Source: a virus. From it: DNA of 64,000 bases. This document shows, piece after piece, positions 1-64,000 of this stretch. Position 1 is the first letter of the stretch. Every line of letters starts with the position of its first letter. The notes under the pieces are model-generated. The model was given only the letters and a program-made list of their open reading frames with translations. It made no database searches and was not told where the DNA came from. The stretch lies in IMG/VR virus record IMGVR_UViG_3300045988_135522. One strand, given 5' to 3'. Position numbers and translations under genes: made by a program.

Positions 1-2
1 GA

Positions 3-662
3 CTACCCAAGGAGGAAGCTAAGATACACTCAGGAGATTCTTCATGGTTATTGACTTCGATAACCAATCCCCGTATCATAAAGAACATGAAAAGGCTGAA
101 GGAATCAGAGAATAAATGGGATAAAGACCTTTATGCTCTGATTCTTGAGTTTGATAGGTGGAATAACTATCGAATAATGCCTCGGGTATTGCAAGCTCCT
201 ACTGCATATAAAAGGAGGTCTACCAAGAAAGGTAAGGTGTATCTGTCCTACTTACACAGAATCCCAGACTTCAAGATAAGGCAGTTAATAACCGAGTATT
301 GGAAAAATGGACCATCAAGTAGGAGATACTTTACAGCTATTGTATCAGAGGAACTCTTCCCAGAAGAGGGTTATGGAGTGATGCCCATTAAACGTGAGGA
401 TGATACAATTAAGGCTATAACTGATTTAAGGATATACATATTCGAGAGTCAAACCATTGCAGACACCTTCGGGTTATTGGCAACCCAATATTTTGAAAAA
501 ACAGTGGACAGTAAAGGGGGCTTGAAGTTCTGGAAAGAATACAGGGAGGTCATACAGAAAGCTATTAACTACAAATCAATAAATAACATGGACTTTACCT
601 GTGAAACTCTAGATACAGCCTATAAATTACGCAGGAAAAGAACTTTGAGAACGAACTCTTAG
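3..662 (+). CDS. hypothetical protein (5' end outside window)
   Basis: The frame is open from the window edge to TAG 660-662. The tracked start at 51 is only a TTG. No domain recognised. Confidence 0.5.
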   Translation, partial: LPKEEAKIHSGDSSWLLTSITNPRIIKNMKRLKESENKWDKDLYALILEFDRWNNYRIMPRVLQAPTAYKRRSTKKGKVYLSYLHRIPDFKIRQLITEYWKNGPSSRRYFTAIVSEELFPEEGYGVMPIKREDDTIKAITDLRIYIFESQTIADTFGLLATQYFEKTVDSKGGLKFWKEYREVIQKAINYKSINNMDFTCETLDTAYKLRRKRTLRTNS

Positions 663-679
663 AATTTTTATATAATTAT

Positions 680-710
680 TTTGCAACTTCGAGAAATTTA
701 ATTATATTTG
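680..710 (+). promoter_or_regulatory. Bacteroidota-type promoter (TTTG / TAnnTTTG)
   Basis: TTTG 680-683, 19-nt spacer, TATATTTG 703-710, 40 nt before ATG 750. Member of the repeated promoter family. Confidence 0.55.
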
Positions 711-749
711 TATAACGAAATAAGAAAATAATTTTATACCTATATAAAT

Positions 750-1319
750 ATGCGCAAAAGTAAGAAAAAAGACAAAAGACCGTTAAAGCTCAACAAGGAG
801 AAGCTAAAGGTCATGGGAAGTGGGTTAGAAAATATGACCTACAAGGATATGAAGAGAAGAGCAGTTGCTCTTGGGATGCCTTTCCCTGATGCTTGTTCAG
901 CCGACTACAATGGACTATCTTCATGGATTCACCATTCGGATAACAAGCCGGATAATGCTCTCATCGATGAATATGATAAGTGGATGGACCAGCAATTAGA
1001 ACTTGCTGGATATCCAAAGGATGACCCGATGAGGAATTATCAACTCAATCTTGGGTTCATCGGTGAGGATGCAGTCACTAAACAGAAAAAGACCAAACGG
1101 GTAAAGGGGTTGGAGAAACCCAAAAAACCCAAGAAAGAAAAGGATGATAATGGTCTTTGGAAAGGAACTAAGAAATCCTACGTATTCGAATTAACCTATA
1201 AGGGGTTATCAATCGACCGAATTACTCGGAGAGTGCAAAAGAGATTCCCGGATGCCAAAGAGAAATCCATTCAGCAATGGTATCGGGCAGCCCTCCGTAA
1301 ACAAAAAAATAATGGATAA
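750..1319 (+). CDS. hypothetical Lys-rich protein
   Basis: 189-aa ORF behind promoter 680-710. MRKSKKKDKRPLK N-terminus and a KPKKPKKEK tract. No family recognised. Confidence 0.6.
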   Translation: MRKSKKKDKRPLKLNKEKLKVMGSGLENMTYKDMKRRAVALGMPFPDACSADYNGLSSWIHHSDNKPDNALIDEYDKWMDQQLELAGYPKDDPMRNYQLNLGFIGEDAVTKQKKTKRVKGLEKPKKPKKEKDDNGLWKGTKKSYVFELTYKGLSIDRITRRVQKRFPDAKEKSIQQWYRAALRKQKNNG

Positions 1320-1569
1320 GGTATTTATAATAATACAAGCCATAACGGGGGCTTTAACCATAGTCATATCGCTTGGGAGTGTATTTATTTTATATCCTTT
1401 GAAACCCTTACACTACCCGTTTAAGCCAACCAATGATAGAGATAAAGAGGATAGGATATATAATATGACCTGTTCTATAACCTTAATTATATTGATAGTG
1501 TCGATTTTGGTATTCATTATAGTTAGGGCACTCAGGTTATATTATGGATTCATAGACAGTTTTATTTGA
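1312..1569 (+). CDS. small membrane protein
   Basis: ATG 1312 overlaps the upstream stop (ATGGATAA). Two hydrophobic helices (VFIIIQAITGALTIVISLGSVFILY; ITLIILIVSILVFIIV). The tracked start at 1252 was trimmed. Confidence 0.5.
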   Translation: MDKVFIIIQAITGALTIVISLGSVFILYPLKPLHYPFKPTNDRDKEDRIYNMTCSITLIILIVSILVFIIVRALRLYYGFIDSFI

Positions 1570-1570
1570 T

Positions 1571-2398
1571 ATGCCCATAGTTTATAGGTTTAAGAATGAT
1601 GATGACTTTGAGGAATCATGTTACAGATTGGGAATTCCTTGGGTACCTCCTCAGATTATAAAATTAAGCCGAAGAAAGAAACAAGAGTGGCAAAGGAAAG
1701 TACTCTGCGGGAAAATCAAGGTTCATAAATATAGGGAAAGGAATAAACGCTTTCTGGATAGATACCGGGAATGCTTAAAAGAAGCTACCTGGATTAACGG
1801 AGTAGTAGACCCGGATTCTCTGCCCCCCGATGTAAGAGCATACTTTTTGGAAAAGAAGAGGAGGAGAGAATACCACAGGAGATTCGGAAAAGTTATCAAA
1901 GAAAGGGACTTAAAGATTTACCTTCATAAATGGTATCCATGGTCTTATAACTACAAAGGAGAACCAGCAGTAGTATTACAGGGATTCTATTCATTGAAGG
2001 CTGCTCGAAAAAGGTTTTTAACTTATTATGGTAGAGAGAATCTGAAAGCAGTACATTGGATAAAAGGGAAAACAGCACTGGAGAAGAAGTTTGTTATAGG
2101 TCAATCTCTACTAATTGCTGGGAGAAGAAAAAAGCCGATATCTAAGATACTGTTAACCGAGGTATACAGAAACTCAAAGTCTTCAGCCCAAAGGGAGTTA
2201 GGGAAAAGAATTGCTCGGAAAAAGAGACTCGGCTCTCAACAGAAAGAAAAGTACTTTTTGAACTTGGTAGATAAGTTTAATTATGGAACAAAAGAATATA
2301 GAACTGTTCTCAAGCCTATTCCAGAAAAGCTTATTAAGCTATCGAAGGCTAAAGAGATTGAGTCCAAGAGAAAGAAGGCTCTTTACGAAGAAGAGTGA
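1571..2398 (+). CDS. hypothetical basic protein
   Basis: 275-aa Arg/Lys-rich ORF starting right after the previous stop. No family recognised. Confidence 0.6.
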   Translation: MPIVYRFKNDDDFEESCYRLGIPWVPPQIIKLSRRKKQEWQRKVLCGKIKVHKYRERNKRFLDRYRECLKEATWINGVVDPDSLPPDVRAYFLEKKRRREYHRRFGKVIKERDLKIYLHKWYPWSYNYKGEPAVVLQGFYSLKAARKRFLTYYGRENLKAVHWIKGKTALEKKFVIGQSLLIAGRRKKPISKILLTEVYRNSKSSAQRELGKRIARKKRLGSQQKEKYFLNLVDKFNYGTKEYRTVLKPIPEKLIKLSKAKEIESKRKKALYEEE

Positions 2399-2825
2399 TT
2401 TAACCTGGGACCAATTGAAAGTTGCCTTAGCATATAAGGCTATAACCAAACGTTCTGCTATTAGTTCCATAAGATGGACTAAAAGACATTGGTCAGAATA
2501 TCAAGAGGCAGTATTAAGAAGGTTGGGTGGAATGCCAATGGTGAGAAGAAGACTTGAACAGAAGTTTATTCTCAAAGAACTATTAACCCAGGGATTTGTA
2601 CCAATATCTCAGTTCAGGATGAAAACCAAAACTGGATGGTATGCCTATATAATAACTAATCAAAAGGTATGCGGAGAACACTATATCTACCCTGAACACT
2701 TTGCACATGATTACCGAGCAAATAAAAAAGGCTACAGATATATAAGCGAAGCTTTTTCAGGGATAGGACAGGAAGGATATACAAGAATCTATTATACAGC
2801 ATATAAAAATGGTTATGCAAAATGA
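2283..2825 (+). CDS. hypothetical protein (start uncertain)
   Basis: The tracked ATG overlaps the upstream gene by 116 nt and the next in-frame Met is about 83 codons in, so the start is unresolved. Confidence 0.4.
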   Translation: MEQKNIELFSSLFQKSLLSYRRLKRLSPRERRLFTKKSDLTWDQLKVALAYKAITKRSAISSIRWTKRHWSEYQEAVLRRLGGMPMVRRRLEQKFILKELLTQGFVPISQFRMKTKTGWYAYIITNQKVCGEHYIYPEHFAHDYRANKKGYRYISEAFSGIGQEGYTRIYYTAYKNGYAK

Positions 2826-3082
2826 CGGTAGTAAATAAAAGGGAACCAGAAAACCCATGGGATGGAGTAAAACTCATAGTGGGGGTTAAAAGGTATTATA
2901 CCGAAAATGATAATGCGGTAGATGATACCTACACTCAGGAAGGTGAACCGTTTGAGGTAAAAAATCAGAATGAATTCACTCAGAAAGTAGAAGCTATCAG
3001 GGATAAAAACGTATTCTTGAAAGCTATGGCAGTCCAAGAAAATAGAGAGATATACACTCAAAAGTTTATCACGAAACTATAA
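2822..3082 (+). CDS. hypothetical protein
   Basis: 86-aa ORF with an ATGA start/stop overlap with the upstream gene. Confidence 0.5.
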   Translation: MTVVNKREPENPWDGVKLIVGVKRYYTENDNAVDDTYTQEGEPFEVKNQNEFTQKVEAIRDKNVFLKAMAVQENREIYTQKFITKL

Positions 3083-3122
3083 TCAATCAAACATTTTTCA
3101 AACACCTTTAATCAATTCAATT

Positions 3123-3644
3123 ATGGCAAAGAAAAAAGCTGCAGCAAAAGAGGTAGAACGTAAGGTTCTCGGTAATGGAGTTATCCTCATCAAATACGAT
3201 GACGGTTCCTATGCAATCCTGACTCCCATCTCGGCAGAAGATGCCGAGGAAATCTTCGGTGGGGAATCTGAGGACTCGGATGACGAAGATGAAGATGACG
3301 AGGAGGATGAAGACTCCGACGAAGATGACGAAGATTCCGATGAGGAAGAAGAGGACGAAGACGATGAGTCAGATGAAGACGAGGATTCGGACGACGAAGA
3401 TGAGGACGAAGATGGCGACGAGGATGAAGATGAGGATGACGAAGTGACCCCGGAGGATCTGGCCGGGATGGACTTCGAAGCTCTCGAAGACCTCTGCGAC
3501 GACAAAGAACTCGAAACTGACCCCGATGAATTCGACGAGGAAGACGTCGAGAAACTTCGCAAGGCGGTGGCCAAGGAACTGGGCATCACTCTGCCCAAGG
3601 CAAAGGCCGCATCCAAGAAGGATACCAAGAAAAAGAAAAAGTAA
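3123..3644 (+). CDS. polyacidic protein (Asp/Glu tract) with Lys-rich termini
   Basis: 173 aa. Residues 48-107 (nt 3264-3443) contain only D/E/S/G. MAKKKAAAKE N-terminus and KKDTKKKKK C-terminus. GC-rich codon usage unlike the neighbouring genes. TTTAATCAA leader at 3107-3115. Confidence 0.7.
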   Translation: MAKKKAAAKEVERKVLGNGVILIKYDDGSYAILTPISAEDAEEIFGGESEDSDDEDEDDEEDEDSDEDDEDSDEEEEDEDDESDEDEDSDDEDEDEDGDEDEDEDDEVTPEDLAGMDFEALEDLCDDKELETDPDEFDEEDVEKLRKAVAKELGITLPKAKAASKKDTKKKKK

Positions 3645-3767
3645 GGGTCCTTCTGACTATAACCAAATCCAAGGGCTCCCCGGGAATCGTCAAATGCCCA
3701 CCTCCATAGGCTATGACCAAACATTCGGGGATGTCCTTATCAAGAAAACCATTTAATCAAACATAAT

Positions 3768-4199
3768 ATGGCAACCAAGAAGAAAGACAAAGCAGCTGAG
3801 GCAAATGCTGCAGCAAAAGCAGAAACGAAAAAAGGCGGTAAGAAAGAACTGACCGCAGAAGAGAAGAAGGCCAAACGAGAGGCCATGAAGGAGCGACTCA
3901 AGAACCGGGCACCTGGTCAGCGACCGAACAGCAAACAGTGCGATATCATCGACCTGGGCGGTGGAAACGTTGCAAAGACCTTCGCCATGAACGTCCGGAA
4001 GTACGGAGTTCTCATCACCTCGGTCGTAACCGACAAGGACGGCAAAGTTATCGCCGTATCGAATACCACCATTCCGGGGGTATCGGTTAAATCCAAGAAA
4101 GAGCACGGCACCCTGGTACCGAAGATGCCCGGCATGGGTAAGAAAGGGAAGGCTGCCGATGTCGAGGATGACGACGAGGACGAAGACGATGAGGAATAG
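3768..4199 (+). CDS. Lys/Ala-rich protein with acidic C-terminal tail
   Basis: 143 aa. MATKKKDKAAEANAAAKAETKKGGKK N-terminus and DVEDDDEDEDDEE tail. GC-rich codons. TTTAATCAA leader at 3752-3760. An in-phase antisense ORF (3753-4106) shows TTA/CTA/TCA codons are avoided. Confidence 0.7.
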   Translation: MATKKKDKAAEANAAAKAETKKGGKKELTAEEKKAKREAMKERLKNRAPGQRPNSKQCDIIDLGGGNVAKTFAMNVRKYGVLITSVVTDKDGKVIAVSNTTIPGVSVKSKKEHGTLVPKMPGMGKKGKAADVEDDDEDEDDEE

Positions 4200-4246
4200 G
4201 CCCGACGCTGCCTAACCATTTCGGACATCATTACTTGAGTCATGCA

Positions 4247-4290
4247 GGGGAGGCCCATCCGGAATACGACCGGGGGTTCTCCCCATTTTT
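4247..4290 (+). terminator. hairpin terminator
   Basis: GGGGAG(4247-4252)...CCGG/CCGG...CTCCCC(4279-4284) followed by ATTTTTG. Confidence 0.55.
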
Positions 4291-4300
4291 GTATAAGGCC

Positions 4301-4528
4301 ATGCAAGACGATGACAGCATTATATACCTGGCATTATGTAACCAGCTGCAATCATATCAGCTGTTGCTAGAGGAAGAAAAAGATATCTCTGAAGAAAATA
4401 GAATGATGACAGAGTATATTATCTCTAGAACAGAGGAATTGATTGATAAGTATGCCCAGAAAATAGGAAGTGACACCACTATTCAAAGACCTCAATGGGA
4501 CAATTTAACTCCTCCGTCAAAGGGTTGA
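4301..4528 (+). CDS. hypothetical protein
   Basis: First ATG after terminator 4247-4290. The tracked start at 4235 is a TTG inside the terminator, so it was trimmed. 75 aa. Confidence 0.45.
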   Translation: MQDDDSIIYLALCNQLQSYQLLLEEEKDISEENRMMTEYIISRTEELIDKYAQKIGSDTTIQRPQWDNLTPPSKG

Positions 4529-4554
4529 TATATCGGATTAAAGAGCTAACCAAA

Positions 4555-4875
4555 ATGGTTCAGGATATAGATACAAGGTTATCCATGCCTGGACTGTCTC
4601 CCGGTAAAAGGCAGGCTTTAATCAAGGATAAAACCCTAAAAATAGGGAAGGTAAAATCTTTGGCAAAGCGCATAGAAGATTTGGCCAATGGGAACATCTT
4701 AACCATAACTTTTGAAAACAAAGATTCTGGTGAAAGGTACAGAATTGTATACACTAATATCTCTCAGGATGATGCTGTTGCCCATCTTAAGTTGATGGCA
4801 AATCTTCAGGGGATGGAAATAATCATCTCAGAGGTAAAGGAAGTACAGACCAAAAACTCCTTAACCAAACTATAA
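4555..4875 (+). CDS. hypothetical protein
   Basis: ATG 4555 is the first ATG after the upstream stop at 4526-4528. 106 aa. Confidence 0.5.
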   Translation: MVQDIDTRLSMPGLSPGKRQALIKDKTLKIGKVKSLAKRIEDLANGNILTITFENKDSGERYRIVYTNISQDDAVAHLKLMANLQGMEIIISEVKEVQTKNSLTKL

Positions 4876-4924
4876 ACATGCAAAGGTAATTCAAACCAGT
4901 TTTTATTTAATCAACTCAACAACA

Positions 4925-5494
4925 ATGGCAAAAGACATCAGCAAGAAGGACCTGGCCGCAAAGAAAGCACGCAGGGCTCAGAAGGAAATGCTGGCCTACA
5001 TGGAAGAGAATGATCTCGACCCCAAGAAAGATTGGACGGGCCACAAGAAGCATGGAAAGAAAATTCAGGCATGGATAGACATCATCAATCTTGGGAACAA
5101 AAAGGCCAGGGCAGCTACGGAAGAGAAGGCCCTAGAGAAGGCAAAGAAAAACCAGAAGCCCGAGGCTCATCCCAAGAAGGAAAAGGTCACCAGCACTCCC
5201 AATGCCTACGACTACCCAATGGTAGATGGCAAGGAGATGACCTCTGACCAGAAGAAGAAGTACCGCCAGAAGATGCGTACTCTTCTGAAAACCATGTCCA
5301 AGGAGAAGGCCGAGGCCGAAGGCAAGAAGTATGCTGCAGAGCTGGCTTCAGGTACTTCGGTAGCTCCCAAGAAGGAGAAGGCAAAGAAGGAAGAGCCTTC
5401 CAATAAGGAGAAGTCCAAGGAGAAGAAGGCCGACAAACCTTCGAAAGAAGGCAAGGATAAGAAGAAGAAAAAGGTTTCCAAAGAGGAAGATTAG
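4925..5494 (+). CDS. Lys-rich protein
   Basis: 189 aa, roughly one third Lys. GC-rich codons. TTTAATCAA leader at 4906-4914. Carries the YDYP...KKKYRQKMR motif also found in the 8291-8719 product. Confidence 0.7.
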   Translation: MAKDISKKDLAAKKARRAQKEMLAYMEENDLDPKKDWTGHKKHGKKIQAWIDIINLGNKKARAATEEKALEKAKKNQKPEAHPKKEKVTSTPNAYDYPMVDGKEMTSDQKKKYRQKMRTLLKTMSKEKAEAEGKKYAAELASGTSVAPKKEKAKKEEPSNKEKSKEKKADKPSKEGKDKKKKKVSKEED

Positions 5495-5523
5495 TATTTC
5501 ATAATTGTATGGCTTCTTTCCTG

Positions 5524-5555
5524 ACCCCGGATTATTCTATAGTCCGGGGTTCTTT
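5524..5555 (+). terminator. hairpin terminator
   Basis: ACCCCGGA(5524-5531)/TCCGGGGT(5543-5550) followed by TCTTTG. Confidence 0.6.
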
Positions 5556-5589
5556 GTTAGATATACCTCAAAAACTCCATTGAATTTTA

Positions 5590-5621
5590 TTTGCATATTA
5601 TTATATAAATTTATATATTTG
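5590..5621 (+). promoter_or_regulatory. Bacteroidota-type promoter
   Basis: TTATTTGCA with TTTG at 5590-5593, 20-nt spacer, TATATTTG 5614-5621, 44 nt before ATG 5665. Confidence 0.65.
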
Positions 5622-5664
5622 CATAAAGATAAAAATAAATATAAACCCTAAAAACTAAAAGATT

Positions 5665-5952
5665 ATGATGAAGTCACTAGCTATCGAGTTATTTAAGGAT
5701 GAGAATTCTAAACCTTATTCTTTCAAGAGCAAAGCCATGGATAGGGTATGTTTTGAAGGTGGTGATAAAATTCCAGATACTTTCAATAGAATACGTATTG
5801 CCCCTTTCGGAGAGAGTACTAGAAATTCTGAGCACCTGATAGAAATAATCCTGAGCCAAGAAGGGTATATTTATATGGTAATACCCGAAGGATATACCAT
5901 ATCCAGACTAGTTGGAGGCGAAATCAAGCTAATACCTAATAGTAACAAATAG
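5665..5952 (+). CDS. hypothetical protein
   Basis: 95-aa ORF, first gene behind promoter 5590-5621. Confidence 0.6.
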   Translation: MMKSLAIELFKDENSKPYSFKSKAMDRVCFEGGDKIPDTFNRIRIAPFGESTRNSEHLIEIILSQEGYIYMVIPEGYTISRLVGGEIKLIPNSNK

Positions 5953-6417
5953 ATGGAAACAAGAATTACCAGAAAGTCTATCAAGATCCACTTAAAAAGA
6001 CCATTATCCGCCCAGGAAATTTGGAATCGGATAATGGACATTCAAATTCAGGCGCTGGAATCCCTTTTAGAGGATAAGAGCTTAGATAAATGGAAAATTA
6101 TATTCCCCTGCTATGGGACTTCTCTAGAAGCGGTGGAATCCATGGCCAGAGAATATATAGCTGCCTTTCAAAGGGTTCAGGGAGATACCTTTAATAATAG
6201 GTATGAAGATATTGAAGATATGCTGATGAATGGGTTGAATAATAGATGGTTAAATACCCTGATGAGTACACTCTATATGATGGAAGAGGATTTAATGGAA
6301 ATGAGTTCTGATTCTGTCTTCACTCTCTGGGATATTTTCTTCACATGCCAGGCATTGCGTAAAGAAAATAATGTGGTAGCTATGGGACTTAACACTTTTG
6401 AGCTTAAAAGACAGTAA
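5953..6417 (+). CDS. hypothetical protein
   Basis: 154-aa ORF abutting the previous stop. Confidence 0.6.
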   Translation: METRITRKSIKIHLKRPLSAQEIWNRIMDIQIQALESLLEDKSLDKWKIIFPCYGTSLEAVESMAREYIAAFQRVQGDTFNNRYEDIEDMLMNGLNNRWLNTLMSTLYMMEEDLMEMSSDSVFTLWDIFFTCQALRKENNVVAMGLNTFELKRQ

Positions 6418-6419
6418 AG

Positions 6420-6647
6420 ATGAAAGAAACATTTAACATCACAAGTTCATCCAGGATAGAGAAGATAGTGATGGATGATGAAACCCGGGATATCATTATC
6501 ACCTTCAAAGGGGAGAAGGTATACCGATATCATTCAGTATCTGAATTCGATTTTAAGACCTTCAAGGAGGATATCCAAAACGGAGAATCCGTGGGTAAGA
6601 CCTTTGAAAAGAGAATCCGGAATAAATACGCAGGCAAAAGATTATGA
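6420..6647 (+). CDS. KTSC-domain-like small protein
   Basis: SSSRIEKIVMDDETRDIIITFKGEKVYRYHSVSEFDFKTFKE...SVGKTFEKRIRNKY matches my recollection of the KTSC pattern (I..v.yD...L.v.F..G..Y.Y..V....f......S.G.yf...I). Confidence 0.55.
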   Translation: MKETFNITSSSRIEKIVMDDETRDIIITFKGEKVYRYHSVSEFDFKTFKEDIQNGESVGKTFEKRIRNKYAGKRL

Positions 6648-7063
6648 AAAGATATTACACACCAGACGGAGAACCAGATGAGGCCAAGACCCTTTGGGAA
6701 GCTGCAAAGAGGATGATAATAGGAGTATCAGCCTTCTGCGTAGTATGCATACTGTGGGAGGGTAAAACAGTTCCACCCACTCCTGATGCAACTCTTCACT
6801 GGAAAAACTGGGATGAATCCAGGCATTTATCCGAGGTAAAGAGTTATGATTACTCTAAAGGTATTATTCATTATCGAGATGAATATACCGGAGAAAGGCC
6901 CAAGGAGTTAAAACTTCATGGGTCTTCTGGCAGTTATGGTTCTGGGATAACTTTACAAGTATCAGGGGCATCAGTATACTTGGATATGGATGTAGAGGAA
7001 TTACTGGACCAGTTAACTGAGGATGCGGACTTCTACGAATACTTTGAAAGAAACATGGATTGA
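6644..7063 (+). CDS. hypothetical protein with one TM segment
   Basis: 139 aa. ATGA overlap with the upstream gene. Hydrophobic MIIGVSAFCVVCILW segment. Confidence 0.55.
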   Translation: MKRYYTPDGEPDEAKTLWEAAKRMIIGVSAFCVVCILWEGKTVPPTPDATLHWKNWDESRHLSEVKSYDYSKGIIHYRDEYTGERPKELKLHGSSGSYGSGITLQVSGASVYLDMDVEELLDQLTEDADFYEYFERNMD

Positions 7064-7064
7064 T

Positions 7065-7409
7065 ATGGCAGGGATAGTAAGATTCAAAGTAAACAAATAC
7101 GTTCACGGTACCAGAAGTAAAAATGTATTCGACTTCAAACCAAAAGCTCAGATTCTATTCGAGGGGGAACGTATTGGTCACATAATAGACCGAGAGGTTT
7201 ATTTCTACATAAGGGTAAAACATGTGCAGGGAGAACCTGAATGTATGGAATGTCTCAACTACACTCCGGAATTATGGAATACCTTTAGTACTCATCGGGA
7301 GGCAAAGGATGTAGTAATAAAACAAGCAGAGTCAATATGGAAAACTCTGGACATATATCATCGACTTAAAAACATTCAACCAACATACGGATTATGGGAA
7401 AAAAAGTAA
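7065..7409 (+). CDS. hypothetical protein
   Basis: ATGGCA at 7065 directly follows the upstream TGA (7061-7063). The tracked start at 7023 was trimmed. Confidence 0.55.
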   Translation: MAGIVRFKVNKYVHGTRSKNVFDFKPKAQILFEGERIGHIIDREVYFYIRVKHVQGEPECMECLNYTPELWNTFSTHREAKDVVIKQAESIWKTLDIYHRLKNIQPTYGLWEKK

Positions 7410-7717
7410 AGCAAACAAACAGCTGGATATGGAAGAAAGTATTTGGTATGACTATCCTTGGATGGATAAACATCCTGATACTACAATGGTTATTTATCAG
7501 GTTGTCATATCACTGGGTATATGTAGACCCTGCAACAGATGAAGATGCTAGAGTAGATACTTTTTGGGACGATGAGAAACAGCAATTTGTTGCAAAAACT
7601 TTCTACTACTATGCCATTATCGGGTGTATTTTACCTCTATCGGGGTGGTGGGGAGACTATGTAATGCCGTTCAAATTCAAATGCCGTTTAACCAAAGTAA
7701 GGGAGTACTTTGAATAA
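7394..7717 (+). CDS. hypothetical membrane protein
   Basis: 107 aa with hydrophobic segments (VFGMTILGWINILILQWLFI; YYYAIIGCILPLSGWW). Confidence 0.55.
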   Translation: MGKKVKQTNSWIWKKVFGMTILGWINILILQWLFIRLSYHWVYVDPATDEDARVDTFWDDEKQQFVAKTFYYYAIIGCILPLSGWWGDYVMPFKFKCRLTKVREYFE

Positions 7718-7727
7718 TTTTTAGAGT

Positions 7728-7910
7728 ATGAGCACTGTAGAGTTTAAGGCTGCATGTGTAGCACATCGCAAATGTTGTCCATATAAAGCCACTGGTATGA
7801 CTAAATGCGGGGCCAACGAGAATCTTACACCAGATGGCAAATGTTCTATTAAGGATTGCCATTACATGACCTCGTTCAAAAAGATACTCAAAAAATTATC
7901 CGAGAAATGA
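7728..7910 (+). CDS. small Cys-rich protein
   Basis: 60 aa with 6 Cys (CVAHRKCC...C...C...C). Confidence 0.45.
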   Translation: MSTVEFKAACVAHRKCCPYKATGMTKCGANENLTPDGKCSIKDCHYMTSFKKILKKLSEK

Positions 7911-8080
7911 AGCCTGTAAGAGTATCAACTATAGAGGAAATCAAAGATAGGCTTATGGACCCTGATGCTGTAGTGGAAAAAGCCATTGAAGAAAGTAGTG
8001 GGTACAAGTGGGCACCAGATATATCCATACATTACTTTAGCCAATACCGTAAACGAACCTCTAAAGAATTTAGAAAATAA
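7907..8080 (+). CDS. hypothetical protein
   Basis: ATG 7907 overlaps the upstream TGA (ATGA). The tracked start at 7856 was trimmed. Confidence 0.45.
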   Translation: MKPVRVSTIEEIKDRLMDPDAVVEKAIEESSGYKWAPDISIHYFSQYRKRTSKEFRK

Positions 8081-8112
8081 TTTGCAGGGATTAATATTTA
8101 TATCTATATTTG
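8081..8112 (+). promoter_or_regulatory. Bacteroidota-type promoter (upstream copy of a tandem pair)
   Basis: TTTG 8081-8084, 20-nt spacer, TATATTTG 8105-8112. Confidence 0.55.
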
Positions 8113-8194
8113 CATAAACAATAAAAGGGAAAAGCCACAAGAGGTTAACACACTAGAAGCCAAGAACACAACCTCAAAGAAAATGATAAAAATA

Positions 8195-8226
8195 TTTGCA
8201 TATATAGAAAAGTTCTTCTATATTTG
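8195..8226 (+). promoter_or_regulatory. Bacteroidota-type promoter (downstream copy of a tandem pair)
   Basis: TTTG 8195-8198, 20-nt spacer, TATATTTG 8219-8226, 65 nt before ATG 8291. Confidence 0.6.
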
Positions 8227-8290
8227 CATTAGGAAATAAGAAATAAAAAGAACTTTTTAATTTAATGTCAAACTTTTAACATTGTAAGCC

Positions 8291-8719
8291 ATGAAAAAGA
8301 ACAAGAACAACAAGGCTCAGAAACTGGAAAAGACTAATCTGGTCGAAGGCATCAACACTCTAATCGAGGAGAAGGCCGAAAAGGTGGAGAAATCCAAGGA
8401 AATCCTTAATGGGGAGGCCAAAGAGAAGAAGGTCAAGAAGACCAAGAAAGAAAAACTGGTTGATAAGACCAAGAAAAAGGTAGAAGCCAACCTCGTCGAG
8501 GAGGTAGTAACGAAACGGGAAGTCAAGTACATCTACCCCGCCGACTGCGAGGACACTCTTTCCAGGAAGAAGTTCCGACAGCAGGTCCGAAACAAGATTC
8601 ATCAGCTGGAGCTGGCCATGCTCCGAATCGAGAACCAGGATTCGAAGGAGTACAAGAAGGCCAAGAAGGAATACCTGGAGTACAAGAACCAATTCGTCAA
8701 GGAATCCGTTGCAATCTAA
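8291..8719 (+). CDS. Lys-rich protein
   Basis: 142 aa, K/E-rich. GC-rich codons. In-phase antisense ORF 8360-8776. YIYP...RKKFRQQVR motif at 8528-8590. Confidence 0.7.
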   Translation: MKKNKNNKAQKLEKTNLVEGINTLIEEKAEKVEKSKEILNGEAKEKKVKKTKKEKLVDKTKKKVEANLVEEVVTKREVKYIYPADCEDTLSRKKFRQQVRNKIHQLELAMLRIENQDSKEYKKAKKEYLEYKNQFVKESVAI

Positions 8720-8797
8720 TCTTTCATAGTAGGAGAGGGGCACAGGGCTAAGGCTCTGGCCCCTTAGTATAATCACCCTTTAATGATATGAAAGATT

Positions 8798-9097
8798 ATG
8801 GTTGTTGGCTTACCCGAGAAAGCAATTCAGAAAGTAGATAAAGAATTGTTAGAGTTGCACAAAGAAGTCCTTAGGTCATACCTAACGCAACGGAACCTTA
8901 AACATAGGCATCAGAAAAAATTCTTTAAGATATACGACCATTACATTTCGGAGAGGAATATAAGAAGATTCTTCTTCCGTCCTGCTAAGCTATTCGTATA
9001 TGCTTTAGTGACTGACCGATTGGATGACATCGAAGACTATGTACCATTAAAAGATAAGCACCATGTTTCCCGAAAGAGTAAAAAGCGTAACGCTTGA
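8798..9097 (+). CDS. hypothetical protein
   Basis: 99-aa ORF in the co-directional early array. Confidence 0.5.
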   Translation: MVVGLPEKAIQKVDKELLELHKEVLRSYLTQRNLKHRHQKKFFKIYDHYISERNIRRFFFRPAKLFVYALVTDRLDDIEDYVPLKDKHHVSRKSKKRNA

Positions 9098-9479
9098 TAA
9101 ATCCAAAATAACCTACTACCTTCAATCTCAGGAAGGGGTACAATCCCAAGAAGAATACCCTATTAATCCTGAATTATATCAGGTAGAGGATTTGGCATTC
9201 GATTGCGGAATAAGGTCAAATCAGTATATCCCAGATTATGCCATAAAGGGGTATTTTAAGGTAGACGAAAATATGTTACATCCGGTATTTATCGAGAATA
9301 CTAATGGGCCTCACTTATTATATATTTCGGGAATGCCTCGAAATATTCCGATAAAGGAAAGGAATAAGTTTAGGTTTCCTAACCCAGTTTGGTTATCTTA
9401 TTGGGAAGATAGGTATATAGGCTACCTTTTCCAAGTGGTAACTAGAGAATCAGCATTAAAACACGTAATAAATCTATAA
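9063..9479 (+). CDS. hypothetical protein
   Basis: 138-aa ORF. The only in-frame ATG overlaps the upstream gene by 35 nt. Confidence 0.5.
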   Translation: MFPERVKSVTLDKSKITYYLQSQEGVQSQEEYPINPELYQVEDLAFDCGIRSNQYIPDYAIKGYFKVDENMLHPVFIENTNGPHLLYISGMPRNIPIKERNKFRFPNPVWLSYWEDRYIGYLFQVVTRESALKHVINL

Positions 9480-9499
9480 CCCGTAAATAATAAGACACT

Positions 9500-10009
9500 A
9501 TGAAAACTGCCGAGTATGTAAAACAGTTCAAATTGGACAAACCCAATTACAATTTTAACCGAGAAAAATTCATGGAGGCCTTTGGCCAAGAATTTAAGGA
9601 CCGAATTGAGGCAATGATAACGGCATGTAAAAAGATGCAGGTGCAGTTCACTTACGAGAAGTTCTTGCATGCCGTCAAAGAGCAACAGGATAAATTCTGG
9701 AATATATCCAAGAAAAAACTGGGAGAGCCCTTTTCGGATAAATTATTCTCAGCCTTTTTTGCCCTACACGTAATACCCTTAAGGGCAACTCTTTTCCCTA
9801 ACATTCATGCAGAGTTGGAAGAGAAACGTAAACAGGCCCTTGAAAGAGAAGCTAAATTTAGGGCCGAAGAAGAAGAACGGCAAAGGGAGGCAAAGGAAAG
9901 GGAGAAAAGGGCAAGGCCTTTATTAAATGCCATAATTGCCTACGGAGTTGCCCAAAAAATGGCAAAGGAGGGCAAGGTAAAGGCTACTAAAGCAAAGGGA
10001 AAAAGATAA
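9500..10009 (+). CDS. hypothetical protein with charged coiled-coil-like C-terminus
   Basis: 169 aa. C-terminal EEKRKQALEREAKFRAEEEERQREAKEREKRA tract. Confidence 0.6.
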   Translation: MKTAEYVKQFKLDKPNYNFNREKFMEAFGQEFKDRIEAMITACKKMQVQFTYEKFLHAVKEQQDKFWNISKKKLGEPFSDKLFSAFFALHVIPLRATLFPNIHAELEEKRKQALEREAKFRAEEEERQREAKEREKRARPLLNAIIAYGVAQKMAKEGKVKATKAKGKR

Positions 10010-10047
10010 ATCCTAATAATACAAGACTCTAAAGTTACTAAGATTTT

Positions 10048-10308
10048 ATGAGGACATTTTTAACCTTGGCTGTTATGATAACGGATAATATTCTGACATC
10101 ATACAAGGCAGCCGGAGAAGAAGAGGTAAATCTGAGCTATGAGTATAGATTAAATTCAGTTACTATAGAGGTAATTTACCCCAAACATGTAGACCAGCTA
10201 TATTTAGGGCTTTTGACACTGAGTAACCAGCTTAAGTTCGAAAATCAAGTAAATGAATTTCAACTGTCAATAAGCTCATCAAAATTGAAGGTAAGCCTAT
10301 TCAGGTGA
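10048..10308 (+). CDS. hypothetical protein
   Basis: 86-aa ORF followed by terminator 10341-10369. Confidence 0.45.
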   Translation: MRTFLTLAVMITDNILTSYKAAGEEEVNLSYEYRLNSVTIEVIYPKHVDQLYLGLLTLSNQLKFENQVNEFQLSISSSKLKVSLFR

Positions 10309-10340
10309 TCCAGCAACCTGACTATCAAAGAGTTAGTTCA

Positions 10341-10369
10341 AAAGGCCCTTGCCACAACAGGGCCTTTTT
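10341..10369 (+). terminator. hairpin terminator
   Basis: AAAGGCCC(10341-10348)/GGGCCTTT(10360-10367) followed by a T-run. Confidence 0.6.
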
Positions 10370-10414
10370 ATATATTTTATCAGGATTAACTATTAGATAC
10401 CAAAATCAACCATT

Positions 10415-11263
10415 ATGAAAGAATCAAAGATAGTTCCACGATTCCCAAGGGGGTTAGGGATAACCCAATTAGCCATACAGGCTAATGCTGGAGATGATGA
10501 AGCTCTCAAGAATTTGACCAAGTTCATTGTCCATACCTGGATAGTAAACAATGGGAGATTGTGGGCAAGGGTTTATTCAGTAAATGAGCTCTCAGATTTT
10601 CTAAAATGTGAACCGTCAATTATTCAGATGCAGATGAAACAAACGTTTCTAGACAACGGCCTATTTGACCGTAATAAGATGGATGAAATTGCTGATTCTC
10701 TGATGGGGGCTTGCATAGGCTGGGCACTTGAGGACCGTATGGAAATAAGTCAACAGGTTCAAATACTTCGGGATTCTCAAGGTGGAAGATATGCTCCATT
10801 TATAACTGCAGAAGTCAATAAAGCCATAGGATTAAAGCAGCAATCTACAACTTCTCTTCAGAGTTTGGTACGGGCAGTATCTGGTGGCGGTACTGTAAAT
10901 ATCTTCAACCAACAGAACAATCAATTCAACAATACTGGTGAGTCTGAACCAGTACTAACCCGTGATATAGCCATGTCTATGATTCAAAAAGAGCTTGCTG
11001 ACAAGGGTGGTATAAAAGAGATAGAATATGTAGAAAATCAGTATGACTTTAAAGAATTACCAGTTGTTGTTGCAACAAAACAAGAGGGTAATAGAGGAGA
11101 TAAAGAGGGCTTAACTCTCAAGAAGGCCGAATTGGATAGCGTAACAGGAGACTACCATGGTGCCTTAAAAGTCTTTGAAGAAGACCATCATCAAATCCGA
11201 CGAGAAATAGAAGAGGGGATAGACTACGAAGAAATCGACCCAGAACTCGAGGATAACCATTGA
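10415..11263 (+). CDS. hypothetical protein
   Basis: 282-aa ORF, the largest early gene. No family recognised. Confidence 0.65.
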   Translation: MKESKIVPRFPRGLGITQLAIQANAGDDEALKNLTKFIVHTWIVNNGRLWARVYSVNELSDFLKCEPSIIQMQMKQTFLDNGLFDRNKMDEIADSLMGACIGWALEDRMEISQQVQILRDSQGGRYAPFITAEVNKAIGLKQQSTTSLQSLVRAVSGGGTVNIFNQQNNQFNNTGESEPVLTRDIAMSMIQKELADKGGIKEIEYVENQYDFKELPVVVATKQEGNRGDKEGLTLKKAELDSVTGDYHGALKVFEEDHHQIRREIEEGIDYEEIDPELEDNH

Positions 11264-11269
11264 TTTTTA

Positions 11270-11301
11270 TTTGCAAAATTAGATTTAATTTCTTATATTT
11301 G
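11270..11301 (+). promoter_or_regulatory. Bacteroidota-type promoter
   Basis: TTTG 11270-11273, 20-nt spacer, TATATTTG 11294-11301, 23 nt before ATG 11324. Confidence 0.65.
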
Positions 11302-11323
11302 TATAAACAAAAATTAAAAGGTT

Positions 11324-11572
11324 ATGGACTTAATAATTAAAGCTCGGGAGGTTACAGTTAATATAACTGTACAAGGGTTTCTCAAAGTAGTTTCGGCCAA
11401 TGAGAAAGAGATAAGATTCTATATTTCAGGAGAGGATAATATCAGGGAAGCTTCTAAACAACTGTCCGACCACAATATCTGGCATAACCCATACCCTCAT
11501 TACTTGGGTATACCCTTTACAGCGGGGAGTTTAGAGCCTGGATACAAAGCAGAAGTTCAATTCAATCTATAA
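11324..11572 (+). CDS. hypothetical protein
   Basis: 82-aa ORF behind promoter 11270-11301. Confidence 0.55.
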   Translation: MDLIIKAREVTVNITVQGFLKVVSANEKEIRFYISGEDNIREASKQLSDHNIWHNPYPHYLGIPFTAGSLEPGYKAEVQFNL

Positions 11573-11586
11573 CACAAACACCTACT

Positions 11587-12099
11587 ATGAAAGAAATTCT
11601 AAATGCTAATCAAGTGGTAGCCAGAGTCAATCAACTTATCAATAATGGTAAGAAAATTAAGGTATTTGGCTTACCTTACCCACCTTATAAGGAAGACATT
11701 GTCTTTACCGATGAAAAAGTCGATCGACAGGGTTGGTTATGCACTAATAGCAAAGTAACTCTATCCGCGTCAGCCTGTGCAACTAAAATAAAGATACATA
11801 CTATCACAGGTTGGTGCAATCTATTCCAGTATGTAGAGAATGGTAAATATGTAGATACCATATCAGAAGATGGACAATATATCGATATGCAAGTCATGGA
11901 TGATATTTGTCCCGGAATGCTATTAGGAGTAGCCCATGCAGATACTCATACAAATATCGGTATGATTCTCAATGTAGAGGATGATGAAGCAAACAACGTG
12001 AGGGCTATAACTATAGCCGGACCAGACTTTATGGAGAAGACTCATTATCTTCCTATGAACGAAGCTACTAATTACTTTGTATTCGACAAAATCATGTAA
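11587..12099 (+). CDS. hypothetical protein
   Basis: 170-aa ORF. No family recognised. Confidence 0.6.
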   Translation: MKEILNANQVVARVNQLINNGKKIKVFGLPYPPYKEDIVFTDEKVDRQGWLCTNSKVTLSASACATKIKIHTITGWCNLFQYVENGKYVDTISEDGQYIDMQVMDDICPGMLLGVAHADTHTNIGMILNVEDDEANNVRAITIAGPDFMEKTHYLPMNEATNYFVFDKIM

Positions 12100-12118
12100 C
12101 GTTAACCTTTTTATAACT

Positions 12119-12469
12119 ATGCACATTAATAAGAAAATAGACCTTTTAATTCGGGCAAGCAGACTTTACTGCCACTCAATGTACCAAACGTACGACCCGA
12201 AGTATTACCCCACTATCAAAGGTATAGTACTTAACTTTACTAATAAATTGTTCGGTACAAAACCAGTGGAGAACAAAGTACGGATAGATATTATAAGCCT
12301 ATTCAGTGATGATATCAAAGACAGACCCGGGTGGAAAGTATATTCCGGTATATGTATCCTCGTAGAGTTCCCAGATACTTCAGCCCTGGAATACGAGCTG
12401 TTCAAACATCCCATCATACCAGAAGGAGATATCTATTACAAACCGGTTCTCATACCAGCTAAGGCCTAA
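12119..12469 (+). CDS. hypothetical protein
   Basis: ATG 12119 is the first ATG after the upstream stop. The tracked start at 12077 was trimmed. Confidence 0.5.
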   Translation: MHINKKIDLLIRASRLYCHSMYQTYDPKYYPTIKGIVLNFTNKLFGTKPVENKVRIDIISLFSDDIKDRPGWKVYSGICILVEFPDTSALEYELFKHPIIPEGDIYYKPVLIPAKA

Positions 12470-12485
12470 TAAATAAAGGACCATT

Positions 12486-12511
12486 AGACCTCTTATCTAG
12501 AGGTCTTTTTT
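12486..12511 (+). terminator. hairpin terminator
   Basis: AGACCTCT(12486-12493)/AGAGGTCT(12499-12506) followed by TTTTT. Confidence 0.65.
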
Positions 12512-12591
12512 GTTTTACTAATAAAACTAGACCTAAATGGGAACTAAAGTTTCTAGAATCTATCCCCACCTATAGATACCGGGAAGTTTTA

Positions 12592-12623
12592 TTTGCATAT
12601 ATAATATATTATATCTATATTTG
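12592..12623 (+). promoter_or_regulatory. Bacteroidota-type promoter
   Basis: TTTG 12592-12595, 20-nt spacer, TATATTTG 12616-12623, 39 nt before ATG 12662. Confidence 0.65.
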
Positions 12624-12661
12624 TATAAAGAAATAAAATAAACCCTAAAATAATTTAGAGT

Positions 12662-12865
12662 ATGGAAAAGAAAACAATTAAGGACCTGAAAAGGGGAGAA
12701 TACTTTACCCTTAGTTCAATCGAAGAGCCTCAGGAATCTCAGGTATGGGTCCGAGGAGAATATATACCTGAAGCAAAAGCCTACAGTACCTATAAATGGG
12801 CAGATACCAATCATGAAGTACTCCGTAAAGGTAACAAGGAAGTTTACATTGGTTTCACCTTCTAA
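12662..12865 (+). CDS. hypothetical small protein
   Basis: 67-aa ORF behind promoter 12592-12623. Confidence 0.55.
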   Translation: MEKKTIKDLKRGEYFTLSSIEEPQESQVWVRGEYIPEAKAYSTYKWADTNHEVLRKGNKEVYIGFTF

Positions 12866-12876
12866 CTATCAAAAAT

Positions 12877-13107
12877 ATGTCACAGAAAAGATATAAACTG
12901 ATTATCTGGTTCTACTTAAAGAATCACCATCAATACAAAACTATCCATGCAGCTCATGACATGGAAGTGGAACTCACTCGAAAGGTTGATATAGCCAAAT
13001 GGGTAGACGAAACCGATGAGAGTATTGCTAAGGCATACTTAATTGACCGGGTAAAAGATACCCGGGAAACAATAATAGAAAGAACTATCGACCAAACGAT
13101 ATACTAA
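12877..13107 (+). CDS. hypothetical protein
   Basis: 76-aa ORF. Confidence 0.5.
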   Translation: MSQKRYKLIIWFYLKNHHQYKTIHAAHDMEVELTRKVDIAKWVDETDESIAKAYLIDRVKDTRETIIERTIDQTIY

Positions 13108-13119
13108 AACTTTAATCAC

Positions 13120-13355
13120 ATGGGATATAACAGTACTTACACCGTCGAAGACCTGATAGGAACTTTATCAGAAATGGACCCTCAGGCACCAGTAATGGTC
13201 GCAGTTCAGCCTATATGGCCTTTGAACATACTATCACCGGGGTAGTAATCGATTGCAACGGTATAGTATACCTTGCATCCAAACAACATGGATATTTACC
13301 TCAGGAGGCTAAAGATGCCTTCGAAAACTATGGTATACCATTCTCGGACCTATGA
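13120..13355 (+). CDS. small protein split over two frames (frameshift, indel or two overlapping genes)
   Basis: ATG 13120 reads MGYNSTYTVEDLIGTLSEMDPQAPVMVAVQPIWP and stops at 13243-13245. The -1 frame continues from about 13221 as FEHTITGVVIDCNGIVYLASKQHGYLPQEAKDAFENYGIPFSDL to TGA 13353-13355. Neither piece appears in the >=60-aa ORF track. Confidence 0.35.
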
Positions 13356-13361
13356 TTTTTA

Positions 13362-13393
13362 TTTGCAAATATAAATTTAATTCATTATATTTG
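13362..13393 (+). promoter_or_regulatory. Bacteroidota-type promoter
   Basis: TTTG 13362-13365, 20-nt spacer, TATATTTG 13386-13393, 30 nt before ATG 13423. Confidence 0.65.
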
Positions 13394-13422
13394 TAATAAG
13401 AAAAGGATAAAACCCTAATATT

Positions 13423-13791
13423 ATGAAAGATTATAAAAAGGTTATGCTTACTGGTCTCAAGGAGTCCTACAAGTTAGGGAAGATTTATGAGGAAGAGGTT
13501 GATTGCATCAAGGAAGCAATCCAAGACACTTACCTTGGAATGGTAGAAGAGTTAGATTCCCGACTGGGGTTGGAACTCTACGATTATAAAGTAGAGATTA
13601 AATATGACCAGGACCGGATTCCTCAGTCATATAAGCATACACTCCTGGTCAAGTTCAATGAAATGGAGGGAGCAGTCAAAATGAGTTTCCGAGGAGCAAT
13701 GACTCAAATAAAGGAGATTCTCTCTACCGGGGATGATGAAGTACTGGTAGGGAGCTGTAACCTGGGATTAGTAATAACCATCAGGGCATGA
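13423..13791 (+). CDS. hypothetical protein
   Basis: 122-aa ORF behind promoter 13362-13393. Confidence 0.6.
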   Translation: MKDYKKVMLTGLKESYKLGKIYEEEVDCIKEAIQDTYLGMVEELDSRLGLELYDYKVEIKYDQDRIPQSYKHTLLVKFNEMEGAVKMSFRGAMTQIKEILSTGDDEVLVGSCNLGLVITIRA

Positions 13792-13976
13792 GTTCAATCA
13801 ACAAAATATGTAGAGAATACAACTGGGTATGTAAACATATCAAAGGGCCTCTCTATAGAATAAAGATGCAGGAGTTATATATTGAAGTCAACAAAGCAAT
13901 GAAGGACCCAGGTTTAACTCCTGAACAAAAGTTAAAACTAATAGGTATCAGGGATATCATAAAGTCAAAGCTATGA
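13788..13976 (+). CDS. hypothetical protein
   Basis: 62 aa. ATGA overlap with the upstream gene. Confidence 0.5.
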   Translation: MSSINKICREYNWVCKHIKGPLYRIKMQELYIEVNKAMKDPGLTPEQKLKLIGIRDIIKSKL

Positions 13977-14215
13977 AAATGTTTGAATTGATTCCGTACA
14001 TACTGGAGTTAGACCCAGAGGAAGAAGTTAGGTTATTAGAGAACTTAGAACCCAACCAAGATGGTCTCATTAAAACCATAGATCTGACTCCGAGCATAAT
14101 GTTCAACAAGCTAACTGGAGAAAGGGTTCTAGCCCTGATAAAATCAGATCAATTGGAGAAAGCTGTTAAAAATGGCATAATTATACCACAAACCTTTAAA
14201 GATCAATTGTCATGA
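13973..14215 (+). CDS. hypothetical protein
   Basis: 80 aa. ATGA overlap with the upstream gene. Confidence 0.5.
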   Translation: MKMFELIPYILELDPEEEVRLLENLEPNQDGLIKTIDLTPSIMFNKLTGERVLALIKSDQLEKAVKNGIIIPQTFKDQLS

Positions 14216-14565
14216 ATGAAAACAACAACCAGTCGGTATTCCCGATTATCGTAACTGTACTTATCATTGCAGGATTGATAGCTGCAGTAGCCTATGATTG
14301 GCATTACAGAACCCATCGACATCCCAAGAATCCCATGGAGGACATCATCCAAGTCACCAAACCTGTACTAAGGGTCAACGGAGACGGGAGCTACTACATC
14401 TCCAATGAAACCCAATACTACAGGGTGAAAACTGAACAAGAGGCAGAAGCTCTCAAGGAAAGCCTTCAAAAGAAAAGAGAAGATCTTGAAAAACAGGTTC
14501 AACAACAGCAAAATCTCAACATAAACCATAATATCCATATCACGGTAGAGGATGACACTTGGTAA
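14212..14565 (+). CDS. hypothetical protein with N-terminal TM segment
   Basis: 117 aa. VFPIIVTVLIIAGLIAAVAY hydrophobic helix. ATGA overlap with the upstream gene. Confidence 0.55.
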   Translation: MNENNNQSVFPIIVTVLIIAGLIAAVAYDWHYRTHRHPKNPMEDIIQVTKPVLRVNGDGSYYISNETQYYRVKTEQEAEALKESLQKKREDLEKQVQQQQNLNINHNIHITVEDDTW

Positions 14566-14581
14566 AGGCCATCAATATTTA

Positions 14582-14613
14582 TTTGCAAATATAAATTAAA
14601 ATCGTTATATTTG
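14582..14613 (+). promoter_or_regulatory. Bacteroidota-type promoter
   Basis: TTTG 14582-14585, 20-nt spacer, TATATTTG 14606-14613, 38 nt before ATG 14651. Confidence 0.65.
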
Positions 14614-14650
14614 TATAAAGAAAAAAGAATAATATAAAACATTCAAAGCC

Positions 14651-15001
14651 ATGAAAAAGAGTCCCGATCTCCACCTCTTCCTCCTCAAAAAAGTCCATGG
14701 ATGGTGCAAAAGGAATAACCTGACAAATTACGAAATGTATTTCCAATGCACATTCAGAGAATTTCTCCGGAGATATGGTATGCTCCTCACTAAGATAGAG
14801 ACCAGAAACAATCAGTATGGTGGTCATCATACTTTCACCTTCACACCGGCTCCGGGTACGGAAATATTTGGTGGTACAAATACAGAACTGAAATCAGTAT
14901 TCGATATTTACGAGTCTCTGGATTATTTCCAATACGAGGATATAACAGTAATCCGTAATCACGGAGGTATCATCTCTATCCGCTGCTACTACCCAATCTA
15001 G
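14651..15001 (+). CDS. hypothetical protein
   Basis: 116-aa ORF behind promoter 14582-14613. Confidence 0.55.
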   Translation: MKKSPDLHLFLLKKVHGWCKRNNLTNYEMYFQCTFREFLRRYGMLLTKIETRNNQYGGHHTFTFTPAPGTEIFGGTNTELKSVFDIYESLDYFQYEDITVIRNHGGIISIRCYYPI

Positions 15002-15021
15002 TAACTTAAAGATAGCTGGAT

Positions 15022-15123
15022 ATGAAAACACTTAAGTTATTATTACAGGCATTACTGGAATGGGTCATCCTGGTAGCTGTAATACTGATAGTTTCTTGGC
15101 TAATCATCCAAATAAAATACTAA
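15022..15123 (+). CDS. possible 33-aa single-pass membrane peptide
   Basis: My own translation gives MKTLKLLLQALLEWVILVAVILIVSWLIIQIKY. It fills the gap between 15001 and 15127. Too short for the ORF track. Confidence 0.3.
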   Translation: MKTLKLLLQALLEWVILVAVILIVSWLIIQIKY

Positions 15124-15126
15124 ACC

Positions 15127-15429
15127 ATGAAAAATCAGGACTCTAAAATAACCGATACACTGCCTTTCAAACAAGATGAATATACCAGGGATGTAGAGGA
15201 ATATATGAAATCTCCAACGGAAGACTTATTCTACAAATTGCGTAAATATCGCAAACAATGTATAGAATATCTTAAGAGACATCCAGATGATTTTAACATG
15301 CAGACAAACCTGATAGACTTAAACTACTTGGGTATATTCAAAAGCAAACCACCAGTCCAAGAGACAAAACCTCAAAACATCCAGGAAGTCGTAGGGGAAA
15401 ACTGGGTAGATGATGCTTATTACTTATAA
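15127..15429 (+). CDS. hypothetical protein
   Basis: 100-aa ORF. Confidence 0.55.
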   Translation: MKNQDSKITDTLPFKQDEYTRDVEEYMKSPTEDLFYKLRKYRKQCIEYLKRHPDDFNMQTNLIDLNYLGIFKSKPPVQETKPQNIQEVVGENWVDDAYYL

Positions 15430-15441
15430 TCCATCCAGGTT

Positions 15442-15720
15442 ATGAAATGCACTGAATCCAGAGAGTTAAGGAATCTCTCAATGAATCAACTCAATGCAAA
15501 GTTATCTGAACTCTACAAGGAATTACCATCTCGTAAATGGGCATTCGAAAGAGGATACAGACAACATATCCTTAATCTCATCAACCAAATCAAACACGAA
15601 CAAACCCTGAGAAGAAAAGGATTAAGGACACAGGGAGTATGGATAACTACATCCAGTACTCAAACCGGAAGGTTCAGATCAGGATATTCTACATCTAACG
15701 TACCAAAACAAATAAAATAA
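15442..15720 (+). CDS. hypothetical protein
   Basis: 92-aa ORF. Confidence 0.5.
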   Translation: MKCTESRELRNLSMNQLNAKLSELYKELPSRKWAFERGYRQHILNLINQIKHEQTLRRKGLRTQGVWITTSSTQTGRFRSGYSTSNVPKQIK

Positions 15721-15721
15721 C

Positions 15722-15901
15722 ATGGACACCATCACTAAAGAACTCTTCGACAAATACCTCAAACTCCAAAGGTCAGGAATCATGAATATGACTGATATAG
15801 AACGGGGAGCCAGAATCCTAAGGTGTACCCATGATGAATATGAGACCATCCTATGGAATTACACTACCCTCAAAAATAAGTTCTACCCCAAACACCAATA
15901 A
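15722..15901 (+). CDS. hypothetical 59-aa protein
   Basis: My own translation gives MDTITKELFDKYLKLQRSGIMNMTDIERGARILRCTHDEYETILWNYTTLKNKFYPKHQ. It fills the gap between two tracked ORFs. Confidence 0.45.
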   Translation: MDTITKELFDKYLKLQRSGIMNMTDIERGARILRCTHDEYETILWNYTTLKNKFYPKHQ

Positions 15902-15904
15902 ATT

Positions 15905-16090
15905 ATGGACATCACCAAAGAGGAATTAATTTCCTTAACACCCGTCGAAAAGATACAAACCTTAATAGCTATCATCGACACTCCGATAGGAAGGAAGAAG
16001 TACCCAAAGGATATCATCTTATTGGCTCAGTCCTTAAAGGATGACTTCCCATATAAACACCCTCATCAATCTATAACTCTAAATGACTAA
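15905..16090 (+). CDS. hypothetical protein
   Basis: 61-aa ORF. Confidence 0.45.
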   Translation: MDITKEELISLTPVEKIQTLIAIIDTPIGRKKYPKDIILLAQSLKDDFPYKHPHQSITLND

Positions 16091-16102
16091 CTCCATCTCA
16101 AC

Positions 16103-16255
16103 ATGAAACAAAGAAAACCAATTAAGGTCTCAAAAGAAAGGGCAATCATCATAGCCTCAAACCACAACAACATCCCAATCCAAAAGGCTAAGGAATATAC
16201 AGATTCCGAACTAAGGGAAGTATTAAGGCATCTGAACCTAAAGCCAGGCTTCTAA
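16103..16255 (+). CDS. possible 50-aa protein
   Basis: My own translation gives MKQRKPIKVSKERAIIIASNHNNIPIQKAKEYTDSELREVLRHLNLKPGF. Last plausible gene before the ORF-poor field. Confidence 0.35.
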   Translation: MKQRKPIKVSKERAIIIASNHNNIPIQKAKEYTDSELREVLRHLNLKPGF

Positions 16256-17184
16256 TACAACCCCAAACATGAAAAACATACCTAATAACTTCTCCAAGAG
16301 AATAAGATACTACATCTTCAGAATCATCCTTAAAAGGTATACCATAAAGGTATGTATCAATATCTATAAAACCAACCACCCCAAACACAAAAGAAATCAA
16401 TAACCCATAACATCATCCATAATATATAAGGGCGTATATAAATATCTATACTTATAATCATCAATCATATAAGGCTTTTAAGGTTGGCTTTTATCTTAGA
16501 GGCCTTTTATTTATGTGTTAGGTTAGGGCAAAAGTTAACAGGCAGTCGATGATAGGGTTCAGATATCGAAGAAGTCCAAGGGCCATAAAATCGGGGTGAG
16601 GAAAAAATTTTGGGTAGGGCAATCTTAAGGCCTCACTGTGTACCCTATGAGCTCTGGAGCTATCTTTGTTACTATACGTAGGAGCTAACCAGACTTAGGG
16701 CCCTAAGACCAAAAGAGAGCCCTAAAGGCAGCCTTTAAGGTACCCAAACCCTTACCTTAATCAAGTCTATATTATATAATCATAAGTCTCTTAAGGCAAG
16801 GTTAAGGCCAATAGCTAAGGCCTTTTCGATAAAGAGACTTATGGCCACTCTACTTGTCTATACATGAGAATAAATGAATAGCTTCATTGGTACACTTAGG
16901 TGCCTTTAAGGGCCTTAATCCTAATCCCTAAAGAATACAATCTATATTATATATATATATATGCGAGTCTTTTAGGGGATTTTGGAACAGGTGTCTAAAA
17001 TCGATATGCCAGGAATAGAGTATTGGAGATTTGATTTCTCAAGTTAAGGCACATTTAGGGTACCTTTTAAGGCCTTTTATGGTGGGTTAAGGTACCTTAA
17101 TATAGCCTTTATATTATATAAGGATTAGCTTTTAGTGGCCTTTAGGATTAAGGGCCCAAGGCCTAATGGGGCCCAGAATATTTA

Positions 17185-17216
17185 TTTGCATATATTATAT
17201 ATTATTCTTATATTTG
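17185..17216 (+). promoter_or_regulatory. Bacteroidota-type promoter
   Basis: TTTG 17185-17188, 20-nt spacer, TATATTTG 17209-17216, 43 nt before ATG 17259. Confidence 0.65.
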
Positions 17217-17258
17217 CATAAAGAAAGATAAATAATAAACCCAAAAACATTTAAGGCC

Positions 17259-17483
17259 ATGCTTAATTCTAAAGATTTTACCACTGCCCTGGAAATCATT
17301 TCCAAACACCATTCGACTGAATTGGCCATCAATACTCCTAAGGATAACTTCGGGGGATATATGGGTCAATCGGAATTCAGGTTGCATATTAAGAAATGTG
17401 TACCTTCTGTAATCAATAATCTGATTCGTGCAGGGTACATCCTTAATATGGGACCTGAAGGATTGGAGGTCGATAAGATTTAA
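17259..17483 (+). CDS. hypothetical protein
   Basis: 74-aa ORF with its own promoter (17185-17216) and terminator (17506-17529), embedded in the repeat field. Confidence 0.5.
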   Translation: MLNSKDFTTALEIISKHHSTELAINTPKDNFGGYMGQSEFRLHIKKCVPSVINNLIRAGYILNMGPEGLEVDKI

Positions 17484-17505
17484 CCTTCGTTTGCTTTCAA
17501 GGTTG

Positions 17506-17529
17506 GGCCCCGCTTTTAGGGGCCTTTTT
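17506..17529 (+). terminator. hairpin terminator
   Basis: GGCCCC(17506-17511)/GGGGCC(17519-17524) followed by TTTTT. Confidence 0.6.
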
Positions 17530-18061
17530 ATATTGGTATATGGTTAAGGCCTTATATCGCTTTTAGTGGCTTGGCTTATAGGCCTTTTATATTATAGGTT
17601 AAGGTACCTATATGGTACCCAACCAGGCCTTCAGATATTATATAATATAGGGGGAATGAATGCAATGAAAGGTGTATCCCAATGCAAGCAGGGGCATATC
17701 ATAGAAACTTAAGACTTACGGAATATAGTTTACTTGTTTATAAAACTAAGAACTTCTAGATTATGAAAGGCAGGGTACCCAATCCTAAGCCAACCCTGGG
17801 AACTTCAGGTTGAAAATAAAGGCAATGCAGGGTAGGAGCTAAGGCCTTAATTCATTTCGGACATATAGGACTCAACCCAGGAGCTAAGACCATTTTAAGA
17901 ACCGAACATTAAGACCTTCTATCAGAACCTTCTTTCAGGTACCCTGATGGTGCCAAGAAGGCCCACAAAGCAATTCCCATGCCAGGAATGTCCAGAAATA
18001 GCTCCCAGAAAGTTTTATGAAAATAAATGCTTCCGGGGCCACCAATTATAAATATTTGTTG

Positions 18062-18069
18062 TATATTTG
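18062..18069 (+). promoter_or_regulatory. -7 box (TATATTTG) without a clean -33 element
   Basis: TATATTTG at 18062-18069, 53 nt before ATG 18122. No TTTG at the family's 20-nt spacing. Confidence 0.4.
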
Positions 18070-18121
18070 TAATACAGAAAAGAACTAATAAAAGTTAAAC
18101 CAATTAAAAAATTTTACTATT

Positions 18122-18463
18122 ATGAAAGCAAATGAAATTTTAGCAATCGGCAATGAAATTTTTTCGACCAACGCAAGAAAATCTATTTACAAAAAAGAAA
18201 TTTTTGCAGAGTGCAAAACCGACAAAGAAAAAAAGAATCTGCGAATGAAGTTGCGTAAAAAGTTGGATAACTTTATTGCCGAAAGCATTGCATCGGCAAA
18301 GCAACCCGCCAAGTTGGCCGAACTCCGCAAGGCATGGCAATCCTATGCCACTCAGGTATATATTAACTCCACTGCAATAGTGGATGCCAATGCCAACACG
18401 GAGAAACGGAAATCCATCACCGACTTCCTTGCACTTATGCAACCGGCAAAGGGGGGTAAATAA
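18122..18463 (+). CDS. Lys-rich protein
   Basis: 113 aa. KTDKEKKNLRMKLRKKL tract. In-phase antisense ORF 18140-18442 indicates the TTA/CTA/TCA-poor codon class. Confidence 0.6.
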   Translation: MKANEILAIGNEIFSTNARKSIYKKEIFAECKTDKEKKNLRMKLRKKLDNFIAESIASAKQPAKLAELRKAWQSYATQVYINSTAIVDANANTEKRKSITDFLALMQPAKGGK

Positions 18464-18486
18464 AACCCCTACCGAGGTAATACCAA

Positions 18487-18518
18487 AGGGGACAAACCAA
18501 AATTTGTCCCCTATTTTT
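18487..18518 (+). terminator. hairpin terminator
   Basis: AGGGGACAAA(18487-18496)/TTTGTCCCCT(18503-18512) followed by ATTTTT. Confidence 0.7.
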
Positions 18519-18539
18519 AATAAAATTTATTTTTGCGAT

Positions 18540-18562
18540 AGGGACACCGTGGTCCCTTTTTT
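18540..18562 (+). terminator. second tandem hairpin terminator
   Basis: AGGGAC/GTCCCT stem followed by TTTTTT. Closes the + strand early region. Confidence 0.55.
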
Positions 18563-18752
18563 ATGCAAGGACTTTTTGGGCTCCTCGCATTAAGGGATTC
18601 CTGAATTATCCATTACCCTTAGCTCCTCCTGAAAGGCACCCACCGAATGGGCACATAACCACATCCCCCCTCTCCCTACACAAAATAAAGAACCCTACCA
18701 AAGGCTCTTCATAAAATTTTTCCAGGATATTTTTAGGCTCCTATTATAAGGC

Positions 18753-19154
18753 TCATGATTTAGCCTTATATATCCCTATAAGTCTATCAAAAGCCTTAAC
18801 CCTTACTTCACTATCCCACCTACTCCACCAAAATATTTCTCGAAGAGTCAACTTATGGTTTTGAAATTCCCTATAAGCCTCAGTAGTTTTATCCCCACCC
18901 AAGAACTCAAAGTTAAATTCAGGGATAAGTATAAAAGGCCATTCAGGAATGTACAATAGTTTACTATCAAATATTTTTGACTCATGTCCCATATTCTGTA
19001 AGATACAAATCAAAGACTTCTCTAATTCTGAATCCATTAATACAGCCAATTTGAATGACTTGCACATTCCACAATTAAAAATGGTATTCATATAAATCTC
19101 CTTGGCTTTGGTTATCCATTCCAGGATAATCCTATTCTTTTCTTTCTGTTCCAT
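18753..19154 (-). CDS. hypothetical protein
   Basis: 133-aa ORF, last gene of the minus-strand cluster. Confidence 0.55.
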   Translation of the reverse strand: MEQKEKNRIILEWITKAKEIYMNTIFNCGMCKSFKLAVLMDSELEKSLICILQNMGHESKIFDSKLLYIPEWPFILIPEFNFEFLGGDKTTEAYREFQNHKLTLREIFWWSRWDSEVRVKAFDRLIGIYKAKS

Positions 19155-19156
19155 GA

Positions 19157-19354
19157 TTAGGCATAGGGTTTAATTATAACTATTGTAAGGAATAATACCA
19201 GAATGCAAATTGTTCCAAATATGAATAACTCACCTATTATTTGTAATAATTTACTAGAATGTTTCTGCAACGAGCAAAGGACCCCACCCATTATTCCCAA
19301 TGTGAGTGTGAATCCCATAAGGAAGAAAAGGATATGAAATAAAAACCTTACCAT
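19157..19354 (-). CDS. small membrane protein (2 TM)
   Basis: 65 aa, almost entirely hydrophobic (FLFHILFFLMGFTLTLGIMGGVL; LFIFGTICILVLFLTIVII). Confidence 0.5.
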   Translation of the reverse strand: MVRFLFHILFFLMGFTLTLGIMGGVLCSLQKHSSKLLQIIGELFIFGTICILVLFLTIVIIKPYA

Positions 19355-19355
19355 A

Positions 19356-19514
19356 TCACCAAGTTGTTAGAATGTATTTACCATTTTTAATCTCTATTTG
19401 ATATCTCCATACCCCTATTTTAATAAGGGGTATCTTGCCTTCATTTAATCCGTTGTGTATAGAATTCTTCAAGTCTTCCATTAACCCCTCTAAGGTATCA
19501 AATGTTTCTTCCAT
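19356..19514 (-). CDS. possible 52-aa protein
   Basis: My own reverse-strand translation gives MEETFDTLEGLMEDLKNSIHNGLNEGKIPLIKIGVWRYQIEIKNGKYILTTW. Its stop lies 1 nt before the next ATG. Confidence 0.35.
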   Translation of the reverse strand: MEETFDTLEGLMEDLKNSIHNGLNEGKIPLIKIGVWRYQIEIKNGKYILTTW

Positions 19515-19578
19515 ATTGAGAATGAATTTTAAAGATATAGATCTAGGATAATCATTTCGGTAGAGGATTCACACAAAG

Positions 19579-19603
19579 AAAGGTGGGTATCAATCCCACC
19601 TTT
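19579..19603. terminator. hairpin (bidirectional terminator-like)
   Basis: AAAGGTGGG(19579-19587)/CCCACCTTT(19595-19603), immediately 3' of the 299-aa minus-strand gene. Confidence 0.6.
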
Positions 19604-19617
19604 TATATAATTAAGTA

Positions 19618-20517
19618 TTAGAACGTGACGTGGAAATTACCGATGGGATGAGAATCATCCGGTATATTGATATAAAACATGGATGATGTTGCCTTATCTT
19701 TAGCATATATATCAAGGCCCCATCCATCAGCTGTCATCCATGAGGTGTAGTTTAATTCTATGGATGTATTGAGGTACATATTGGCATAGTTATTGGGGTC
19801 ACTGAATCCCCTCCACAACCACTGCAAACCGTCGGAGGGCATAACCTGAGTCACCTTGCTAGTAAGGGTATCCCTTTCTCTCATGTATATCGGAGGGGTT
19901 ATCCTGAATATCTCTCCCCTATTGTGACTCATATTAGTGATATATACTTGAGGCACCTCCATTATCATATCATCCCAGCAGGTGATGGGACCTCTCCATT
20001 CGATATTTGAAACTTGGGGATTCTTAGCTTGCCATAATAACCATCTGGATTCATCTCCCAGGTAAAAATCTCCGATAGTGGACATACTACCTGAATCTAT
20101 GAATTGCAATTGGATTTTACAGGTCCGATAGGCATTAGCAGGGGGAGGGGTTATGCTAAAGTCTCCGTATCCTTTGGCATTCGTTAGGAGATTCAGCATC
20201 CCCGAAGGATTTATGTTCTCCTGATTTGCTCCTGAGCCAATAGAGGTATAGGTGGGAGTTATGGCCGAGTACGATGTAACCATAACTACGTATAATTGAT
20301 ATAAGTGATGGGGTGTGCTCATGAATCTGAATTCTATCGGGGTGTTTTCTTGTTCGTACCCATAATTTGGGATATACATTTTGACTGCACCCTTTAAGCC
20401 GGTTTTACTGATTACTCCCAGGTTGTTGTATTGGGTGCTGTTTTTGGTTTTCACATAAAGGGCGTTTTGAATAAAACTCTGCCCGATAGGCACGTTTTGG
20501 GAATGAAATAGTAACAT
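19618..20517 (-). CDS. hypothetical beta-rich protein, N-terminus MLLFHSQNVPI
   Basis: 299-aa ORF rich in aromatic residues, N, S and T. Its first 11 residues are identical to those of the divergent 20598-20942 product. Confidence 0.65.
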   Translation of the reverse strand: MLLFHSQNVPIGQSFIQNALYVKTKNSTQYNNLGVISKTGLKGAVKMYIPNYGYEQENTPIEFRFMSTPHHLYQLYVVMVTSYSAITPTYTSIGSGANQENINPSGMLNLLTNAKGYGDFSITPPPANAYRTCKIQLQFIDSGSMSTIGDFYLGDESRWLLWQAKNPQVSNIEWRGPITCWDDMIMEVPQVYITNMSHNRGEIFRITPPIYMRERDTLTSKVTQVMPSDGLQWLWRGFSDPNNYANMYLNTSIELNYTSWMTADGWGLDIYAKDKATSSMFYINIPDDSHPIGNFHVTF

Positions 20518-20550
20518 AGTCTTTCTAGTTAAGGTTCTTTATATACGCAT

Positions 20551-20578
20551 AAAAGTATTTCTTAGAAGAAATACTTTT
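20551..20578. repeat. inverted repeat (13-bp arms, 2-nt centre) between divergent genes
   Basis: AAAAGTATTTCTT ag AAGAAATACTTTT. Each arm carries a -7-like TACTTTTA box pointing outward (20572-20579 on +; 20550-20557 on -). Confidence 0.8.
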
Positions 20579-20597
20579 ACCCTTAAACACTAAGGTT

Positions 20598-20942
20598 ATG
20601 CTATTATTTCACTCTCAAAACGTGCCTATTAAAAAAAACTTAGTTAAAAACGGGTTAAGATGGAAGCCCGCAGTGGGTGAGGGGAAGGCCATAGTGGGTA
20701 AGTATTGGACATCCGGATACTTCTTACTTGATTACCCTGCTGAAACCCGGTTGACGGTCACTTTCTATAACAGTTTGGGTACCTATTGTAAATTGACGGT
20801 ACCGGAGGGTGGTTCCTCATCAAACATAATATTCCCGAGCTGGAGTATAGACGATAAGATCACAAGTATTCGTGATGTTACAATCACTCCTGTTAGTGAT
20901 GATAAATACGTATACTATTACAGGGGAGTGCAGTATAATTAG
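20598..20942 (+). CDS. hypothetical beta-rich protein, N-terminus MLLFHSQNVPI
   Basis: 114-aa ORF, the only + strand gene in the cluster. Shares its first 11 residues (and loosely about 23) with the 19618-20517 product. Confidence 0.6.
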   Translation: MLLFHSQNVPIKKNLVKNGLRWKPAVGEGKAIVGKYWTSGYFLLDYPAETRLTVTFYNSLGTYCKLTVPEGGSSSNIIFPSWSIDDKITSIRDVTITPVSDDKYVYYYRGVQYN

Positions 20943-20949
20943 ACAACAT

Positions 20950-20976
20950 AAAAGGTAGGAGATTCTCCTACCTTTT
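20950..20976. terminator. hairpin (bidirectional terminator-like)
   Basis: AAAAGGTAGGAG(20950-20961)/CTCCTACCTTTT(20965-20976). Same AAAGGT...ACCTTT outer stem as hairpin 19579-19603. Confidence 0.65.
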
Positions 20977-21005
20977 ATTGTATGTGGTAATTATTATTGT
21001 TCGGA

Positions 21006-21320
21006 TCACTGGGCTTTGGCCCTCTGTTTCAAATAAAACTTGGTTTCTACAAATAAATAGGGATAATCCTTATTGTCAGGGTCATATACCAAAGTATAAT
21101 CTACCCCTCTGACATTAGCCCTCATATAATGTAACTCTTTCCAGGATTCATCATTCAAATTTTTGATGACTTGATCAAAGGAAGGAACAAAACCCACCCT
21201 CTTTCTGACATATTGTTTCTGGGTTCTTAGTGTGCCTTTACCCACTTCTTCATAGAACATCTCTTCTACTATTCCTCCAGTTGCATAGAACTGATCCGGC
21301 GTATAAACTTTCACTGCCAT
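21006..21320 (-). CDS. hypothetical protein
   Basis: 104-aa ORF. Confidence 0.55.
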   Translation of the reverse strand: MAVKVYTPDQFYATGGIVEEMFYEEVGKGTLRTQKQYVRKRVGFVPSFDQVIKNLNDESWKELHYMRANVRGVDYTLVYDPDNKDYPYLFVETKFYLKQRAKAQ

Positions 21321-21335
21321 TTTATAATAACTTTA

Positions 21336-21686
21336 TCAAGGTTCCCAAATATCAAAGGATTGATCTCGATTTGTAGTGATCACTAAATCGTGGCTTTCTC
21401 TCTTTACCCTTAATTTTGAATACACTATGCCGTATTTCTTATAAAGGTTCACCTCGGTTTCGGTTATAATATTCTCGATATTACCCTTTAACCTGCTACT
21501 GAATTTTTGGGGTTGACCATTTATCAGAGAATTTATCTTTCCAGAGAGTCTATCTAAAATTAAACTGGGAATATCACCATCTATGATTATATTCTCTATA
21601 TAAGCATCCCATACGGGAATATCCCTCTTTTCCTGGTCACTTACTCTTGGGAGAATTATCTCGGTATTATTTCGTTTTATTGCCAT
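21336..21686 (-). CDS. hypothetical protein
   Basis: 116-aa ORF. Confidence 0.55.
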   Translation of the reverse strand: MAIKRNNTEIILPRVSDQEKRDIPVWDAYIENIIIDGDIPSLILDRLSGKINSLINGQPQKFSSRLKGNIENIITETEVNLYKKYGIVYSKLRVKRESHDLVITTNRDQSFDIWEP

Positions 21687-21921
21687 TTTTGAAAAGCACT
21701 TTGAAAGTTAGGGTGAATAGCCCTATGATCACTGCTGGGCTCACTGTCCAAATAAGGAATAAAACTCCATACCTAACTGGATTGGAAGCTTTTTTAAGAG
21801 GAGTTTCCTCTATTACGCTCCGGATAAATAGGCAGAATATGAACCCGAGAGTGTAGAATACCAAAAGAGTATAACCTAACCAGGCCGGAGCTGGGCTAGT
21901 ATTCATTAAGATATCAGACAT
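21667..21921 (-). CDS. small membrane protein
   Basis: 84 aa with 2-3 hydrophobic helices (WLGYTLLVFYTLGFIFCLFI; VLFLIWTVSPAVIIGLFTL). Confidence 0.5.
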   Translation of the reverse strand: MSDILMNTSPAPAWLGYTLLVFYTLGFIFCLFIRSVIEETPLKKASNPVRYGVLFLIWTVSPAVIIGLFTLTFKVLFKNGNKTK

Positions 21922-22109
21922 GATATGATTATTATGATGGTGATACAGACGATTAGTGTTTTTATGGCTTCTTTCTTACCTTTGGACCAAGACTCATTAC
22001 CCTCATATTCCTTGTTTACTCCTTTCAGAGCTTTCCAAGTCATTCCTCCACAGTATGCAGAGTAACCGATAACTCTGATTGTAAACCAATGTATCAAGAA
22101 ACGTATCAT
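21906..22109 (-). CDS. small membrane protein
   Basis: 67 aa with a hydrophobic C-terminal helix (LIVCITIIIIISCLI). Confidence 0.45.
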   Translation of the reverse strand: MIRFLIHWFTIRVIGYSAYCGGMTWKALKGVNKEYEGNESWSKGKKEAIKTLIVCITIIIIISCLIS

Positions 22110-22420
22110 TTTTTCTCCAGTTTTTCGATAATACGGCTTATTTTGGCAGCTGCATATCTGATTAGGTCAGGATTTTCTATCCCTTTCTTATTGATAGAGG
22201 CCAATTTCTCAATATCTCGGTTCAAATTTCTCTGTGCTACCATAGTTTTGTATTTTTCTTCGTTGAAAACCTCGATTTGATACTTAGAATTGAGAGGATT
22301 GAGGTCTCGATCTGTCTTAATACCATTCTCAAGAGTGTAAATTCCCTTTTTCCTCTCCTTAATAGCCGTCTTTTCAAAGAAGGCAGGACCTGTTACCAGT
22401 AATAAATCACCAACTTTCAT
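22106..22420 (-). CDS. hypothetical protein
   Basis: 104-aa ORF. ATGA-type overlap with the downstream gene. Confidence 0.55.
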   Translation of the reverse strand: MKVGDLLLVTGPAFFEKTAIKERKKGIYTLENGIKTDRDLNPLNSKYQIEVFNEEKYKTMVAQRNLNRDIEKLASINKKGIENPDLIRYAAAKISRIIEKLEKK

Positions 22421-22489
22421 GTAGTTTTGATATTAAATTTGCATATTAAAGTAGTCTTTGCAAGACCTTCCGGTATATATTATAAAATT

Positions 22490-23110
22490 CTATTTTTCGG
22501 GTTTGTTTTGGGTCAACTTAGTAATTACCTGATTTTTATTGATTAGTATATTGTGTATGGTTGTTAATCCCACCTTAAATTTATGCGACAAATATACCAT
22601 GGTACACTTGGGATGTCTCTCTTTATATCTAAGTATACGTAATTTTAGTCTATTAGAGTACTTACTATTCCCATTTTCTTCACCTACGAGTCCTATTTTA
22701 CAACCTCCGTTAAACCTACCATCTTCTTTACACTGTTGAATATTCTCTTTTTGAGTTCCCCAATACAAGTTACTCACTCGGTTATTTAACGGATTGTTAT
22801 CCTTGTGACATACGTAAGGTTTATTTTCTGGGTTAGGTATATAAGCTAAAGCCACTAACCGTGACACTTTTATTAACTTATTTATCACTCCATTTTCAGT
22901 ATGTGTACATACATGTACTCTATGATATTTATATAAACCATTACGGGATTTGAAAATCTGTATATTTAATTTTTTCCATTTACCGTTTCTTTTACTAAAA
23001 TATGTGCCGCTTGTAGTATTGTAATACCTATCTTTACGATAAACCTTACCAACCTTACTAACATAATAGTTAGGTATACCCGGTATATTCTCTCTCATAA
23101 TTTCATACAA
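22490..23110 (-). CDS. HNH homing endonuclease (NUMOD4 + HNH_3-like), free-standing
   Basis: IPGIPNYYVSKVGKVYR N-terminal motif and SRLVALAYIPNPENKPYVCHKDNNPLNNRVSNLYWGTQKEN HNH core. Paralogous to 57945-58427, 62845-63348 and the terL intein insert. Confidence 0.8.
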   Translation of the reverse strand: MYEIMRENIPGIPNYYVSKVGKVYRKDRYYNTTSGTYFSKRNGKWKKLNIQIFKSRNGLYKYHRVHVCTHTENGVINKLIKVSRLVALAYIPNPENKPYVCHKDNNPLNNRVSNLYWGTQKENIQQCKEDGRFNGGCKIGLVGEENGNSKYSNRLKLRILRYKERHPKCTMVYLSHKFKVGLTTIHNILINKNQVITKLTQNKPEK

Positions 23111-23122
23111 ATATTAACTACA

Positions 23123-24142
23123 ATGACAAATAGTAAATCTATTAGAATTATAGGGGTATGTGCTGCTCAAGGAGCTTTATTATTCCCGTTCCGTTCCCAG
23201 GAGATAGTAGCAAATATAGAACCCCGTTCGGTTTTTCATAGTAAGGGTGAACCTCAATGGAAGCTCAATTTCGGGGATATACCCTTTGTAAGGTCTTTAG
23301 AGGAGGTAAAAGCTCAAAAAATAGACCTGATACTCGGTTCTCCATCATGTGGACATAGCTCTGTATTCTCATACTCCAGGAAAAAATCCCTCGGTAAACC
23401 ACGGGAAGATGTCACCCTCAATTTATATCTTTCCAGTATTAAGAAATTCAAACCAGCAGTATTTATGCTGGAGAACCTCCCTAAACTTCTAGATTTTATC
23501 CCTATCGGGGAATGGGAGCATAATTTACCCGATTACAAACTTATAGTGCACTGTCATCCTGTTACGGTATTTGGTAATTCTCAACAAAGTAGGAAACGTT
23601 TGGTGTTAATAGGAGTCAGAAAAGACTCCAAGATCAATCCTCAGATCTTTGATCATACTTTTAGAGTTACTAAACCCAAAAATCTGTGTCAACTGAAGAA
23701 AGGAGTAAGGAGAGACATAAACTATAGAGAAGCTGATGATAAAAAATTGGCCATGTATCATTATGCAGATAAGTCAAAAACTACTTTGACAGTAGCTCAA
23801 GTGAGAAAGCTATGGAAAACTGAGTTCAAAAATGATTACAAATGGCCCATGAGAACTCAAAAGATGAAGACTCTCCCGGGAGTATATCGAAATAAGAAAA
23901 AGAGCTACCCATTAACCGTAAGACCTTCATCAAGGCAATTTAATCCCCACGGTAGAATAATGGGACTTGATGAATATAGGGTGATTATGGGTTTTCCCAA
24001 ATCATTCAAGGTATATTTTGACAATGATAATCCGACTTATTGGCTGAATAAAGGGAGAAATACCCTAACTAAGGGTGCCGTATATGAGAATTCATTGTGG
24101 TTAAAATCCTGTTTACAAAAGGCTGGTCTAATATCAAAATGA
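23123..24142 (+). CDS. DNA cytosine-5 methyltransferase-like protein (divergent motifs)
   Basis: Motif IV-like GSPSCGHSS, VI-like FMLENLPKL, VIII-like QQSRKRLVLIG and IX-like EYRVIMGFPKSF. Motif I is degenerate (IGVCAAQGA rather than FxGxG). Confidence 0.55.
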   Translation: MTNSKSIRIIGVCAAQGALLFPFRSQEIVANIEPRSVFHSKGEPQWKLNFGDIPFVRSLEEVKAQKIDLILGSPSCGHSSVFSYSRKKSLGKPREDVTLNLYLSSIKKFKPAVFMLENLPKLLDFIPIGEWEHNLPDYKLIVHCHPVTVFGNSQQSRKRLVLIGVRKDSKINPQIFDHTFRVTKPKNLCQLKKGVRRDINYREADDKKLAMYHYADKSKTTLTVAQVRKLWKTEFKNDYKWPMRTQKMKTLPGVYRNKKKSYPLTVRPSSRQFNPHGRIMGLDEYRVIMGFPKSFKVYFDNDNPTYWLNKGRNTLTKGAVYENSLWLKSCLQKAGLISK

Positions 24143-24179
24143 ATATCCCCTATCGCGTACGTATATGCGCAGTTATTGA

Positions 24180-24226
24180 GTATTTTTCTTTAGAAAAATA
24201 CGAAAATAACCTCCAGCTTGCTGGAG
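24180..24226 (+). terminator. two consecutive hairpins downstream of the methyltransferase gene
   Basis: GTATTTTTCT tt AGAAAAATAC (24180-24201) and CTCCAGC tt GCTGGAG (24211-24226). Confidence 0.5.
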
Positions 24227-24269
24227 TACTTAGCTTTTAAGTATTAGTTTTAAGATTTACTTTCTTTAA

Positions 24270-24291
24270 CCCCCCTATAATCCCCCCTAAT
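24270..24291 (+). promoter_or_regulatory. tandem C6-TA(TA)AT boxes ahead of the long structural operon
   Basis: CCCCCCTATAAT (24270-24281) then CCCCCCTAAT (24282-24291), 21 nt before ATG 24313. A similar CCCCCCTTAA lies at 32173-32182 before ATG 32194. Confidence 0.25.
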
Positions 24292-24312
24292 TGTTTTCAT
24301 AAACCCTGAACC

Positions 24313-24972
24313 ATGAAAAATGTAATCCTAACCTCGGCCTTCATATTTATGGCCTTAACAATATTCTGGTTATGGAATCGAAATTCTGAATTAAGTCATG
24401 ACCTTAAAAATTCTTCTCGTCGGGTTGATACTGTTGTGGTTAATAATCCATTTGTACCCAAAGTTGAATTCCCTAAGATTCAATTACCCCGAATGGTGTT
24501 CCTATATCGGGTTGATTCTGTTCCCATTGAACGAATAGAATATGTTGATAGAGTGGTCACTATCATTCAGAAAGATTCAACTAAAATTGAATACAATGAA
24601 TTGTTCTTGACCAATTATCCCCAAGCTCCTAAGTTGTTGCAAATACTATCTGGTGGTGATAAGCTATCTATAACTACATTTAATACTGATTGTAAGCTTA
24701 TTACTGAGGAGTATTCGGTAAACTATTCTCGTTATCAATACAACTACCTGGATAGTAAATTAACTTACAAGAAAACGTCCTTCCTAAAAAGATTTAATCC
24801 AGTAGTTCAGTATACCCTACGACCAGTACATAACTTACATGATTTGGATTTTGGCTTGAAATACAATACCAGTAAATTTAATTATGAAGCCGGGTTGAAT
24901 ATCAACTATTATCCTAAGCTTCGGGATAATTTAGGTCTCGATCCTTACTTAAGAATTTCATACAATTTCTGA
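24313..24972 (+). CDS. putative outer-membrane beta-barrel-like protein (Lom-like moron?)
   Basis: N-terminal hydrophobic signal/anchor (VILTSAFIFMALTIFWLW). C-terminal half has alternating beta-strand patterns. It ends in L-R-I-S-Y-N-F, with hydrophobic residues at alternate positions and a terminal Phe, like an OMP beta-signal. Confidence 0.4.
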   Translation: MKNVILTSAFIFMALTIFWLWNRNSELSHDLKNSSRRVDTVVVNNPFVPKVEFPKIQLPRMVFLYRVDSVPIERIEYVDRVVTIIQKDSTKIEYNELFLTNYPQAPKLLQILSGGDKLSITTFNTDCKLITEEYSVNYSRYQYNYLDSKLTYKKTSFLKRFNPVVQYTLRPVHNLHDLDFGLKYNTSKFNYEAGLNINYYPKLRDNLGLDPYLRISYNF

Positions 24973-24973
24973 C

Positions 24974-27469
24974 ATGGCAAGAAAGAAGACATTAGTTGAA
25001 GATGCGAGTATTACACCTGAACAGCTTAAAACTCTGGTTCGGGTGATGAAAGACCCGTTCTTCTTTTCTACTTTCTGCTACGTGATAAACCCAGTGTTGG
25101 GCATGGTAAAGTTCTTGCTCTACCCTTTTCAGAAAGCAGTGCTATACCAATTCATGCTCAACAGGTTCAATATCATCCTAAAGTTTCGTCAGGCTGGTAT
25201 TACTGAGCTAATCTCTCTATACTGTCTTTGGTTAGCAATGTATCACCCTAACAAGAAGATAAACATTATCTCAATCAAGGACACCGTAGCAAAGAAGGTA
25301 CTAAAGAAGATTAAGTTCATGTACAAGAACCTACCCTCATATCTGCAAGAGCCTATCATAAACGGTCGTGCAGGGGAGTTTGGTTCTGTATCAACTATAG
25401 AGTTTGCAAATGGTTCTGTAATAGAATCTATTCCAACCTCTGACCAAGCTGGTCGTTCTGAATCTTTGTCGTTGTTGGTGATTGATGAAGCAGCAATCGT
25501 AAGATGGGCTTCAACTATCTGGGCATCAGCCTTCCCTACTCTATCAACTGGTGGTGCTGCTATAGTAAACTCATGTATTACTGGTGATACTCAAATTATA
25601 GGTAAAGATGGGCCATTCAGAGTAGATTCTATTTGTCCCAAAACTTTTGGTAAGATGGATATATCACATCTTGGGCTGAGAGTATTATCACATACTGGAA
25701 AGTGGCAGAGAGTACTTGGTTCTGTAAATAAGGGTGTACTGAAAACTTGGGAAGTTCACAATGAACAAGGTAGGGTTATTAAATGTACTCCAAAACATAA
25801 GTTGTATACTCTTGAAGGTTGGTTACCTGTTTCAGAGATAATCAAACGAGATATACCTGCTATCTTCTATCATACTGGTATAAGCGGTCTGGAGCAGAAT
25901 CCAGTAACCGTAAAACCCAAGAAAGAGATATGCAAACCCATACCTGGTTATCCAAACTATGAAGTCTCCAACTGGGGAAGAATCTTCATTGTAAAGAATG
26001 GGACGAGGGTAGAGAAGTTACCAAGACCTTGTAATAATAGGGAGAGATACCTAAATATAAGGTTGTGGAATAAGGGTCAAAAGAAAAAGATATGTGTCCA
26101 CAATCTGGTGGCTAAAGTATTCTTAGGAGAAATTCCAGAAGGATATGTAGTTGACCACATTAACAACAATCCTTCAGACAATTATGTAACCAATCTCCAG
26201 ATAGTTACAGTAGCTGAGAACGGTCAAAAAGCTGCGAAACATTCTTATGGAATGAAGCTTGGGTCTAAACTAAAAGGGGGATTCAACTACGACTTAAGAG
26301 TGGTGGCTTACATAAGATACCGTTATCAGGAACTTGGTTACTACTATGGAGTGTTGGAGAAGATATCTCAGGAGATTGAGAATAAGTTTGAGGTTAAACT
26401 GAATAAGTCTTATATTCAACGTATTGTATCTGGTAAACGTGGTACAAGTATCTATCTTTCTAAGCTGAAAGTAGTTAGAAAGTATTACGATACCATTTAC
26501 GATATTTGCGTTGAAAACGATGAATCTTACCTCATCAACGAAGACTACGTGTCTCATAACACCCCTTATGGTATAGGGAACTTCTTCCATAGTACTTGGG
26601 TAGATGCTATATCTGGGGGTAATCCGTTTAACCCCATACGATTATATTGGCAGATGCACCCTGATAGGGATGAGAAATGGTATGAAGAGATGTCTGCTGC
26701 TTTGGGTCCCAAGAGAACAGCTCAGGAGATAGACGGTGACTTCCTATCATCTGGGAATACAGTATTCGACTTAGCTGATATTAAAGCTATAGAGGAATGC
26801 TTATTTGACTACCCTGTTATCAATATCCGTCTCAAAGGTCAGTATAAAGAGTTCAACGAACCAGACCCAAACAAAGAATACTTTATCGGTGGTGACTGTG
26901 CTACTGGTAGAGGTACTGACTACTCTGCTTTCACCTGTATGGATAAAGAAGGGGAAGAGGCTGCAGTATATAAGGGGAGAATACCCCTGAACAAGTATGC
27001 CCGACTCCTTGGTGATGTTGGAGAGAAGTTCAATTTTGCTAAGTTAGCTCCCGAGACCAATGATGTTGGTATGACGGTAACTACCATACTTCAAGATGAG
27101 GGATATCCTAATCTATACTTCTATACTAAGCTCTTACGTAAGAAGAGGAAGAATAGACCAGAAGAAGATAAGTTCCCGGGATGGTTGACCACAACCAAGA
27201 ACCGTTCTGTAATAATCGAGAACTTAGAGAAGGATATCAGGGAAGAGAACGTAATTATAAAAGACCCGTTCTTTGTACAAGAAGCATATACTTTCATCTA
27301 TGACGGGGCTGGAAGACCAATTGCTCGTGGTAAGCATAGAATGAATAACTCATCTATGGACCTAGATTTGGAAGGTGAAACATATTCTGATGATGCGATA
27401 TTCGGTAAAGCTATCACTAATCATATCAGGTCTCACAGTCCATCTGGTACTGTAGTAATTCCTCAGTAA
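24974..27469 (+). CDS. terL: terminase large subunit, interrupted by an intein
   Basis: Deviant Walker A KFRQAGIT, Walker B LLVIDEAA, and a nuclease-half C-terminus. After conceptual removal of residues 201-529 the sequence is contiguous (AAIVNS|TPYGIGNFFH). Confidence 0.9.
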   Translation: MARKKTLVEDASITPEQLKTLVRVMKDPFFFSTFCYVINPVLGMVKFLLYPFQKAVLYQFMLNRFNIILKFRQAGITELISLYCLWLAMYHPNKKINIISIKDTVAKKVLKKIKFMYKNLPSYLQEPIINGRAGEFGSVSTIEFANGSVIESIPTSDQAGRSESLSLLVIDEAAIVRWASTIWASAFPTLSTGGAAIVNSCITGDTQIIGKDGPFRVDSICPKTFGKMDISHLGLRVLSHTGKWQRVLGSVNKGVLKTWEVHNEQGRVIKCTPKHKLYTLEGWLPVSEIIKRDIPAIFYHTGISGLEQNPVTVKPKKEICKPIPGYPNYEVSNWGRIFIVKNGTRVEKLPRPCNNRERYLNIRLWNKGQKKKICVHNLVAKVFLGEIPEGYVVDHINNNPSDNYVTNLQIVTVAENGQKAAKHSYGMKLGSKLKGGFNYDLRVVAYIRYRYQELGYYYGVLEKISQEIENKFEVKLNKSYIQRIVSGKRGTSIYLSKLKVVRKYYDTIYDICVENDESYLINEDYVSHNTPYGIGNFFHSTWVDAISGGNPFNPIRLYWQMHPDRDEKWYEEMSAALGPKRTAQEIDGDFLSSGNTVFDLADIKAIEECLFDYPVINIRLKGQYKEFNEPDPNKEYFIGGDCATGRGTDYSAFTCMDKEGEEAAVYKGRIPLNKYARLLGDVGEKFNFAKLAPETNDVGMTVTTILQDEGYPNLYFYTKLLRKKRKNRPEEDKFPGWLTTTKNRSVIIENLEKDIREENVIIKDPFFVQEAYTFIYDGAGRPIARGKHRMNNSSMDLDLEGETYSDDAIFGKAITNHIRSHSPSGTVVIPQ
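25574..26560 (+). mobile_element. intein (329 aa) carrying an HNH/NUMOD4-type homing endonuclease
   Basis: Starts at Cys (TGT 25574; block A CITGDTQIIG). Block B is TPKH. Ends in VSHN (AAC 25558... precisely 26558-26560) followed by a +1 Thr. The insert contains YPNYEVSNWGRIF and VDHINNNPSDNYVTNLQIVTVAEN. Confidence 0.85.
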
Positions 27470-27490
27470 GCATAAACCATTCAATATAAC

Positions 27491-28975
27491 ATGAAACTTA
27501 ATCCTATCAGTTGGTTCACCAGGTCTAAGCCTGTGGAATCTCAGAACAAAGATGAGGGAAAGGGTTCAATAAGTCCGGGCAGAGTTTCTCAACCAGATGA
27601 TGGTGTGGGGAACTCTGAACTCATTACCACTCTCAATGGTATGACGAACTTAGTTACCCCAACGTTCAGAACAGAACTAATACCTATTATTCGGGACTTG
27701 TACAAGATAAACCCGGACGTCAGCATTGCATTGCAGGACATGTTTAAGCTGTCGAATACAGGTCATACTATCGACTTCCCAAACAACACTCCCGAGGAGT
27801 CCACCAAGATGAGGGAACATTTAAGGAATGTATCCAAGAGGTGGTCGAAGTATACAGCCGGAATAGATGGGTTGGTAAACAAGTTCATAGTTCAGCTTCT
27901 TGTTAGTGGTGCTATATCGGTGGAAGGAGTACCAAACAAGAAGCTAACAGGATTGGAAACCATACTCTTCATTAAACCTGAAACTATAAGGTTTAAGAGA
28001 GAGAACAATGGAGTATATCACCCATACCAAAGGAATCCTCATTTGGTAGATGGTCTCAAGGATTCATTCATACGATTGAATACCGAGACCTATTGTTATG
28101 TTGGTATGTACAATGATACCGATGAACCCTACGGGGTACCTCCATTTATGTCGGCTTTGGATTCTATCGCTGGTCAGCATACCATGCGAAAGAATTTCAA
28201 ACATATCATGGAGGTAATGGGTATGGTTGGTTTCCTTGAAGCTAAGATGGCTAAACCTCCTCGTACTGCTGGAGAAAGTGAAAAAGCCTATGCTGCTCGT
28301 TTGGAAAGTACTCTCAGGAAGATGAAGACCAATATCGTTGGTGGTATGTCAGATGGAGTAGTGGTTGGTTACATAGATGACCATGAATTCGAACTGAGGT
28401 CAACTTCGGCTTCTATGCAGAATATAAACCTTCCCTGGAATATGAATCAACAATCCGTAGCAAACGGCCTCGGAGTAAATGGTTCTATCATAGGAGTATC
28501 TGCATCACAGAGTGGTACCGAGGGTGGAGCTGGTATACAGCTGTCTAAGATGATATCCCAGTTAAAGAATATTCAAACCCTGGTAATCTTTGTACTGGAG
28601 TTCTTTTATTCTCTAGAATTGCGCTTGGCGGGGTTCAATAACAAGGGAATAACTATCAAGTTCGGGACTTCAACTGTTTCTGATGATATTAAGTTACAGC
28701 AGGCTCGTGAATATCGGGCTCGTGTAAATGTAACCCTGTATAATCAGGGTATTATCAGTCAGGACCAGTTTGCTCGTGATATGGGTTATGAAACTCCGGA
28801 CCAACCCGAACCAAGAACTCCTGTAGATTCGGATGATTCAGATGGTACGGGAGATTCAGATACTGGTAAGAAGAAAAAGAAACGGGAAGATGACAAAGAC
28901 AAGTCAGACCGTAGGACCAGGGATAAAACAAACCCTAATCCCAAAAGAAAAGACCAAGACAGTAAACCAAGATAA
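27491..28975 (+). CDS. portal protein
   Basis: 494-aa ORF immediately after terL. Size and position fit a portal. Charged Lys/Asp-rich C-terminal tail. Confidence 0.7.
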   Translation: MKLNPISWFTRSKPVESQNKDEGKGSISPGRVSQPDDGVGNSELITTLNGMTNLVTPTFRTELIPIIRDLYKINPDVSIALQDMFKLSNTGHTIDFPNNTPEESTKMREHLRNVSKRWSKYTAGIDGLVNKFIVQLLVSGAISVEGVPNKKLTGLETILFIKPETIRFKRENNGVYHPYQRNPHLVDGLKDSFIRLNTETYCYVGMYNDTDEPYGVPPFMSALDSIAGQHTMRKNFKHIMEVMGMVGFLEAKMAKPPRTAGESEKAYAARLESTLRKMKTNIVGGMSDGVVVGYIDDHEFELRSTSASMQNINLPWNMNQQSVANGLGVNGSIIGVSASQSGTEGGAGIQLSKMISQLKNIQTLVIFVLEFFYSLELRLAGFNNKGITIKFGTSTVSDDIKLQQAREYRARVNVTLYNQGIISQDQFARDMGYETPDQPEPRTPVDSDDSDGTGDSDTGKKKKKREDDKDKSDRRTRDKTNPNPKRKDQDSKPR

Positions 28976-28978
28976 ATT

Positions 28979-30505
28979 ATGCCAAATGTTCATCAGAATA
29001 CCGATGTAATGGTATTAAGTGCAGCTCATAGCTTAATGGTATCTAATGTACCAGAAGTAGTTATTGATGCTCACTCTCTCTCCGAAAACTTCTACAAGGG
29101 TACTGTCAACTTCAGTGAAGACCCTAAGAAGTCACTGGAAAGGTTTGGTATGTGGGGTGGCACTTTGAATGTCAACCAGTTCATGCCAGAAGTAACTCCA
29201 GAAATGTTAAAGCCAAAGGACAGTGACTTTATAGAGCCAATGTTCCGAATGCTTTCTGCCGCAATAGTGGCAAAGAAGTACAATCCCACTGAGTTTCCAG
29301 AAGCAGTGCTGAAGGAATCTATGCCTCTCCTCGTAGGCCAGTCTGTTAATCTCGACCATGAAACCGATGTAGCTAATGCCATTGGAGCAGTTAAGTCTGT
29401 AGAGTGGCAGGAAGCTTACCAAGATGAAAAGACCGGGGTAGTTATCCCAGCTGGTATCAATGGTATCATGAAGATAGATGGGCTTTCCAATCCTCGTATA
29501 GCTCGTGGTATTCAGATGGACCCTCCTTCAATACATTCCAATTCAGTAACCGTAGAGTTTGCATGGGAACCTTCTCATTCCTTTGAGGATATCTGGGAGT
29601 TCTATTCCAAACTTGGTACGTATACTGAAAGTGGTGAATTGATTCGCAGGGTTGTTACCAAAATCATTTCCTACAAAGAGACATCTTTAGTATGGCATGG
29701 AGCAGACCCCTTTGCTCAGCTTATTAAGAGTGGCAAATTAAACAGCCCTGCTTATGCGGGAAGTCAGTACTACTCCTTCTCCGAAGAAAAAGCTGCCGAG
29801 GCCAATGACCCAGCAAAGAGGGTCTCTATGTTCGACTTCAAGATTCTTTCTGAAAAAGAGATAAAGTACAATACCACCCAATCTAATAATGAAAAGGGTG
29901 CCAGAAAGGGTAACCACAATAACCAAACAAATAAAACAAACATGGACAAAGAATTGCAGCAAGTGCTGGCGAGCCTCTTTGGTGAAAATCTTTTGACCCT
30001 TTCTGAAGGTCAGGAAGTTTCGACAGAGCTGGCTCTCACCCAGATTAAAAACCTGGTACAGCAGAATCAGAGCCTCACTGAGGCCGTGGCTTCCAAAGAC
30101 ACTGAGATTCAGACTCTCAAGGAAGAGAAAGCAAATCTCGAGAAGGACGTAGAGTCTTACAAGGAAGCAAAGAAAAACTGGGACGGTCATATCAAATCCT
30201 TCCGTGAGGAAACGGTGGCTGCCTACAAGAAAGTTTCCGGCGAGGAGAACGTAGACCAGAACATCCTGGCACTACTGGAGAACGAAGGAACCACCATGGA
30301 GACCCTCAGTGCTCTTCGTAAGACTTATGACGCACAGCTGGAAGACAAATTCCCGATGCACTGCAATCATTGCGGTTCTCAGGACGTGGGCCGGGCATCG
30401 TCTATCAATCCAGAGGTAGAAGACGAGACGAAGAACGGAGACAAGTCTACTCAGGCAGTTGCCCAGGCTTTGGCCGACCGGAAACTTCGAGGAGAAAAGA
30501 AATAA
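28979..30505 (+). CDS. scaffolding-like protein (possible protease-scaffold fusion)
   Basis: Lies between the portal and capsid genes. The C-terminal half is a long heptad/coiled-coil-like stretch (QNQSLTEAVASKDTEIQTLKEEKANLEKDVESYKEAKK). I could not identify protease catalytic residues by eye. Confidence 0.45.
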   Translation: MPNVHQNTDVMVLSAAHSLMVSNVPEVVIDAHSLSENFYKGTVNFSEDPKKSLERFGMWGGTLNVNQFMPEVTPEMLKPKDSDFIEPMFRMLSAAIVAKKYNPTEFPEAVLKESMPLLVGQSVNLDHETDVANAIGAVKSVEWQEAYQDEKTGVVIPAGINGIMKIDGLSNPRIARGIQMDPPSIHSNSVTVEFAWEPSHSFEDIWEFYSKLGTYTESGELIRRVVTKIISYKETSLVWHGADPFAQLIKSGKLNSPAYAGSQYYSFSEEKAAEANDPAKRVSMFDFKILSEKEIKYNTTQSNNEKGARKGNHNNQTNKTNMDKELQQVLASLFGENLLTLSEGQEVSTELALTQIKNLVQQNQSLTEAVASKDTEIQTLKEEKANLEKDVESYKEAKKNWDGHIKSFREETVAAYKKVSGEENVDQNILALLENEGTTMETLSALRKTYDAQLEDKFPMHCNHCGSQDVGRASSINPEVEDETKNGDKSTQAVAQALADRKLRGEKK

Positions 30506-30536
30506 CAGAAAAGTAACTTAAATCTCAAATTAAATT

Positions 30537-31004
30537 ATGGCAGACTTACACAAAGTGGGTTCCCGAACCCCGCAGGCTGTGATTTACAAAAGTGAATCGC
30601 ACAAGCTTCATCAGGCATTCCCGGTAAAGAAAGGCGATACCATAGTTCAGGGTCAGCCCGTAAAGCTGAACACTGATGGTACCATTTCTCCGTATACCGG
30701 AGCATCGGGCGAAATGTACATCGGTATCGCTATCGGTTACAGCCAATATCCCGCATATCCTCCTACGGCAGCCGGAGTAGAGGTTACGGTAATGGTCCAG
30801 GGCTACACCATTATCCATGGTATCGCCAAGGCTGAGATAACCACTACTGGTTATGTTCAGACGGACGGTACTCTCGACGACAGCGGCACGTATCCCAACT
30901 TTAGTCCCTCGGCTCCCAATGCCGAGACTCCCAATGCCGAGACTCCCTTCCTGGCTATAAACACGGCAGAGGCAGGTGAACTGGTACGAATCCTTGCAAA
31001 ATAA
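30537..31004 (+). CDS. head decoration-like protein (DUF2190-like pattern)
   Basis: 155-aa gene directly upstream of the MCP gene. Gly/Val-rich beta pattern (GDTIVQGQPVKL...IGIAIG...VEVTVMVQGYTIIHG). GC-rich codons and in-phase antisense ORF 30546-31016. Confidence 0.5.
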   Translation: MADLHKVGSRTPQAVIYKSESHKLHQAFPVKKGDTIVQGQPVKLNTDGTISPYTGASGEMYIGIAIGYSQYPAYPPTAAGVEVTVMVQGYTIIHGIAKAEITTTGYVQTDGTLDDSGTYPNFSPSAPNAETPNAETPFLAINTAEAGELVRILAK

Positions 31005-31025
31005 CAAGAAAAACACATTTATAAC

Positions 31026-32135
31026 ATGGCAGAAAAAACTTTCACTCGGGACCAGTACTTAAAGGAGCTTCCCGAAATCGTAAAGAACATGGATGGCTTC
31101 CGACAGGGAAGCAACAAGAGTCTCCCGGTAGACATTCATCTGGGGGATATGCTCCAGGAGAAATACGGCATCACACAGGAAGATTACTTCAAGGCCGTAG
31201 GATTCAATCCCAAAGTAGACACGATGGAGAATATCTACTCCATGCCGAATCCCGAACTCCGCTGGCTCGTTCCGGAGATTGTCCGTGAGGCAATATATCT
31301 GGGAATGCGTGAAGCACCTTTCTATCCCAACATTATCGCCTCCGACCAGCCTATCAACGGGCTGACCGCAATCATGCCGCTCGTCAACATGTCTGACGCT
31401 AACCCTGCACGGGTGAACGAGGCCGAGACCATTCCTCTGGGTACCGTATCTTTCGGCCAGAAGTCGGTCAACCTTTTCAAAATCGGCAAGGGTTTCAAGG
31501 TTACCGACGAGGTACGAAGCTACGTATCGATGGACGTAATGGCAATATTCCTTCGTGACTTCGGTGTTCAGCTGGGTTATGCAATGGATGCTCTGGCCAT
31601 GGATGTCCTCGTAAAGGGCAACAAGCTGGACGGTTCGGAATCGGCTCCGGTCATCGGTGTAGGAGATACCACAAAGGGCATCCAGTATCGTGACCTTCTC
31701 CGGGTATGGATTCGGGCATCTCGCTTGGGTCGTCAGTTCCGTACCATCATCGGCGGTGAAGAGCAGGCACTCGACCTTCTCGACCTTCCCGAGTTCAAAC
31801 TGCGTTCGTCGGGTACAACTGATGCCCGCCTGAACCTGAAAACTCCGGTTCCCAACTCGGCAGATTTCTATATTCATGGTGGAACTCCGGAAAACGAGGT
31901 TATGCTAGTAGACCCGGCAGCTGCCATGATTAAGCTGACTGCAAAGCAGCTGATGCTGGAGTCGGAGCGTATCGTTTCGAATCAGACTGAGGCTATCTAT
32001 GCTTCGCTGACGACGGGCTTCTCGAAGATGTACCAGGATGCTTCTATCCTCATCGATGCGACGAAGGAATTCACTACCAATGGATTCCCCGATTACATGG
32101 ATGTCGACAAGTACCTGACAGGTATCATCGAGTAA
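31026..32135 (+). CDS. major capsid protein (HK97-fold type)
   Basis: 369 aa. Position after the scaffold/decoration genes. Strongest GC3-rich codon bias in the window. Followed by a strong hairpin. Sequence pattern is typical of Phage_capsid-like MCPs. Confidence 0.8.
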   Translation: MAEKTFTRDQYLKELPEIVKNMDGFRQGSNKSLPVDIHLGDMLQEKYGITQEDYFKAVGFNPKVDTMENIYSMPNPELRWLVPEIVREAIYLGMREAPFYPNIIASDQPINGLTAIMPLVNMSDANPARVNEAETIPLGTVSFGQKSVNLFKIGKGFKVTDEVRSYVSMDVMAIFLRDFGVQLGYAMDALAMDVLVKGNKLDGSESAPVIGVGDTTKGIQYRDLLRVWIRASRLGRQFRTIIGGEEQALDLLDLPEFKLRSSGTTDARLNLKTPVPNSADFYIHGGTPENEVMLVDPAAAMIKLTAKQLMLESERIVSNQTEAIYASLTTGFSKMYQDASILIDATKEFTTNGFPDYMDVDKYLTGIIE

Positions 32136-32154
32136 CACCCAATAACTCAAACCT

Positions 32155-32177
32155 GGGGGCGGCTTAATACCGCCCCC
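32155..32177 (+). terminator. GC-rich hairpin after the capsid gene
   Basis: GGGGGCGG(32155-32162) cttaata CCGCCCCC(32170-32177). Confidence 0.65.
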
Positions 32178-32193
32178 CTTAACTAATTTAACT

Positions 32194-32619
32194 ATGGCAA
32201 GTAAACGATACGTAAAACTGAGTCCCAAGGCCAGTATCTTCTATGACCAGGGTTCGAAAATCAAGGTTCTCCGCAAAGAGGTTGTGGAGTTAACAGACAA
32301 ACAGTACAACCTACGGGTTATCAAGGCTGCCTTGGCAAATGGCTATCTCATCGAAGCCAAAGCCGAGGAGTTCAAAGAACCCCTCCCGAAAGGTGCTCCA
32401 TCAGCTCCTAAGAAGGAAGTTGACCTGGAAGCTGTTCGTAAGAAGTTCGAAGACCTCTTGGAGGCCGAGGAAGCTCCCGAGAAAATCAAGGAACAGTTCA
32501 ACACCGAGGAGTTGAAGGCTTTGGCTCTCTCTTTGGAGATTGAGCCGGAGGAAGGTGATACCAAGCTTGACTTGGTGAATGCTATCCTCGATGAGCTGAA
32601 GGACGAAGACGACGAGTAA
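32194..32619 (+). CDS. hypothetical protein with HeH/Rho_N-like acidic C-terminus
   Basis: 141 aa. C-terminal EELKALALSLEIEPEEGDTKLDLVNAILDELKDEDDE resembles a helix-extension-helix module. Confidence 0.55.
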   Translation: MASKRYVKLSPKASIFYDQGSKIKVLRKEVVELTDKQYNLRVIKAALANGYLIEAKAEEFKEPLPKGAPSAPKKEVDLEAVRKKFEDLLEAEEAPEKIKEQFNTEELKALALSLEIEPEEGDTKLDLVNAILDELKDEDDE

Positions 32620-32622
32620 ACT

Positions 32623-33486
32623 ATGGAAAAGGTAGATTTCTTATCTACCGTAGTTGGACTCAATGCAAGGTTTAGGGGATTCGCTGATGAACTACCCCAC
32701 GACTTTACAGTAACATGGGTATTTGGTGATGGGAAGACAGAATCACATGTAGGTGTGGTAACTGCTTCCCATCTTTATGAAGCTTCAGGTGACTATGTGG
32801 TCAAGATGACCATAACCAACAATGTCGGTGGAGTTGCATTATCAAAGACCCAGGTTATTGGGGTTAGTGAAGAGGTAAAAACCCAGTTGCCTGGCAGTAT
32901 CTATGAGCTGATAGACACTTATATTCCCGAGGATATCTTCGGTAAGCTTACGCTTAAAGAGAAGCAGCAGTTTATTGAAAAATGGCAGCTGTATATTCAG
33001 CCGCTAGTGAATCACGAAGTACCAATAGAGGAATTTAATAATGAGTTGTATTATGAAGCTCTAGAAAACCAGCTAATTATGGAATTGGCAGCCTATGATT
33101 ATATGGTTGTGCAAATCTCATTGATGGTTGGTGCTAATGCTGAAGCTGTTAAAGAGAGTAATTCAATCTCTACATCCGAATCTGAAACCTCTGAATCTAG
33201 TCAGGGGTCAGGTACAGTTAAGCGAATACAAACAGGTCCAACTGAGGTAGAATTCTTCAACGATACTGACTCTGAATCTAAAACCTCATCCAATGTCATA
33301 AAAGCAATGCAACCAGGTGGAGTTATTGATATACTCAAACAAAATCTGTGTATGCTTGCTGAAAGACTTTCCATCTATCTACCTATTTGCCGAACGGTGA
33401 AGAAGGTAGTAGTTCCTAAAGTAGTAAACCACCGGAGGCCAGGACCATTAGATGGCCCAGACCCAGGCTTCCCCGTAAAGAAGTAG
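32623..33486 (+). CDS. PKD-domain-containing virion protein
   Basis: N-terminal FTVTWVFGDGKTESHVGVVTASHLYEASGDYVVKMTITNNVGG fits the PKD signature (W.FGDG....H.Y...G.Y.V). Confidence 0.6.
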   Translation: MEKVDFLSTVVGLNARFRGFADELPHDFTVTWVFGDGKTESHVGVVTASHLYEASGDYVVKMTITNNVGGVALSKTQVIGVSEEVKTQLPGSIYELIDTYIPEDIFGKLTLKEKQQFIEKWQLYIQPLVNHEVPIEEFNNELYYEALENQLIMELAAYDYMVVQISLMVGANAEAVKESNSISTSESETSESSQGSGTVKRIQTGPTEVEFFNDTDSESKTSSNVIKAMQPGGVIDILKQNLCMLAERLSIYLPICRTVKKVVVPKVVNHRRPGPLDGPDPGFPVKK

Positions 33487-33489
33487 GGT

Positions 33490-34086
33490 ATGGTACGGAG
33501 GAAAAGAATTACAAAAGGAGTATGGGACCGATACAAGGCCATTGTAAATGACTTTGTTGAAGTGGATGCAGGTAAACAACCTCTCATTTGGTTAAAGAGA
33601 TTTGACCAGATTCTGTCTTACGGTGAAGATATTGGCAATAACTATGAACCGTACTTTCTGGATGGATTGATTCAGTACAACTTCATAAGAACTTGGCCTT
33701 CATTAAAAGAGACTGTTTCAGGTGAACTGGACGGTATAAATATTGTATTATATGTAACTAAAAGGTCACTTGAAGAGAATGGACATCTAACCAAAGAAGG
33801 TTATTGGAACTTTGACTGGGTACAGGATAAGTTCGTAATCAATGGAAAGGTCTATTCACCAACTGGTGATACTCAGGTTGCTCAGGCACATGATGAAGCT
33901 TTGCTCTTTTTTGTAGTACTGAAGAGAGAAACTCCAGAAGAAACTAAAAAGATACTCTCCTACATGGAGAACATCGATAGGTACGTAGAGTTAACTAAGT
34001 ACATCCTTGAGTTAAGCAAAATGAATAACTATGAGGATGAAACTACCGTAAAGACTAATACGACATTCAAAGTTAAACCCAAATAA
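33490..34086 (+). CDS. hypothetical structural-module protein
   Basis: 198-aa ORF in the head/connector region. Confidence 0.55.
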   Translation: MVRRKRITKGVWDRYKAIVNDFVEVDAGKQPLIWLKRFDQILSYGEDIGNNYEPYFLDGLIQYNFIRTWPSLKETVSGELDGINIVLYVTKRSLEENGHLTKEGYWNFDWVQDKFVINGKVYSPTGDTQVAQAHDEALLFFVVLKRETPEETKKILSYMENIDRYVELTKYILELSKMNNYEDETTVKTNTTFKVKPK

Positions 34087-34091
34087 AAAAA

Positions 34092-34724
34092 ATGGCCGAA
34101 GTAAAACAGAACGGTATAGTAGTTAATCCATCATCTGGTTCTGGTGATACTACTCTTCAGGTAAAAGCCGAAGTAGTTAACCGAGGGAATCGTTTAGCAC
34201 AGGTTGCTATCTTTGAAGTAGAGGGTGCAAGAGTAACTGAGAAGAAGCAATTCATTGCTAGGCATCTCCCAGCAGCCGAGTTTATCAGGTTTGATATTAC
34301 TAAACCGGCAGTAGATAAGGATGGTGGTTCGATAACCTTAACCGGTGTATCAAACACTGCCAAAATCACCTTTTCTAAGGGTACGGGAGATATTATCGAG
34401 GCTGATGTTGCAGCTATTAAGTTTACGGCAAACGGTGCTGAAGCTACAAGCGGTGTTGCAATCGCTGGCGACCCAGGTGCTAAAGCAAAATATAATTTCA
34501 GCCTTACACTGAGTGCTGCAGCTAATGAAACCATAGAAGCTCGTACGCAACAGATTATTGCTATAGCTAATGGTGGTCGGAAAGAAACTGCTACTCTCCA
34601 TCAGACTGCAGGTGACCCATTCATCGAAGTTGCACCGACTTCAGTCGATGTTCCTCAGGAGGGTACAGCAGTACAGGTTACGGTGGACACCAACACTACC
34701 TTTACGGTTACTCCCAAGGCATAG
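34092..34724 (+). CDS. Ig/BACON-like repeat protein
   Basis: Three repeats of the pattern 'SGSGDTTLQVKAE..N.G.R.A.V.I' and 'PTSVDVPQEGTAVQVTVDTNTTFTVTP'. GC-rich codon class. Confidence 0.5.
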   Translation: MAEVKQNGIVVNPSSGSGDTTLQVKAEVVNRGNRLAQVAIFEVEGARVTEKKQFIARHLPAAEFIRFDITKPAVDKDGGSITLTGVSNTAKITFSKGTGDIIEADVAAIKFTANGAEATSGVAIAGDPGAKAKYNFSLTLSAAANETIEARTQQIIAIANGGRKETATLHQTAGDPFIEVAPTSVDVPQEGTAVQVTVDTNTTFTVTPKA

Positions 34725-34740
34725 GACCAAGGGATTTTGG

Positions 34741-34768
34741 TATAGATGGGTGGGATATCCCATCTATA
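34741..34768 (+). terminator. hairpin
   Basis: TATAGATGGG(34741-34750)/CCCATCTATA(34759-34768). Confidence 0.55.
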
Positions 34769-34791
34769 TCGCTAAATTTAATAACTAACGT

Positions 34792-35133
34792 ATGGCAAAA
34801 GTTACTATACCTTGGGATGACGGCTCCGGAGATAATTTTTATATTGATTATACCGGAATAGAAGGAAGTTCTGAATCTCAAATAACTTCTGATGCTAATC
34901 TATCGGGGGTAGAAAGGAGGAAGACTTTAGTATTTAGAACTACCAAAGCTCCTGCAACAGCTCAACAAGCAGAAGCTTATTTGACTGTAGTTCAGAGAAG
35001 TGATAATCTGATAGTTGCCATGTTCAATGGTATAGTATCTATTTATGACGGTAAGAAAGCTGGTTATAAACAGGATGAGGTTGCATACCTTCGTAGTAGA
35101 GTTAAACAGTTAGAAGAAAATCAAAATAAATAA
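34792..35133 (+). CDS. BACON-like domain protein
   Basis: GSGDNFYIDYTG...NLSGVERRKTLVFRTT...AYLTVVQRS fits the BACON-type ending (N.sg.eR...i.f....l.V.Q). Confidence 0.45.
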   Translation: MAKVTIPWDDGSGDNFYIDYTGIEGSSESQITSDANLSGVERRKTLVFRTTKAPATAQQAEAYLTVVQRSDNLIVAMFNGIVSIYDGKKAGYKQDEVAYLRSRVKQLEENQNK

Positions 35134-35141
35134 TTCAAGTT

Positions 35142-36422
35142 ATGGCAGAATTTCATGAGATTGGTAGTTCTCAGTTTACTGAAACTACCTCCCCCACTGG
35201 GGAAGAGATGATTCAGATATCTGCAACTCAGAAGGTAAAACTCAAAACCATTATCACTGCCCTGATAAAATCGGGATTAGGTACTACCAGTACTACAGCT
35301 TATGGGGGTAATGAGGGCTTGATAAATAGGACTATCTTAGAGTCATTTGGATTAACCACTGTATCAGGTGTAAATACTAATTTGACTCGTACTGCTACCC
35401 AGAATAAGCTGGCTTTCAAATCTAGATCCCGAAAAGATAAGACTAATGCCTTTGGAAATGAAGCAGAAAATCTGAACGTTTTCTTTGAAGTAGCAACTCA
35501 GGCATTGGCAGGTCTGATGTCTGCTGCTGATAAAGTTAAATTGGACGGATCTATCTTAGGTTCAGCCTTAGTAGTAGCGGCTAAGGCTCTGGCTGCTGGA
35601 ACAGCTCCCACAGTAAAATGGGATAACTCAAGTAATACTCTTACTTTTGGTATACCGAAAGGAGACAAAGGGGATAAGGGTGATAAGGGTGATAAGGGTG
35701 CTAAGGGTGATAAGGGTGATAAGGGTGATAAGGGTGATGCTGGATCTAGCTCGTCTACAGATATGAAGATGACGGGTTGGACTAACATCACTAAATACGG
35801 GGATGTACAGGATCCATATATCCAGGCCAGTGATACTTTGCTGGATGCTATTCGGAAACTTTCATGGATGACTAGTAATAACACTGTTAAAGTTTTCGGA
35901 GGAGGTTCAGGGGTTGGTATGATGTGGTGGGATGGAGATACAGTACAAAATATCTTCCATGCCCTTTACCTGGAGATAGAAACCTCCACATGGTATATTA
36001 TATTCGAGGGTCAGTTCTCCAGTATGGGAGAAAATGCCACTAACGAAGACATCATAAATTATATAGTATCGAACGGTGCTTCTATTTACTTAACTGATGA
36101 TTATCAGGAACCTGTTGAGTATCGTAATAACGCTTCATCCGCTTTGACTATAGGAGGAGGTTTAAGTGTTTGGTATACGGGAACTCAAAATCCTACCGTT
36201 ACAGTTAACGGGAGTGGGTTTAGCGGGAAAAAACCAACGGCATTTTTTGGGTGTCCCTACAACCTAACTCCTAAATTTACACCGTCTTCAAATACAACCT
36301 TGCATTTACATCAAAACTATGCAGATGTAAAACCTACTTCAGGTTATAAGGCATATACCCTATATTGCCAGAAAGTATCTGGTACATACCATATATTTAT
36401 AAATGTAGCCCCATATAACTAA
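35142..36422 (+). CDS. collagen-repeat fibre-like protein
   Basis: 426 aa with nine G-X-Y triplets (GDKGDKGDKGDKGAKGDKGDKGDKGDAG) between an N-terminal and a C-terminal globular part. Confidence 0.55.
   Translation: MAEFHEIGSSQFTETTSPTGEEMIQISATQKVKLKTIITALIKSGLGTTSTTAYGGNEGLINRTILESFGLTTVSGVNTNLTRTATQNKLAFKSRSRKDKTNAFGNEAENLNVFFEVATQALAGLMSAADKVKLDGSILGSALVVAAKALAAGTAPTVKWDNSSNTLTFGIPKGDKGDKGDKGDKGAKGDKGDKGDKGDAGSSSSTDMKMTGWTNITKYGDVQDPYIQASDTLLDAIRKLSWMTSNNTVKVFGGGSGVGMMWWDGDTVQNIFHALYLEIETSTWYIIFEGQFSSMGENATNEDIINYIVSNGASIYLTDDYQEPVEYRNNASSALTIGGGLSVWYTGTQNPTVTVNGSGFSGKKPTAFFGCPYNLTPKFTPSSNTTLHLHQNYADVKPTSGYKAYTLYCQKVSGTYHIFINVAPYN
35661..35744 (+). repeat. 9-bp tandem repeat encoding the collagen-like (G-D-K)n tract
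   Basis: GGTGATAAG-type units repeated about 9 times. Confidence 0.9.
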
Positions 36423-36434
36423 ACTGTATAACCT

Positions 36435-36626
36435 ATGAAAATTTCAAAACTCGGTTGGCTTTATATTGCTTTAGCCATCGCATCCTTCATCATTTTCTCT
36501 TGTATTTGGAGATGGTTAGATAATTGGTTCTTAGCTGTGCTGCTTATAGTATACCCCTTGGTATATTTTGTAGCTGGATATTTTGCTCACTATCTCAAGG
36601 TTAAATCTGTAGCCAAGAAAGAATAG
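36435..36626 (+). CDS. small membrane protein (2 TM)
   Basis: 63 aa (LGWLYIALAIASFIIFSCIW; FLAVLLIVYPLVYFVAGYF). AT-rich codons, unlike the flanking structural genes. Confidence 0.5.
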   Translation: MKISKLGWLYIALAIASFIIFSCIWRWLDNWFLAVLLIVYPLVYFVAGYFAHYLKVKSVAKKE

Positions 36627-36628
36627 GA

Positions 36629-37141
36629 ATGTCTAGTACATTAGAAGAACATGCTCATAAAACTTGGTTTGGCAAGTTATTACACACTATAGTACATATC
36701 CTCCTATGGATTTGGCAATTGCCTCAGAATCTGGTGGGATTAACCTATAGGTTAATTACAAGGGGTGAAAAGAGGATACTCAAACAAAGGTCGACTGCTT
36801 TCTATATAGCTCCTACTATGAGTGGCGGAGTTAGCTTGGGTAATTATATCTTTCTCTCCAAGAGTTCAGGATTAAGAGAGCCAGTATATGATCATGAGTT
36901 TGGTCATTGCATACAATCCAGGATATTAGGTCCTTTATACTTACCCACAGTTGGGATCTGTAGTGGGTTACACTGTATGTTTCACAACCGTAAAAATAAC
37001 TACTATGATTTCTGGACTGAGCGATGGGCAAATAGATTAGGAGGGATAGAGGGTTACTCTGGTGAATATCACTACCACAAGGATGGTGTTATACGAACCA
37101 TTTACTCTAAGTTGGAGGCTTTCTATAACAAATATTTTTAG
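36629..37141 (+). CDS. HExxH-motif protein (putative membrane-associated zinc metallopeptidase)
   Basis: VYDHEFGHCIQSRILGPLYL contains HEFGH. N-terminal hydrophobic segment LLHTIVHILLWIWQL. Confidence 0.45.
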   Translation: MSSTLEEHAHKTWFGKLLHTIVHILLWIWQLPQNLVGLTYRLITRGEKRILKQRSTAFYIAPTMSGGVSLGNYIFLSKSSGLREPVYDHEFGHCIQSRILGPLYLPTVGICSGLHCMFHNRKNNYYDFWTERWANRLGGIEGYSGEYHYHKDGVIRTIYSKLEAFYNKYF

Positions 37142-37144
37142 AGT

Positions 37145-37711
37145 ATGGCAAGGAAGGTCAATATCACACTCCCTAAACTATCTGACCTTGTACTTCAAGT
37201 AAAACTCAACGGTGAATGGCAAAAGGTAGAAGCCTTAGTCAGTAACCTTGGGCCAAGTATGCAAAGGGGGTATGATAAAGCCGTGGATAAATTTTCCAGA
37301 AACCTCCTTGCAATCGTAAAGAAGTCATTAACTTTGGGTATACCTCCCGTGGGTGGAGGAATAACATGGCAACCCTTATCCCCAGCTACTATCAAAAGGT
37401 GGGGACAACATCCTATTTATAACCTGACTGGTCTCTATTCGAGATCAGTTGGGTTATATCAGTATAAATCGAGAGTTCTAATCGGATTACCCATTGGAAC
37501 TAGACGCTCTTCTCAAAAGGAATTAACCCTGAACCAATTAGCTGAAATATTAGAATTTGGTTCTAATGACGGTAGAATTCCTTCTCGTCCAGTATGGGCA
37601 CCTTCTCTCAAGGCTGTTGGAGGTAGGGGTAAATTAAGAGACCTTATCCTAACTGAAATACGCAGGGAACTTCAAAAATATGGTGTAAGACCCAATCAAG
37701 TAAAATGGTAA
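37145..37711 (+). CDS. HK97 gp10-like head-tail joining / tail completion protein
   Basis: LAEILEFGSNDGRIPSRPVWAP matches the E.G....p.RPf signature of the gp10 family. Confidence 0.55.
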   Translation: MARKVNITLPKLSDLVLQVKLNGEWQKVEALVSNLGPSMQRGYDKAVDKFSRNLLAIVKKSLTLGIPPVGGGITWQPLSPATIKRWGQHPIYNLTGLYSRSVGLYQYKSRVLIGLPIGTRRSSQKELTLNQLAEILEFGSNDGRIPSRPVWAPSLKAVGGRGKLRDLILTEIRRELQKYGVRPNQVKW

Positions 37712-38370
37712 ATTCTCAGGAAATTATAGAGAGGTCCATATATGTAGCCCTATTGAATATGGCCATTGAACTGGGCTATACCATAAACCCAGAAGATTAC
37801 CTCCCTACAAGTGAAGCAAATGCCGAAAGATTCAAGGAAGATTTAAAGAATATCACCCAAGATAAGGGATTCTATATAGGTATCTTTGGAGTGGGTAATA
37901 ACCATTCTAAAGGTATAAAAGAAACTCCCCGTATGGTAGTCGATTCAGAAGGATTCTATCCGGGAGATGTTGGATTACCAAGGCAAATAATCGAGAAAGA
38001 AGAGGGCATAGGTTATACCGCAACCGAGGTACCCTATGAAACCTTACATCAATATATCAATATAAGATTATGTGCCCACTCTGCAGAACACATGAGATTG
38101 TTACATCAAATCATGTTCTGGTCAGTTCCTCAGAGGGGTTACTTAAAGCCATATACTGAAGACAAGTTTTTATTCGCAGGAAATATATTCCTCAGGGTAG
38201 TTAACTTTTATAATATGCCCGATTTGGATAACGGGTTGATGGAAAAGGTATACCAATTTGAAGTACAGGATTGCCTCCTAGAAAGTAATACTCCTCCAGG
38301 GATAATTACTCCCATAAGGGATATTTCTGTGCTTCTAGAAAATGCCAATTATACTCTACAAGTACCTTAA
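37705..38370 (+). CDS. hypothetical connector/tail protein
   Basis: 221-aa ORF between the gp10-like and sheath genes. Confidence 0.55.
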   Translation: MVNSQEIIERSIYVALLNMAIELGYTINPEDYLPTSEANAERFKEDLKNITQDKGFYIGIFGVGNNHSKGIKETPRMVVDSEGFYPGDVGLPRQIIEKEEGIGYTATEVPYETLHQYINIRLCAHSAEHMRLLHQIMFWSVPQRGYLKPYTEDKFLFAGNIFLRVVNFYNMPDLDNGLMEKVYQFEVQDCLLESNTPPGIITPIRDISVLLENANYTLQVP

Positions 38371-38384
38371 GATAAAATTCACAC

Positions 38385-39017
38385 ATGGATAAGAAAGAGA
38401 TTGAAAATCTGATAACCCAGGTTATCAGACAAAACGACATGAGGAATAGGCAGGGAAAAAATCTTCAGGATGTCTTAATGGGTATATTACAATATATATC
38501 CGATTCTGAGGGTGGGGAAGGAAGTGATATTAATCTTATACCCGGAGGTGGTATAGAGATAACCCCTACTCAAAAAGGTATTCAGATATCCATGGATAAG
38601 ACTGCCCTGGAATCCATTCAATATGCTGACACCGAAGTAAGGAGATTAGAGAAGGATAAAGTACCGTATGCCTATGACGCTAAGTTAAAGAAGAATATTA
38701 ACATACAGGCTTTAGAGGGCGGAGGATTCATAGTACAGTACCAGGATGATAACTATGTATTAGCCAAACTTGGGGTATACGAGGAAGGATCTGTTATCCA
38801 GAATGAGATTGCCAATTCTCATTACCCCACTGTAATAAATACTTCGGACAAGGTATATATGGAATCTCCTTCGGGTAAAAGTGAAATGGCTCTTGTATCT
38901 CAGATAACCGATGAGGTATTCCAGGCCTATAAGTCTAAGGGGGGAATCAAGGATAAAGATCATTTTTTCCAGGAGTTAACCACTCTCATAGATGGAGATG
39001 GAGGTTCAGTTGAATAA
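38385..39017 (+). CDS. hypothetical tail protein
   Basis: 210-aa ORF immediately upstream of the sheath gene. Confidence 0.55.
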   Translation: MDKKEIENLITQVIRQNDMRNRQGKNLQDVLMGILQYISDSEGGEGSDINLIPGGGIEITPTQKGIQISMDKTALESIQYADTEVRRLEKDKVPYAYDAKLKKNINIQALEGGGFIVQYQDDNYVLAKLGVYEEGSVIQNEIANSHYPTVINTSDKVYMESPSGKSEMALVSQITDEVFQAYKSKGGIKDKDHFFQELTTLIDGDGGSVE

Positions 39018-39037
39018 TAACCTTAAATAATTAAAAT

Positions 39038-40912
39038 ATGCCACAAACTCCAAGAGTAAGGTTCAGCTTCAAGAACCTGAATGTACAGTCTAGTGTACCT
39101 TTGTTGGGTGTAGTCAATGTAGTAGCTATGACTACTAAAGGCCCATTCGAGGACCCGAAGGATCTGATTGCAACTCCTTCTCAGTTTACTCGGATTTTCG
39201 GTTCGGAAATAGTTCCTGATGGATCTGTATCCAATATCATGAAGGCTCTTGAGATGGGAGCTAAGGTCCGAGTATCTCGAGTAATGGCTGATGGTGCTAC
39301 TTACGGTTGGGCTAAGCTTATGGCTGTAACTGGTGGTGCTGCAGCACTTGCTGGTCCTTCTACGGCTGTTCCCAATGGATCTGCCGTTGTATCTATAGTA
39401 TTGACCGATCCCAGCGGAGCAGAGAATAGTTTAACCCTTAATTTTGCTATCCGTACTCGAGAAGCTGGTTCTCCTGTATTAGATAATACTGGGTATGGGT
39501 TAAATCGTTCTTTCTATCTTGAACTGAATTATACCGAAGAGCCCACTGTGAAGGCTAGCATAATTCAGTATGGAGCTCGGGATGAATCCACTAAGAAGCC
39601 TCTCTATGATAGCATCTTAGCTACAACCCCATTCTTCTCGGCTAACAACGGATCTAATCCTTCTATCAATGTAGCTACTTTCCAGAATTTCATAGATAAT
39701 GCTCCTAATATCACTTTCGAAGTAATTCCAGGAAAAGAAGGTGATGGCCAGGGCACTATGGAGGATTATGCTCTCGGCATAGTCACTATGGAGGATGCTA
39801 TATCGGCACTCAATCAGTTCTCGAATTGGAATTCTACTGTAATGATCGGTAAGACCACTTCTGGTAACACGGATCCTGAAGAGGTATCCGATACTAATCG
39901 TTACATGGAATGCAACGAAGGTTCTATGGGTAATATTGGCGGTATCACTAAGGATAACTGGATGTCCGCTTATAATGCTCTCAAGTCTTATACTGATGCC
40001 TATTCGGTTATCCTCTCTCATGTCCACCAACATCTGGACAATTCCTATACCCAGTTGTATCAGGAAGTAGCTAAGGATGTACATACTACCTTTGAACAGA
40101 TGCTTTATGTGGAGGTACCAAAGTATCAGAGTGGAGGCAGTCGAATACCTGCAACTGTAGAAGAGACCCTTACAGCACTTAAGACTATGGTAGAAACCAT
40201 AGGCCCAATGAAAGAAGTTGCATATTTCGGCGGTGGTATCAAGTACTACAACGAAATGGGTTCTCTCCAGAAATGTGATGTGCTGGGTTCTGTAGCTGGT
40301 TTGGATGCAACCTGTGCTTCTACTTATGGCCCATGGTATTCCTTCTCGGGTATGAACCGTGGAGTGATTGCTTCGGCACTCGGTCCAGTAATGAAGAACT
40401 TGGGTGGCCCCGGTGATGTAGATACTCTCAATGAGTTTGCCCAGTGGTATATGAACTTGTTCGTAATCAAGAACACTCGTACCCAAGGCCAGCGTACTAT
40501 GCTTTGGCATGGTTTCACCTCGAACCCTATAGATGACTCCGAGAAGTTTATTTCTATAGTTCGTCTCAACCTGTATCTGAAGAAAAATCTTCGGCCTATT
40601 CTGGAAAGCTACATCGAAGAGCCTAATACCTTTGCTACCTGGAAACTCATTTATTATGAAGCTAAGGAAATTCTGGATGATCTGCAGACCCGAAATGCCA
40701 TCACTTCGTATGAATGGATAGGAGATCAGGATGCCCAGAGTTATGATGAGCTCCAGATAAATAATGAGGCTGACGTTCGTCAGGGTAAATACCGGGCTCA
40801 GCTGAAGTACAAAGAGGTTGTCCCAATGCAGGATATCGATATGGAGGTAGTCATCGACATTGCGGTTAACAAGAGCACCGGTGAAGTATCCATCTCTGCC
40901 TCGAATAACTAA
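39038..40912 (+). CDS. contractile tail sheath protein
   Basis: 624 aa, directly upstream of the tube gene. N-terminal PRVRFSFKNLNVQSSVPLLGVVNVVAMTTKGP is typical of sheath proteins. GC-rich codon class (in-phase antisense ORF 39617-40927). Confidence 0.8.
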   Translation: MPQTPRVRFSFKNLNVQSSVPLLGVVNVVAMTTKGPFEDPKDLIATPSQFTRIFGSEIVPDGSVSNIMKALEMGAKVRVSRVMADGATYGWAKLMAVTGGAAALAGPSTAVPNGSAVVSIVLTDPSGAENSLTLNFAIRTREAGSPVLDNTGYGLNRSFYLELNYTEEPTVKASIIQYGARDESTKKPLYDSILATTPFFSANNGSNPSINVATFQNFIDNAPNITFEVIPGKEGDGQGTMEDYALGIVTMEDAISALNQFSNWNSTVMIGKTTSGNTDPEEVSDTNRYMECNEGSMGNIGGITKDNWMSAYNALKSYTDAYSVILSHVHQHLDNSYTQLYQEVAKDVHTTFEQMLYVEVPKYQSGGSRIPATVEETLTALKTMVETIGPMKEVAYFGGGIKYYNEMGSLQKCDVLGSVAGLDATCASTYGPWYSFSGMNRGVIASALGPVMKNLGGPGDVDTLNEFAQWYMNLFVIKNTRTQGQRTMLWHGFTSNPIDDSEKFISIVRLNLYLKKNLRPILESYIEEPNTFATWKLIYYEAKEILDDLQTRNAITSYEWIGDQDAQSYDELQINNEADVRQGKYRAQLKYKEVVPMQDIDMEVVIDIAVNKSTGEVSISASNN

Positions 40913-40935
40913 AACAAATAAATTCAATAAATACT

Positions 40936-41403
40936 ATGGCAGGAGCTAAAGTAAAAAACCCAAGGAAGAAGTTCTTATGGCAAATTACATTTGTCAAGCA
41001 TCCCATTAACCCCTTCCTTTTTCAGCAGGTATCCATACCTGAGATAAGTATAGAACAGGTTTCTCACGGGGATGTGAACTATGATGTAAAGACAGGTGGC
41101 CGGGTATCAGTGGGTAACTTAACTGCATCCAAGCTCGAAACTACTTCGGGTTCAGATACTTGGTTATGGGATTGGCTGATGTCAGTACAGGATATGCTGC
41201 TTGGAGGAGGTTTAACCCCGAGTCAGTATAAGGAAACCGTACTTATCAATGAGTTAGCCGAGGATGGAGTATCTATCCTTAATTCCTGGACTTGCACGGG
41301 GGTATGGCCTTGCAAGGTAAATGGACAGGACTTAGACCGAATGAGTTCAGACAACACTCTGGAGGATTTAGAGTTCTCAGTAGATACTTGCGAGAAGCTG
41401 TAA
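40936..41403 (+). CDS. tail tube protein (T4 gp19-like family)
   Basis: 155 aa. FLWQITF...VSIPEISIEQVSHGDVNYDVKTGGRVSVGNLTASKLETTSG pattern. Sheath-tube gene order. Confidence 0.75.
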   Translation: MAGAKVKNPRKKFLWQITFVKHPINPFLFQQVSIPEISIEQVSHGDVNYDVKTGGRVSVGNLTASKLETTSGSDTWLWDWLMSVQDMLLGGGLTPSQYKETVLINELAEDGVSILNSWTCTGVWPCKVNGQDLDRMSSDNTLEDLEFSVDTCEKL

Positions 41404-41417
41404 TAATGAGTCACCAG

Positions 41418-41448
41418 GGGAGAGTTCAATGATGGGCTCTCCCTTTTT
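41418..41448 (+). terminator. hairpin terminator after the tube gene
   Basis: GGGAGAG(41418-41424)/CTCTCCC(41437-41443) followed by TTTTT. Confidence 0.6.
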
Positions 41449-41496
41449 CATTATTATATACTATATTCAGAAGAATACACTTAACAACTCAACAAC

Positions 41497-42285
41497 ATGG
41501 AAAATCAAACACTTTATGGTAAGGAATTTACCTTTAAATTGCCCAGCGGTTACGAGGTAACCATAAGGGAACAGAACGGGGAGGATGATGATATCCTTTC
41601 TAATCCCGTAGATGCTAAAACCTTCATGAACCTCTCTAAGTTCATTTCAGGTATTGTAATTGATACTGATATGACAGCAAATCGATTGCTGACTCCCGAG
41701 GATGTGCAGAAAATGCCTTCTCTTGACAGGTATGCCATCATGATAAATTCTCGGATATTTTCACTGGGAGAAACTTTAGAGTTCAAGTATTCTTGGGATG
41801 GTCCTGCAGATGGTCAGGTTCGTGAAGTGAAGTACGAGGTTAATCTTCGGGAAGAGTTCCTCTTTGATTATGGTACAATCCCCTCTATGGAAGAGATGGG
41901 AGCAAAGCCCAATGCTATCCCATTCTACCCCGTTTCAAAACAAAGTTCTGAAATACATTTCACTACCAAGAGTGGAAAAGAAATGTGTTTTGATCTTCTC
42001 AATGCTAAAGGGGAAGCTTATGTATTGAACCTTCCCGCAAGTGAACGCACTAAAAATCAGGAATTAGTTGCTCGTAACCTCAAATTGAAGGTTGGTGATA
42101 AATACGAGTTAGTGAAAAATTTCCGGATGTTCAATCCCATAGATATGATGGATATCCGATCCACTATTAAGGGATTTGACCCTCTCTTCCATGGTACTAC
42201 TCAAATCGAAGACCCCGAAACGGGACAGAAGATTATGGTACCTGTGATGGCGGTAGATAATTTTTTCTACCCACGGGAGAACTAG
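41497..42285 (+). CDS. tail assembly chaperone (short, unshifted form)
   Basis: 262-aa ORF between the tube and tape-measure genes. Carries a slippery heptamer near its 3' end. Confidence 0.65.
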   Translation: MENQTLYGKEFTFKLPSGYEVTIREQNGEDDDILSNPVDAKTFMNLSKFISGIVIDTDMTANRLLTPEDVQKMPSLDRYAIMINSRIFSLGETLEFKYSWDGPADGQVREVKYEVNLREEFLFDYGTIPSMEEMGAKPNAIPFYPVSKQSSEIHFTTKSGKEMCFDLLNAKGEAYVLNLPASERTKNQELVARNLKLKVGDKYELVKNFRMFNPIDMMDIRSTIKGFDPLFHGTTQIEDPETGQKIMVPVMAVDNFFYPREN

Positions 42286-42434
42286 AAGATGTATATCTAT
42301 ACATTGTTAAAGCTAATATTAGTATTGACTTTAACACTCTAGCAAAGCTCCCCTGGCGGCGAAGGAAGAAATTTATAGAAGCCGCTGAAGCATATTACGA
42401 TGCACTTGAGAAAGAGCTGCCCAAAGGAAAGTAG
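41497..42434 (+). CDS. tail assembly chaperone, -1 frameshift-extended form (about 312 aa)
   Basis: After the slip at 42261-42267 the -1 frame reads LPTGELEDVYLYIVKANISIDFNTLAKLPWRRRKKFIEAAEAYYDALEKELPKGK. This matches the conserved G/GT-type arrangement upstream of tape-measure genes. Confidence 0.55.
42261..42267 (+). other. -1 programmed frameshift slippery heptamer T TTT TTC
   Basis: Zero-frame AAT TTT TTC. The -1 frame is closed by TAA at 42258-42260 and open from 42261 to TAG 42432-42434. Confidence 0.6.
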
Positions 42435-42469
42435 GGCAGCTCTCTTTTGTTCGATAAATCTGAAACTAT

Positions 42470-44563
42470 ATGGCTTTTACAAGTGGTAGTCCTTCTGCGG
42501 GACAACTCGAGATAGGTGTAGCTCTTGTCCTTCAAGATAGGTTCTCAAACCAAGCAAGGGAAGCTAGCTCAGTTATCCGGGGTTTACATAGGGATGCCAA
42601 GAATGCAGTACAGGCGAACTTAACTGCAGTTCAGTCGTACGCTAACATGGCAAGTGGGGTGGCCAACTCGATAGTATCGACATTAACCACTACCATTCAA
42701 ACTGGAGCTGACTTCATCGATAGGATGACTTCAGTAGGAGCTATCTCTGGAGCTACCGAAAATCAGATGTCTGGGTTATCTGAAACTGCTCAGACATTAG
42801 GTTTAAGGACCATGTTCATGTCGAGGGATATAGCTTCAGGTATGAAATATTTGGCAATGGCCGGTAATGATGCAAATCAGATTCAGCAAATGATATCTGG
42901 TGCTGCTATGATGGCCAATGCCACAGGCATGGAATTGGGAGGTAAAGGTGGTACTGCTGACTTACTGACCAATATTATGAGGACCTTCAAACTTGAGGGT
43001 CAACAGGCTGCAAATATTGTTGGTGACCAGCTTACTAAAGCTACCATGTCATCCAACGTATCAATGGCCGACTTAGCTGAGTCTATCAAATACTCAGCTG
43101 CATCCATGGTAACTCTGAAACAACAGTTACCACAAGTAGCTGCTATGATTGGTACTCTGGGTAATGCAGGTATTCAGGGTTCTATGGCAGGTACTTCTAT
43201 CCGAAACATGGCTGACTACCTGACTCAGTCATTGACCAATCCTAATTTCAAGGGAGCTAAGGCCTTAGCTAAGTTAGGACTGGGAAAACAGGATTTTGTA
43301 GATGCTAACGGAGACCTTCAGGATTTTGCAGTAATTCTGGAGAAGATTGGTGAAGCTACTCAAGGTTTATCAACTATAGACCAGAATGCCGTATTCAAGA
43401 GTATCTTCGGTGTACGTGGTATGCGTGCTGCAGTTGCAATCATGCGTGATACTGAAGGTTACTTTGACCTGTTAAATAAGATACAAAACAATTCTGCGGG
43501 ATTTGCTGAAGAGGTAGTAGGAAAGCGAATGGAAACTCTTGCCGGTAAGATTGATATAGTTCAGTCTGCTGCTGAGAACCTTATGACTACTTTCAGTGAA
43601 GCCCTCGGTAAGAATCCTATTATAATGGGATTCCTCGATATGGTTGGTTGGGCAATATCCCAGCTTCGTGACCTAATGGCAACTCCATTTGGTCCGTGGA
43701 TAGCTGGATTTGCTGCTATAGCTGCAGTTGGTTTAAAGGTAGGTTCTATTTGGATGGGACTGAGAGCACGATGGTTATTACTGAATGGTGACTCTCAAGT
43801 ATCATTCAAAACCATGATAAGATTAATGATGGGCGGCTGGTCTCAAGCCACTATGTCTGCTCAGGGTTACTTAAACATGGAAAGAGCCATCATAGCTCAA
43901 AGGAAGGCTGGTATCGGAGCAAGTGCGGCTACCGTTGCAGGTATGGCTGGATTACCAGGTTATTTCTATAATGGTAATATTCCAGCAAAAATGGGAGCTA
44001 ATGGCAGATATTATGCTAAAACTGGTAGGGGAGCTTCTGGATGGACTCCTGTGCCGGCTGCAATGGTGACTGCTACTGATCCAGGTAAGATGACCCGAAA
44101 CTTAATGAATACTACTGCAGCAGGTGCAGCTGCCAATGCCGCATCTCGAGGGGCTTTAGCTTCTGTGGGTAGAGGTATATTGGGATTTGGTTCTAAATTA
44201 CTGGGATTCTTTGGAGGTCCACTTGGGTTAGCCATTACTGGTATATCCATAGTGGGGCCCATGATATATAATGCTCTCAAGAGTAATAAATCATCTCAAG
44301 ATGAAAATACAAGGGCAACTAATGACTTAGCTTCTGCTATCAAAGCCAGTCGGGAAGGTTATAAACAAAGAGATAATCTTCAGATGATGACAGTTCAGGA
44401 GCTGAGATGGTTAGTACAAACTCTTGGCTTATACACTGATAAAATCAGTAAATTAGAAAGTAAGCCCGTACATGTGGTCATTAATAATGATGGTAAGAAA
44501 GCTTTTGAGGAATATATCGGAGATCGAGATGCAGAGATGAATGTGGCTGCGGGAGTAAATTAA
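42470..44563 (+). CDS. tail tape measure protein
   Basis: 697 aa. Helical, Ala/Gly/Met-rich. The core MTSVGAISGATENQMSGLSETAQTLGLRTMFMSRDIASGMKYLAMAGN matches the TP901-type TMP core. Hydrophobic Gly-rich segments in the C-terminal half. Confidence 0.85.
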   Translation: MAFTSGSPSAGQLEIGVALVLQDRFSNQAREASSVIRGLHRDAKNAVQANLTAVQSYANMASGVANSIVSTLTTTIQTGADFIDRMTSVGAISGATENQMSGLSETAQTLGLRTMFMSRDIASGMKYLAMAGNDANQIQQMISGAAMMANATGMELGGKGGTADLLTNIMRTFKLEGQQAANIVGDQLTKATMSSNVSMADLAESIKYSAASMVTLKQQLPQVAAMIGTLGNAGIQGSMAGTSIRNMADYLTQSLTNPNFKGAKALAKLGLGKQDFVDANGDLQDFAVILEKIGEATQGLSTIDQNAVFKSIFGVRGMRAAVAIMRDTEGYFDLLNKIQNNSAGFAEEVVGKRMETLAGKIDIVQSAAENLMTTFSEALGKNPIIMGFLDMVGWAISQLRDLMATPFGPWIAGFAAIAAVGLKVGSIWMGLRARWLLLNGDSQVSFKTMIRLMMGGWSQATMSAQGYLNMERAIIAQRKAGIGASAATVAGMAGLPGYFYNGNIPAKMGANGRYYAKTGRGASGWTPVPAAMVTATDPGKMTRNLMNTTAAGAAANAASRGALASVGRGILGFGSKLLGFFGGPLGLAITGISIVGPMIYNALKSNKSSQDENTRATNDLASAIKASREGYKQRDNLQMMTVQELRWLVQTLGLYTDKISKLESKPVHVVINNDGKKAFEEYIGDRDAEMNVAAGVN

Positions 44564-44573
44564 CGTTTAGATT

Positions 44574-45584
44574 ATGGCATCACTTATAGGAAAACCTGTG
44601 GGAAAAGTAGCTCAAGAAGTAGCTGACCTTGAGCAGGGGAGGGTATTCCAATCTCCTCTCAATAAAGCTTGGAGGGCTCTTATACTTTTAAATCGGACTA
44701 CTTCTCCGATGGCTAAATCTGGGGTAAGAGAAACTAATACTGAGGCTAAAAAAGCTGATGCCATTAATTCTCACTATGCCCGAGAGAAGTCTTTTTCAGT
44801 GGCCCAATCCCAAGATCCTTGGAGTAATAACAAAGTAGTTGCTAGAACTTCTGGAGTATCCGCTGAGGAATTGGTTAAGTCAAAAGCTATAGATTATACT
44901 ATGGCTAACCAATTAGTATCTGATATCATAAAGAATGATATTGTGATAGCTAACTTAAATGGTACCCCTCCAGTCAGTTTGGTGATTCAGAATCGTCCTA
45001 ATAGTATAAGGGTAGAACCCACTGCTACTTGGGCCGCTGTTAAATCCATGGGTCGTAATAATCCTTTCTATTTTTATACGGGAGGAGAGGATACAATAAC
45101 CTTCGATATCTCCTGGTATTCAGTAGATACTGAACATCGAGATGATGTGGTGAATAAGTGTAGATTACTTGAATCATGGACTCGAGCCGATGGTTATTCT
45201 GCATCCCCTCCGACTTTAAGGATACAGTGGGGTAACTCGGGTCTATTTGAGGACGATCTCTTCATATTAGCCTCAGCTCAATATGAACTCACTCACTTCC
45301 AGAATGCGGCTCGCATGAGGAGGAGATACGATAATGATCCGGATACGGGTCAGAGGATCACTAGTACTGTTAGTCAACCCTTTGACCTTAAATTACTTCC
45401 CAACTATGCTACTCAAACTCTTACCTTCAAGAGAGTGACTAAAAACAACAGAACTTGGGAAGAGATTATACCCAACGAAAAACTCATAAGAACTCCGGGT
45501 ATAATTATGGATGATACGGATAGGGACTTCATTCAGGATATGGACGAAGTGTATAGTCAAGGATTAAATGATCTAAGCTTATGA
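44574..45584 (+). CDS. tail/baseplate protein (position of Mu gp43 / P2 gpU)
   Basis: 336-aa ORF between the TMP and LysM-like genes. Assigned by synteny only. Confidence 0.4.
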   Translation: MASLIGKPVGKVAQEVADLEQGRVFQSPLNKAWRALILLNRTTSPMAKSGVRETNTEAKKADAINSHYAREKSFSVAQSQDPWSNNKVVARTSGVSAEELVKSKAIDYTMANQLVSDIIKNDIVIANLNGTPPVSLVIQNRPNSIRVEPTATWAAVKSMGRNNPFYFYTGGEDTITFDISWYSVDTEHRDDVVNKCRLLESWTRADGYSASPPTLRIQWGNSGLFEDDLFILASAQYELTHFQNAARMRRRYDNDPDTGQRITSTVSQPFDLKLLPNYATQTLTFKRVTKNNRTWEEIIPNEKLIRTPGIIMDDTDRDFIQDMDEVYSQGLNDLSL

Positions 45585-45856
45585 TAGCTATTCCAGGAAC
45601 AAGTCCTTATGAGGACAGCTATGTAATAAAGTTCCCCGATGGAGATGTGTCTTTGGAAAGGAATATACCCGCAATACCTTCGGATCACTTAATTCATTCA
45701 GTGCTCGAGGGGGAGACCATCCAAAGCATTGCTTTCAGGTACTATGGTGATTCTGGAATGTGGGGAGTAATTGCCGATGCTAATGATATCCTTAACCCCT
45801 TCGAGGATGTTCACGCGGATATGGAGTTAATTATACCGAACTATGGAGGACAGTAA
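45581..45856 (+). CDS. LysM-like tail protein X
   Basis: 91 aa. HSVLEGETIQSIAFRYYGDSGMWGVIADANDILNPFEDVHADMELIIP fits the LysM / P2 gpX pattern. Confidence 0.65.
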   Translation: MIAIPGTSPYEDSYVIKFPDGDVSLERNIPAIPSDHLIHSVLEGETIQSIAFRYYGDSGMWGVIADANDILNPFEDVHADMELIIPNYGGQ

Positions 45857-46397
45857 ACCTATTCTCTTAAATGGTAATGGTACTCCATACCTTGCCATAT
45901 TTGATGGGACAGGCTCTCCTATTATGGACGAGTTCAATGATATCCCCATTGGTATGGAAGTTGAGAACTTCAATTACAAGTACACTGAAGGTAAAGGAGA
46001 CAAAGGTAGGTTCACTATAGTAACTGACTTTGTGGGAATAGTTGACCATCCTTCTCTGCAGTTCAAAATGCCTTTGAAAATACAGTGGGGATGGATATTC
46101 AGTGATCGATCTTTCAAGTCTGGTCCTGTGAGACTAGTCAATGTGAAGAGTCATCAGATAGAGTTTACACCCGAGGGGGTAAGGTTTACCATAGAATTTG
46201 CAGATGCAAAGATGTTCCTTGAAGCTGAACCCTCTACTTTTGTGGGTAATAAGACTGAGTATCTGGATGTATTCAAGGAATTAGCCCTGGGTAAAATGCC
46301 TTTAGTTATAATGGATTACTCTGAGAAAGCGGGCACAGCTCTAACAATAACCGATAATCAACCGTGTGATGGCAAAACAGAGCAACGAGAAAAGTAA
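45843..46397 (+). CDS. baseplate hub protein, N-terminal portion (gpD/Mu gp44-like)
   Basis: 184 aa. PLKIQWGWIFSDRSFKSGPVRLVNVKSHQIEFTPEGVRFTIEFADA resembles the N-terminal core of gpD-like hubs. Confidence 0.5.
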   Translation: MEDSKPILLNGNGTPYLAIFDGTGSPIMDEFNDIPIGMEVENFNYKYTEGKGDKGRFTIVTDFVGIVDHPSLQFKMPLKIQWGWIFSDRSFKSGPVRLVNVKSHQIEFTPEGVRFTIEFADAKMFLEAEPSTFVGNKTEYLDVFKELALGKMPLVIMDYSEKAGTALTITDNQPCDGKTEQREK

Positions 46398-48039
46398 GCC
46401 TTGCTTACCTTGCTATACAGGGATACAGAATTCAGAGGAATTGGATGACGGGTTAGTGGGAGTAAAGTTACTTGAACTCTCCCCCGAGAATCTCTCTAAA
46501 CCCTCTCAAGATCCCGATAGGTATAAGTTAAAGCTGCTACCAACTACCTTTGCTGAAGGTACTGTGATAGTGGGTTCAGCTACATTTCTGAACAAGTATT
46601 CTCAATTGGTGGGCATAGCTAAGTCTTTGTCAGGAGGCCCTAATTTTGTGGATACTCGTGACAATAAGATTGAGATACATAACGGTAAGCAATCGGGTAA
46701 AACCGTATTTGCTTATACCTTTGCTGGCAAAACTGGAGAACTTTTAGAGTTCAGGGTACAAACTAAATACGTACAGAGTATAGAAGCGGGTAAAGCTTCT
46801 AGTGTAGATCCTGACACTAAAGCGGTAGAAACCGAAGTAGTTCAGTGTATACCCACTAATGATGATCCATGTAAGCCTGATGCTTACATCAAAGAAAATA
46901 AATCGGGAATATTGAGGCAACCTCAGGATATTACCCGGATGGCAAAATTTGAAAGGGCAGTATCTCCCAATACTTCTATCTGCCGTCAGGTAAACCGTCC
47001 TTCTAAGACTCCTCCGGTATATAACTCTATAACGGATGCTAAACAAAAGTTAGCTTCAAATCCTTCTTTAACTACCGAAGAAGTTAGAGCCTATAATTCT
47101 CAGATAGAAGCCGAGTGGAAGAACTATCAGGATGCTCTTAAAAAATTCGAGAATGCTCTAAGGAGTTATGCTCAAAAGGTGAGCTCGGGTGAAGAAGTAA
47201 AGCCTGAGGAAAAGCCCAAATTACCTCAGCCTCCTGATGAGGTATCTAACTTTGTGATCCGAAGGAAAGTACGGGTATTATTAGACCCGGTTGACTATTC
47301 GACCCGAGGTACCAAAGCTTATGCCCAGGGCCAGAATAACAATTTCTATGATACCATAAATTGGAAGTCTGGGTACAGGGCATTACAGAAAATGTCCGAT
47401 AAAACCATAATAATCCCACCTGGGGGTTATCAAGCTGGGCAGAAAGTACTTGTAGAAATGGAACTTGAGATACAAGTACCCGGTGTACGGGTAGTATCCG
47501 ACCCCTTATTCCTGACTATGGGTAGCTTTATGTCTAATGATATTATCGAATCTGTAAATAGCCAAATTAAGGCTAAGGCTAAATTCGTGGGTAACCCTGA
47601 TATGCAGTCTTCGCAGATTATCGAGATAAAGAATGTCGGTCAGAAATACTCGGGTGATTGGTATGCTAAGGAAGTTGAACATAGCTTTGATACTAGCGGA
47701 TATTTCACTGAGGTCACTTTTGAGAAGAAGTCACGTAATTCAATACTGAACCGTATATCCACTTCAGTAAACACCCAAGAGGTATTCCAAAAAGCCCATG
47801 ATATAGCTAAAGAATCCTATACTACGGGTGCTTGGAAAATACCAAGTATGATCAAATCTGAGGTCTCAAGGTATCGAGCTTCGACTTGGAAAGAGGGAGA
47901 AAAGGAGAATCCTCAAAGATCTGGTCGTCAAATTGTTGTACACCAGAATAATCGGGATAATCCCGCTGATTATGAAGTGGTAGTAGACTCAAGGGTGGAT
48001 TTTCAAGTGGGTAGGAATATAAGTCCGAAAGAATCATGA
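46369..48039 (+). CDS. baseplate hub protein, C-terminal portion with a long insertion (gpD/Mu gp44-like)
   Basis: The tracked start at 46366 is a GTG; ATG follows at 46369. The C-terminal KNVGQKYSGDWYAKEVEHSFDTSGYFTEVTFEKK resembles the gpD C-terminal core. Confidence 0.55.
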   Translation: MAKQSNEKSKPCLPCYTGIQNSEELDDGLVGVKLLELSPENLSKPSQDPDRYKLKLLPTTFAEGTVIVGSATFLNKYSQLVGIAKSLSGGPNFVDTRDNKIEIHNGKQSGKTVFAYTFAGKTGELLEFRVQTKYVQSIEAGKASSVDPDTKAVETEVVQCIPTNDDPCKPDAYIKENKSGILRQPQDITRMAKFERAVSPNTSICRQVNRPSKTPPVYNSITDAKQKLASNPSLTTEEVRAYNSQIEAEWKNYQDALKKFENALRSYAQKVSSGEEVKPEEKPKLPQPPDEVSNFVIRRKVRVLLDPVDYSTRGTKAYAQGQNNNFYDTINWKSGYRALQKMSDKTIIIPPGGYQAGQKVLVEMELEIQVPGVRVVSDPLFLTMGSFMSNDIIESVNSQIKAKAKFVGNPDMQSSQIIEIKNVGQKYSGDWYAKEVEHSFDTSGYFTEVTFEKKSRNSILNRISTSVNTQEVFQKAHDIAKESYTTGAWKIPSMIKSEVSRYRASTWKEGEKENPQRSGRQIVVHQNNRDNPADYEVVVDSRVDFQVGRNISPKES

Positions 48040-48731
48040 ACCTATATGAATTGATTCAACAGAGAGGTATAGAGTCAATCGGTAGATTTTACTCTACTTA
48101 TCGAGGTATAGTGATAACTTCCGACGACCCTGACTCTCAGAATAAGGTATGTGTATATCTCCCGAGTGTCTTAAGGGGTGTAGAAGTATGGGCCTATCCC
48201 AAACATCAACAAGGAGGTCCCGGTTCTGGATTCAAATGGTTATCTCCTCGTGAGGGTTCTATAGTATATATAGAATTTGAAAACGGGGACCCGAGACACC
48301 CCCTCTGGTCTTATCATGGCTGGGCAATCGGAGAGATGCCTCCCGAATTGGATAAGCCTCACGTACTTGGGTTTATTACACCCAAGGGCAATAAGATTAT
48401 ACTGGATGAAAGTGAATCGGGAGTATTAACTGCAATAATCCAACAAAATATAATTGTTAAGTCTCTAGACGGCAACATAAACGTCGATGCGAATAACATT
48501 ATAATGCAAGGGGGGAAAGTTGGTATTCCTGAATCCAATTCGGTAGTAGGGAGGTTAAATAAAATTGAGCAAGACCTAAATAAAATAAAGCAGACATTCA
48601 CGAATTGGGTCCCTAAACCTCAAGATGGTGGTGCTGCTTTGAAAACTGCTGCTGCATCTTGGGCTGGTTCTAAACTAGAAGAGACTAAGGTGGAGGATAT
48701 TGAAAGCGAAACAATTAAACAACCTAACTAA
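48036..48731 (+). CDS. baseplate central spike (gpV / Mu gp45-like)
   Basis: YRGIVITSDDPDSQNKVCVYLPSVL...WAYP...SPREGSIVYIEFENGDPRHPLW is the OB-fold spike signature. Confidence 0.7.
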   Translation: MNLYELIQQRGIESIGRFYSTYRGIVITSDDPDSQNKVCVYLPSVLRGVEVWAYPKHQQGGPGSGFKWLSPREGSIVYIEFENGDPRHPLWSYHGWAIGEMPPELDKPHVLGFITPKGNKIILDESESGVLTAIIQQNIIVKSLDGNINVDANNIIMQGGKVGIPESNSVVGRLNKIEQDLNKIKQTFTNWVPKPQDGGAALKTAAASWAGSKLEETKVEDIESETIKQPN

Positions 48732-49207
48732 TGGCAAACTATAATCAACTCAACACTATTGGTAGTGGTGCCTATTTCCCTATAAAGCTTGAACAAGCAG
48801 TCGGGAGCGATGGGAAACCAGAATCAGTACAGCTGCCAGACGGAAGAGTAGTACCAAAGATAGGATGGTACATACTCAGAGGAGATGTTGCTTTAATAAA
48901 GCAGAACCTCACAGCTATCCTAACCTATCAAATAGGTCAAAGGTTCAGACAAGAGGACTTTGGTTCTCGAACTTGGGAATGTTTGGAAGAACCCAATACA
49001 AGTGCTCTCAACCTCATGATTAAAAATTTCGTGAAGGATGGCATCGCAGCTTGGGAACCTCGGATAACTGCATTAAAGGTATTCGCTCTGAAACCCACCA
49101 AGGAATCTATAAGACTCTTGATATATTTCAAGGTACAGAACTCTCAAAGGGTAGAAGAGTTAAACTTTCAGTATAACTTAAATAACTCTACAACAAATGT
49201 CTACTAG
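48731..49207 (+). CDS. baseplate wedge protein (gpW / T4 gp25-like)
   Basis: GQRFRQEDFGSRTWECLEEPNT...IKNFVKDGIAAWEPRI matches the GPW_gp25 pattern. Confidence 0.75.
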   Translation: MANYNQLNTIGSGAYFPIKLEQAVGSDGKPESVQLPDGRVVPKIGWYILRGDVALIKQNLTAILTYQIGQRFRQEDFGSRTWECLEEPNTSALNLMIKNFVKDGIAAWEPRITALKVFALKPTKESIRLLIYFKVQNSQRVEELNFQYNLNNSTTNVY

Positions 49208-50972
49208 CAACCCTTGGCTCACCCCTTTTCAGAGGTCATATAATGACATAAAAGCCAAACTGATTCAATCTCTGAATGAAAGGGTTCCAGAGATAACGGA
49301 TATGAGTGAAGGTAATATATTTATCCTTACACTCTCAATCTTTGCAGGTATTGCTGAAGTGATACATTACTATATAGATGGTATGGCAAGAGAGGCTTTC
49401 CTCCCAACTTGTCGAAGGTATTCATCCCTCTACAAACATGCCAAGTTAGTTGATTATCATATAAAGTCAGCTATCCCATCTTCAGTAGACTTAACCGTAT
49501 ACATGCAAGATGGAAGTCCTTTCCCTGTAGATATACAAGTACCGCAGAACACCATTTTTAATTCAAAGGATGGTAAACAGTGGATAACTACTCGCAATAT
49601 AACCATTGAAAAGGGTACATATACTTATAAAGTCCCAGTAGTTCAAAAAGAGGCTGTAGAGGAAGTAGAACTGGGTACATACACCTCTCACAATACTATC
49701 ATAACTCTAGGAGATTTACCTTCTGACAAGAAGTACGTAGAAGGTTCTATGGTACTTACCGTAGGTGGAGAAGCTTGGACTTTAGTGGATACTTTTGCTT
49801 ACTCAAGTCCCGGAGATAAGGTATACAAAATAGAATTGGATACTACTCTTACTCCCTATTTGGTATTTGGTGATGGGCAGTTCGGTAAGAAACCCAGTAT
49901 AGGCTCACTGATCAAGGGTCAGTATTATTTAACTTATGGATCAAGCGGGAATATACCCTCCAACCAGTTTGAGCAAGTACCCGAGGTGATGACTAATGTA
50001 ACTTCAGGCCTTACTCTTACTAATACCATAGCTGCTACTGGAGGATCTGACTATGAGGATTTTGATACTCTCAAGGGACATATCCCTCTCAGTATTAAGA
50101 CTCTCGGAGTGGCTATCACCAAGGAAGATTACGAAGCTATAGCCATGTTGATAAACGGAGTGGATAAGGCCTATTGCAATTACATCTGTGGAAAATACGT
50201 GGAGATATATATCACTCCCGATGGAGGTTCAGAGGCCAGTACCGAGCTTATCAATAATGTGAAGCAGAGGATGGAATCCTCTAAGGTGCTGACTACTAGA
50301 GTTAGTGTATATTCTACTCATGCTGCTAAGGTTTATTTATCCGCTGAGATCACAGGTAAGAAGTCTTTTAAATCCATAGATATAAGCAACCAAGTGAAGA
50401 AAGCATTGTTAGATGCTTATAACTATCAGAACTCCGATATCAATAAGCCGGTAAGACAGTCGGATTTGTACGCTCTTATGGATAATCAACCCATGGTTGA
50501 CTTCCTTACTATAACCGAACTGTATTTATTGCCCTATCCCATAGCCATAAACACCAACTCTCAAAATCAAGAAGAGATAGTATCAGTACCCGCACTGAAT
50601 ATTACCTATTTCAAGATGATATCCTTTACAACTTCCACTCCAGAATCCGATTTTGAGAATTGTTACATACAAACTGTGGTAGAGGGCGGTGAATCATTTT
50701 ACAAGGTATATGCTAATAAGGAATTATCGGGCAATGCTCTATATTCGGGTCAGTATGGTAAGCCTCTCGAAGTAATTCTAACCAAATCTAAGTTTAGTCT
50801 TACAGTTAACTTACCAGTTGAAAATGCTAACTATGAAAACGGAACAGTATATCAATTAACTACCCAACCTATGGGGAGCAATGGTAGATTGGTAGATCTG
50901 ATCCCGCATAACTACAATATCCCTATCATCAGTTCGGATAATATAACACTCAAAGTAAATGAAGTGGTTTAA
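49197..50972 (+). CDS. baseplate J-like protein (gpJ / T4 gp6-like)
   Basis: 591 aa. N-terminal YNDIKAKLIQSLNERVPEITDMSEGNIFILTLSIFAGIAEVIHYYIDGMAREAFL. Synteny after the gp25-like gene. Confidence 0.7.
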   Translation: MSTSNPWLTPFQRSYNDIKAKLIQSLNERVPEITDMSEGNIFILTLSIFAGIAEVIHYYIDGMAREAFLPTCRRYSSLYKHAKLVDYHIKSAIPSSVDLTVYMQDGSPFPVDIQVPQNTIFNSKDGKQWITTRNITIEKGTYTYKVPVVQKEAVEEVELGTYTSHNTIITLGDLPSDKKYVEGSMVLTVGGEAWTLVDTFAYSSPGDKVYKIELDTTLTPYLVFGDGQFGKKPSIGSLIKGQYYLTYGSSGNIPSNQFEQVPEVMTNVTSGLTLTNTIAATGGSDYEDFDTLKGHIPLSIKTLGVAITKEDYEAIAMLINGVDKAYCNYICGKYVEIYITPDGGSEASTELINNVKQRMESSKVLTTRVSVYSTHAAKVYLSAEITGKKSFKSIDISNQVKKALLDAYNYQNSDINKPVRQSDLYALMDNQPMVDFLTITELYLLPYPIAINTNSQNQEEIVSVPALNITYFKMISFTTSTPESDFENCYIQTVVEGGESFYKVYANKELSGNALYSGQYGKPLEVILTKSKFSLTVNLPVENANYENGTVYQLTTQPMGSNGRLVDLIPHNYNIPIISSDNITLKVNEVV

Positions 50973-51855
50973 TCCAGCGAAGACATTCTTCAGGGATTTC
51001 ATCTTCAGTAACCTTTTCGACCATTACTATAAAGCCAATGATACTTACCAAGATTCAGAGGGTAAAGGTATATTCGAAAGGTTCATAGATGTATGTTCAG
51101 GTTATTTCGATACTGAGGTAATGCCCGATATAGATAATTTCATGGATTGTCTGGATGTGGATAAAGCCAATCCAATATTCCTGAATTATCTATGGGAATA
51201 CTTTGGGTTCATACCTTATGCCTATGGCGTATTAACTAAGGGAGAGCCCTATACAGAGGAGAATCTAGAGAATTGGGTAAAAGAAGACAGGGGTTTTCCT
51301 ACTGCTGATTTCCGATTAGTTCTAAGATACGCCATATCTTTGTATAAGATACGAGGCACAAAACGGTTTTATGAAATTCTGGGCCGTTTCTATGGAGTAA
51401 CCTTTACTCTCACCGAAGTGGATGAGGGAACCAAACAAGCTGTTGCCCAGGCAATAGGGGATGGTTCTGTAAACTATGACACTATCTCTCACTTTGATAC
51501 TCCTTCAGCTACCTACGATACTGAGACAGACTGTTGGGAATGCGTCCCAATGATTCTCACTATTGGTATACCAAAAGGTCAATGGGACTTTATGTTAAAG
51601 AGGGACAAAGAGATTCAGGAACAACTCCTGGAAGAGTGGAAGCTAATGAACCCAGATGCAACTGAGGAAGAGATTCAGGCCGCAAGGGAACAAATAGAAT
51701 CCGAACATCTCTCTGATTACAGTGATAAGGTACGGGAGACTTTAGTAAACATTGTCAACAAATATCTCCCCGTAAATGTAAAGTATTTCGAACCAAAAGA
51801 CAGTTCAGTAGTATTCGAACAAACCTCAGTAGTAATCTATATTGTATATGCTTAG
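50959..51855 (+). CDS. baseplate/tail protein I-like (P2 gpI / Mu gp48 position)
   Basis: LNYLWEYFGF...RLVLRYAISLYKIRGTKRFYEILGRFYGV resembles the gpI pattern. Synteny. Confidence 0.5.
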   Translation: MKWFNPAKTFFRDFIFSNLFDHYYKANDTYQDSEGKGIFERFIDVCSGYFDTEVMPDIDNFMDCLDVDKANPIFLNYLWEYFGFIPYAYGVLTKGEPYTEENLENWVKEDRGFPTADFRLVLRYAISLYKIRGTKRFYEILGRFYGVTFTLTEVDEGTKQAVAQAIGDGSVNYDTISHFDTPSATYDTETDCWECVPMILTIGIPKGQWDFMLKRDKEIQEQLLEEWKLMNPDATEEEIQAAREQIESEHLSDYSDKVRETLVNIVNKYLPVNVKYFEPKDSSVVFEQTSVVIYIVYA

Positions 51856-51856
51856 T

Positions 51857-52492
51857 ATGCCTCTAATCTCATTCTTATTCGCAACTGCTCAAGAAGACCC
51901 TAAGTTGGACAATGCAGTTCAGTCGCTAACTAAATCTTCAATTGAGTTAGCTGAAGCAGCCTCCAATTATGGGGCTTTGAAAGTAATCTTCGGTATCTTC
52001 ATGGTATTGGTTCTGGTAATGGTAGTGATGTTTATATACACTATCTGGAACTTAAACAAGAAGGTATCGGTAGTTTCTGAATCTTCACAACAGGTAAAGG
52101 AATTCTTCGATGGAGCAGCTGATTCTACAGTTGGCATAACCGAGGCTCAAGTATTGATTCGTAGGGAGTTCAACTGTTTGGGCCATATATTAAAGTATGC
52201 CATACTACGAATAAGATTCGAGAACCATATAGACAACAAGGAGTCTACAGTAAAGAAAGTGGAAAGCTTAGTAAACAATGAATATTCCGAACTATGTGGA
52301 CTACTTTCCAACTTCACTTGTAATGGTAAATCTCTCTCAAATATCTTTGAGCCTCAGGATAACGAGGCAATAAAAGATTTGGTAATAGAACAGATATACA
52401 TACCTAAGGACCAGTTTTCCATTTCAAACATGGACCAATCTGTAAGTATGTATCTCAACGGATTAAAACTAATGTACCTTAAAAAATTATAA
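51857..52492 (+). CDS. membrane protein, possible holin/lysis accessory
   Basis: One strong TM (LKVIFGIFMVLVLVMVVMFIYTIW). Immediately upstream of the amidase gene. Start chosen at the ATG after the upstream stop (tracked start 51842). Confidence 0.35.
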   Translation: MPLISFLFATAQEDPKLDNAVQSLTKSSIELAEAASNYGALKVIFGIFMVLVLVMVVMFIYTIWNLNKKVSVVSESSQQVKEFFDGAADSTVGITEAQVLIRREFNCLGHILKYAILRIRFENHIDNKESTVKKVESLVNNEYSELCGLLSNFTCNGKSLSNIFEPQDNEAIKDLVIEQIYIPKDQFSISNMDQSVSMYLNGLKLMYLKKL

Positions 52493-52494
52493 CT

Positions 52495-53121
52495 ATGGCA
52501 CGAAGATTATTGCCTATCATCGACTTTGCTCATGGGTCTGATGTAGCAGGAAAACAATCTCCTGATGGTAGACATAAGGAATACCTATGGAGTCGTAAAG
52601 TGGGAAAAGCTTTGGCAGAGCGTCTCAAACAAGAAGGATTCGAGGTAGCTTTCACCAATACCGGGGACACCGAAATCGGGCTATCTAGAAGAAAAGAAAT
52701 TGCAAATAAATTAGATACTCCCCGAGGGGGTGCAAAGTTTCTGCTTTCACTCCATAACAATGCTGCAGGCATGGGGAATGAATGGTGCACTGCCCGAGGT
52801 TTTGAAATTTATACCCCTAAGGGACAAACTCGTTCAGATTTATTTGCTACTGTAATATTTGAACAACTCCAAGAAGATTTTCCCATTACGGACGGCTATA
52901 AACACCGAACAGATCCTTCGGATGGAGATCCTGACAAGGAATCCAATTTTACGGTGTTGATGGGCAACAATTACTGGGGAGTACTTCTTGAATGGCTTTT
53001 CCAGGATAATCCCGACGATGTCAAGTTACTCGAAGATGATTCCGTGAATAAGAAACTGGTAGAATCGTTAACTAAAGCTCTTATCTTTATAGATGAGAAT
53101 CTTGATAAATTAAAGCTGTAG
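52495..53121 (+). CDS. N-acetylmuramoyl-L-alanine amidase (Amidase_3-type endolysin)
   Basis: IIDFAHGSDVAGK...EYLWSRKVGKALAERLKQEGFEV...LSRRKEIAN...FLLSLHNNAAG...GFEIYT matches the Amidase_3 metal/catalytic motifs. Confidence 0.8.
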   Translation: MARRLLPIIDFAHGSDVAGKQSPDGRHKEYLWSRKVGKALAERLKQEGFEVAFTNTGDTEIGLSRRKEIANKLDTPRGGAKFLLSLHNNAAGMGNEWCTARGFEIYTPKGQTRSDLFATVIFEQLQEDFPITDGYKHRTDPSDGDPDKESNFTVLMGNNYWGVLLEWLFQDNPDDVKLLEDDSVNKKLVESLTKALIFIDENLDKLKL

Positions 53122-53124
53122 ATT

Positions 53125-54948
53125 ATGCCGACTAACAATGCAACTGAGGTTGTAAAGGGTGTAGTACAACCAAGGTTTTATCAAGTATATGGTGATCTGA
53201 TTGAATCCAAGGAAGTGATGGAACCCCTGGCTATAGTCGGAGGTACTGGCCCTGTTTGTGGATTCGATTGGGTAGACACTTCTAAGTCAGATGTGACTAT
53301 AACCAGTATATTCAATACAACTTCTCTGGAAAATGTTCTTGGCAGGGAAATACTCAGAGGTAAGTCTCGGAGAGTATTCTTATCTAATAAGGGTAATACG
53401 GCTGGTCAAGTCTTCAATGCTTACATTACCCCGGATGGCTTATGTCACATTGCCCCTGATACTCTGACTTTCAACGGAGTTCAACCAGATGGAGGTTGGC
53501 CAAGTCTCACTAATCCCCAAAAGGTAGTGGCTTTTGTAGTGAAAGCTTCTCACTCTTATAAGGCTGATAGTAGTGATCCAGCACCAAGTATATCTAACTT
53601 CACTTGTAATTGGCTGGTATTACCAGGAGAGTTGAAGTTTGAGAACATCCTTCGTTGGGATTATAATGAAGTGATGAACATTCTGGTACAGAGCTCGGTG
53701 CCTTGGAATCAGAATACCGATACTATCATAGGGTTATACTTTGTGGGATGGGATCCATATTGGGATACTGATCCAGAATCTTCTCGGTATAAATCCATAA
53801 TGGCCCAATTTAACTTCACTCTTTGCTTAGTTCCTATCCAAGGGAAATTCCCCGTTGAGCCTTGGGGAATGAGCCCATTAGAAGCTTTGGATTTAGATAG
53901 GCGAGTATCTGCTCTAGAAGAAACTTCAATTCCGGGCCAAGTAGATAACCTCACAGCAAAAGTAGATAACTTGGTGAGTTCATTGGGTTCTGGGGTGGAT
54001 GTAAGCTTAACCAAAGGTGAATCAGGGGATGATGATCAGTTCATATTTACTCGCTTGAATATTAAAGGCTCTACATTTGTATCTGGTAGGAATGTAACTA
54101 AAACCATAAACAGTTCCTGGTATGAGAATGCGGATGCCTTGGGCATATTTATAGCTCCCAATATTAGTCTAGTTAACCCCACTACAGTAGTCTCAGGTAA
54201 CTGGGATATAGGTTCTGTAGTATTTGAACCTGGATTGGATGGGAGTCTAGTAGTTGGAGATGCTATACCTCCGTCTGGTAAAAGCGATTGGCAATTAGTA
54301 GCCATAATCAATCCTCAATTGATAGGGGGTGATTCTAGTCTGGCCATATCCAATGGCTTCATATCTCAGAATGGGCCCGATCCCTCTTTAAGCTGGGTAA
54401 TTGGTATGTACCTTAAGAGGCTGTATTTAAATAAGCAAAAACTTGAAATTGTCGATAGTGGACAGATATCCATTATAGGTAATATACGAAGCTATGCTTA
54501 TTTCAAAGCCATAATGGGAGTTAATACCATTACGCTAAGAGTATTTGTACATGCGTATAATGGTGGAAGTATAGGCGAATGCTCCGTAGATTATAACTTA
54601 GCCAATCTATTTGGTAAAAACTCTAAGATGTCGGGTATTATTGATGATCTCATTAATCTCCGAGATACATCCATAGATACTACCAAAATTTATTTGGCTA
54701 TGCCCACTAACTTTGAAGCAACCGATATTGATGCCACATTATCTAGTGAAAAGAACTTCCAAATTCAGAATTACAATGCTCACCTGGATATCACTACTAA
54801 TAGTGTACACATGGTAGTTAAATATCGAGCAAATAGTGTGGCTTCATCTCCGGGAGATTGGATTAATATATGCCATTCTATAACATTACCTATAACCGAT
54901 AGAACTCTAGACCTATACTCAGATATCATTAGGAATACTTCAGATTGA
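53125..54948 (+). CDS. tail fibre / receptor-binding protein
   Basis: 607-aa ORF at the distal end of the tail module. Ser/Thr/Asn/Gly-rich beta-type sequence. No family recognised. Confidence 0.5.
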   Translation: MPTNNATEVVKGVVQPRFYQVYGDLIESKEVMEPLAIVGGTGPVCGFDWVDTSKSDVTITSIFNTTSLENVLGREILRGKSRRVFLSNKGNTAGQVFNAYITPDGLCHIAPDTLTFNGVQPDGGWPSLTNPQKVVAFVVKASHSYKADSSDPAPSISNFTCNWLVLPGELKFENILRWDYNEVMNILVQSSVPWNQNTDTIIGLYFVGWDPYWDTDPESSRYKSIMAQFNFTLCLVPIQGKFPVEPWGMSPLEALDLDRRVSALEETSIPGQVDNLTAKVDNLVSSLGSGVDVSLTKGESGDDDQFIFTRLNIKGSTFVSGRNVTKTINSSWYENADALGIFIAPNISLVNPTTVVSGNWDIGSVVFEPGLDGSLVVGDAIPPSGKSDWQLVAIINPQLIGGDSSLAISNGFISQNGPDPSLSWVIGMYLKRLYLNKQKLEIVDSGQISIIGNIRSYAYFKAIMGVNTITLRVFVHAYNGGSIGECSVDYNLANLFGKNSKMSGIIDDLINLRDTSIDTTKIYLAMPTNFEATDIDATLSSEKNFQIQNYNAHLDITTNSVHMVVKYRANSVASSPGDWINICHSITLPITDRTLDLYSDIIRNTSD

Positions 54949-54976
54949 ACTGACCATAGTTGAGTTGGTTAAGTGG

Positions 54977-55012
54977 GGCCGGGGTAAGGTTAATAATAAC
55001 CTTGCTCTGGCC
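54977..55012. terminator. bidirectional hairpin between convergent genes
   Basis: GGCC...AAGGTTA ataa TAACCTT...GGCC followed by TTTTT, between stop 54948 (+) and stop 55017 (-). Confidence 0.5.
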
Positions 55013-55016
55013 TTTT

Positions 55017-55664
55017 TCATTGTTTAAGGTCTACTGCAGCTTGTTCTAAAACCCTCTGAATGGTTTTCCTCATCCGGGAAAACATATTAACTGCAAACTT
55101 ATCCCGAGGTAACTCAAAGTAATCTATAAGATGCAATATAGAAAGCTTGCCATGAGAATCTTTGATACGGGATTCAAACCATTTGGGAGGCTCAAGTTGT
55201 ATCTGCATAACCAGATACTCATCGGGTGTAAGGTGTTCCTTCATGTACTGATGGAATCTTTGAGACTGTTCCTCCTTTATTCTGGTCTCATCAGAATCAT
55301 CAAGTAATTCCTTATTATTGTCAAATAACACTTCGAAAGAAGTTAACTCTTGGTTAAACTCTGCTTGCTTGGTATAAGCATTCCTCAGTAACTTACTTTT
55401 ATAAGTTTGCAGGGAAGATAAGAGAGTTGCTTTCAATCTCTCCTCATCGTATTCATCTTGATATTTATTGAAGACGTACAAGAACTTATCCCAGAAGAAA
55501 GAGTTAATTATATCTGGTGTGAGATTAAATCTTCTGGAATTAACCCCTCTCGTCAGCCTACGGATTAAAGGTTTGCAGGTTTTATATAACCTATTAAACA
55601 AATCCTCATCATAAGGTTTTAATTCTGTCAATCTGTGTAGTTCACTTCCGTTGTTGCCTTTCAT
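55017..55664 (-). CDS. sigma-70/ECF-like transcription factor (putative)
   Basis: Start trimmed to MKGNNGSE (ATG 55664) because the tracked N-terminal extension covers the promoter. Region-2-like DEDLFNRLYKTCKPLIRRL...DIINSFFWDKF and region-4-like LSILHLIDYFELPRDKFAVNMFSRMRKTIQRVL. Confidence 0.45.
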   Translation of the reverse strand: MKGNNGSELHRLTELKPYDEDLFNRLYKTCKPLIRRLTRGVNSRRFNLTPDIINSFFWDKFLYVFNKYQDEYDEERLKATLLSSLQTYKSKLLRNAYTKQAEFNQELTSFEVLFDNNKELLDDSDETRIKEEQSQRFHQYMKEHLTPDEYLVMQIQLEPPKWFESRIKDSHGKLSILHLIDYFELPRDKFAVNMFSRMRKTIQRVLEQAAVDLKQ

Positions 55665-55687
55665 AGTAGTAAAGATTTTTAACAATG

Positions 55688-55695
55688 CAAATATA
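55688..55695 (-). promoter_or_regulatory. -7 box TATATTTG on the minus strand
   Basis: The plus-strand CAAATATA at 55688-55695 reads TATATTTG on the minus strand, 24 nt upstream of ATG 55664. Confidence 0.45.
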
Positions 55696-55834
55696 AATAA
55701 TAAAGTAACAACTTGTATGAATTTTATCAAAATTATTTCACCGTCTGTGTTCAAGTATGTTCAAAGATGAGCTGGGAGAACTATATTATCTAGCAGATAC
55801 TATTGATTATACATTCATGAATATTATATAATAT

Positions 55835-57301
55835 ATGAAACAAAATAGGGTAAAGAAGAGGTTAAGCTCTTGTGACAAGTTTACATTCTCTATCGAGTTT
55901 CAATTGGAAGTACTTAGGTTTTTGGTACAAGGGAAAGAAGCTCTTCTATATATTCCCAAAATAAAACCCGGGTACTTTACTTTGATTGAGCACTCAGTAG
56001 TAGTAGAAGCTTTGGTAAAATTTGTAAAGAAATATCAACGAATACCCAGTGAGGTTTTAATGGTTGAACAAGTTAAAACCCTATTAGAAGGCAAAGATTA
56101 TGTGGACTTAGTTACCAAGGATGATATTCCTAACATTCATAGTTTAATATCGGACCTTTACAATAAGCCCCTGAAAGACGTAGATATTATTCTGGAGAAT
56201 ATACATAAATTCATTGCCTATATTGAGCTAAAGGCTTTGAACGAGGGTATGGATTTTTCGGATTATAATCTATATGAAACTTATCAAGCTAAATTAACTA
56301 AGATCCTACAGAGTTCAAAACCCCAAAAGAAGGATGAACCTTTGCTCATGGTTAGCGGAACTGCAATGCGACAGCTTATGAGAAAGGTTGACCCAGATGT
56401 GGTTCCTACTCCATTCTGGCAGTTGAATAGGTTGGGTAATGGAGATGGATATCCCAAGAACTCTCTCTTCGTTTTGATTGACCGTCCTAAACGAAGGAAG
56501 ACTTTTGCACTTATCAATGTTGCTCGGGGATACCTGGCAATGAAAAAGAATGTCCTCTATATAGATACCGAAAATGGTAAGAACCAGTTAATGGACCGTA
56601 TGATTCAGTCCACCCTAAATAAGACCAAGAGGGAAATGTTAACTGGTGATTATGATAAGATGGAGCAAAGGCACATGCGTAAATATAAACGTCTTGGTGT
56701 AGAGTTTATTGTGGAGCGTGTACCTGCAACCATTGCGGATTGTAATACCATTATTAACTTGGTTAGGAAACTGGAAACCGAGAAAGGTATCAAGGTGAAT
56801 GTCATAATGGTTGACTATGCTGCAAAGTTAGCTTCTATTGCCCGGGATAGGGATGATGTAGAACGTATCAACAATGTATACATTGACCTGGATAATATGG
56901 GCGATGAGTTAGGGTTAGATGCCATTTGGACTGCCCAACATGTTACCCGAGAAGGTGCTAAGCATCAAGAAACCAGATACGAGGATAATGATATAGCATC
57001 CGCTATTTCTATAATAAGGAATGCAAAATGCGTCATGGGATTAAATTCTACTCAAGACGAAGAAGAGCATAACATCATGAGAATGGAAGTTGTAGTTCAA
57101 CGCGATGGAGTTCCAAATGGTCGGGTAATGTTTAATATGGATCCCGAAAGACAACGGATGAAGGAATTCTCAAAAGAAGCCCGGGCTAAGTACGATGAGT
57201 CCATGGGTAAACAGGTAGATGACTTACTTAAGAAAAAGAAGAGGGTAAGTAATCCCAATGCAGACCCCGAAAAGAGAAGTAAAACCTCAGGAGATATTTA
57301 G
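55835..57301 (+). CDS. DnaB-like replicative helicase
   Basis: FVLIDRPKRRKTFALINVA (Walker A region), VIMVDYAAKL (Walker B) and WTAQHVTREG resemble DnaB-family RecA-fold motifs. Confidence 0.6.
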   Translation: MKQNRVKKRLSSCDKFTFSIEFQLEVLRFLVQGKEALLYIPKIKPGYFTLIEHSVVVEALVKFVKKYQRIPSEVLMVEQVKTLLEGKDYVDLVTKDDIPNIHSLISDLYNKPLKDVDIILENIHKFIAYIELKALNEGMDFSDYNLYETYQAKLTKILQSSKPQKKDEPLLMVSGTAMRQLMRKVDPDVVPTPFWQLNRLGNGDGYPKNSLFVLIDRPKRRKTFALINVARGYLAMKKNVLYIDTENGKNQLMDRMIQSTLNKTKREMLTGDYDKMEQRHMRKYKRLGVEFIVERVPATIADCNTIINLVRKLETEKGIKVNVIMVDYAAKLASIARDRDDVERINNVYIDLDNMGDELGLDAIWTAQHVTREGAKHQETRYEDNDIASAISIIRNAKCVMGLNSTQDEEEHNIMRMEVVVQRDGVPNGRVMFNMDPERQRMKEFSKEARAKYDESMGKQVDDLLKKKKRVSNPNADPEKRSKTSGDI

Positions 57302-57325
57302 ATAAACCTTAATAATTAAAATTGT

Positions 57326-57538
57326 ATGGCACGAGTTATTGATTCTATGGATTTAGCTAAGTTTGGAGAAGGCGTTACATCTTGTAACAAGTGTAAAAAG
57401 GTAATAGCCTTCAATAAGAAGGAAATATTTTTAGACTTAAGCTATGGTCCAGGACATGATGGAGAAGAAAGTGTTAGATGTCCTCAATGCAATTCGGTAT
57501 TACATGTAGGAGAGTTTCACGCCACTGAACACATGTAA
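57326..57538 (+). CDS. zinc-ribbon protein
   Basis: 70 aa with CNKC...CPQC. Confidence 0.5.
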   Translation: MARVIDSMDLAKFGEGVTSCNKCKKVIAFNKKEIFLDLSYGPGHDGEESVRCPQCNSVLHVGEFHATEHM

Positions 57539-57540
57539 TT

Positions 57541-57897
57541 ATGGACATCCGATTATTAAAAATATTTCGGAGGAGGGCTTCCAAAGAAATATGTTTGAGA
57601 AGGCAACCCGGTAACCGGTATCAAATAGTATGTCCGATTGATGAGAGATATAGCTTGGGAGTATTCTTCCGTGAATGGGTACCTATTAGTTCAGAGAAAG
57701 CTTCTATAAGTTGGAATGAAGTTACTCCTAATAATCGGACTCTTGGGTATAGGGATGTTGATAGGTATGAAGTACCTTACAAAAACTCTTTCTTAAGGTT
57801 GGACGAAGCTAAAACAGAGTTGGTAAAGATTCGAAGAGGATATATAGTTCATCACTTAGTTCCTGAGTTATGTCAGAAGTTACCCGTCAATAGATAA
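57541..57897 (+). CDS. hypothetical protein
   Basis: 118-aa ORF followed by hairpin 57902-57934. Confidence 0.5.
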   Translation: MDIRLLKIFRRRASKEICLRRQPGNRYQIVCPIDERYSLGVFFREWVPISSEKASISWNEVTPNNRTLGYRDVDRYEVPYKNSFLRLDEAKTELVKIRRGYIVHHLVPELCQKLPVNR

Positions 57898-57901
57898 TAA
57901 T

Positions 57902-57934
57902 TACCCGGCTATGTTATTCATGGTCGGGTATTTT
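57902..57934 (+). terminator. hairpin
   Basis: TACCCG(57902-57907)/CGGGTA(57925-57930) followed by TTTT. Confidence 0.45.
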
Positions 57935-57944
57935 CGTTTACGAT

Positions 57945-58427
57945 ATGAGACTTAACAGCAATATAAAAGGTGTTAAAGTAAAGCCTATACCAAACTATCC
58001 AGAATATTTGGCTTCATTCGACGGTAGAGTATATTCCACTAAATTACATAGATGGCTATCTACTAACCCTCATAAGATATTCGGATATTTACAGGTACAT
58101 CTAAGAAAAAAGACACATAGATTGAATAGGGTTATAGCTACAACTTGGATACCTAATCCCGATAACTTACCATGTGTAGGTCATAAGGATAATAATAGAA
58201 CTAACAATAGAGTAGAAAATCTATATTGGTGTACTCATAAAGAAAATACTCAACAATGTATAAGAGATGGTAGATTCAAACCCAGAGGTAAAACTCCTTT
58301 GAGTATAGAGATTAGACGTAAAATAAAAGCCGAATACTTGAAAGGAAATACCACTCTACAAAAGTTAAGCCGTAAATATGGTAGAGCACATTCAGTTATT
58401 AGGAGGATAGTATATGAGACTAAATAA
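57945..58427 (+). CDS. HNH homing endonuclease (NUMOD4 + HNH_3-like), free-standing
   Basis: IPNYPEYLASFDGRVYS and LNRVIATTWIPNPDNLPCVGHKDNNRTNNRVENLYWCTHKEN. Overlaps the primase start by 14 nt. Confidence 0.8.
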   Translation: MRLNSNIKGVKVKPIPNYPEYLASFDGRVYSTKLHRWLSTNPHKIFGYLQVHLRKKTHRLNRVIATTWIPNPDNLPCVGHKDNNRTNNRVENLYWCTHKENTQQCIRDGRFKPRGKTPLSIEIRRKIKAEYLKGNTTLQKLSRKYGRAHSVIRRIVYETK

Positions 58428-59367
58428 CCATACTAAAGGTCGTTTACATGAATATTTTAGATATAAGTTGAAGGCCTTTGACTACAGACACTCATGGATG
58501 AAGTCAGACTGCCCATACTGTGGAGGAGAAAAGAAGTTCGGCATCAACCTTTCAAACAATCGGTGTAATTGTTTCAAGTGTGGTGAGCATCCTTCTCCGA
58601 TAAGCCTGGTAATGTATCTGGAGAATACGGATAGTTTTCATGAAGTATTATCTATACTCGAATCGGGAGATTATTCTGGATATGTATTCAAAGAAGAGAA
58701 GGTTGAGTTAAAAGGTAAGAAGGAGTTCTTTCTTCCCGATGGCTTTAAGAATATATCTATGGGTACTTCTCTATTGGCAAGGTCAGCCAGGAACTACCTT
58801 AAGAAACGAGGATTTAAGATAGAAGAGTTAGCTCGTAAAGGATGGGGATATTGTAACACAGGTAAGTATCTTGGATATATCATTATCCCATTTACAGAGC
58901 ATGGGCAATTAACTTACTTTAATGCCCGATTATATATGGGCGCTGGCCCCAAATATAATAACCCAGAAGTAGATATAACTGGTTTAGGAAAGAGTTTTAT
59001 TATATATAATGCAGATGCTCTAGAAATATACCGAACCGTTTATATTTGTGAGGGTGCAATCAATGCTGAAACTTTGGGGGAGAATGGAATTGCAACCGGA
59101 GGTAAGGCCGTCAGCAGATACCAGGTAAACAAGTTCATCAAGAGTCCAGTTGAGAAGTTTATAATATTGATTGACCCTGATGCTAAAGATAAAGCATTAG
59201 ATTTGGCATTTAAGTTGGTGCCCTTCAAAAAGGTAAAGGTAGTATTCCTCCCGGATAATGAGGATGTCAATTCACTGGGTAAACAGAGGACTTTAGAATA
59301 TGTACGAGAGACGACATATCAGACTTATCAAGAACTTTTAACTATAAAATCACAGTTAAAATTATAA
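58414..59367 (+). CDS. DNA primase (zinc finger + TOPRIM)
   Basis: CPYCGGEKKFGINLSNNRCNCFKCGEH zinc finger. TOPRIM-like VYICEGAINAETLG ... FIILIDPDAKDKA. Confidence 0.7.
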   Translation: MRLNNHTKGRLHEYFRYKLKAFDYRHSWMKSDCPYCGGEKKFGINLSNNRCNCFKCGEHPSPISLVMYLENTDSFHEVLSILESGDYSGYVFKEEKVELKGKKEFFLPDGFKNISMGTSLLARSARNYLKKRGFKIEELARKGWGYCNTGKYLGYIIIPFTEHGQLTYFNARLYMGAGPKYNNPEVDITGLGKSFIIYNADALEIYRTVYICEGAINAETLGENGIATGGKAVSRYQVNKFIKSPVEKFIILIDPDAKDKALDLAFKLVPFKKVKVVFLPDNEDVNSLGKQRTLEYVRETTYQTYQELLTIKSQLKL

Positions 59368-60203
59368 TGGCACAACGAGAACCTTCTATACATATCTCTA
59401 AAACTTTATTCCGTAAATTATGGAAGGAAATGGGGGGTAGAGTATCTGAAGAATTCGTAGATGAGTTCTTCACTAAAGCCAGGCAATACTCTTTGGACCA
59501 TCGTTCAGTGGTAGGAGAGGATAAAAAGGTACAAACCCAAGCTGTTCGTAGAGCTTCAGGAAGTATAGGAGATGCAAACTTATTAGCAGATATCATCTAT
59601 TCTACTAGAGTCCAACTCAAACACATCGGAGTAACTAAAATAAAGCAAACAGATTTACAATGGGCATCAGTAAAAGAATTAGTACCTGTTGTAAACGAGT
59701 TCTGTCAAAAGTTTGGGTTCGAACCTCGTCAGGGATATATCGAGTTTGTAACCACAGGTATTAAGTTAATGTCCCAAGCAAAAAGAGTTAACTATAACTT
59801 CTGTGCAAATTGGTTACATCAAAGGGTTAATTGGATTATGGATGTATACGAAGCAGATAGAGAAGTAAAAGAAGATTCAGCTCCCCAGTATACCCGAGAA
59901 GTATATGAATATTATACTAAAGAGATTCTTGACAGAATAGGGATTGATAATACTTACGATAAAAACCCTCAAGAGTATGTATGGTTTGTAAGAGCAAGAA
60001 AATTAGCTGATGAAGTTGGAGTTGACTATGAAACCTTTGTTCAAGCTCAGTTCTATGCTTTAGAATTCTGTAATGGAATACCTAAGATAGAAGATTTATC
60101 GAATGACAAGGCTAGACAAAGAGTTATTAATTACATGGCAAGATTTAATATAGTATCTCGGCCTAAATCGGAACATGTAGATTGGGATGCTTTCAAGAAA
60201 TAA
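59367..60203 (+). CDS. hypothetical replication-module protein
   Basis: 278-aa ORF between the primase and helicase genes. No family recognised. Confidence 0.55.
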   Translation: MAQREPSIHISKTLFRKLWKEMGGRVSEEFVDEFFTKARQYSLDHRSVVGEDKKVQTQAVRRASGSIGDANLLADIIYSTRVQLKHIGVTKIKQTDLQWASVKELVPVVNEFCQKFGFEPRQGYIEFVTTGIKLMSQAKRVNYNFCANWLHQRVNWIMDVYEADREVKEDSAPQYTREVYEYYTKEILDRIGIDNTYDKNPQEYVWFVRARKLADEVGVDYETFVQAQFYALEFCNGIPKIEDLSNDKARQRVINYMARFNIVSRPKSEHVDWDAFKK

Positions 60204-60206
60204 GGT

Positions 60207-61637
60207 ATGATAACTATAACCATAAAGAACTGCAATGTTTGTGAATTATCTGGCCCTGCTAAGTTCACAAATAAGTTGTATGAAATGTTCCGGATTAAGC
60301 ATCCGGACGCTTGGCATATAATGATGTATAGCAGGGCAAAGAACTGGGATGGTTACGTAAAATATATCTCTGATTATGGGCAATTCAAAATAGGTCTTCT
60401 AAATAGGGTTTACAATGAATGCCTTAAAACGGGACAGGAGGTTAAAATCATAGATAATAGACCCCAGTTAGGAGTTAAACCAGTAATTCCAACAATACTT
60501 GGAGATAAAGAATTACGGGAAGTACAAAAAGAAGCTCTAGAAAAGATTCTAAATAATCGAGTTGGAGATACTCCTTTTCTTATCTGTGCATCTGATTTGG
60601 CAGTTAATTTCGGAAAGACTTTGGTGTTCTGTGGATTACACCAGGCTTTCAAGAGGAAACTAAAAACTGTTTTATTGTTGAACAGTGCAGACTTATTTAA
60701 GCAGTTCAAAAAAGAGATTCCAGAACTGTTACCTGGTGAAAAGGTTGCATTCATACAGGGAAGTAAATGCAATGACTGGGGTAACTTTAATGTGTGCATG
60801 GTACAGTCTCTTGCCTCAAATATAAACCGGTATCAAAAGTTCCTATCTGAAATAGATATGGTACTTATAGATGAGGCTGACGTGATAGATAATAAAACAT
60901 ATAAAACAGTAATACAACATCTGTATAACTCTAGAATACGAGTAGGTTTGAGTGGTACCATCTACATGAGTAATCAGAAGAAGAAGTTAATACATAACCT
61001 GAATATCATGTCATTTATTGGTGATAAGGTTAACCAGATAAAATTAAGTGATATGATAGAGAAAGGGTATTCTACTCCTATTACTTGCAAGTTGGTATAT
61101 GCTCCCTTTAAATACTCTAAAGATGTGGATTACCCAACAGAATACAAGGAAGTGATATCAGATAATGTTAAAGCTTGGAAACTATCCCTTGACCGTACCA
61201 AGTATAACATTGGTAGAAAGAGATTACCAGCTTTGATAGTATGTAAGTTTATAGGTCATTGTGAAAATCTTTATCGGTATTATGCTAAACATCTCGGGAA
61301 TCAATACAACATACAATATGTACATCATAATACCAAAGGGCGTGATGAAATTCTACAAGCTTTTAGAGAAGGTAAAATCGATATACTAATAGCTACCACG
61401 ATTATTTCTAGAGGTCAAAACTTCCCTGAATTAAAATATCTGCAGAATACTGCATCAATGGATTCTAATGAAAAATCCATACAGATATTGGGACGTCTTG
61501 CAAGAACTCACATGAATAAAAAGAAAGCATACCTGGACGACCTTCAATTTCCGGGTAATTATCTAAAGAGACATGGTAACCATAGACGAATGTATTATCA
61601 GAAAGAAAAATTAAAGGTAATCAGAGTGGAAGGGTAA
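60207..61637 (+). CDS. SF2 DEAD/DEAH-box helicase
   Basis: Motif I AVNFGKTLV, motif II VLIDEAD, motif III GLSGT, motif V/VI ILIATTIISRGQNF / QILGRLAR. Confidence 0.75.
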   Translation: MITITIKNCNVCELSGPAKFTNKLYEMFRIKHPDAWHIMMYSRAKNWDGYVKYISDYGQFKIGLLNRVYNECLKTGQEVKIIDNRPQLGVKPVIPTILGDKELREVQKEALEKILNNRVGDTPFLICASDLAVNFGKTLVFCGLHQAFKRKLKTVLLLNSADLFKQFKKEIPELLPGEKVAFIQGSKCNDWGNFNVCMVQSLASNINRYQKFLSEIDMVLIDEADVIDNKTYKTVIQHLYNSRIRVGLSGTIYMSNQKKKLIHNLNIMSFIGDKVNQIKLSDMIEKGYSTPITCKLVYAPFKYSKDVDYPTEYKEVISDNVKAWKLSLDRTKYNIGRKRLPALIVCKFIGHCENLYRYYAKHLGNQYNIQYVHHNTKGRDEILQAFREGKIDILIATTIISRGQNFPELKYLQNTASMDSNEKSIQILGRLARTHMNKKKAYLDDLQFPGNYLKRHGNHRRMYYQKEKLKVIRVEG

Positions 61638-61676
61638 TACGCATATATGCGCACGTATATACCCACACTTATAACT

Positions 61677-61708
61677 CTATTAGTATTTAGTATACTAAAT
61701 ACTAATAG
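61677..61708. repeat. 32-bp perfect palindrome
   Basis: CTATTAGTATTTAGTATACTAAATACTAATAG equals its own reverse complement. Confidence 0.95.
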
Positions 61709-61710
61709 AG

Positions 61711-61736
61711 GTTTATATAGCTAAAGCTATATAAAC
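61711..61736. repeat. inverted repeat, 12-bp arms, 2-nt centre
   Basis: GTTTATATAGCT aa AGCTATATAAAC. Confidence 0.95.
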
Positions 61737-61745
61737 TTATACTTA

Positions 61746-61760
61746 ACTTACTTAGTAAGT
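61746..61760. repeat. 15-nt palindrome (7-bp arms)
   Basis: ACTTACT t AGTAAGT. Confidence 0.9.
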
Positions 61761-61766
61761 ATTAAC

Positions 61767-61782
61767 TTAAGCTAAAGCTTAA
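61767..61782. repeat. inverted repeat, 7-bp arms, 2-nt centre
   Basis: TTAAGCT aa AGCTTAA. Confidence 0.9.
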
Positions 61783-61891
61783 ATACGCACGCACGTATAA
61801 TGGTGAACCAGAAAGTTAGTGCATATACTATTCTACATCAATGACATTGAAATACCTATTAACTATCACTTGATATCAAACTCTCAAATAT

Positions 61892-62293
61892 ATGGCGAAG
61901 AAAAAGAAAGACAAGTTAAAGGAAGTAAGGAAGGAGTTAGAGACTGGGGATATTCTTGAACCTATGGATATCACCAAACTCGGTTCAGGTAATGACCCTT
62001 GTTTCGGTAAGAATTATGACCTATCAACCAAGGAATGTAAGATGTGCGGAGATTCTGAACTCTGTTGCATTAAGTTCACAGCTCTCATGGGTAAGACTCG
62101 TAAAGAGTTGGAAGCAGAAACTCAATTCAAGGATTTGGAACCTCTGGTGGATATAGAAGGTTGCAAGAAGTATTACCGTAAATTGGTAAGGGATAAACTC
62201 GGTAAGAAAGAAATACTCGATAAACTTCAGAATAAGTTCGAATTATCCCGAAAGGAAGCAAGAGACATTTATCGTAAATTCAACAGTAAATAA
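61892..62293 (+). CDS. Lys-rich, Cys-cluster protein
   Basis: 133 aa. MAKKKKDKLKEVRKE N-terminus. CFGKNYDLSTKECKMCGDSELCC cluster. Confidence 0.55.
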   Translation: MAKKKKDKLKEVRKELETGDILEPMDITKLGSGNDPCFGKNYDLSTKECKMCGDSELCCIKFTALMGKTRKELEAETQFKDLEPLVDIEGCKKYYRKLVRDKLGKKEILDKLQNKFELSRKEARDIYRKFNSK

Positions 62294-62294
62294 C

Positions 62295-62840
62295 ATGGTA
62301 CAATTAGAGTTCACTAAAGTAAGGGAAGTAAAATCCCCCAGTAGAGCAAATGCGGGGGATGCTGGACTAGATTTTCATATCCCTCATTTAACTGCCGAGG
62401 ATATCTTAAATGTTTCTATCAATCGGAATATGTGGGAATACAGGAGAATCCAAATCATTTCCGATCAGAATAAGATATGGGCAGAGTTACAACCTCATGC
62501 CCGAATATTAATCCCTTCAGGCATAAGAGTTCTCATCAATCCCCGGGAATCTATGTTAATGGCCGCAAATAAATCTGGGGTATCAACCAAAGAGGGCTTG
62601 ATATATACTGCTGAGATAGTTGACAGTCCCTATACTGGGGAGATGCACATAGGTATACTTAATACCAATCCTTACGTAGTTAGAATACCTTTGGACAGTG
62701 ATAAGAAATTAATGCAGTTCATTCATGTGCCTATTATACTTTCCACTCCCGTAGAGATAACCTTAGGGGAGTACGAAGAAAAAGCTAAGGATTGGGGAAC
62801 AAGAGGAGACAAAGGATTCGGAGCACACGATAACAAGTAA
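62295..62840 (+). CDS. dut: dUTP diphosphatase (trimeric dUTPase family)
   Basis: ANAGDAGLDF (motif 1/2), IVDSPYTGEMHIGILN (motif 3) and RGDKGFGAHD (motif 5). Confidence 0.75.
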   Translation: MVQLEFTKVREVKSPSRANAGDAGLDFHIPHLTAEDILNVSINRNMWEYRRIQIISDQNKIWAELQPHARILIPSGIRVLINPRESMLMAANKSGVSTKEGLIYTAEIVDSPYTGEMHIGILNTNPYVVRIPLDSDKKLMQFIHVPIILSTPVEITLGEYEEKAKDWGTRGDKGFGAHDNK

Positions 62841-62844
62841 AACC

Positions 62845-63348
62845 ATGGATGATAATATAAGGGGATTCCCAGGTTATCACATTACTAAAGAGGGAAAGTT
62901 ATATAGGTATGGTAAGTTACTCAAAGTTTATCACCATCATAGGTATTTGAGATGTAAGTTACATAACGGTAGTATAAGTAAAAATGTCAAGATACATAGA
63001 TTGGTAGCTGAAGCTTATATACCTAATCCTAATAACTTACCTATAGTAATGCACTTGGACGATAACCCCTTAAATAATATCGTAAGTAACTTGAAGTGGG
63101 GGACCCATAAAGAGAATAGGTATTTAGCTATTGTAAATTGTAAATTACCAAGACTTATAGGTAAAAACAATCCATGCTATGGATTGAGAGGTAGTAAAAA
63201 TCCCAACGCTAAATTAAAACCTGAGGATAGGGTAAAGATAAAAGAGTTACATGTAAAAGGAATAAGTGCTAGAGAAATACGTAACAAGTACTTTCCTAAT
63301 GTATGCGAAGAAACTATACGAAGGACAATTAACCAATGTTTAATCTAA
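62845..63348 (+). CDS. HNH homing endonuclease (NUMOD4 + HNH_3-like), free-standing
   Basis: FPGYHITKEGKLYR and IHRLVAEAYIPNPNNLPIVMHLDDNPLNNIVSNLKWGTHKEN. Inserted between dut and the MazG-like gene. Confidence 0.8.
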   Translation: MDDNIRGFPGYHITKEGKLYRYGKLLKVYHHHRYLRCKLHNGSISKNVKIHRLVAEAYIPNPNNLPIVMHLDDNPLNNIVSNLKWGTHKENRYLAIVNCKLPRLIGKNNPCYGLRGSKNPNAKLKPEDRVKIKELHVKGISAREIRNKYFPNVCEETIRRTINQCLI

Positions 63349-63433
63349 AAAAATACCCGCTTTGGATTCACGTGATATAAAGGAAGAACCGGGAATTATT
63401 CCCGAACACAAGTATCTAGAAGAGATATATCAA

Positions 63434-64000
63434 ATGCAAAAGAACCTCTTGTCTGGGTATATAGGCATAGAGGGGTTACCACAATATCCGGTAGACATCA
63501 ATACAAAGGCTTCTCAAACCCTATTGAAGGACTTTACTGCTCGGGTTATTGAGGAGTTATCCGAGGGGTATGAATCTTTTGAAAATGTTAGAGCTTTATT
63601 CGAAGCCAATCATGCAAAGTTGGTACAAACCCAAGGAGATTGCATAGAGTATACCGAGATACTCAATAATCTGCAGAATGCTAACGAAGAGAATGCGGAT
63701 GCTATCCACTTCTTTATAGAACTGTTAATATATGCCAATATACAGCCAGAAGATATTATGGCATATATGGAGAAGTGGGTAAAGGACAACAATTGTACTC
63801 AATCAGTAGTAGATTCATTAAACAAGAACCATGACGATATCCTGCGTACAGCCATGAATCTTGGAGTAATGTGGATAATGGACGAAGGCGATATCAGTGT
63901 TATATTTCATAACAATGCCACAGACCTAACTAAGTGGTATGAGAACATGGATTCGGAAACACATCTGGATTATAACACAAAGTTACTCGAGGGAGGTAGA
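63434..64000 (+). CDS. MazG-like / all-alpha NTP pyrophosphohydrolase (3' end outside window; start uncertain)
   Basis: The frame is open from 63344 to the window end, so it is absent from the ORF track. First ATG at 63434. LLKDFTARVIEELSEGYESFE ... NEENADAIHFFIELLIYANI resembles the EExxE...ExxD MazG/dimeric-dUTPase pattern. Confidence 0.5.
   Translation, partial: MQKNLLSGYIGIEGLPQYPVDINTKASQTLLKDFTARVIEELSEGYESFENVRALFEANHAKLVQTQGDCIEYTEILNNLQNANEENADAIHFFIELLIYANIQPEDIMAYMEKWVKDNNCTQSVVDSLNKNHDDILRTAMNLGVMWIMDEGDISVIFHNNATDLTKWYENMDSETHLDYNTKLLEGGR

What the first reader, a model, noticed from the sequence alone, without database searches (positions are those of the whole stretch)
16404..18060. 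1.65-kb ORF-poor field built from a small vocabulary of repeated words and GC-core palindromes
Seen: in a genome otherwise packed with genes, this stretch holds only one 74-aa ORF, which has its own promoter and terminator. It contains GGTTAAGG(CC/TACC) at 16800, 17085, 17542 and 17597 (variant at 17042). GGTACCCAA occurs at 16739, 17614 and 17774. AGGAGCTAA occurs at 16680, 17834 and 17879, with an inverted copy at 18619. ATGCCAGGAAT is at 17006 and 17979, and GCTTTTAGTGGC at 17128 and 17559. GGCCTTTT(T)AT, often running into TATTATATA, is at 16501, 17071, 17521 and 17581. There is a 14-bp palindrome CTTAGGGCCCTAAG (16694-16707), an 11-bp inverted repeat ATAAGTCTCTT/AAGAGACTTAT (16782-16792 and 16832-16842) enclosing an AAGGCC/GGCCTT hairpin, GGTACC-TATAT-GGTACC (17603-17619), and an (AT)7 run (16949-16962). 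Many words centre on GGCC, GGTACC or GGGCCC in an AT-rich background. Inference: iteron-like binding sites. Possible roles are a replication origin, a packaging or partition site, or a protein sponge, and/or a battery of small structured RNAs each ending in a GGCC-stem terminator. The spacing is irregular, so it is not a CRISPR array.
Basis: partly seen in the sequence, partly recalled or inferred. Interest (0 to 1): 0.7.

Follow-up and report, generated by a model that had tools for sequence, protein, structure and literature searches.

The report
Conserved non-coding punctuation field in gut phage
This gene-free stretch is a real, evolutionarily conserved block of regulatory DNA (terminator hairpins, promoter-like AT runs and three or four gene-less repeat units) sitting at a hotspot where an uncultured gut phage swaps small early genes; it does not look like a replication origin or a large folded RNA.

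Summary
Their repetition is far above chance: 93 repeated 9-mers against 16 ± 5.5 in dinucleotide shuffles. The words peak only in kb 16-17 of the window.

The stretch is truly non-coding. No frame opens under any stop reassignment, and no short ORF is kept across relatives. It is present in more than 60 related gut-phage contigs, where aligned sites are more conserved (0.71-0.97) than third codon positions of neighbouring genes (0.48-0.86).

Its anatomy is:
- a strong + strand terminator (T1);
- three or four tandem ORF-less units of about 165-175 nt with shared 5' and 3' boundary modules;
- stem-loop plus host-type (Bacteroidota) promoter composites around a small-ORF cassette hotspot;
- a right half with a hairpin whose loop, not stem, is invariant.

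Insertions and deletions among relatives fall at the repeated words.

Best reading: a PeSL-like terminator/promoter punctuation and recombination scaffold. Its unstructured conserved cores are either short early transcripts or protein-binding sites.

Iteron origin, pac site, CRISPR array and ornate RNA are not supported. Function remains untested.

The parts
16103..16255 (+). ORF50, a 50-aa gene that lies immediately upstream of the field in every relative checked. It is context and a candidate partner, not part of the non-coding field.
   Evidence: It is nearly invariant in 79 loci. The one contig that has two fields also has two ORF50-like genes. Its C-terminus gives only sub-threshold SAP/LEM hits. 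The AF2 model is confident (pLDDT 90.7) but has no significant PDB fold match.
16466..16512 (+). T1, a strong intrinsic terminator closing the upstream early operon. It has a 14-bp stem with two G.U pairs, followed by TTTTATTT.
   Evidence: Found by the terminator scan. MFE is -17.9 kcal/mol, z = -5.3. The hairpin is kept in 16 of 18 sequence variants with z from -4 to -7.5, and substitutions turn G.U into A-U.
16593..16767 (+). Unit U1, an ORF-less unit. It holds the conserved core 16635-16700, the palindrome CTTAGGGCCCTAAG (16694-16707) and the 3' module TTTAAGGTACCC (16733-16745).
   Evidence: Conservation map and unit alignment. The right arm of the palindrome is not conserved in the L007 class.
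16768..16942 (+). Unit U2. It consists of a TA run (16768-16780), a long hairpin (16781-16843) enclosing the AAGGCC/GGCCTT hairpin, and the 3' module GGTACACTTAGGTGCC-TTTAAGGGCCTTAAT (16888-16920).
   Evidence: The hairpin has z = -5.1. It is kept in 20 of 24 variants, with one compensatory C-G to U-A change and G.U-compatible changes, and is lost in the L008 class. Unit spacing is conserved in relatives.
16943..17109 (+). Unit U3. It consists of the (TA)n run (16943-16964), a nearly invariant unstructured core (16965-17050), and the 3' module TTTAGGGTACCTTTTAAGGCC plus GGTTAAGGTACCTTAAT (17054-17101).
   Evidence: Alignment of 42 variants. The core folds no better than shuffles, z = +0.3. U2 against U3 gives z = 3.2, with similarity at both ends only.
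17110..17184 (+). Partial unit U4: a TA run, the second GCTTTTAGTGGC copy, and GC-stem hairpins directly in front of the promoter.
   Evidence: In all 22 sequence variants the 52 nt before the -33 box fold into GC-stem hairpins built from different sequences (z from -1.1 to -4.5). The + strand is at least as stable as the - strand in 19 of 22.
17185..17530 (+). The one coding cassette at the hotspot: promoter TTTGCA-N18-TATATTTG (17185-17216), the 74-aa ORF (17259-17483) and a terminator (17505-17525).
   Evidence: Relatives carry at least 10 different cassette complements at this position. An extra 90-aa-ORF cassette is flanked by a duplicated promoter.
17538..17592 (+). 'Anchor' hairpin AAGGCCTTATA...TATAGGCCTT + TTTTAT, with a conserved 20-nt loop TCGCTTTTAGTGGCTTGGCT.
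   Evidence: Present exactly or nearly so in 50 of 55 loci that were found independently of it. In 5 loci both stem arms are destroyed while the loop is unchanged. z is only -0.6.
17593..17765 (+). Conserved right-hand block: GGTACC-N5-GGTACC (17603-17619), a TA run (17633-17650) and the invariant stretch AATGCAAGCAGGGGCATATCATAGAA (17680-17706).
   Evidence: Conserved at 70-85% in GenBank relatives. See also the alignment of 35 variants. It is unstructured, z = +1.3.
17766..18040 (+). Right-hand part that exists in two sequence classes among relatives. It includes AGGAGCTAA x2, GGTACCCTGATGGTGCC and the second ATGCCAGGAAT copy.
   Evidence: The window's class aligns at 69% over 633 nt, with indels not in multiples of 3, to the second field of contig 130610.
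18040..18463 (+). Promoter (TATATTTG at 18062) and ORF113, the conserved gene that closes the field on the right (context).
   Evidence: Homologues were found in 52 viral contigs, each preceded by an ORF-free field.

Best explanation
The stretch 16.40-18.12 kb is one conserved non-coding module, about 1.4 kb in all. In this genome it is split by a single inserted 74-aa cassette. It lies in the early, hyperplastic small-gene region of an uncultured Bacteroidota-type gut phage.

The 'small vocabulary' exists because the module is assembled from a few re-used transcription-punctuation parts:
- arms of GC-core hairpins (AAGGCC/GGCCTT, GGTACC, GGGCCC);
- their U-tracts (GGCCTTTTAT);
- AT runs of the kind that form the spacer of the phage's own strong early promoters.

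These parts make up terminator T1, three or four tandem ORF-less units of ~165-175 nt with common 5' and 3' boundary modules, and stem-loop + promoter composites.

How it most likely works:
- The hairpins stop or insulate + strand early transcription.
- The promoters restart transcription for each cassette.
- The repeated modules are the homology at which small early genes are gained, lost and swapped, as with PeSL elements of T4-type phages.

Shown: the anatomy, the conservation and the placement of breakpoints. Inferred: terminator and promoter activity, and the role of the unstructured conserved cores. For those cores I favour short early non-coding transcripts over protein-binding DNA, but only slightly.
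For: **Non-coding**
- Stops are dense in all six frames, and no frame opens on reassigning any one stop.
- No sORF of 12 aa or more is intact in all relatives. The best one changes mainly non-synonymously.
- An independent gene call leaves the stretch empty.

**Constrained**
- Identity at aligned field sites is 0.71-0.97. Third-codon identity in ORF50, ORF74 and ORF113 of the same genome pairs is 0.48-0.86.
- The field is present in every relative, down to 64% ORF113 identity.

**Punctuation**
- T1 has z = -5.3 and is conserved with G.U to A-U changes.
- Terminator-like sites are enriched: 15 against 6.9 ± 2.0 in 12-20 kb, mostly on the + strand within the field.
- All 22 variants of the segment before the promoter keep a GC hairpin made from different sequence.
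- Nine promoters fully match TTTG-N17-23-TAnnTTTG with the TTTGCA/TATATTTG form, all on the + strand between 0.7 and 17.2 kb.

**Tandem units**
- GGYRCC sites are spaced 160-173 nt and TA runs 171-180 nt, in the window and in most of the relatives checked.
- Similarity between units is confined to their ends.

**Recombination scaffold**
- At least 10 different cassette complements occur at one site.
- A cassette insertion is flanked by a duplicated promoter.
- The window has an 11-nt deletion between two GTTAAGGC copies.
- L025 has a 32-nt tandem duplication, and blocks are replaced at TTTTAAGGCC.
- In contig 130610 a second field has its left and right halves contiguous, with no cassette between them.

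**Defining features of PeSLs** are taken from PMC2839356 and PMC4122927.
Against: - No expression data exist. Promoter and terminator activity are predicted from sequence only.
- PeSL-type punctuation does not explain why ~90-nt unstructured cores (16965-17050, 16635-16700, 17680-17706) are nearly invariant. It also does not explain why the anchor's loop, rather than its stem, is conserved.
- The TA runs that start the ORF-less units lack the TTTG/TAnnTTTG boxes, so they are not recognisable host-type promoters.
- The T-tract after the U3 3' module is not conserved.
- Not all early promoters of this phage have an adjacent hairpin.
- High conservation could partly reflect gene conversion between co-infecting phages rather than function.
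Confidence: 0.5

Rival explanations
1. DNA-level protein-binding array. On this reading the oriented words (TTARGG(TA)CC, GGYRCC, AAGGCC) and the invariant unstructured cores are operator or decoy sites for a phage or host DNA-binding protein. One candidate is the invariant neighbour ORF50; another is ORF113. The array would control or titrate that factor early in infection.
For: - Conserved blocks are unstructured and selected at the sequence level.
- The anchor loop is kept where the stem is lost.
- Palindromes with 0-4-nt centres cannot form good RNA hairpins.
- ORF50 is always adjacent and is duplicated together with the field. It has sub-threshold SAP/LEM-type hits.
- The distant relative L112 has its own repeated near-palindromic word, (T)GAACACGTATTCA, four times in its field.
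Against: - The words are strongly strand-biased (for example 12 against 2, and 14 against 7). That is unusual for dimer-binding palindromes.
- There is no phasing.
- The palindromic partner arm of CTTAGGGCCCTAAG is not conserved.
- The ORF50 model has no significant fold match to DNA-binding proteins.
- No binding protein has been identified.
Confidence: 0.22
2. Battery of small non-coding RNA genes. Each TA run would be a phage-specific promoter, and each ORF-less unit would give a 45-170-nt early RNA with an unstructured conserved seed. These RNAs would act on host or phage targets.
For: - The units share 5' and 3' boundary modules but differ in their interiors, as paralogous sRNA genes do.
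- Hairpins are + strand specific, with G.U pairs and U-tracts.
- The U2 hairpin is kept, with one compensatory change.
- Conservation exceeds that of synonymous sites.
Against: - The TA runs lack Bacteroidota promoter boxes. They are not a general motif before other genes. The copy before the helicase abuts its ATG and is lineage-limited.
- No conserved terminator ends U3.
- No complementarity beyond chance was found to the rest of the window.
- Folding z-scores are ordinary.
- There are no Rfam hits.
Confidence: 0.2
3. Replication origin, with the TA runs acting as unwinding elements and the words as iterons.
For: - The AT-rich runs, including (TA)10, lie next to GC-core repeated words.
- The region is non-coding and conserved.
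- Origins in non-coding DNA at the end of the early region are known in lactococcal phages (my own knowledge, not checked here).
Against: - There is no single repeated unit and no regular or helical spacing.
- The DnaB-like and SF2 helicases are at 55.8-61.6 kb, with a separate palindrome-rich ORF-free stretch at 61.63-61.89 kb.
- Cumulative GC skew has no extremum here.
- The field tolerates cassette insertion in its middle and duplication.
Confidence: 0.05
4. Decaying remnants of former gene cassettes with no present function.
For: - Cassettes do decay here. L007 carries a pseudogene remnant of the 128-aa ORF downstream of its 74-aa ORF.
- The units have cassette-like boundaries.
Against: - The field is kept ORF-free, in the same order and size, in all relatives.
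- It is more conserved than third codon positions of flanking genes.
- The cores are nearly invariant across 42 variants.
Confidence: 0.05
5. Packaging (pac/cos) site or physical genome terminus.
For: - Many related contigs end within a few kb of this region. That includes 5-6 of 9 near-full-length contigs.
- Short repeat arrays flank the terminal repeats of T7 (my own knowledge).
Against: - The contig ends are scattered over 13.9-17.1 kb equivalents and beyond, not at one position. Two carry Nextera adapter remnants. Together these point to assembly breaks at repeated promoters, (TA)n and hypervariable DNA.
- The HNH/methylase/terS/terL cluster with its own non-coding stretch is at 22.5-25 kb.
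Confidence: 0.03

Closest known systems
PeSLs (promoter-early stem-loops) of T4-type phages (Arbiol et al. 2010, PMC2839356; Comeau et al. 2014, PMC4122927)
   Same: - Both are composite stem-loop + strong host-type early promoter motifs.
- Both are repeated in a hyperplastic region full of small ORFans.
- In both, G.U pairs occur in the stems.
- In both, indels and replacements between close relatives are bounded by the motifs.
   Different: - The phage lineage and host are unrelated. The promoters are Bacteroidota TTTG/TAnnTTTG, not sigma-70.
- The stems are GGCC/GGTACC-cored, not polyG/polyC.
- Here the motifs are embedded in a ~1.4-kb conserved ORF-free module with ~170-nt ORF-less units and invariant unstructured cores. 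The PeSL papers read here do not describe such a module.
- No activity or mini-circle data exist for this field.
Non-coding repeat- and palindrome-rich region in the pre-early (first-step-transfer) DNA of phage T5, the proposed injection stop signal. This is my own recollection of Davison 2015 and was not checked here.
   Same: Both are ORF-poor stretches of roughly kilobase size inside an early, small-gene region. Both are built from direct repeats, inverted repeats and palindromes.
   Different: - The T5 region lies in a long terminal repeat and is tied to two-step DNA injection.
- Here there is no evidence of a terminal repeat or fixed ends.
- No sequence similarity was tested.
Iteron-type origins of phages and plasmids
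   Same: Both are non-coding and AT-rich, with repeated short words.
   Different: - No single 17-22-bp repeat is present, and spacing is neither regular nor helical.
- The field is not next to replication genes.
Stoperators of cluster A mycobacteriophages (my own knowledge)
   Same: Both involve short asymmetric words that recur in one orientation relative to transcription.
   Different: - Stoperators are a single 13-bp site spread over the whole genome and bound by the repressor.
- Here there are several word types confined to 1.7 kb, and no repressor is known.
Large ornate phage-associated RNAs (GOLLD, ROOL) and other Rfam families
   Same: Both are long conserved non-coding sequences in phage genomes.
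   Different: There is no Rfam match, no folding excess and almost no covariation.

Membership tests
PeSL-like regulatory cassette | Consensus promoter for the host primary sigma factor | tested here: met
   TTTGCA-N18-TATATTTG is at 17185-17216. Eight further full matches of the TTTGCA/TATATTTG form lie on the + strand between 0.7 and 14.6 kb. This is a pattern match only, to the Bacteroidota consensus known from the literature.
PeSL-like regulatory cassette | Adjacent stable stem-loop able to terminate or attenuate upstream transcription | tested here: met
   All 22 variants of the 52 nt before the -33 box fold into GC-stem hairpins, z from -1.1 to -4.5. T1 and the 17505 terminator are supported. 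Not every early promoter of this phage has one.
PeSL-like regulatory cassette | Concentrated in a hyperplastic region upstream of ORFans, with indels between close relatives bounded by the motif | tested here: met
   At least 10 cassette complements occur at one site. An inserted cassette is flanked by a duplicated promoter. Small indels fall at repeated words.
PeSL-like regulatory cassette | Demonstrated promoter and terminator activity, and mini-circle formation | not testable with these tools
   This needs reporter assays and outward-facing PCR, as in PMC2839356.
PeSL-like regulatory cassette | T4-type myovirus with a sigma-70 promoter | tested here: not met
   The portal has no close relative among isolates. 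The promoter type is Bacteroidota. It therefore works like a PeSL but is not a member of that sequence family.
Iteron-type replication origin | Three or more copies of one 17-22-bp repeat with regular or helically phased spacing | tested here: not met
   The longest multi-copy families are 14-20 nt at 70-94% identity with irregular spacing. The phasing test falls below the 95% null for every word.
Iteron-type replication origin | Adjacent AT-rich unwinding element | tested here: inconclusive
   (TA)10 and several TATATTATATA runs are present. The same AT run, however, is the spacer of the phage's promoters.
Iteron-type replication origin | Linkage to initiator or replication genes | tested here: not met
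   The DnaB-like helicase is at 55835, the SF2 helicase at 60207 and dUTPase at 62295. None of the field's neighbours that were scanned has a significant family hit.
Structured non-coding RNA (Rfam family or new ornate RNA) | Match to a covariance model | tested here: not met
   There are 0 hits at gathering score in the window. Only chance-level hits (E of 0.5 or more) appear in 16.2-18.8 kb.
Structured non-coding RNA (Rfam family or new ornate RNA) | Folding energy below shuffles, and compensatory base changes | tested here: not met
   Mean z is -0.9 (left) and -0.2 (right), against -0.5 outside the field. Only 10 compensatory pairs occur in 72 candidate helices on the + strand, against 4 in 64 on the - strand. 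Only local hairpins (T1, U2) stand out.
Intrinsic (Rho-independent) terminator | GC-rich stem-loop followed by a U-tract on the transcribed strand, conserved in relatives | tested here: met
   T1 (16466-16512) and the 17505-17525 site meet this. The anchor hairpin (17545-17590) fits the pattern, but its stem is dispensable.
Protein-coding gene (standard or recoded) | Open frame conserved in relatives | tested here: not met
   The longest open stretch under any single stop reassignment is 104 codons, among 17-28 stops per frame. The best sORF (16982-17047) is intact in 81% of relatives, and its changes are mostly non-synonymous.
CRISPR array | Regularly spaced identical repeats | tested here: not met
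   TRF finds only (TA)n and two trivial arrays.

The most novel reading that the evidence does not exclude
The ORF50 gene plus the ~1.4-kb field could be a previously undescribed phage regulatory locus. On this reading the field is a conserved 'landing pad'. Its tandem ~170-nt ORF-less units would encode a family of early small RNAs, or form a decoy/operator array for the invariant 50-aa protein. At the same time the field would serve as the docking site where this abundant gut-phage lineage exchanges host-takeover genes.
Probability: 0.25. Interest if true: 0.7.

Novelty: new variant of a known kind. Interest (0 to 1): 0.45.

Why it matters
Phages of gut Bacteroidota are abundant but almost unstudied at the level of gene regulation. 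If this reading is right, the field shows that the promoter/terminator 'punctuation' that drives gene shuffling in T4-type coliphages has an independent counterpart in an unrelated gut-phage lineage.

The field also marks a compact, strongly constrained non-coding locus. It has invariant 60-90-nt cores, an invariant 20-nt hairpin loop and a tightly linked 50-aa gene. That makes it a concrete target for finding phage small RNAs or early DNA-binding regulators.

There is a practical point too. Its repeats, TA runs and cassette variability are a plausible reason why assemblies of this lineage often break near here.

Tried and rejected
- **Stop-codon recoding or a hidden gene.** Rejected.
- **13-aa micro-ORF MPGIEYWRFDFSS (17006).** The frame and stop persist even in L115 and L097, with a shifted start in L115. 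Changes are about 8 non-synonymous to 1 synonymous, and the invariant sequence extends upstream of it. It is not the source of the constraint, though it is not fully excluded.
- **tRNA/tmRNA.** None.
- **Rfam.** Nothing.
- **Global covariation scan of 38 relatives.** Too few compensatory pairs.
- **Sliding-window folding z-scores.** Ordinary.
- **Helical phasing of the words.** Absent.
- **Complementarity of conserved cores to the rest of the window.** Chance level only.
- **TA run as a general middle/late promoter.** Not supported.
- **Prophage or host search in 185,579 genomes.** Only 3 phage-like contigs in MAGs labelled as Clostridium, Lactobacillus johnsonii and Dysosmobacter, which I take to be mis-binned phage contigs. 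No host and no integration site.
- **ORF50 fold search.** The model is confident but has no significant match.
- **Methylase specificity from PDB homologues.** No hit, so a link between the GGCC words and the phage C5-methylase could not be tested.
- **Literature search for the GenBank relative MT121964.** Nothing found.
- **Membership in the 'Quimbyviridae' and related proposed families.** Not established.
- **Contig-end clustering as evidence of a terminus.** Rejected, because the ends are scattered and some carry adapters.
Full report
**Setting**

- The window is most of the genome of an uncultured gut phage. It carries a large terminase with an HNH intein, a portal and structural genes at 24-55 kb, and a DnaB-like helicase, an SF2 helicase and dUTPase at 55.8-63 kb.
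- The region from 0.7 to 18 kb holds small + strand ORFs. They sit behind nine strong promoters of the Bacteroidota type, TTTGCA-N18-TATATTTG.
- The only GenBank relatives are two unannotated faecal-virome records. The portal has no close relative among isolates.
- A scan of 185,579 bacterial and archaeal genomes found only three contigs, in MAGs whose labels (Clostridium, Lactobacillus johnsonii, Dysosmobacter) do not fit the Bacteroidota-type promoters. I take these to be mis-binned phage contigs.

**Observation**

- Word re-use is far above chance. There are 93 repeated 9-mers, against 16.3 ± 5.5 in dinucleotide-preserving shuffles and a mean of 18 in other windows of the same size. There are 25 repeated 11-mers against 1.4 ± 1.7.
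- GGCC, TTAAGG, AAGGCC and GGTACC words peak only in kb 16-17.
- The best degenerate motif (TTAAGGCC-like) has 14-15 copies, against 7-12 in shuffles. It is strand-biased.

**The stretch is non-coding and constrained**

- All six frames carry 9-28 stops per half. No frame opens if TAG, TGA or TAA is reassigned.
- An independent gene call on an 81-kb ENA contig leaves the same gaps.
- No ORF of 12 aa or more is intact in all relatives.
- The 13-aa ORF at 17006 keeps its frame even in distant copies. Its changes, however, are almost all non-synonymous, and the invariant sequence continues upstream of it.
- Pattern and protein searches recovered the locus in more than 60 IMG/VR contigs.
- In all of them the order is the same: ORF50, then an ~850-nt ORF-free left field, then 0-3 small-ORF cassettes, then a ~550-nt ORF-free right field, then ORF113.
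- Identity at aligned field sites is 0.71-0.97. Third-codon identity in ORF50, ORF74 and ORF113 of the same genome pairs is 0.48-0.86. The sequence is therefore under constraint or is being homogenised.

**Anatomy**

1. T1 (16466-16512) is a 14-bp hairpin with two G.U pairs and a U-tract. It has z = -5.3 and is kept in 16 of 18 variants, with G.U to A-U substitutions. It is a + strand intrinsic terminator ending the ORF50 operon.
2. GGYRCC sites lie 160-173 nt apart and TA runs 171-180 nt apart, in the window and in most of the relatives checked. This reveals tandem ORF-less units.
   - The units are U1 (16593-16767), U2 (16768-16942), U3 (16943-17109) and a partial U4.
   - U2 and U3 share a 5' module (TATATTATATA...AGTCT.TTARGG) and a 3' module (GGYACAYTTAGGKTRCC-TTTAAGG(G)CCTT). 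Their interiors are unrelated.
3. It folds with z = -5.1 and is kept in 20 of 24 variants, with one compensatory change and G.U-compatible changes.
4. The U3 core (16965-17050) is nearly invariant in 42 variants yet folds no better than shuffles.
5. The 52 nt in front of the cassette promoter fold into GC-stem hairpins in all 22 sequence variants, although the sequences differ. The + strand is the more stable one in 19 of 22. This is a stem-loop + promoter composite.
6. After the cassette terminator comes the 'anchor' hairpin (17545-17590). Its 20-nt loop is unchanged even in five loci where both stem arms are destroyed.
7. The rest of the right field has an invariant, unstructured block (17680-17706) and a distal part that exists in two classes.

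**The field is a cassette hotspot**

- Relatives that are otherwise 80-97% identical carry at least ten different complements of small ORFs between the two halves.
- An extra 90-aa-ORF cassette is flanked by a duplicated copy of the promoter and leader, 17182-17261.
- L007 keeps a decayed remnant of a 128-aa ORF.
- Small indels also sit at the words:
  - an 11-nt deletion in the window between two GTTAAGGC copies;
  - a 32-nt tandem duplication in L025;
  - block replacement directly after TTTTAAGGCC.
- Contig 130610 carries two fields. The second is a diverged copy in which left and right halves are contiguous. It is 69% identical over 633 nt to 17521-18119, with indels that are not multiples of three. 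Each copy is preceded by an ORF50-like gene.
- The field therefore behaves as one ancestral ~1.4-kb module into which cassettes insert.

**What it is not**

- *Iteron origin.* There is no single repeat and no phasing. The replication genes are ~38 kb away and have their own palindrome-rich ORF-free stretch. GC skew has no extremum here.
- *Pac/cos site or terminus.* Ends of related contigs are frequent nearby but scattered, and some carry adapter remnants, as expected for assembly breaks. The HNH/methylase/terS/terL cluster has its own non-coding stretch.
- *Ornate RNA.* There are no Rfam hits, folding z-scores are ordinary and there are few compensatory pairs.
- *CRISPR.* No regular repeats.

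**Best explanation**

- Much of the vocabulary consists of re-used parts of transcription punctuation. These are GC-core hairpin arms with their U-tracts, and AT runs identical to the spacer of the phage's early promoters.
- They are arranged as terminators, insulating stem-loops, promoters and ORF-less units.
- This matches what defines PeSLs in T4-type phages: a host-type promoter plus a stem-loop, concentrated in hyperplastic regions and bounding indels (PMC2839356; PMC4122927).
- It arose in an unrelated lineage with another promoter type, so it works like a PeSL system without belonging to that family.

**What remains unexplained**

- Punctuation does not explain the invariant unstructured cores, the invariant anchor loop, or the tight linkage to ORF50.
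- These could be seeds of short early RNAs or protein-binding DNA. I could not separate the two.
- ORF50 gives only sub-threshold SAP/LEM hits and no fold match.
- The TA runs lack recognisable promoter boxes.
- No target complementarity was found.

**Verdict**

The finding is a new variant of a known kind. It is of moderate interest because a strongly constrained 1.4-kb non-coding locus in a common gut-phage lineage has no assigned function.

Noticed in passing
window 61630-61895: A second ORF-free, palindrome-rich stretch inside the replication module, after the SF2 helicase. It contains ACGCATATATGCGCACGTATATAC, the long dyad CTCTATTAGTATTTAGTATACTAAATACTAATAGAG, TATATAGCTAAAGCTATATA, TTAAGCTAAAGCTTAA and ACGCACGCACGTATAAT. 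By position it is a better origin candidate than the field.
   Followed up: no
window 24135-24316: A non-coding stretch between the C5-cytosine methylase and the putative small terminase. It carries TATCGCGTACGTATATGCGCAG, a word related to those at 61.63 kb. It is a candidate cos/pac site next to an HNH gene (22490-23110, - strand) and the terminase.
   Followed up: no
window 24974-27469: The large terminase is interrupted by an intein with NUMOD4 and HNH endonuclease domains. Free-standing HNH genes lie at 22490-23110 (-), 57945-58427 and 62845-63348.
   Followed up: partly
window 16103-16255: ORF50 (MKQRKPIKVSKERAIIIASNHNNIPIQKAKEYTDSELREVLRHLNLKPGF) is nearly invariant across 79 loci and always abuts the field. 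It folds confidently (pLDDT 90.7) into a small three-helix protein with no PDB match. Its C-terminus resembles SAP/LEM helix-extension-helix motifs only below threshold.
   Followed up: partly
L098 / L061 (IMG/VR contig 3300045988_130610), L098:3700-5000: This 79.5-kb relative carries two copies of the ORF50 + field module. The second is a diverged copy with no cassette between its halves.
   Followed up: partly
L112:2968-3718 (IMG/VR contig 3300045988_177896): The most distant relative (64% ORF113 identity) also has two ORF-free fields. Its left field uses a different repeated near-palindromic word, (T)GAACACGTATTCA, four times. It looks like an operator-type site.
   Followed up: no
L088:1-45 and L107:1-42: Two IMG/VR contigs begin with Nextera adapter remnants (GTCTCGTGGGCTCGGAGATGTGTATAAGAGACAG). 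One is directly fused to the (TA)n run of unit U3. This is an assembly artefact and marks the TA run as a coverage or assembly breakpoint.
   Followed up: partly
window 17006-17047 and 17979-18020: Each of the two ATGCCAGGAAT copies starts a 13-aa ORF (MPGIEYWRFDFSS and MPGMSRNSSQKVL). The first keeps frame and stop in distant relatives and ends at the foot of the 17046-17109 hairpin. That arrangement would fit a leader-peptide attenuator, but the substitution pattern argues against a selected peptide.
   Followed up: partly
window 17486-17499 vs 18123-18136; also L001, L002, L016: The word TTTGCTTTCA follows the stop codon of several unrelated cassettes. Its complement, TGAAAGCAAATGAA, opens ORF113 and the 121-aa cassette ORFs (ATGAAAGCAAAT...). 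The meaning is unknown.
   Followed up: no
window 55812-55840: The 15-mer ATATTATATAATATA of the field (17635-17649) recurs immediately before the start codon of the DnaB-like helicase. It is conserved there in close relatives only.
   Followed up: yes
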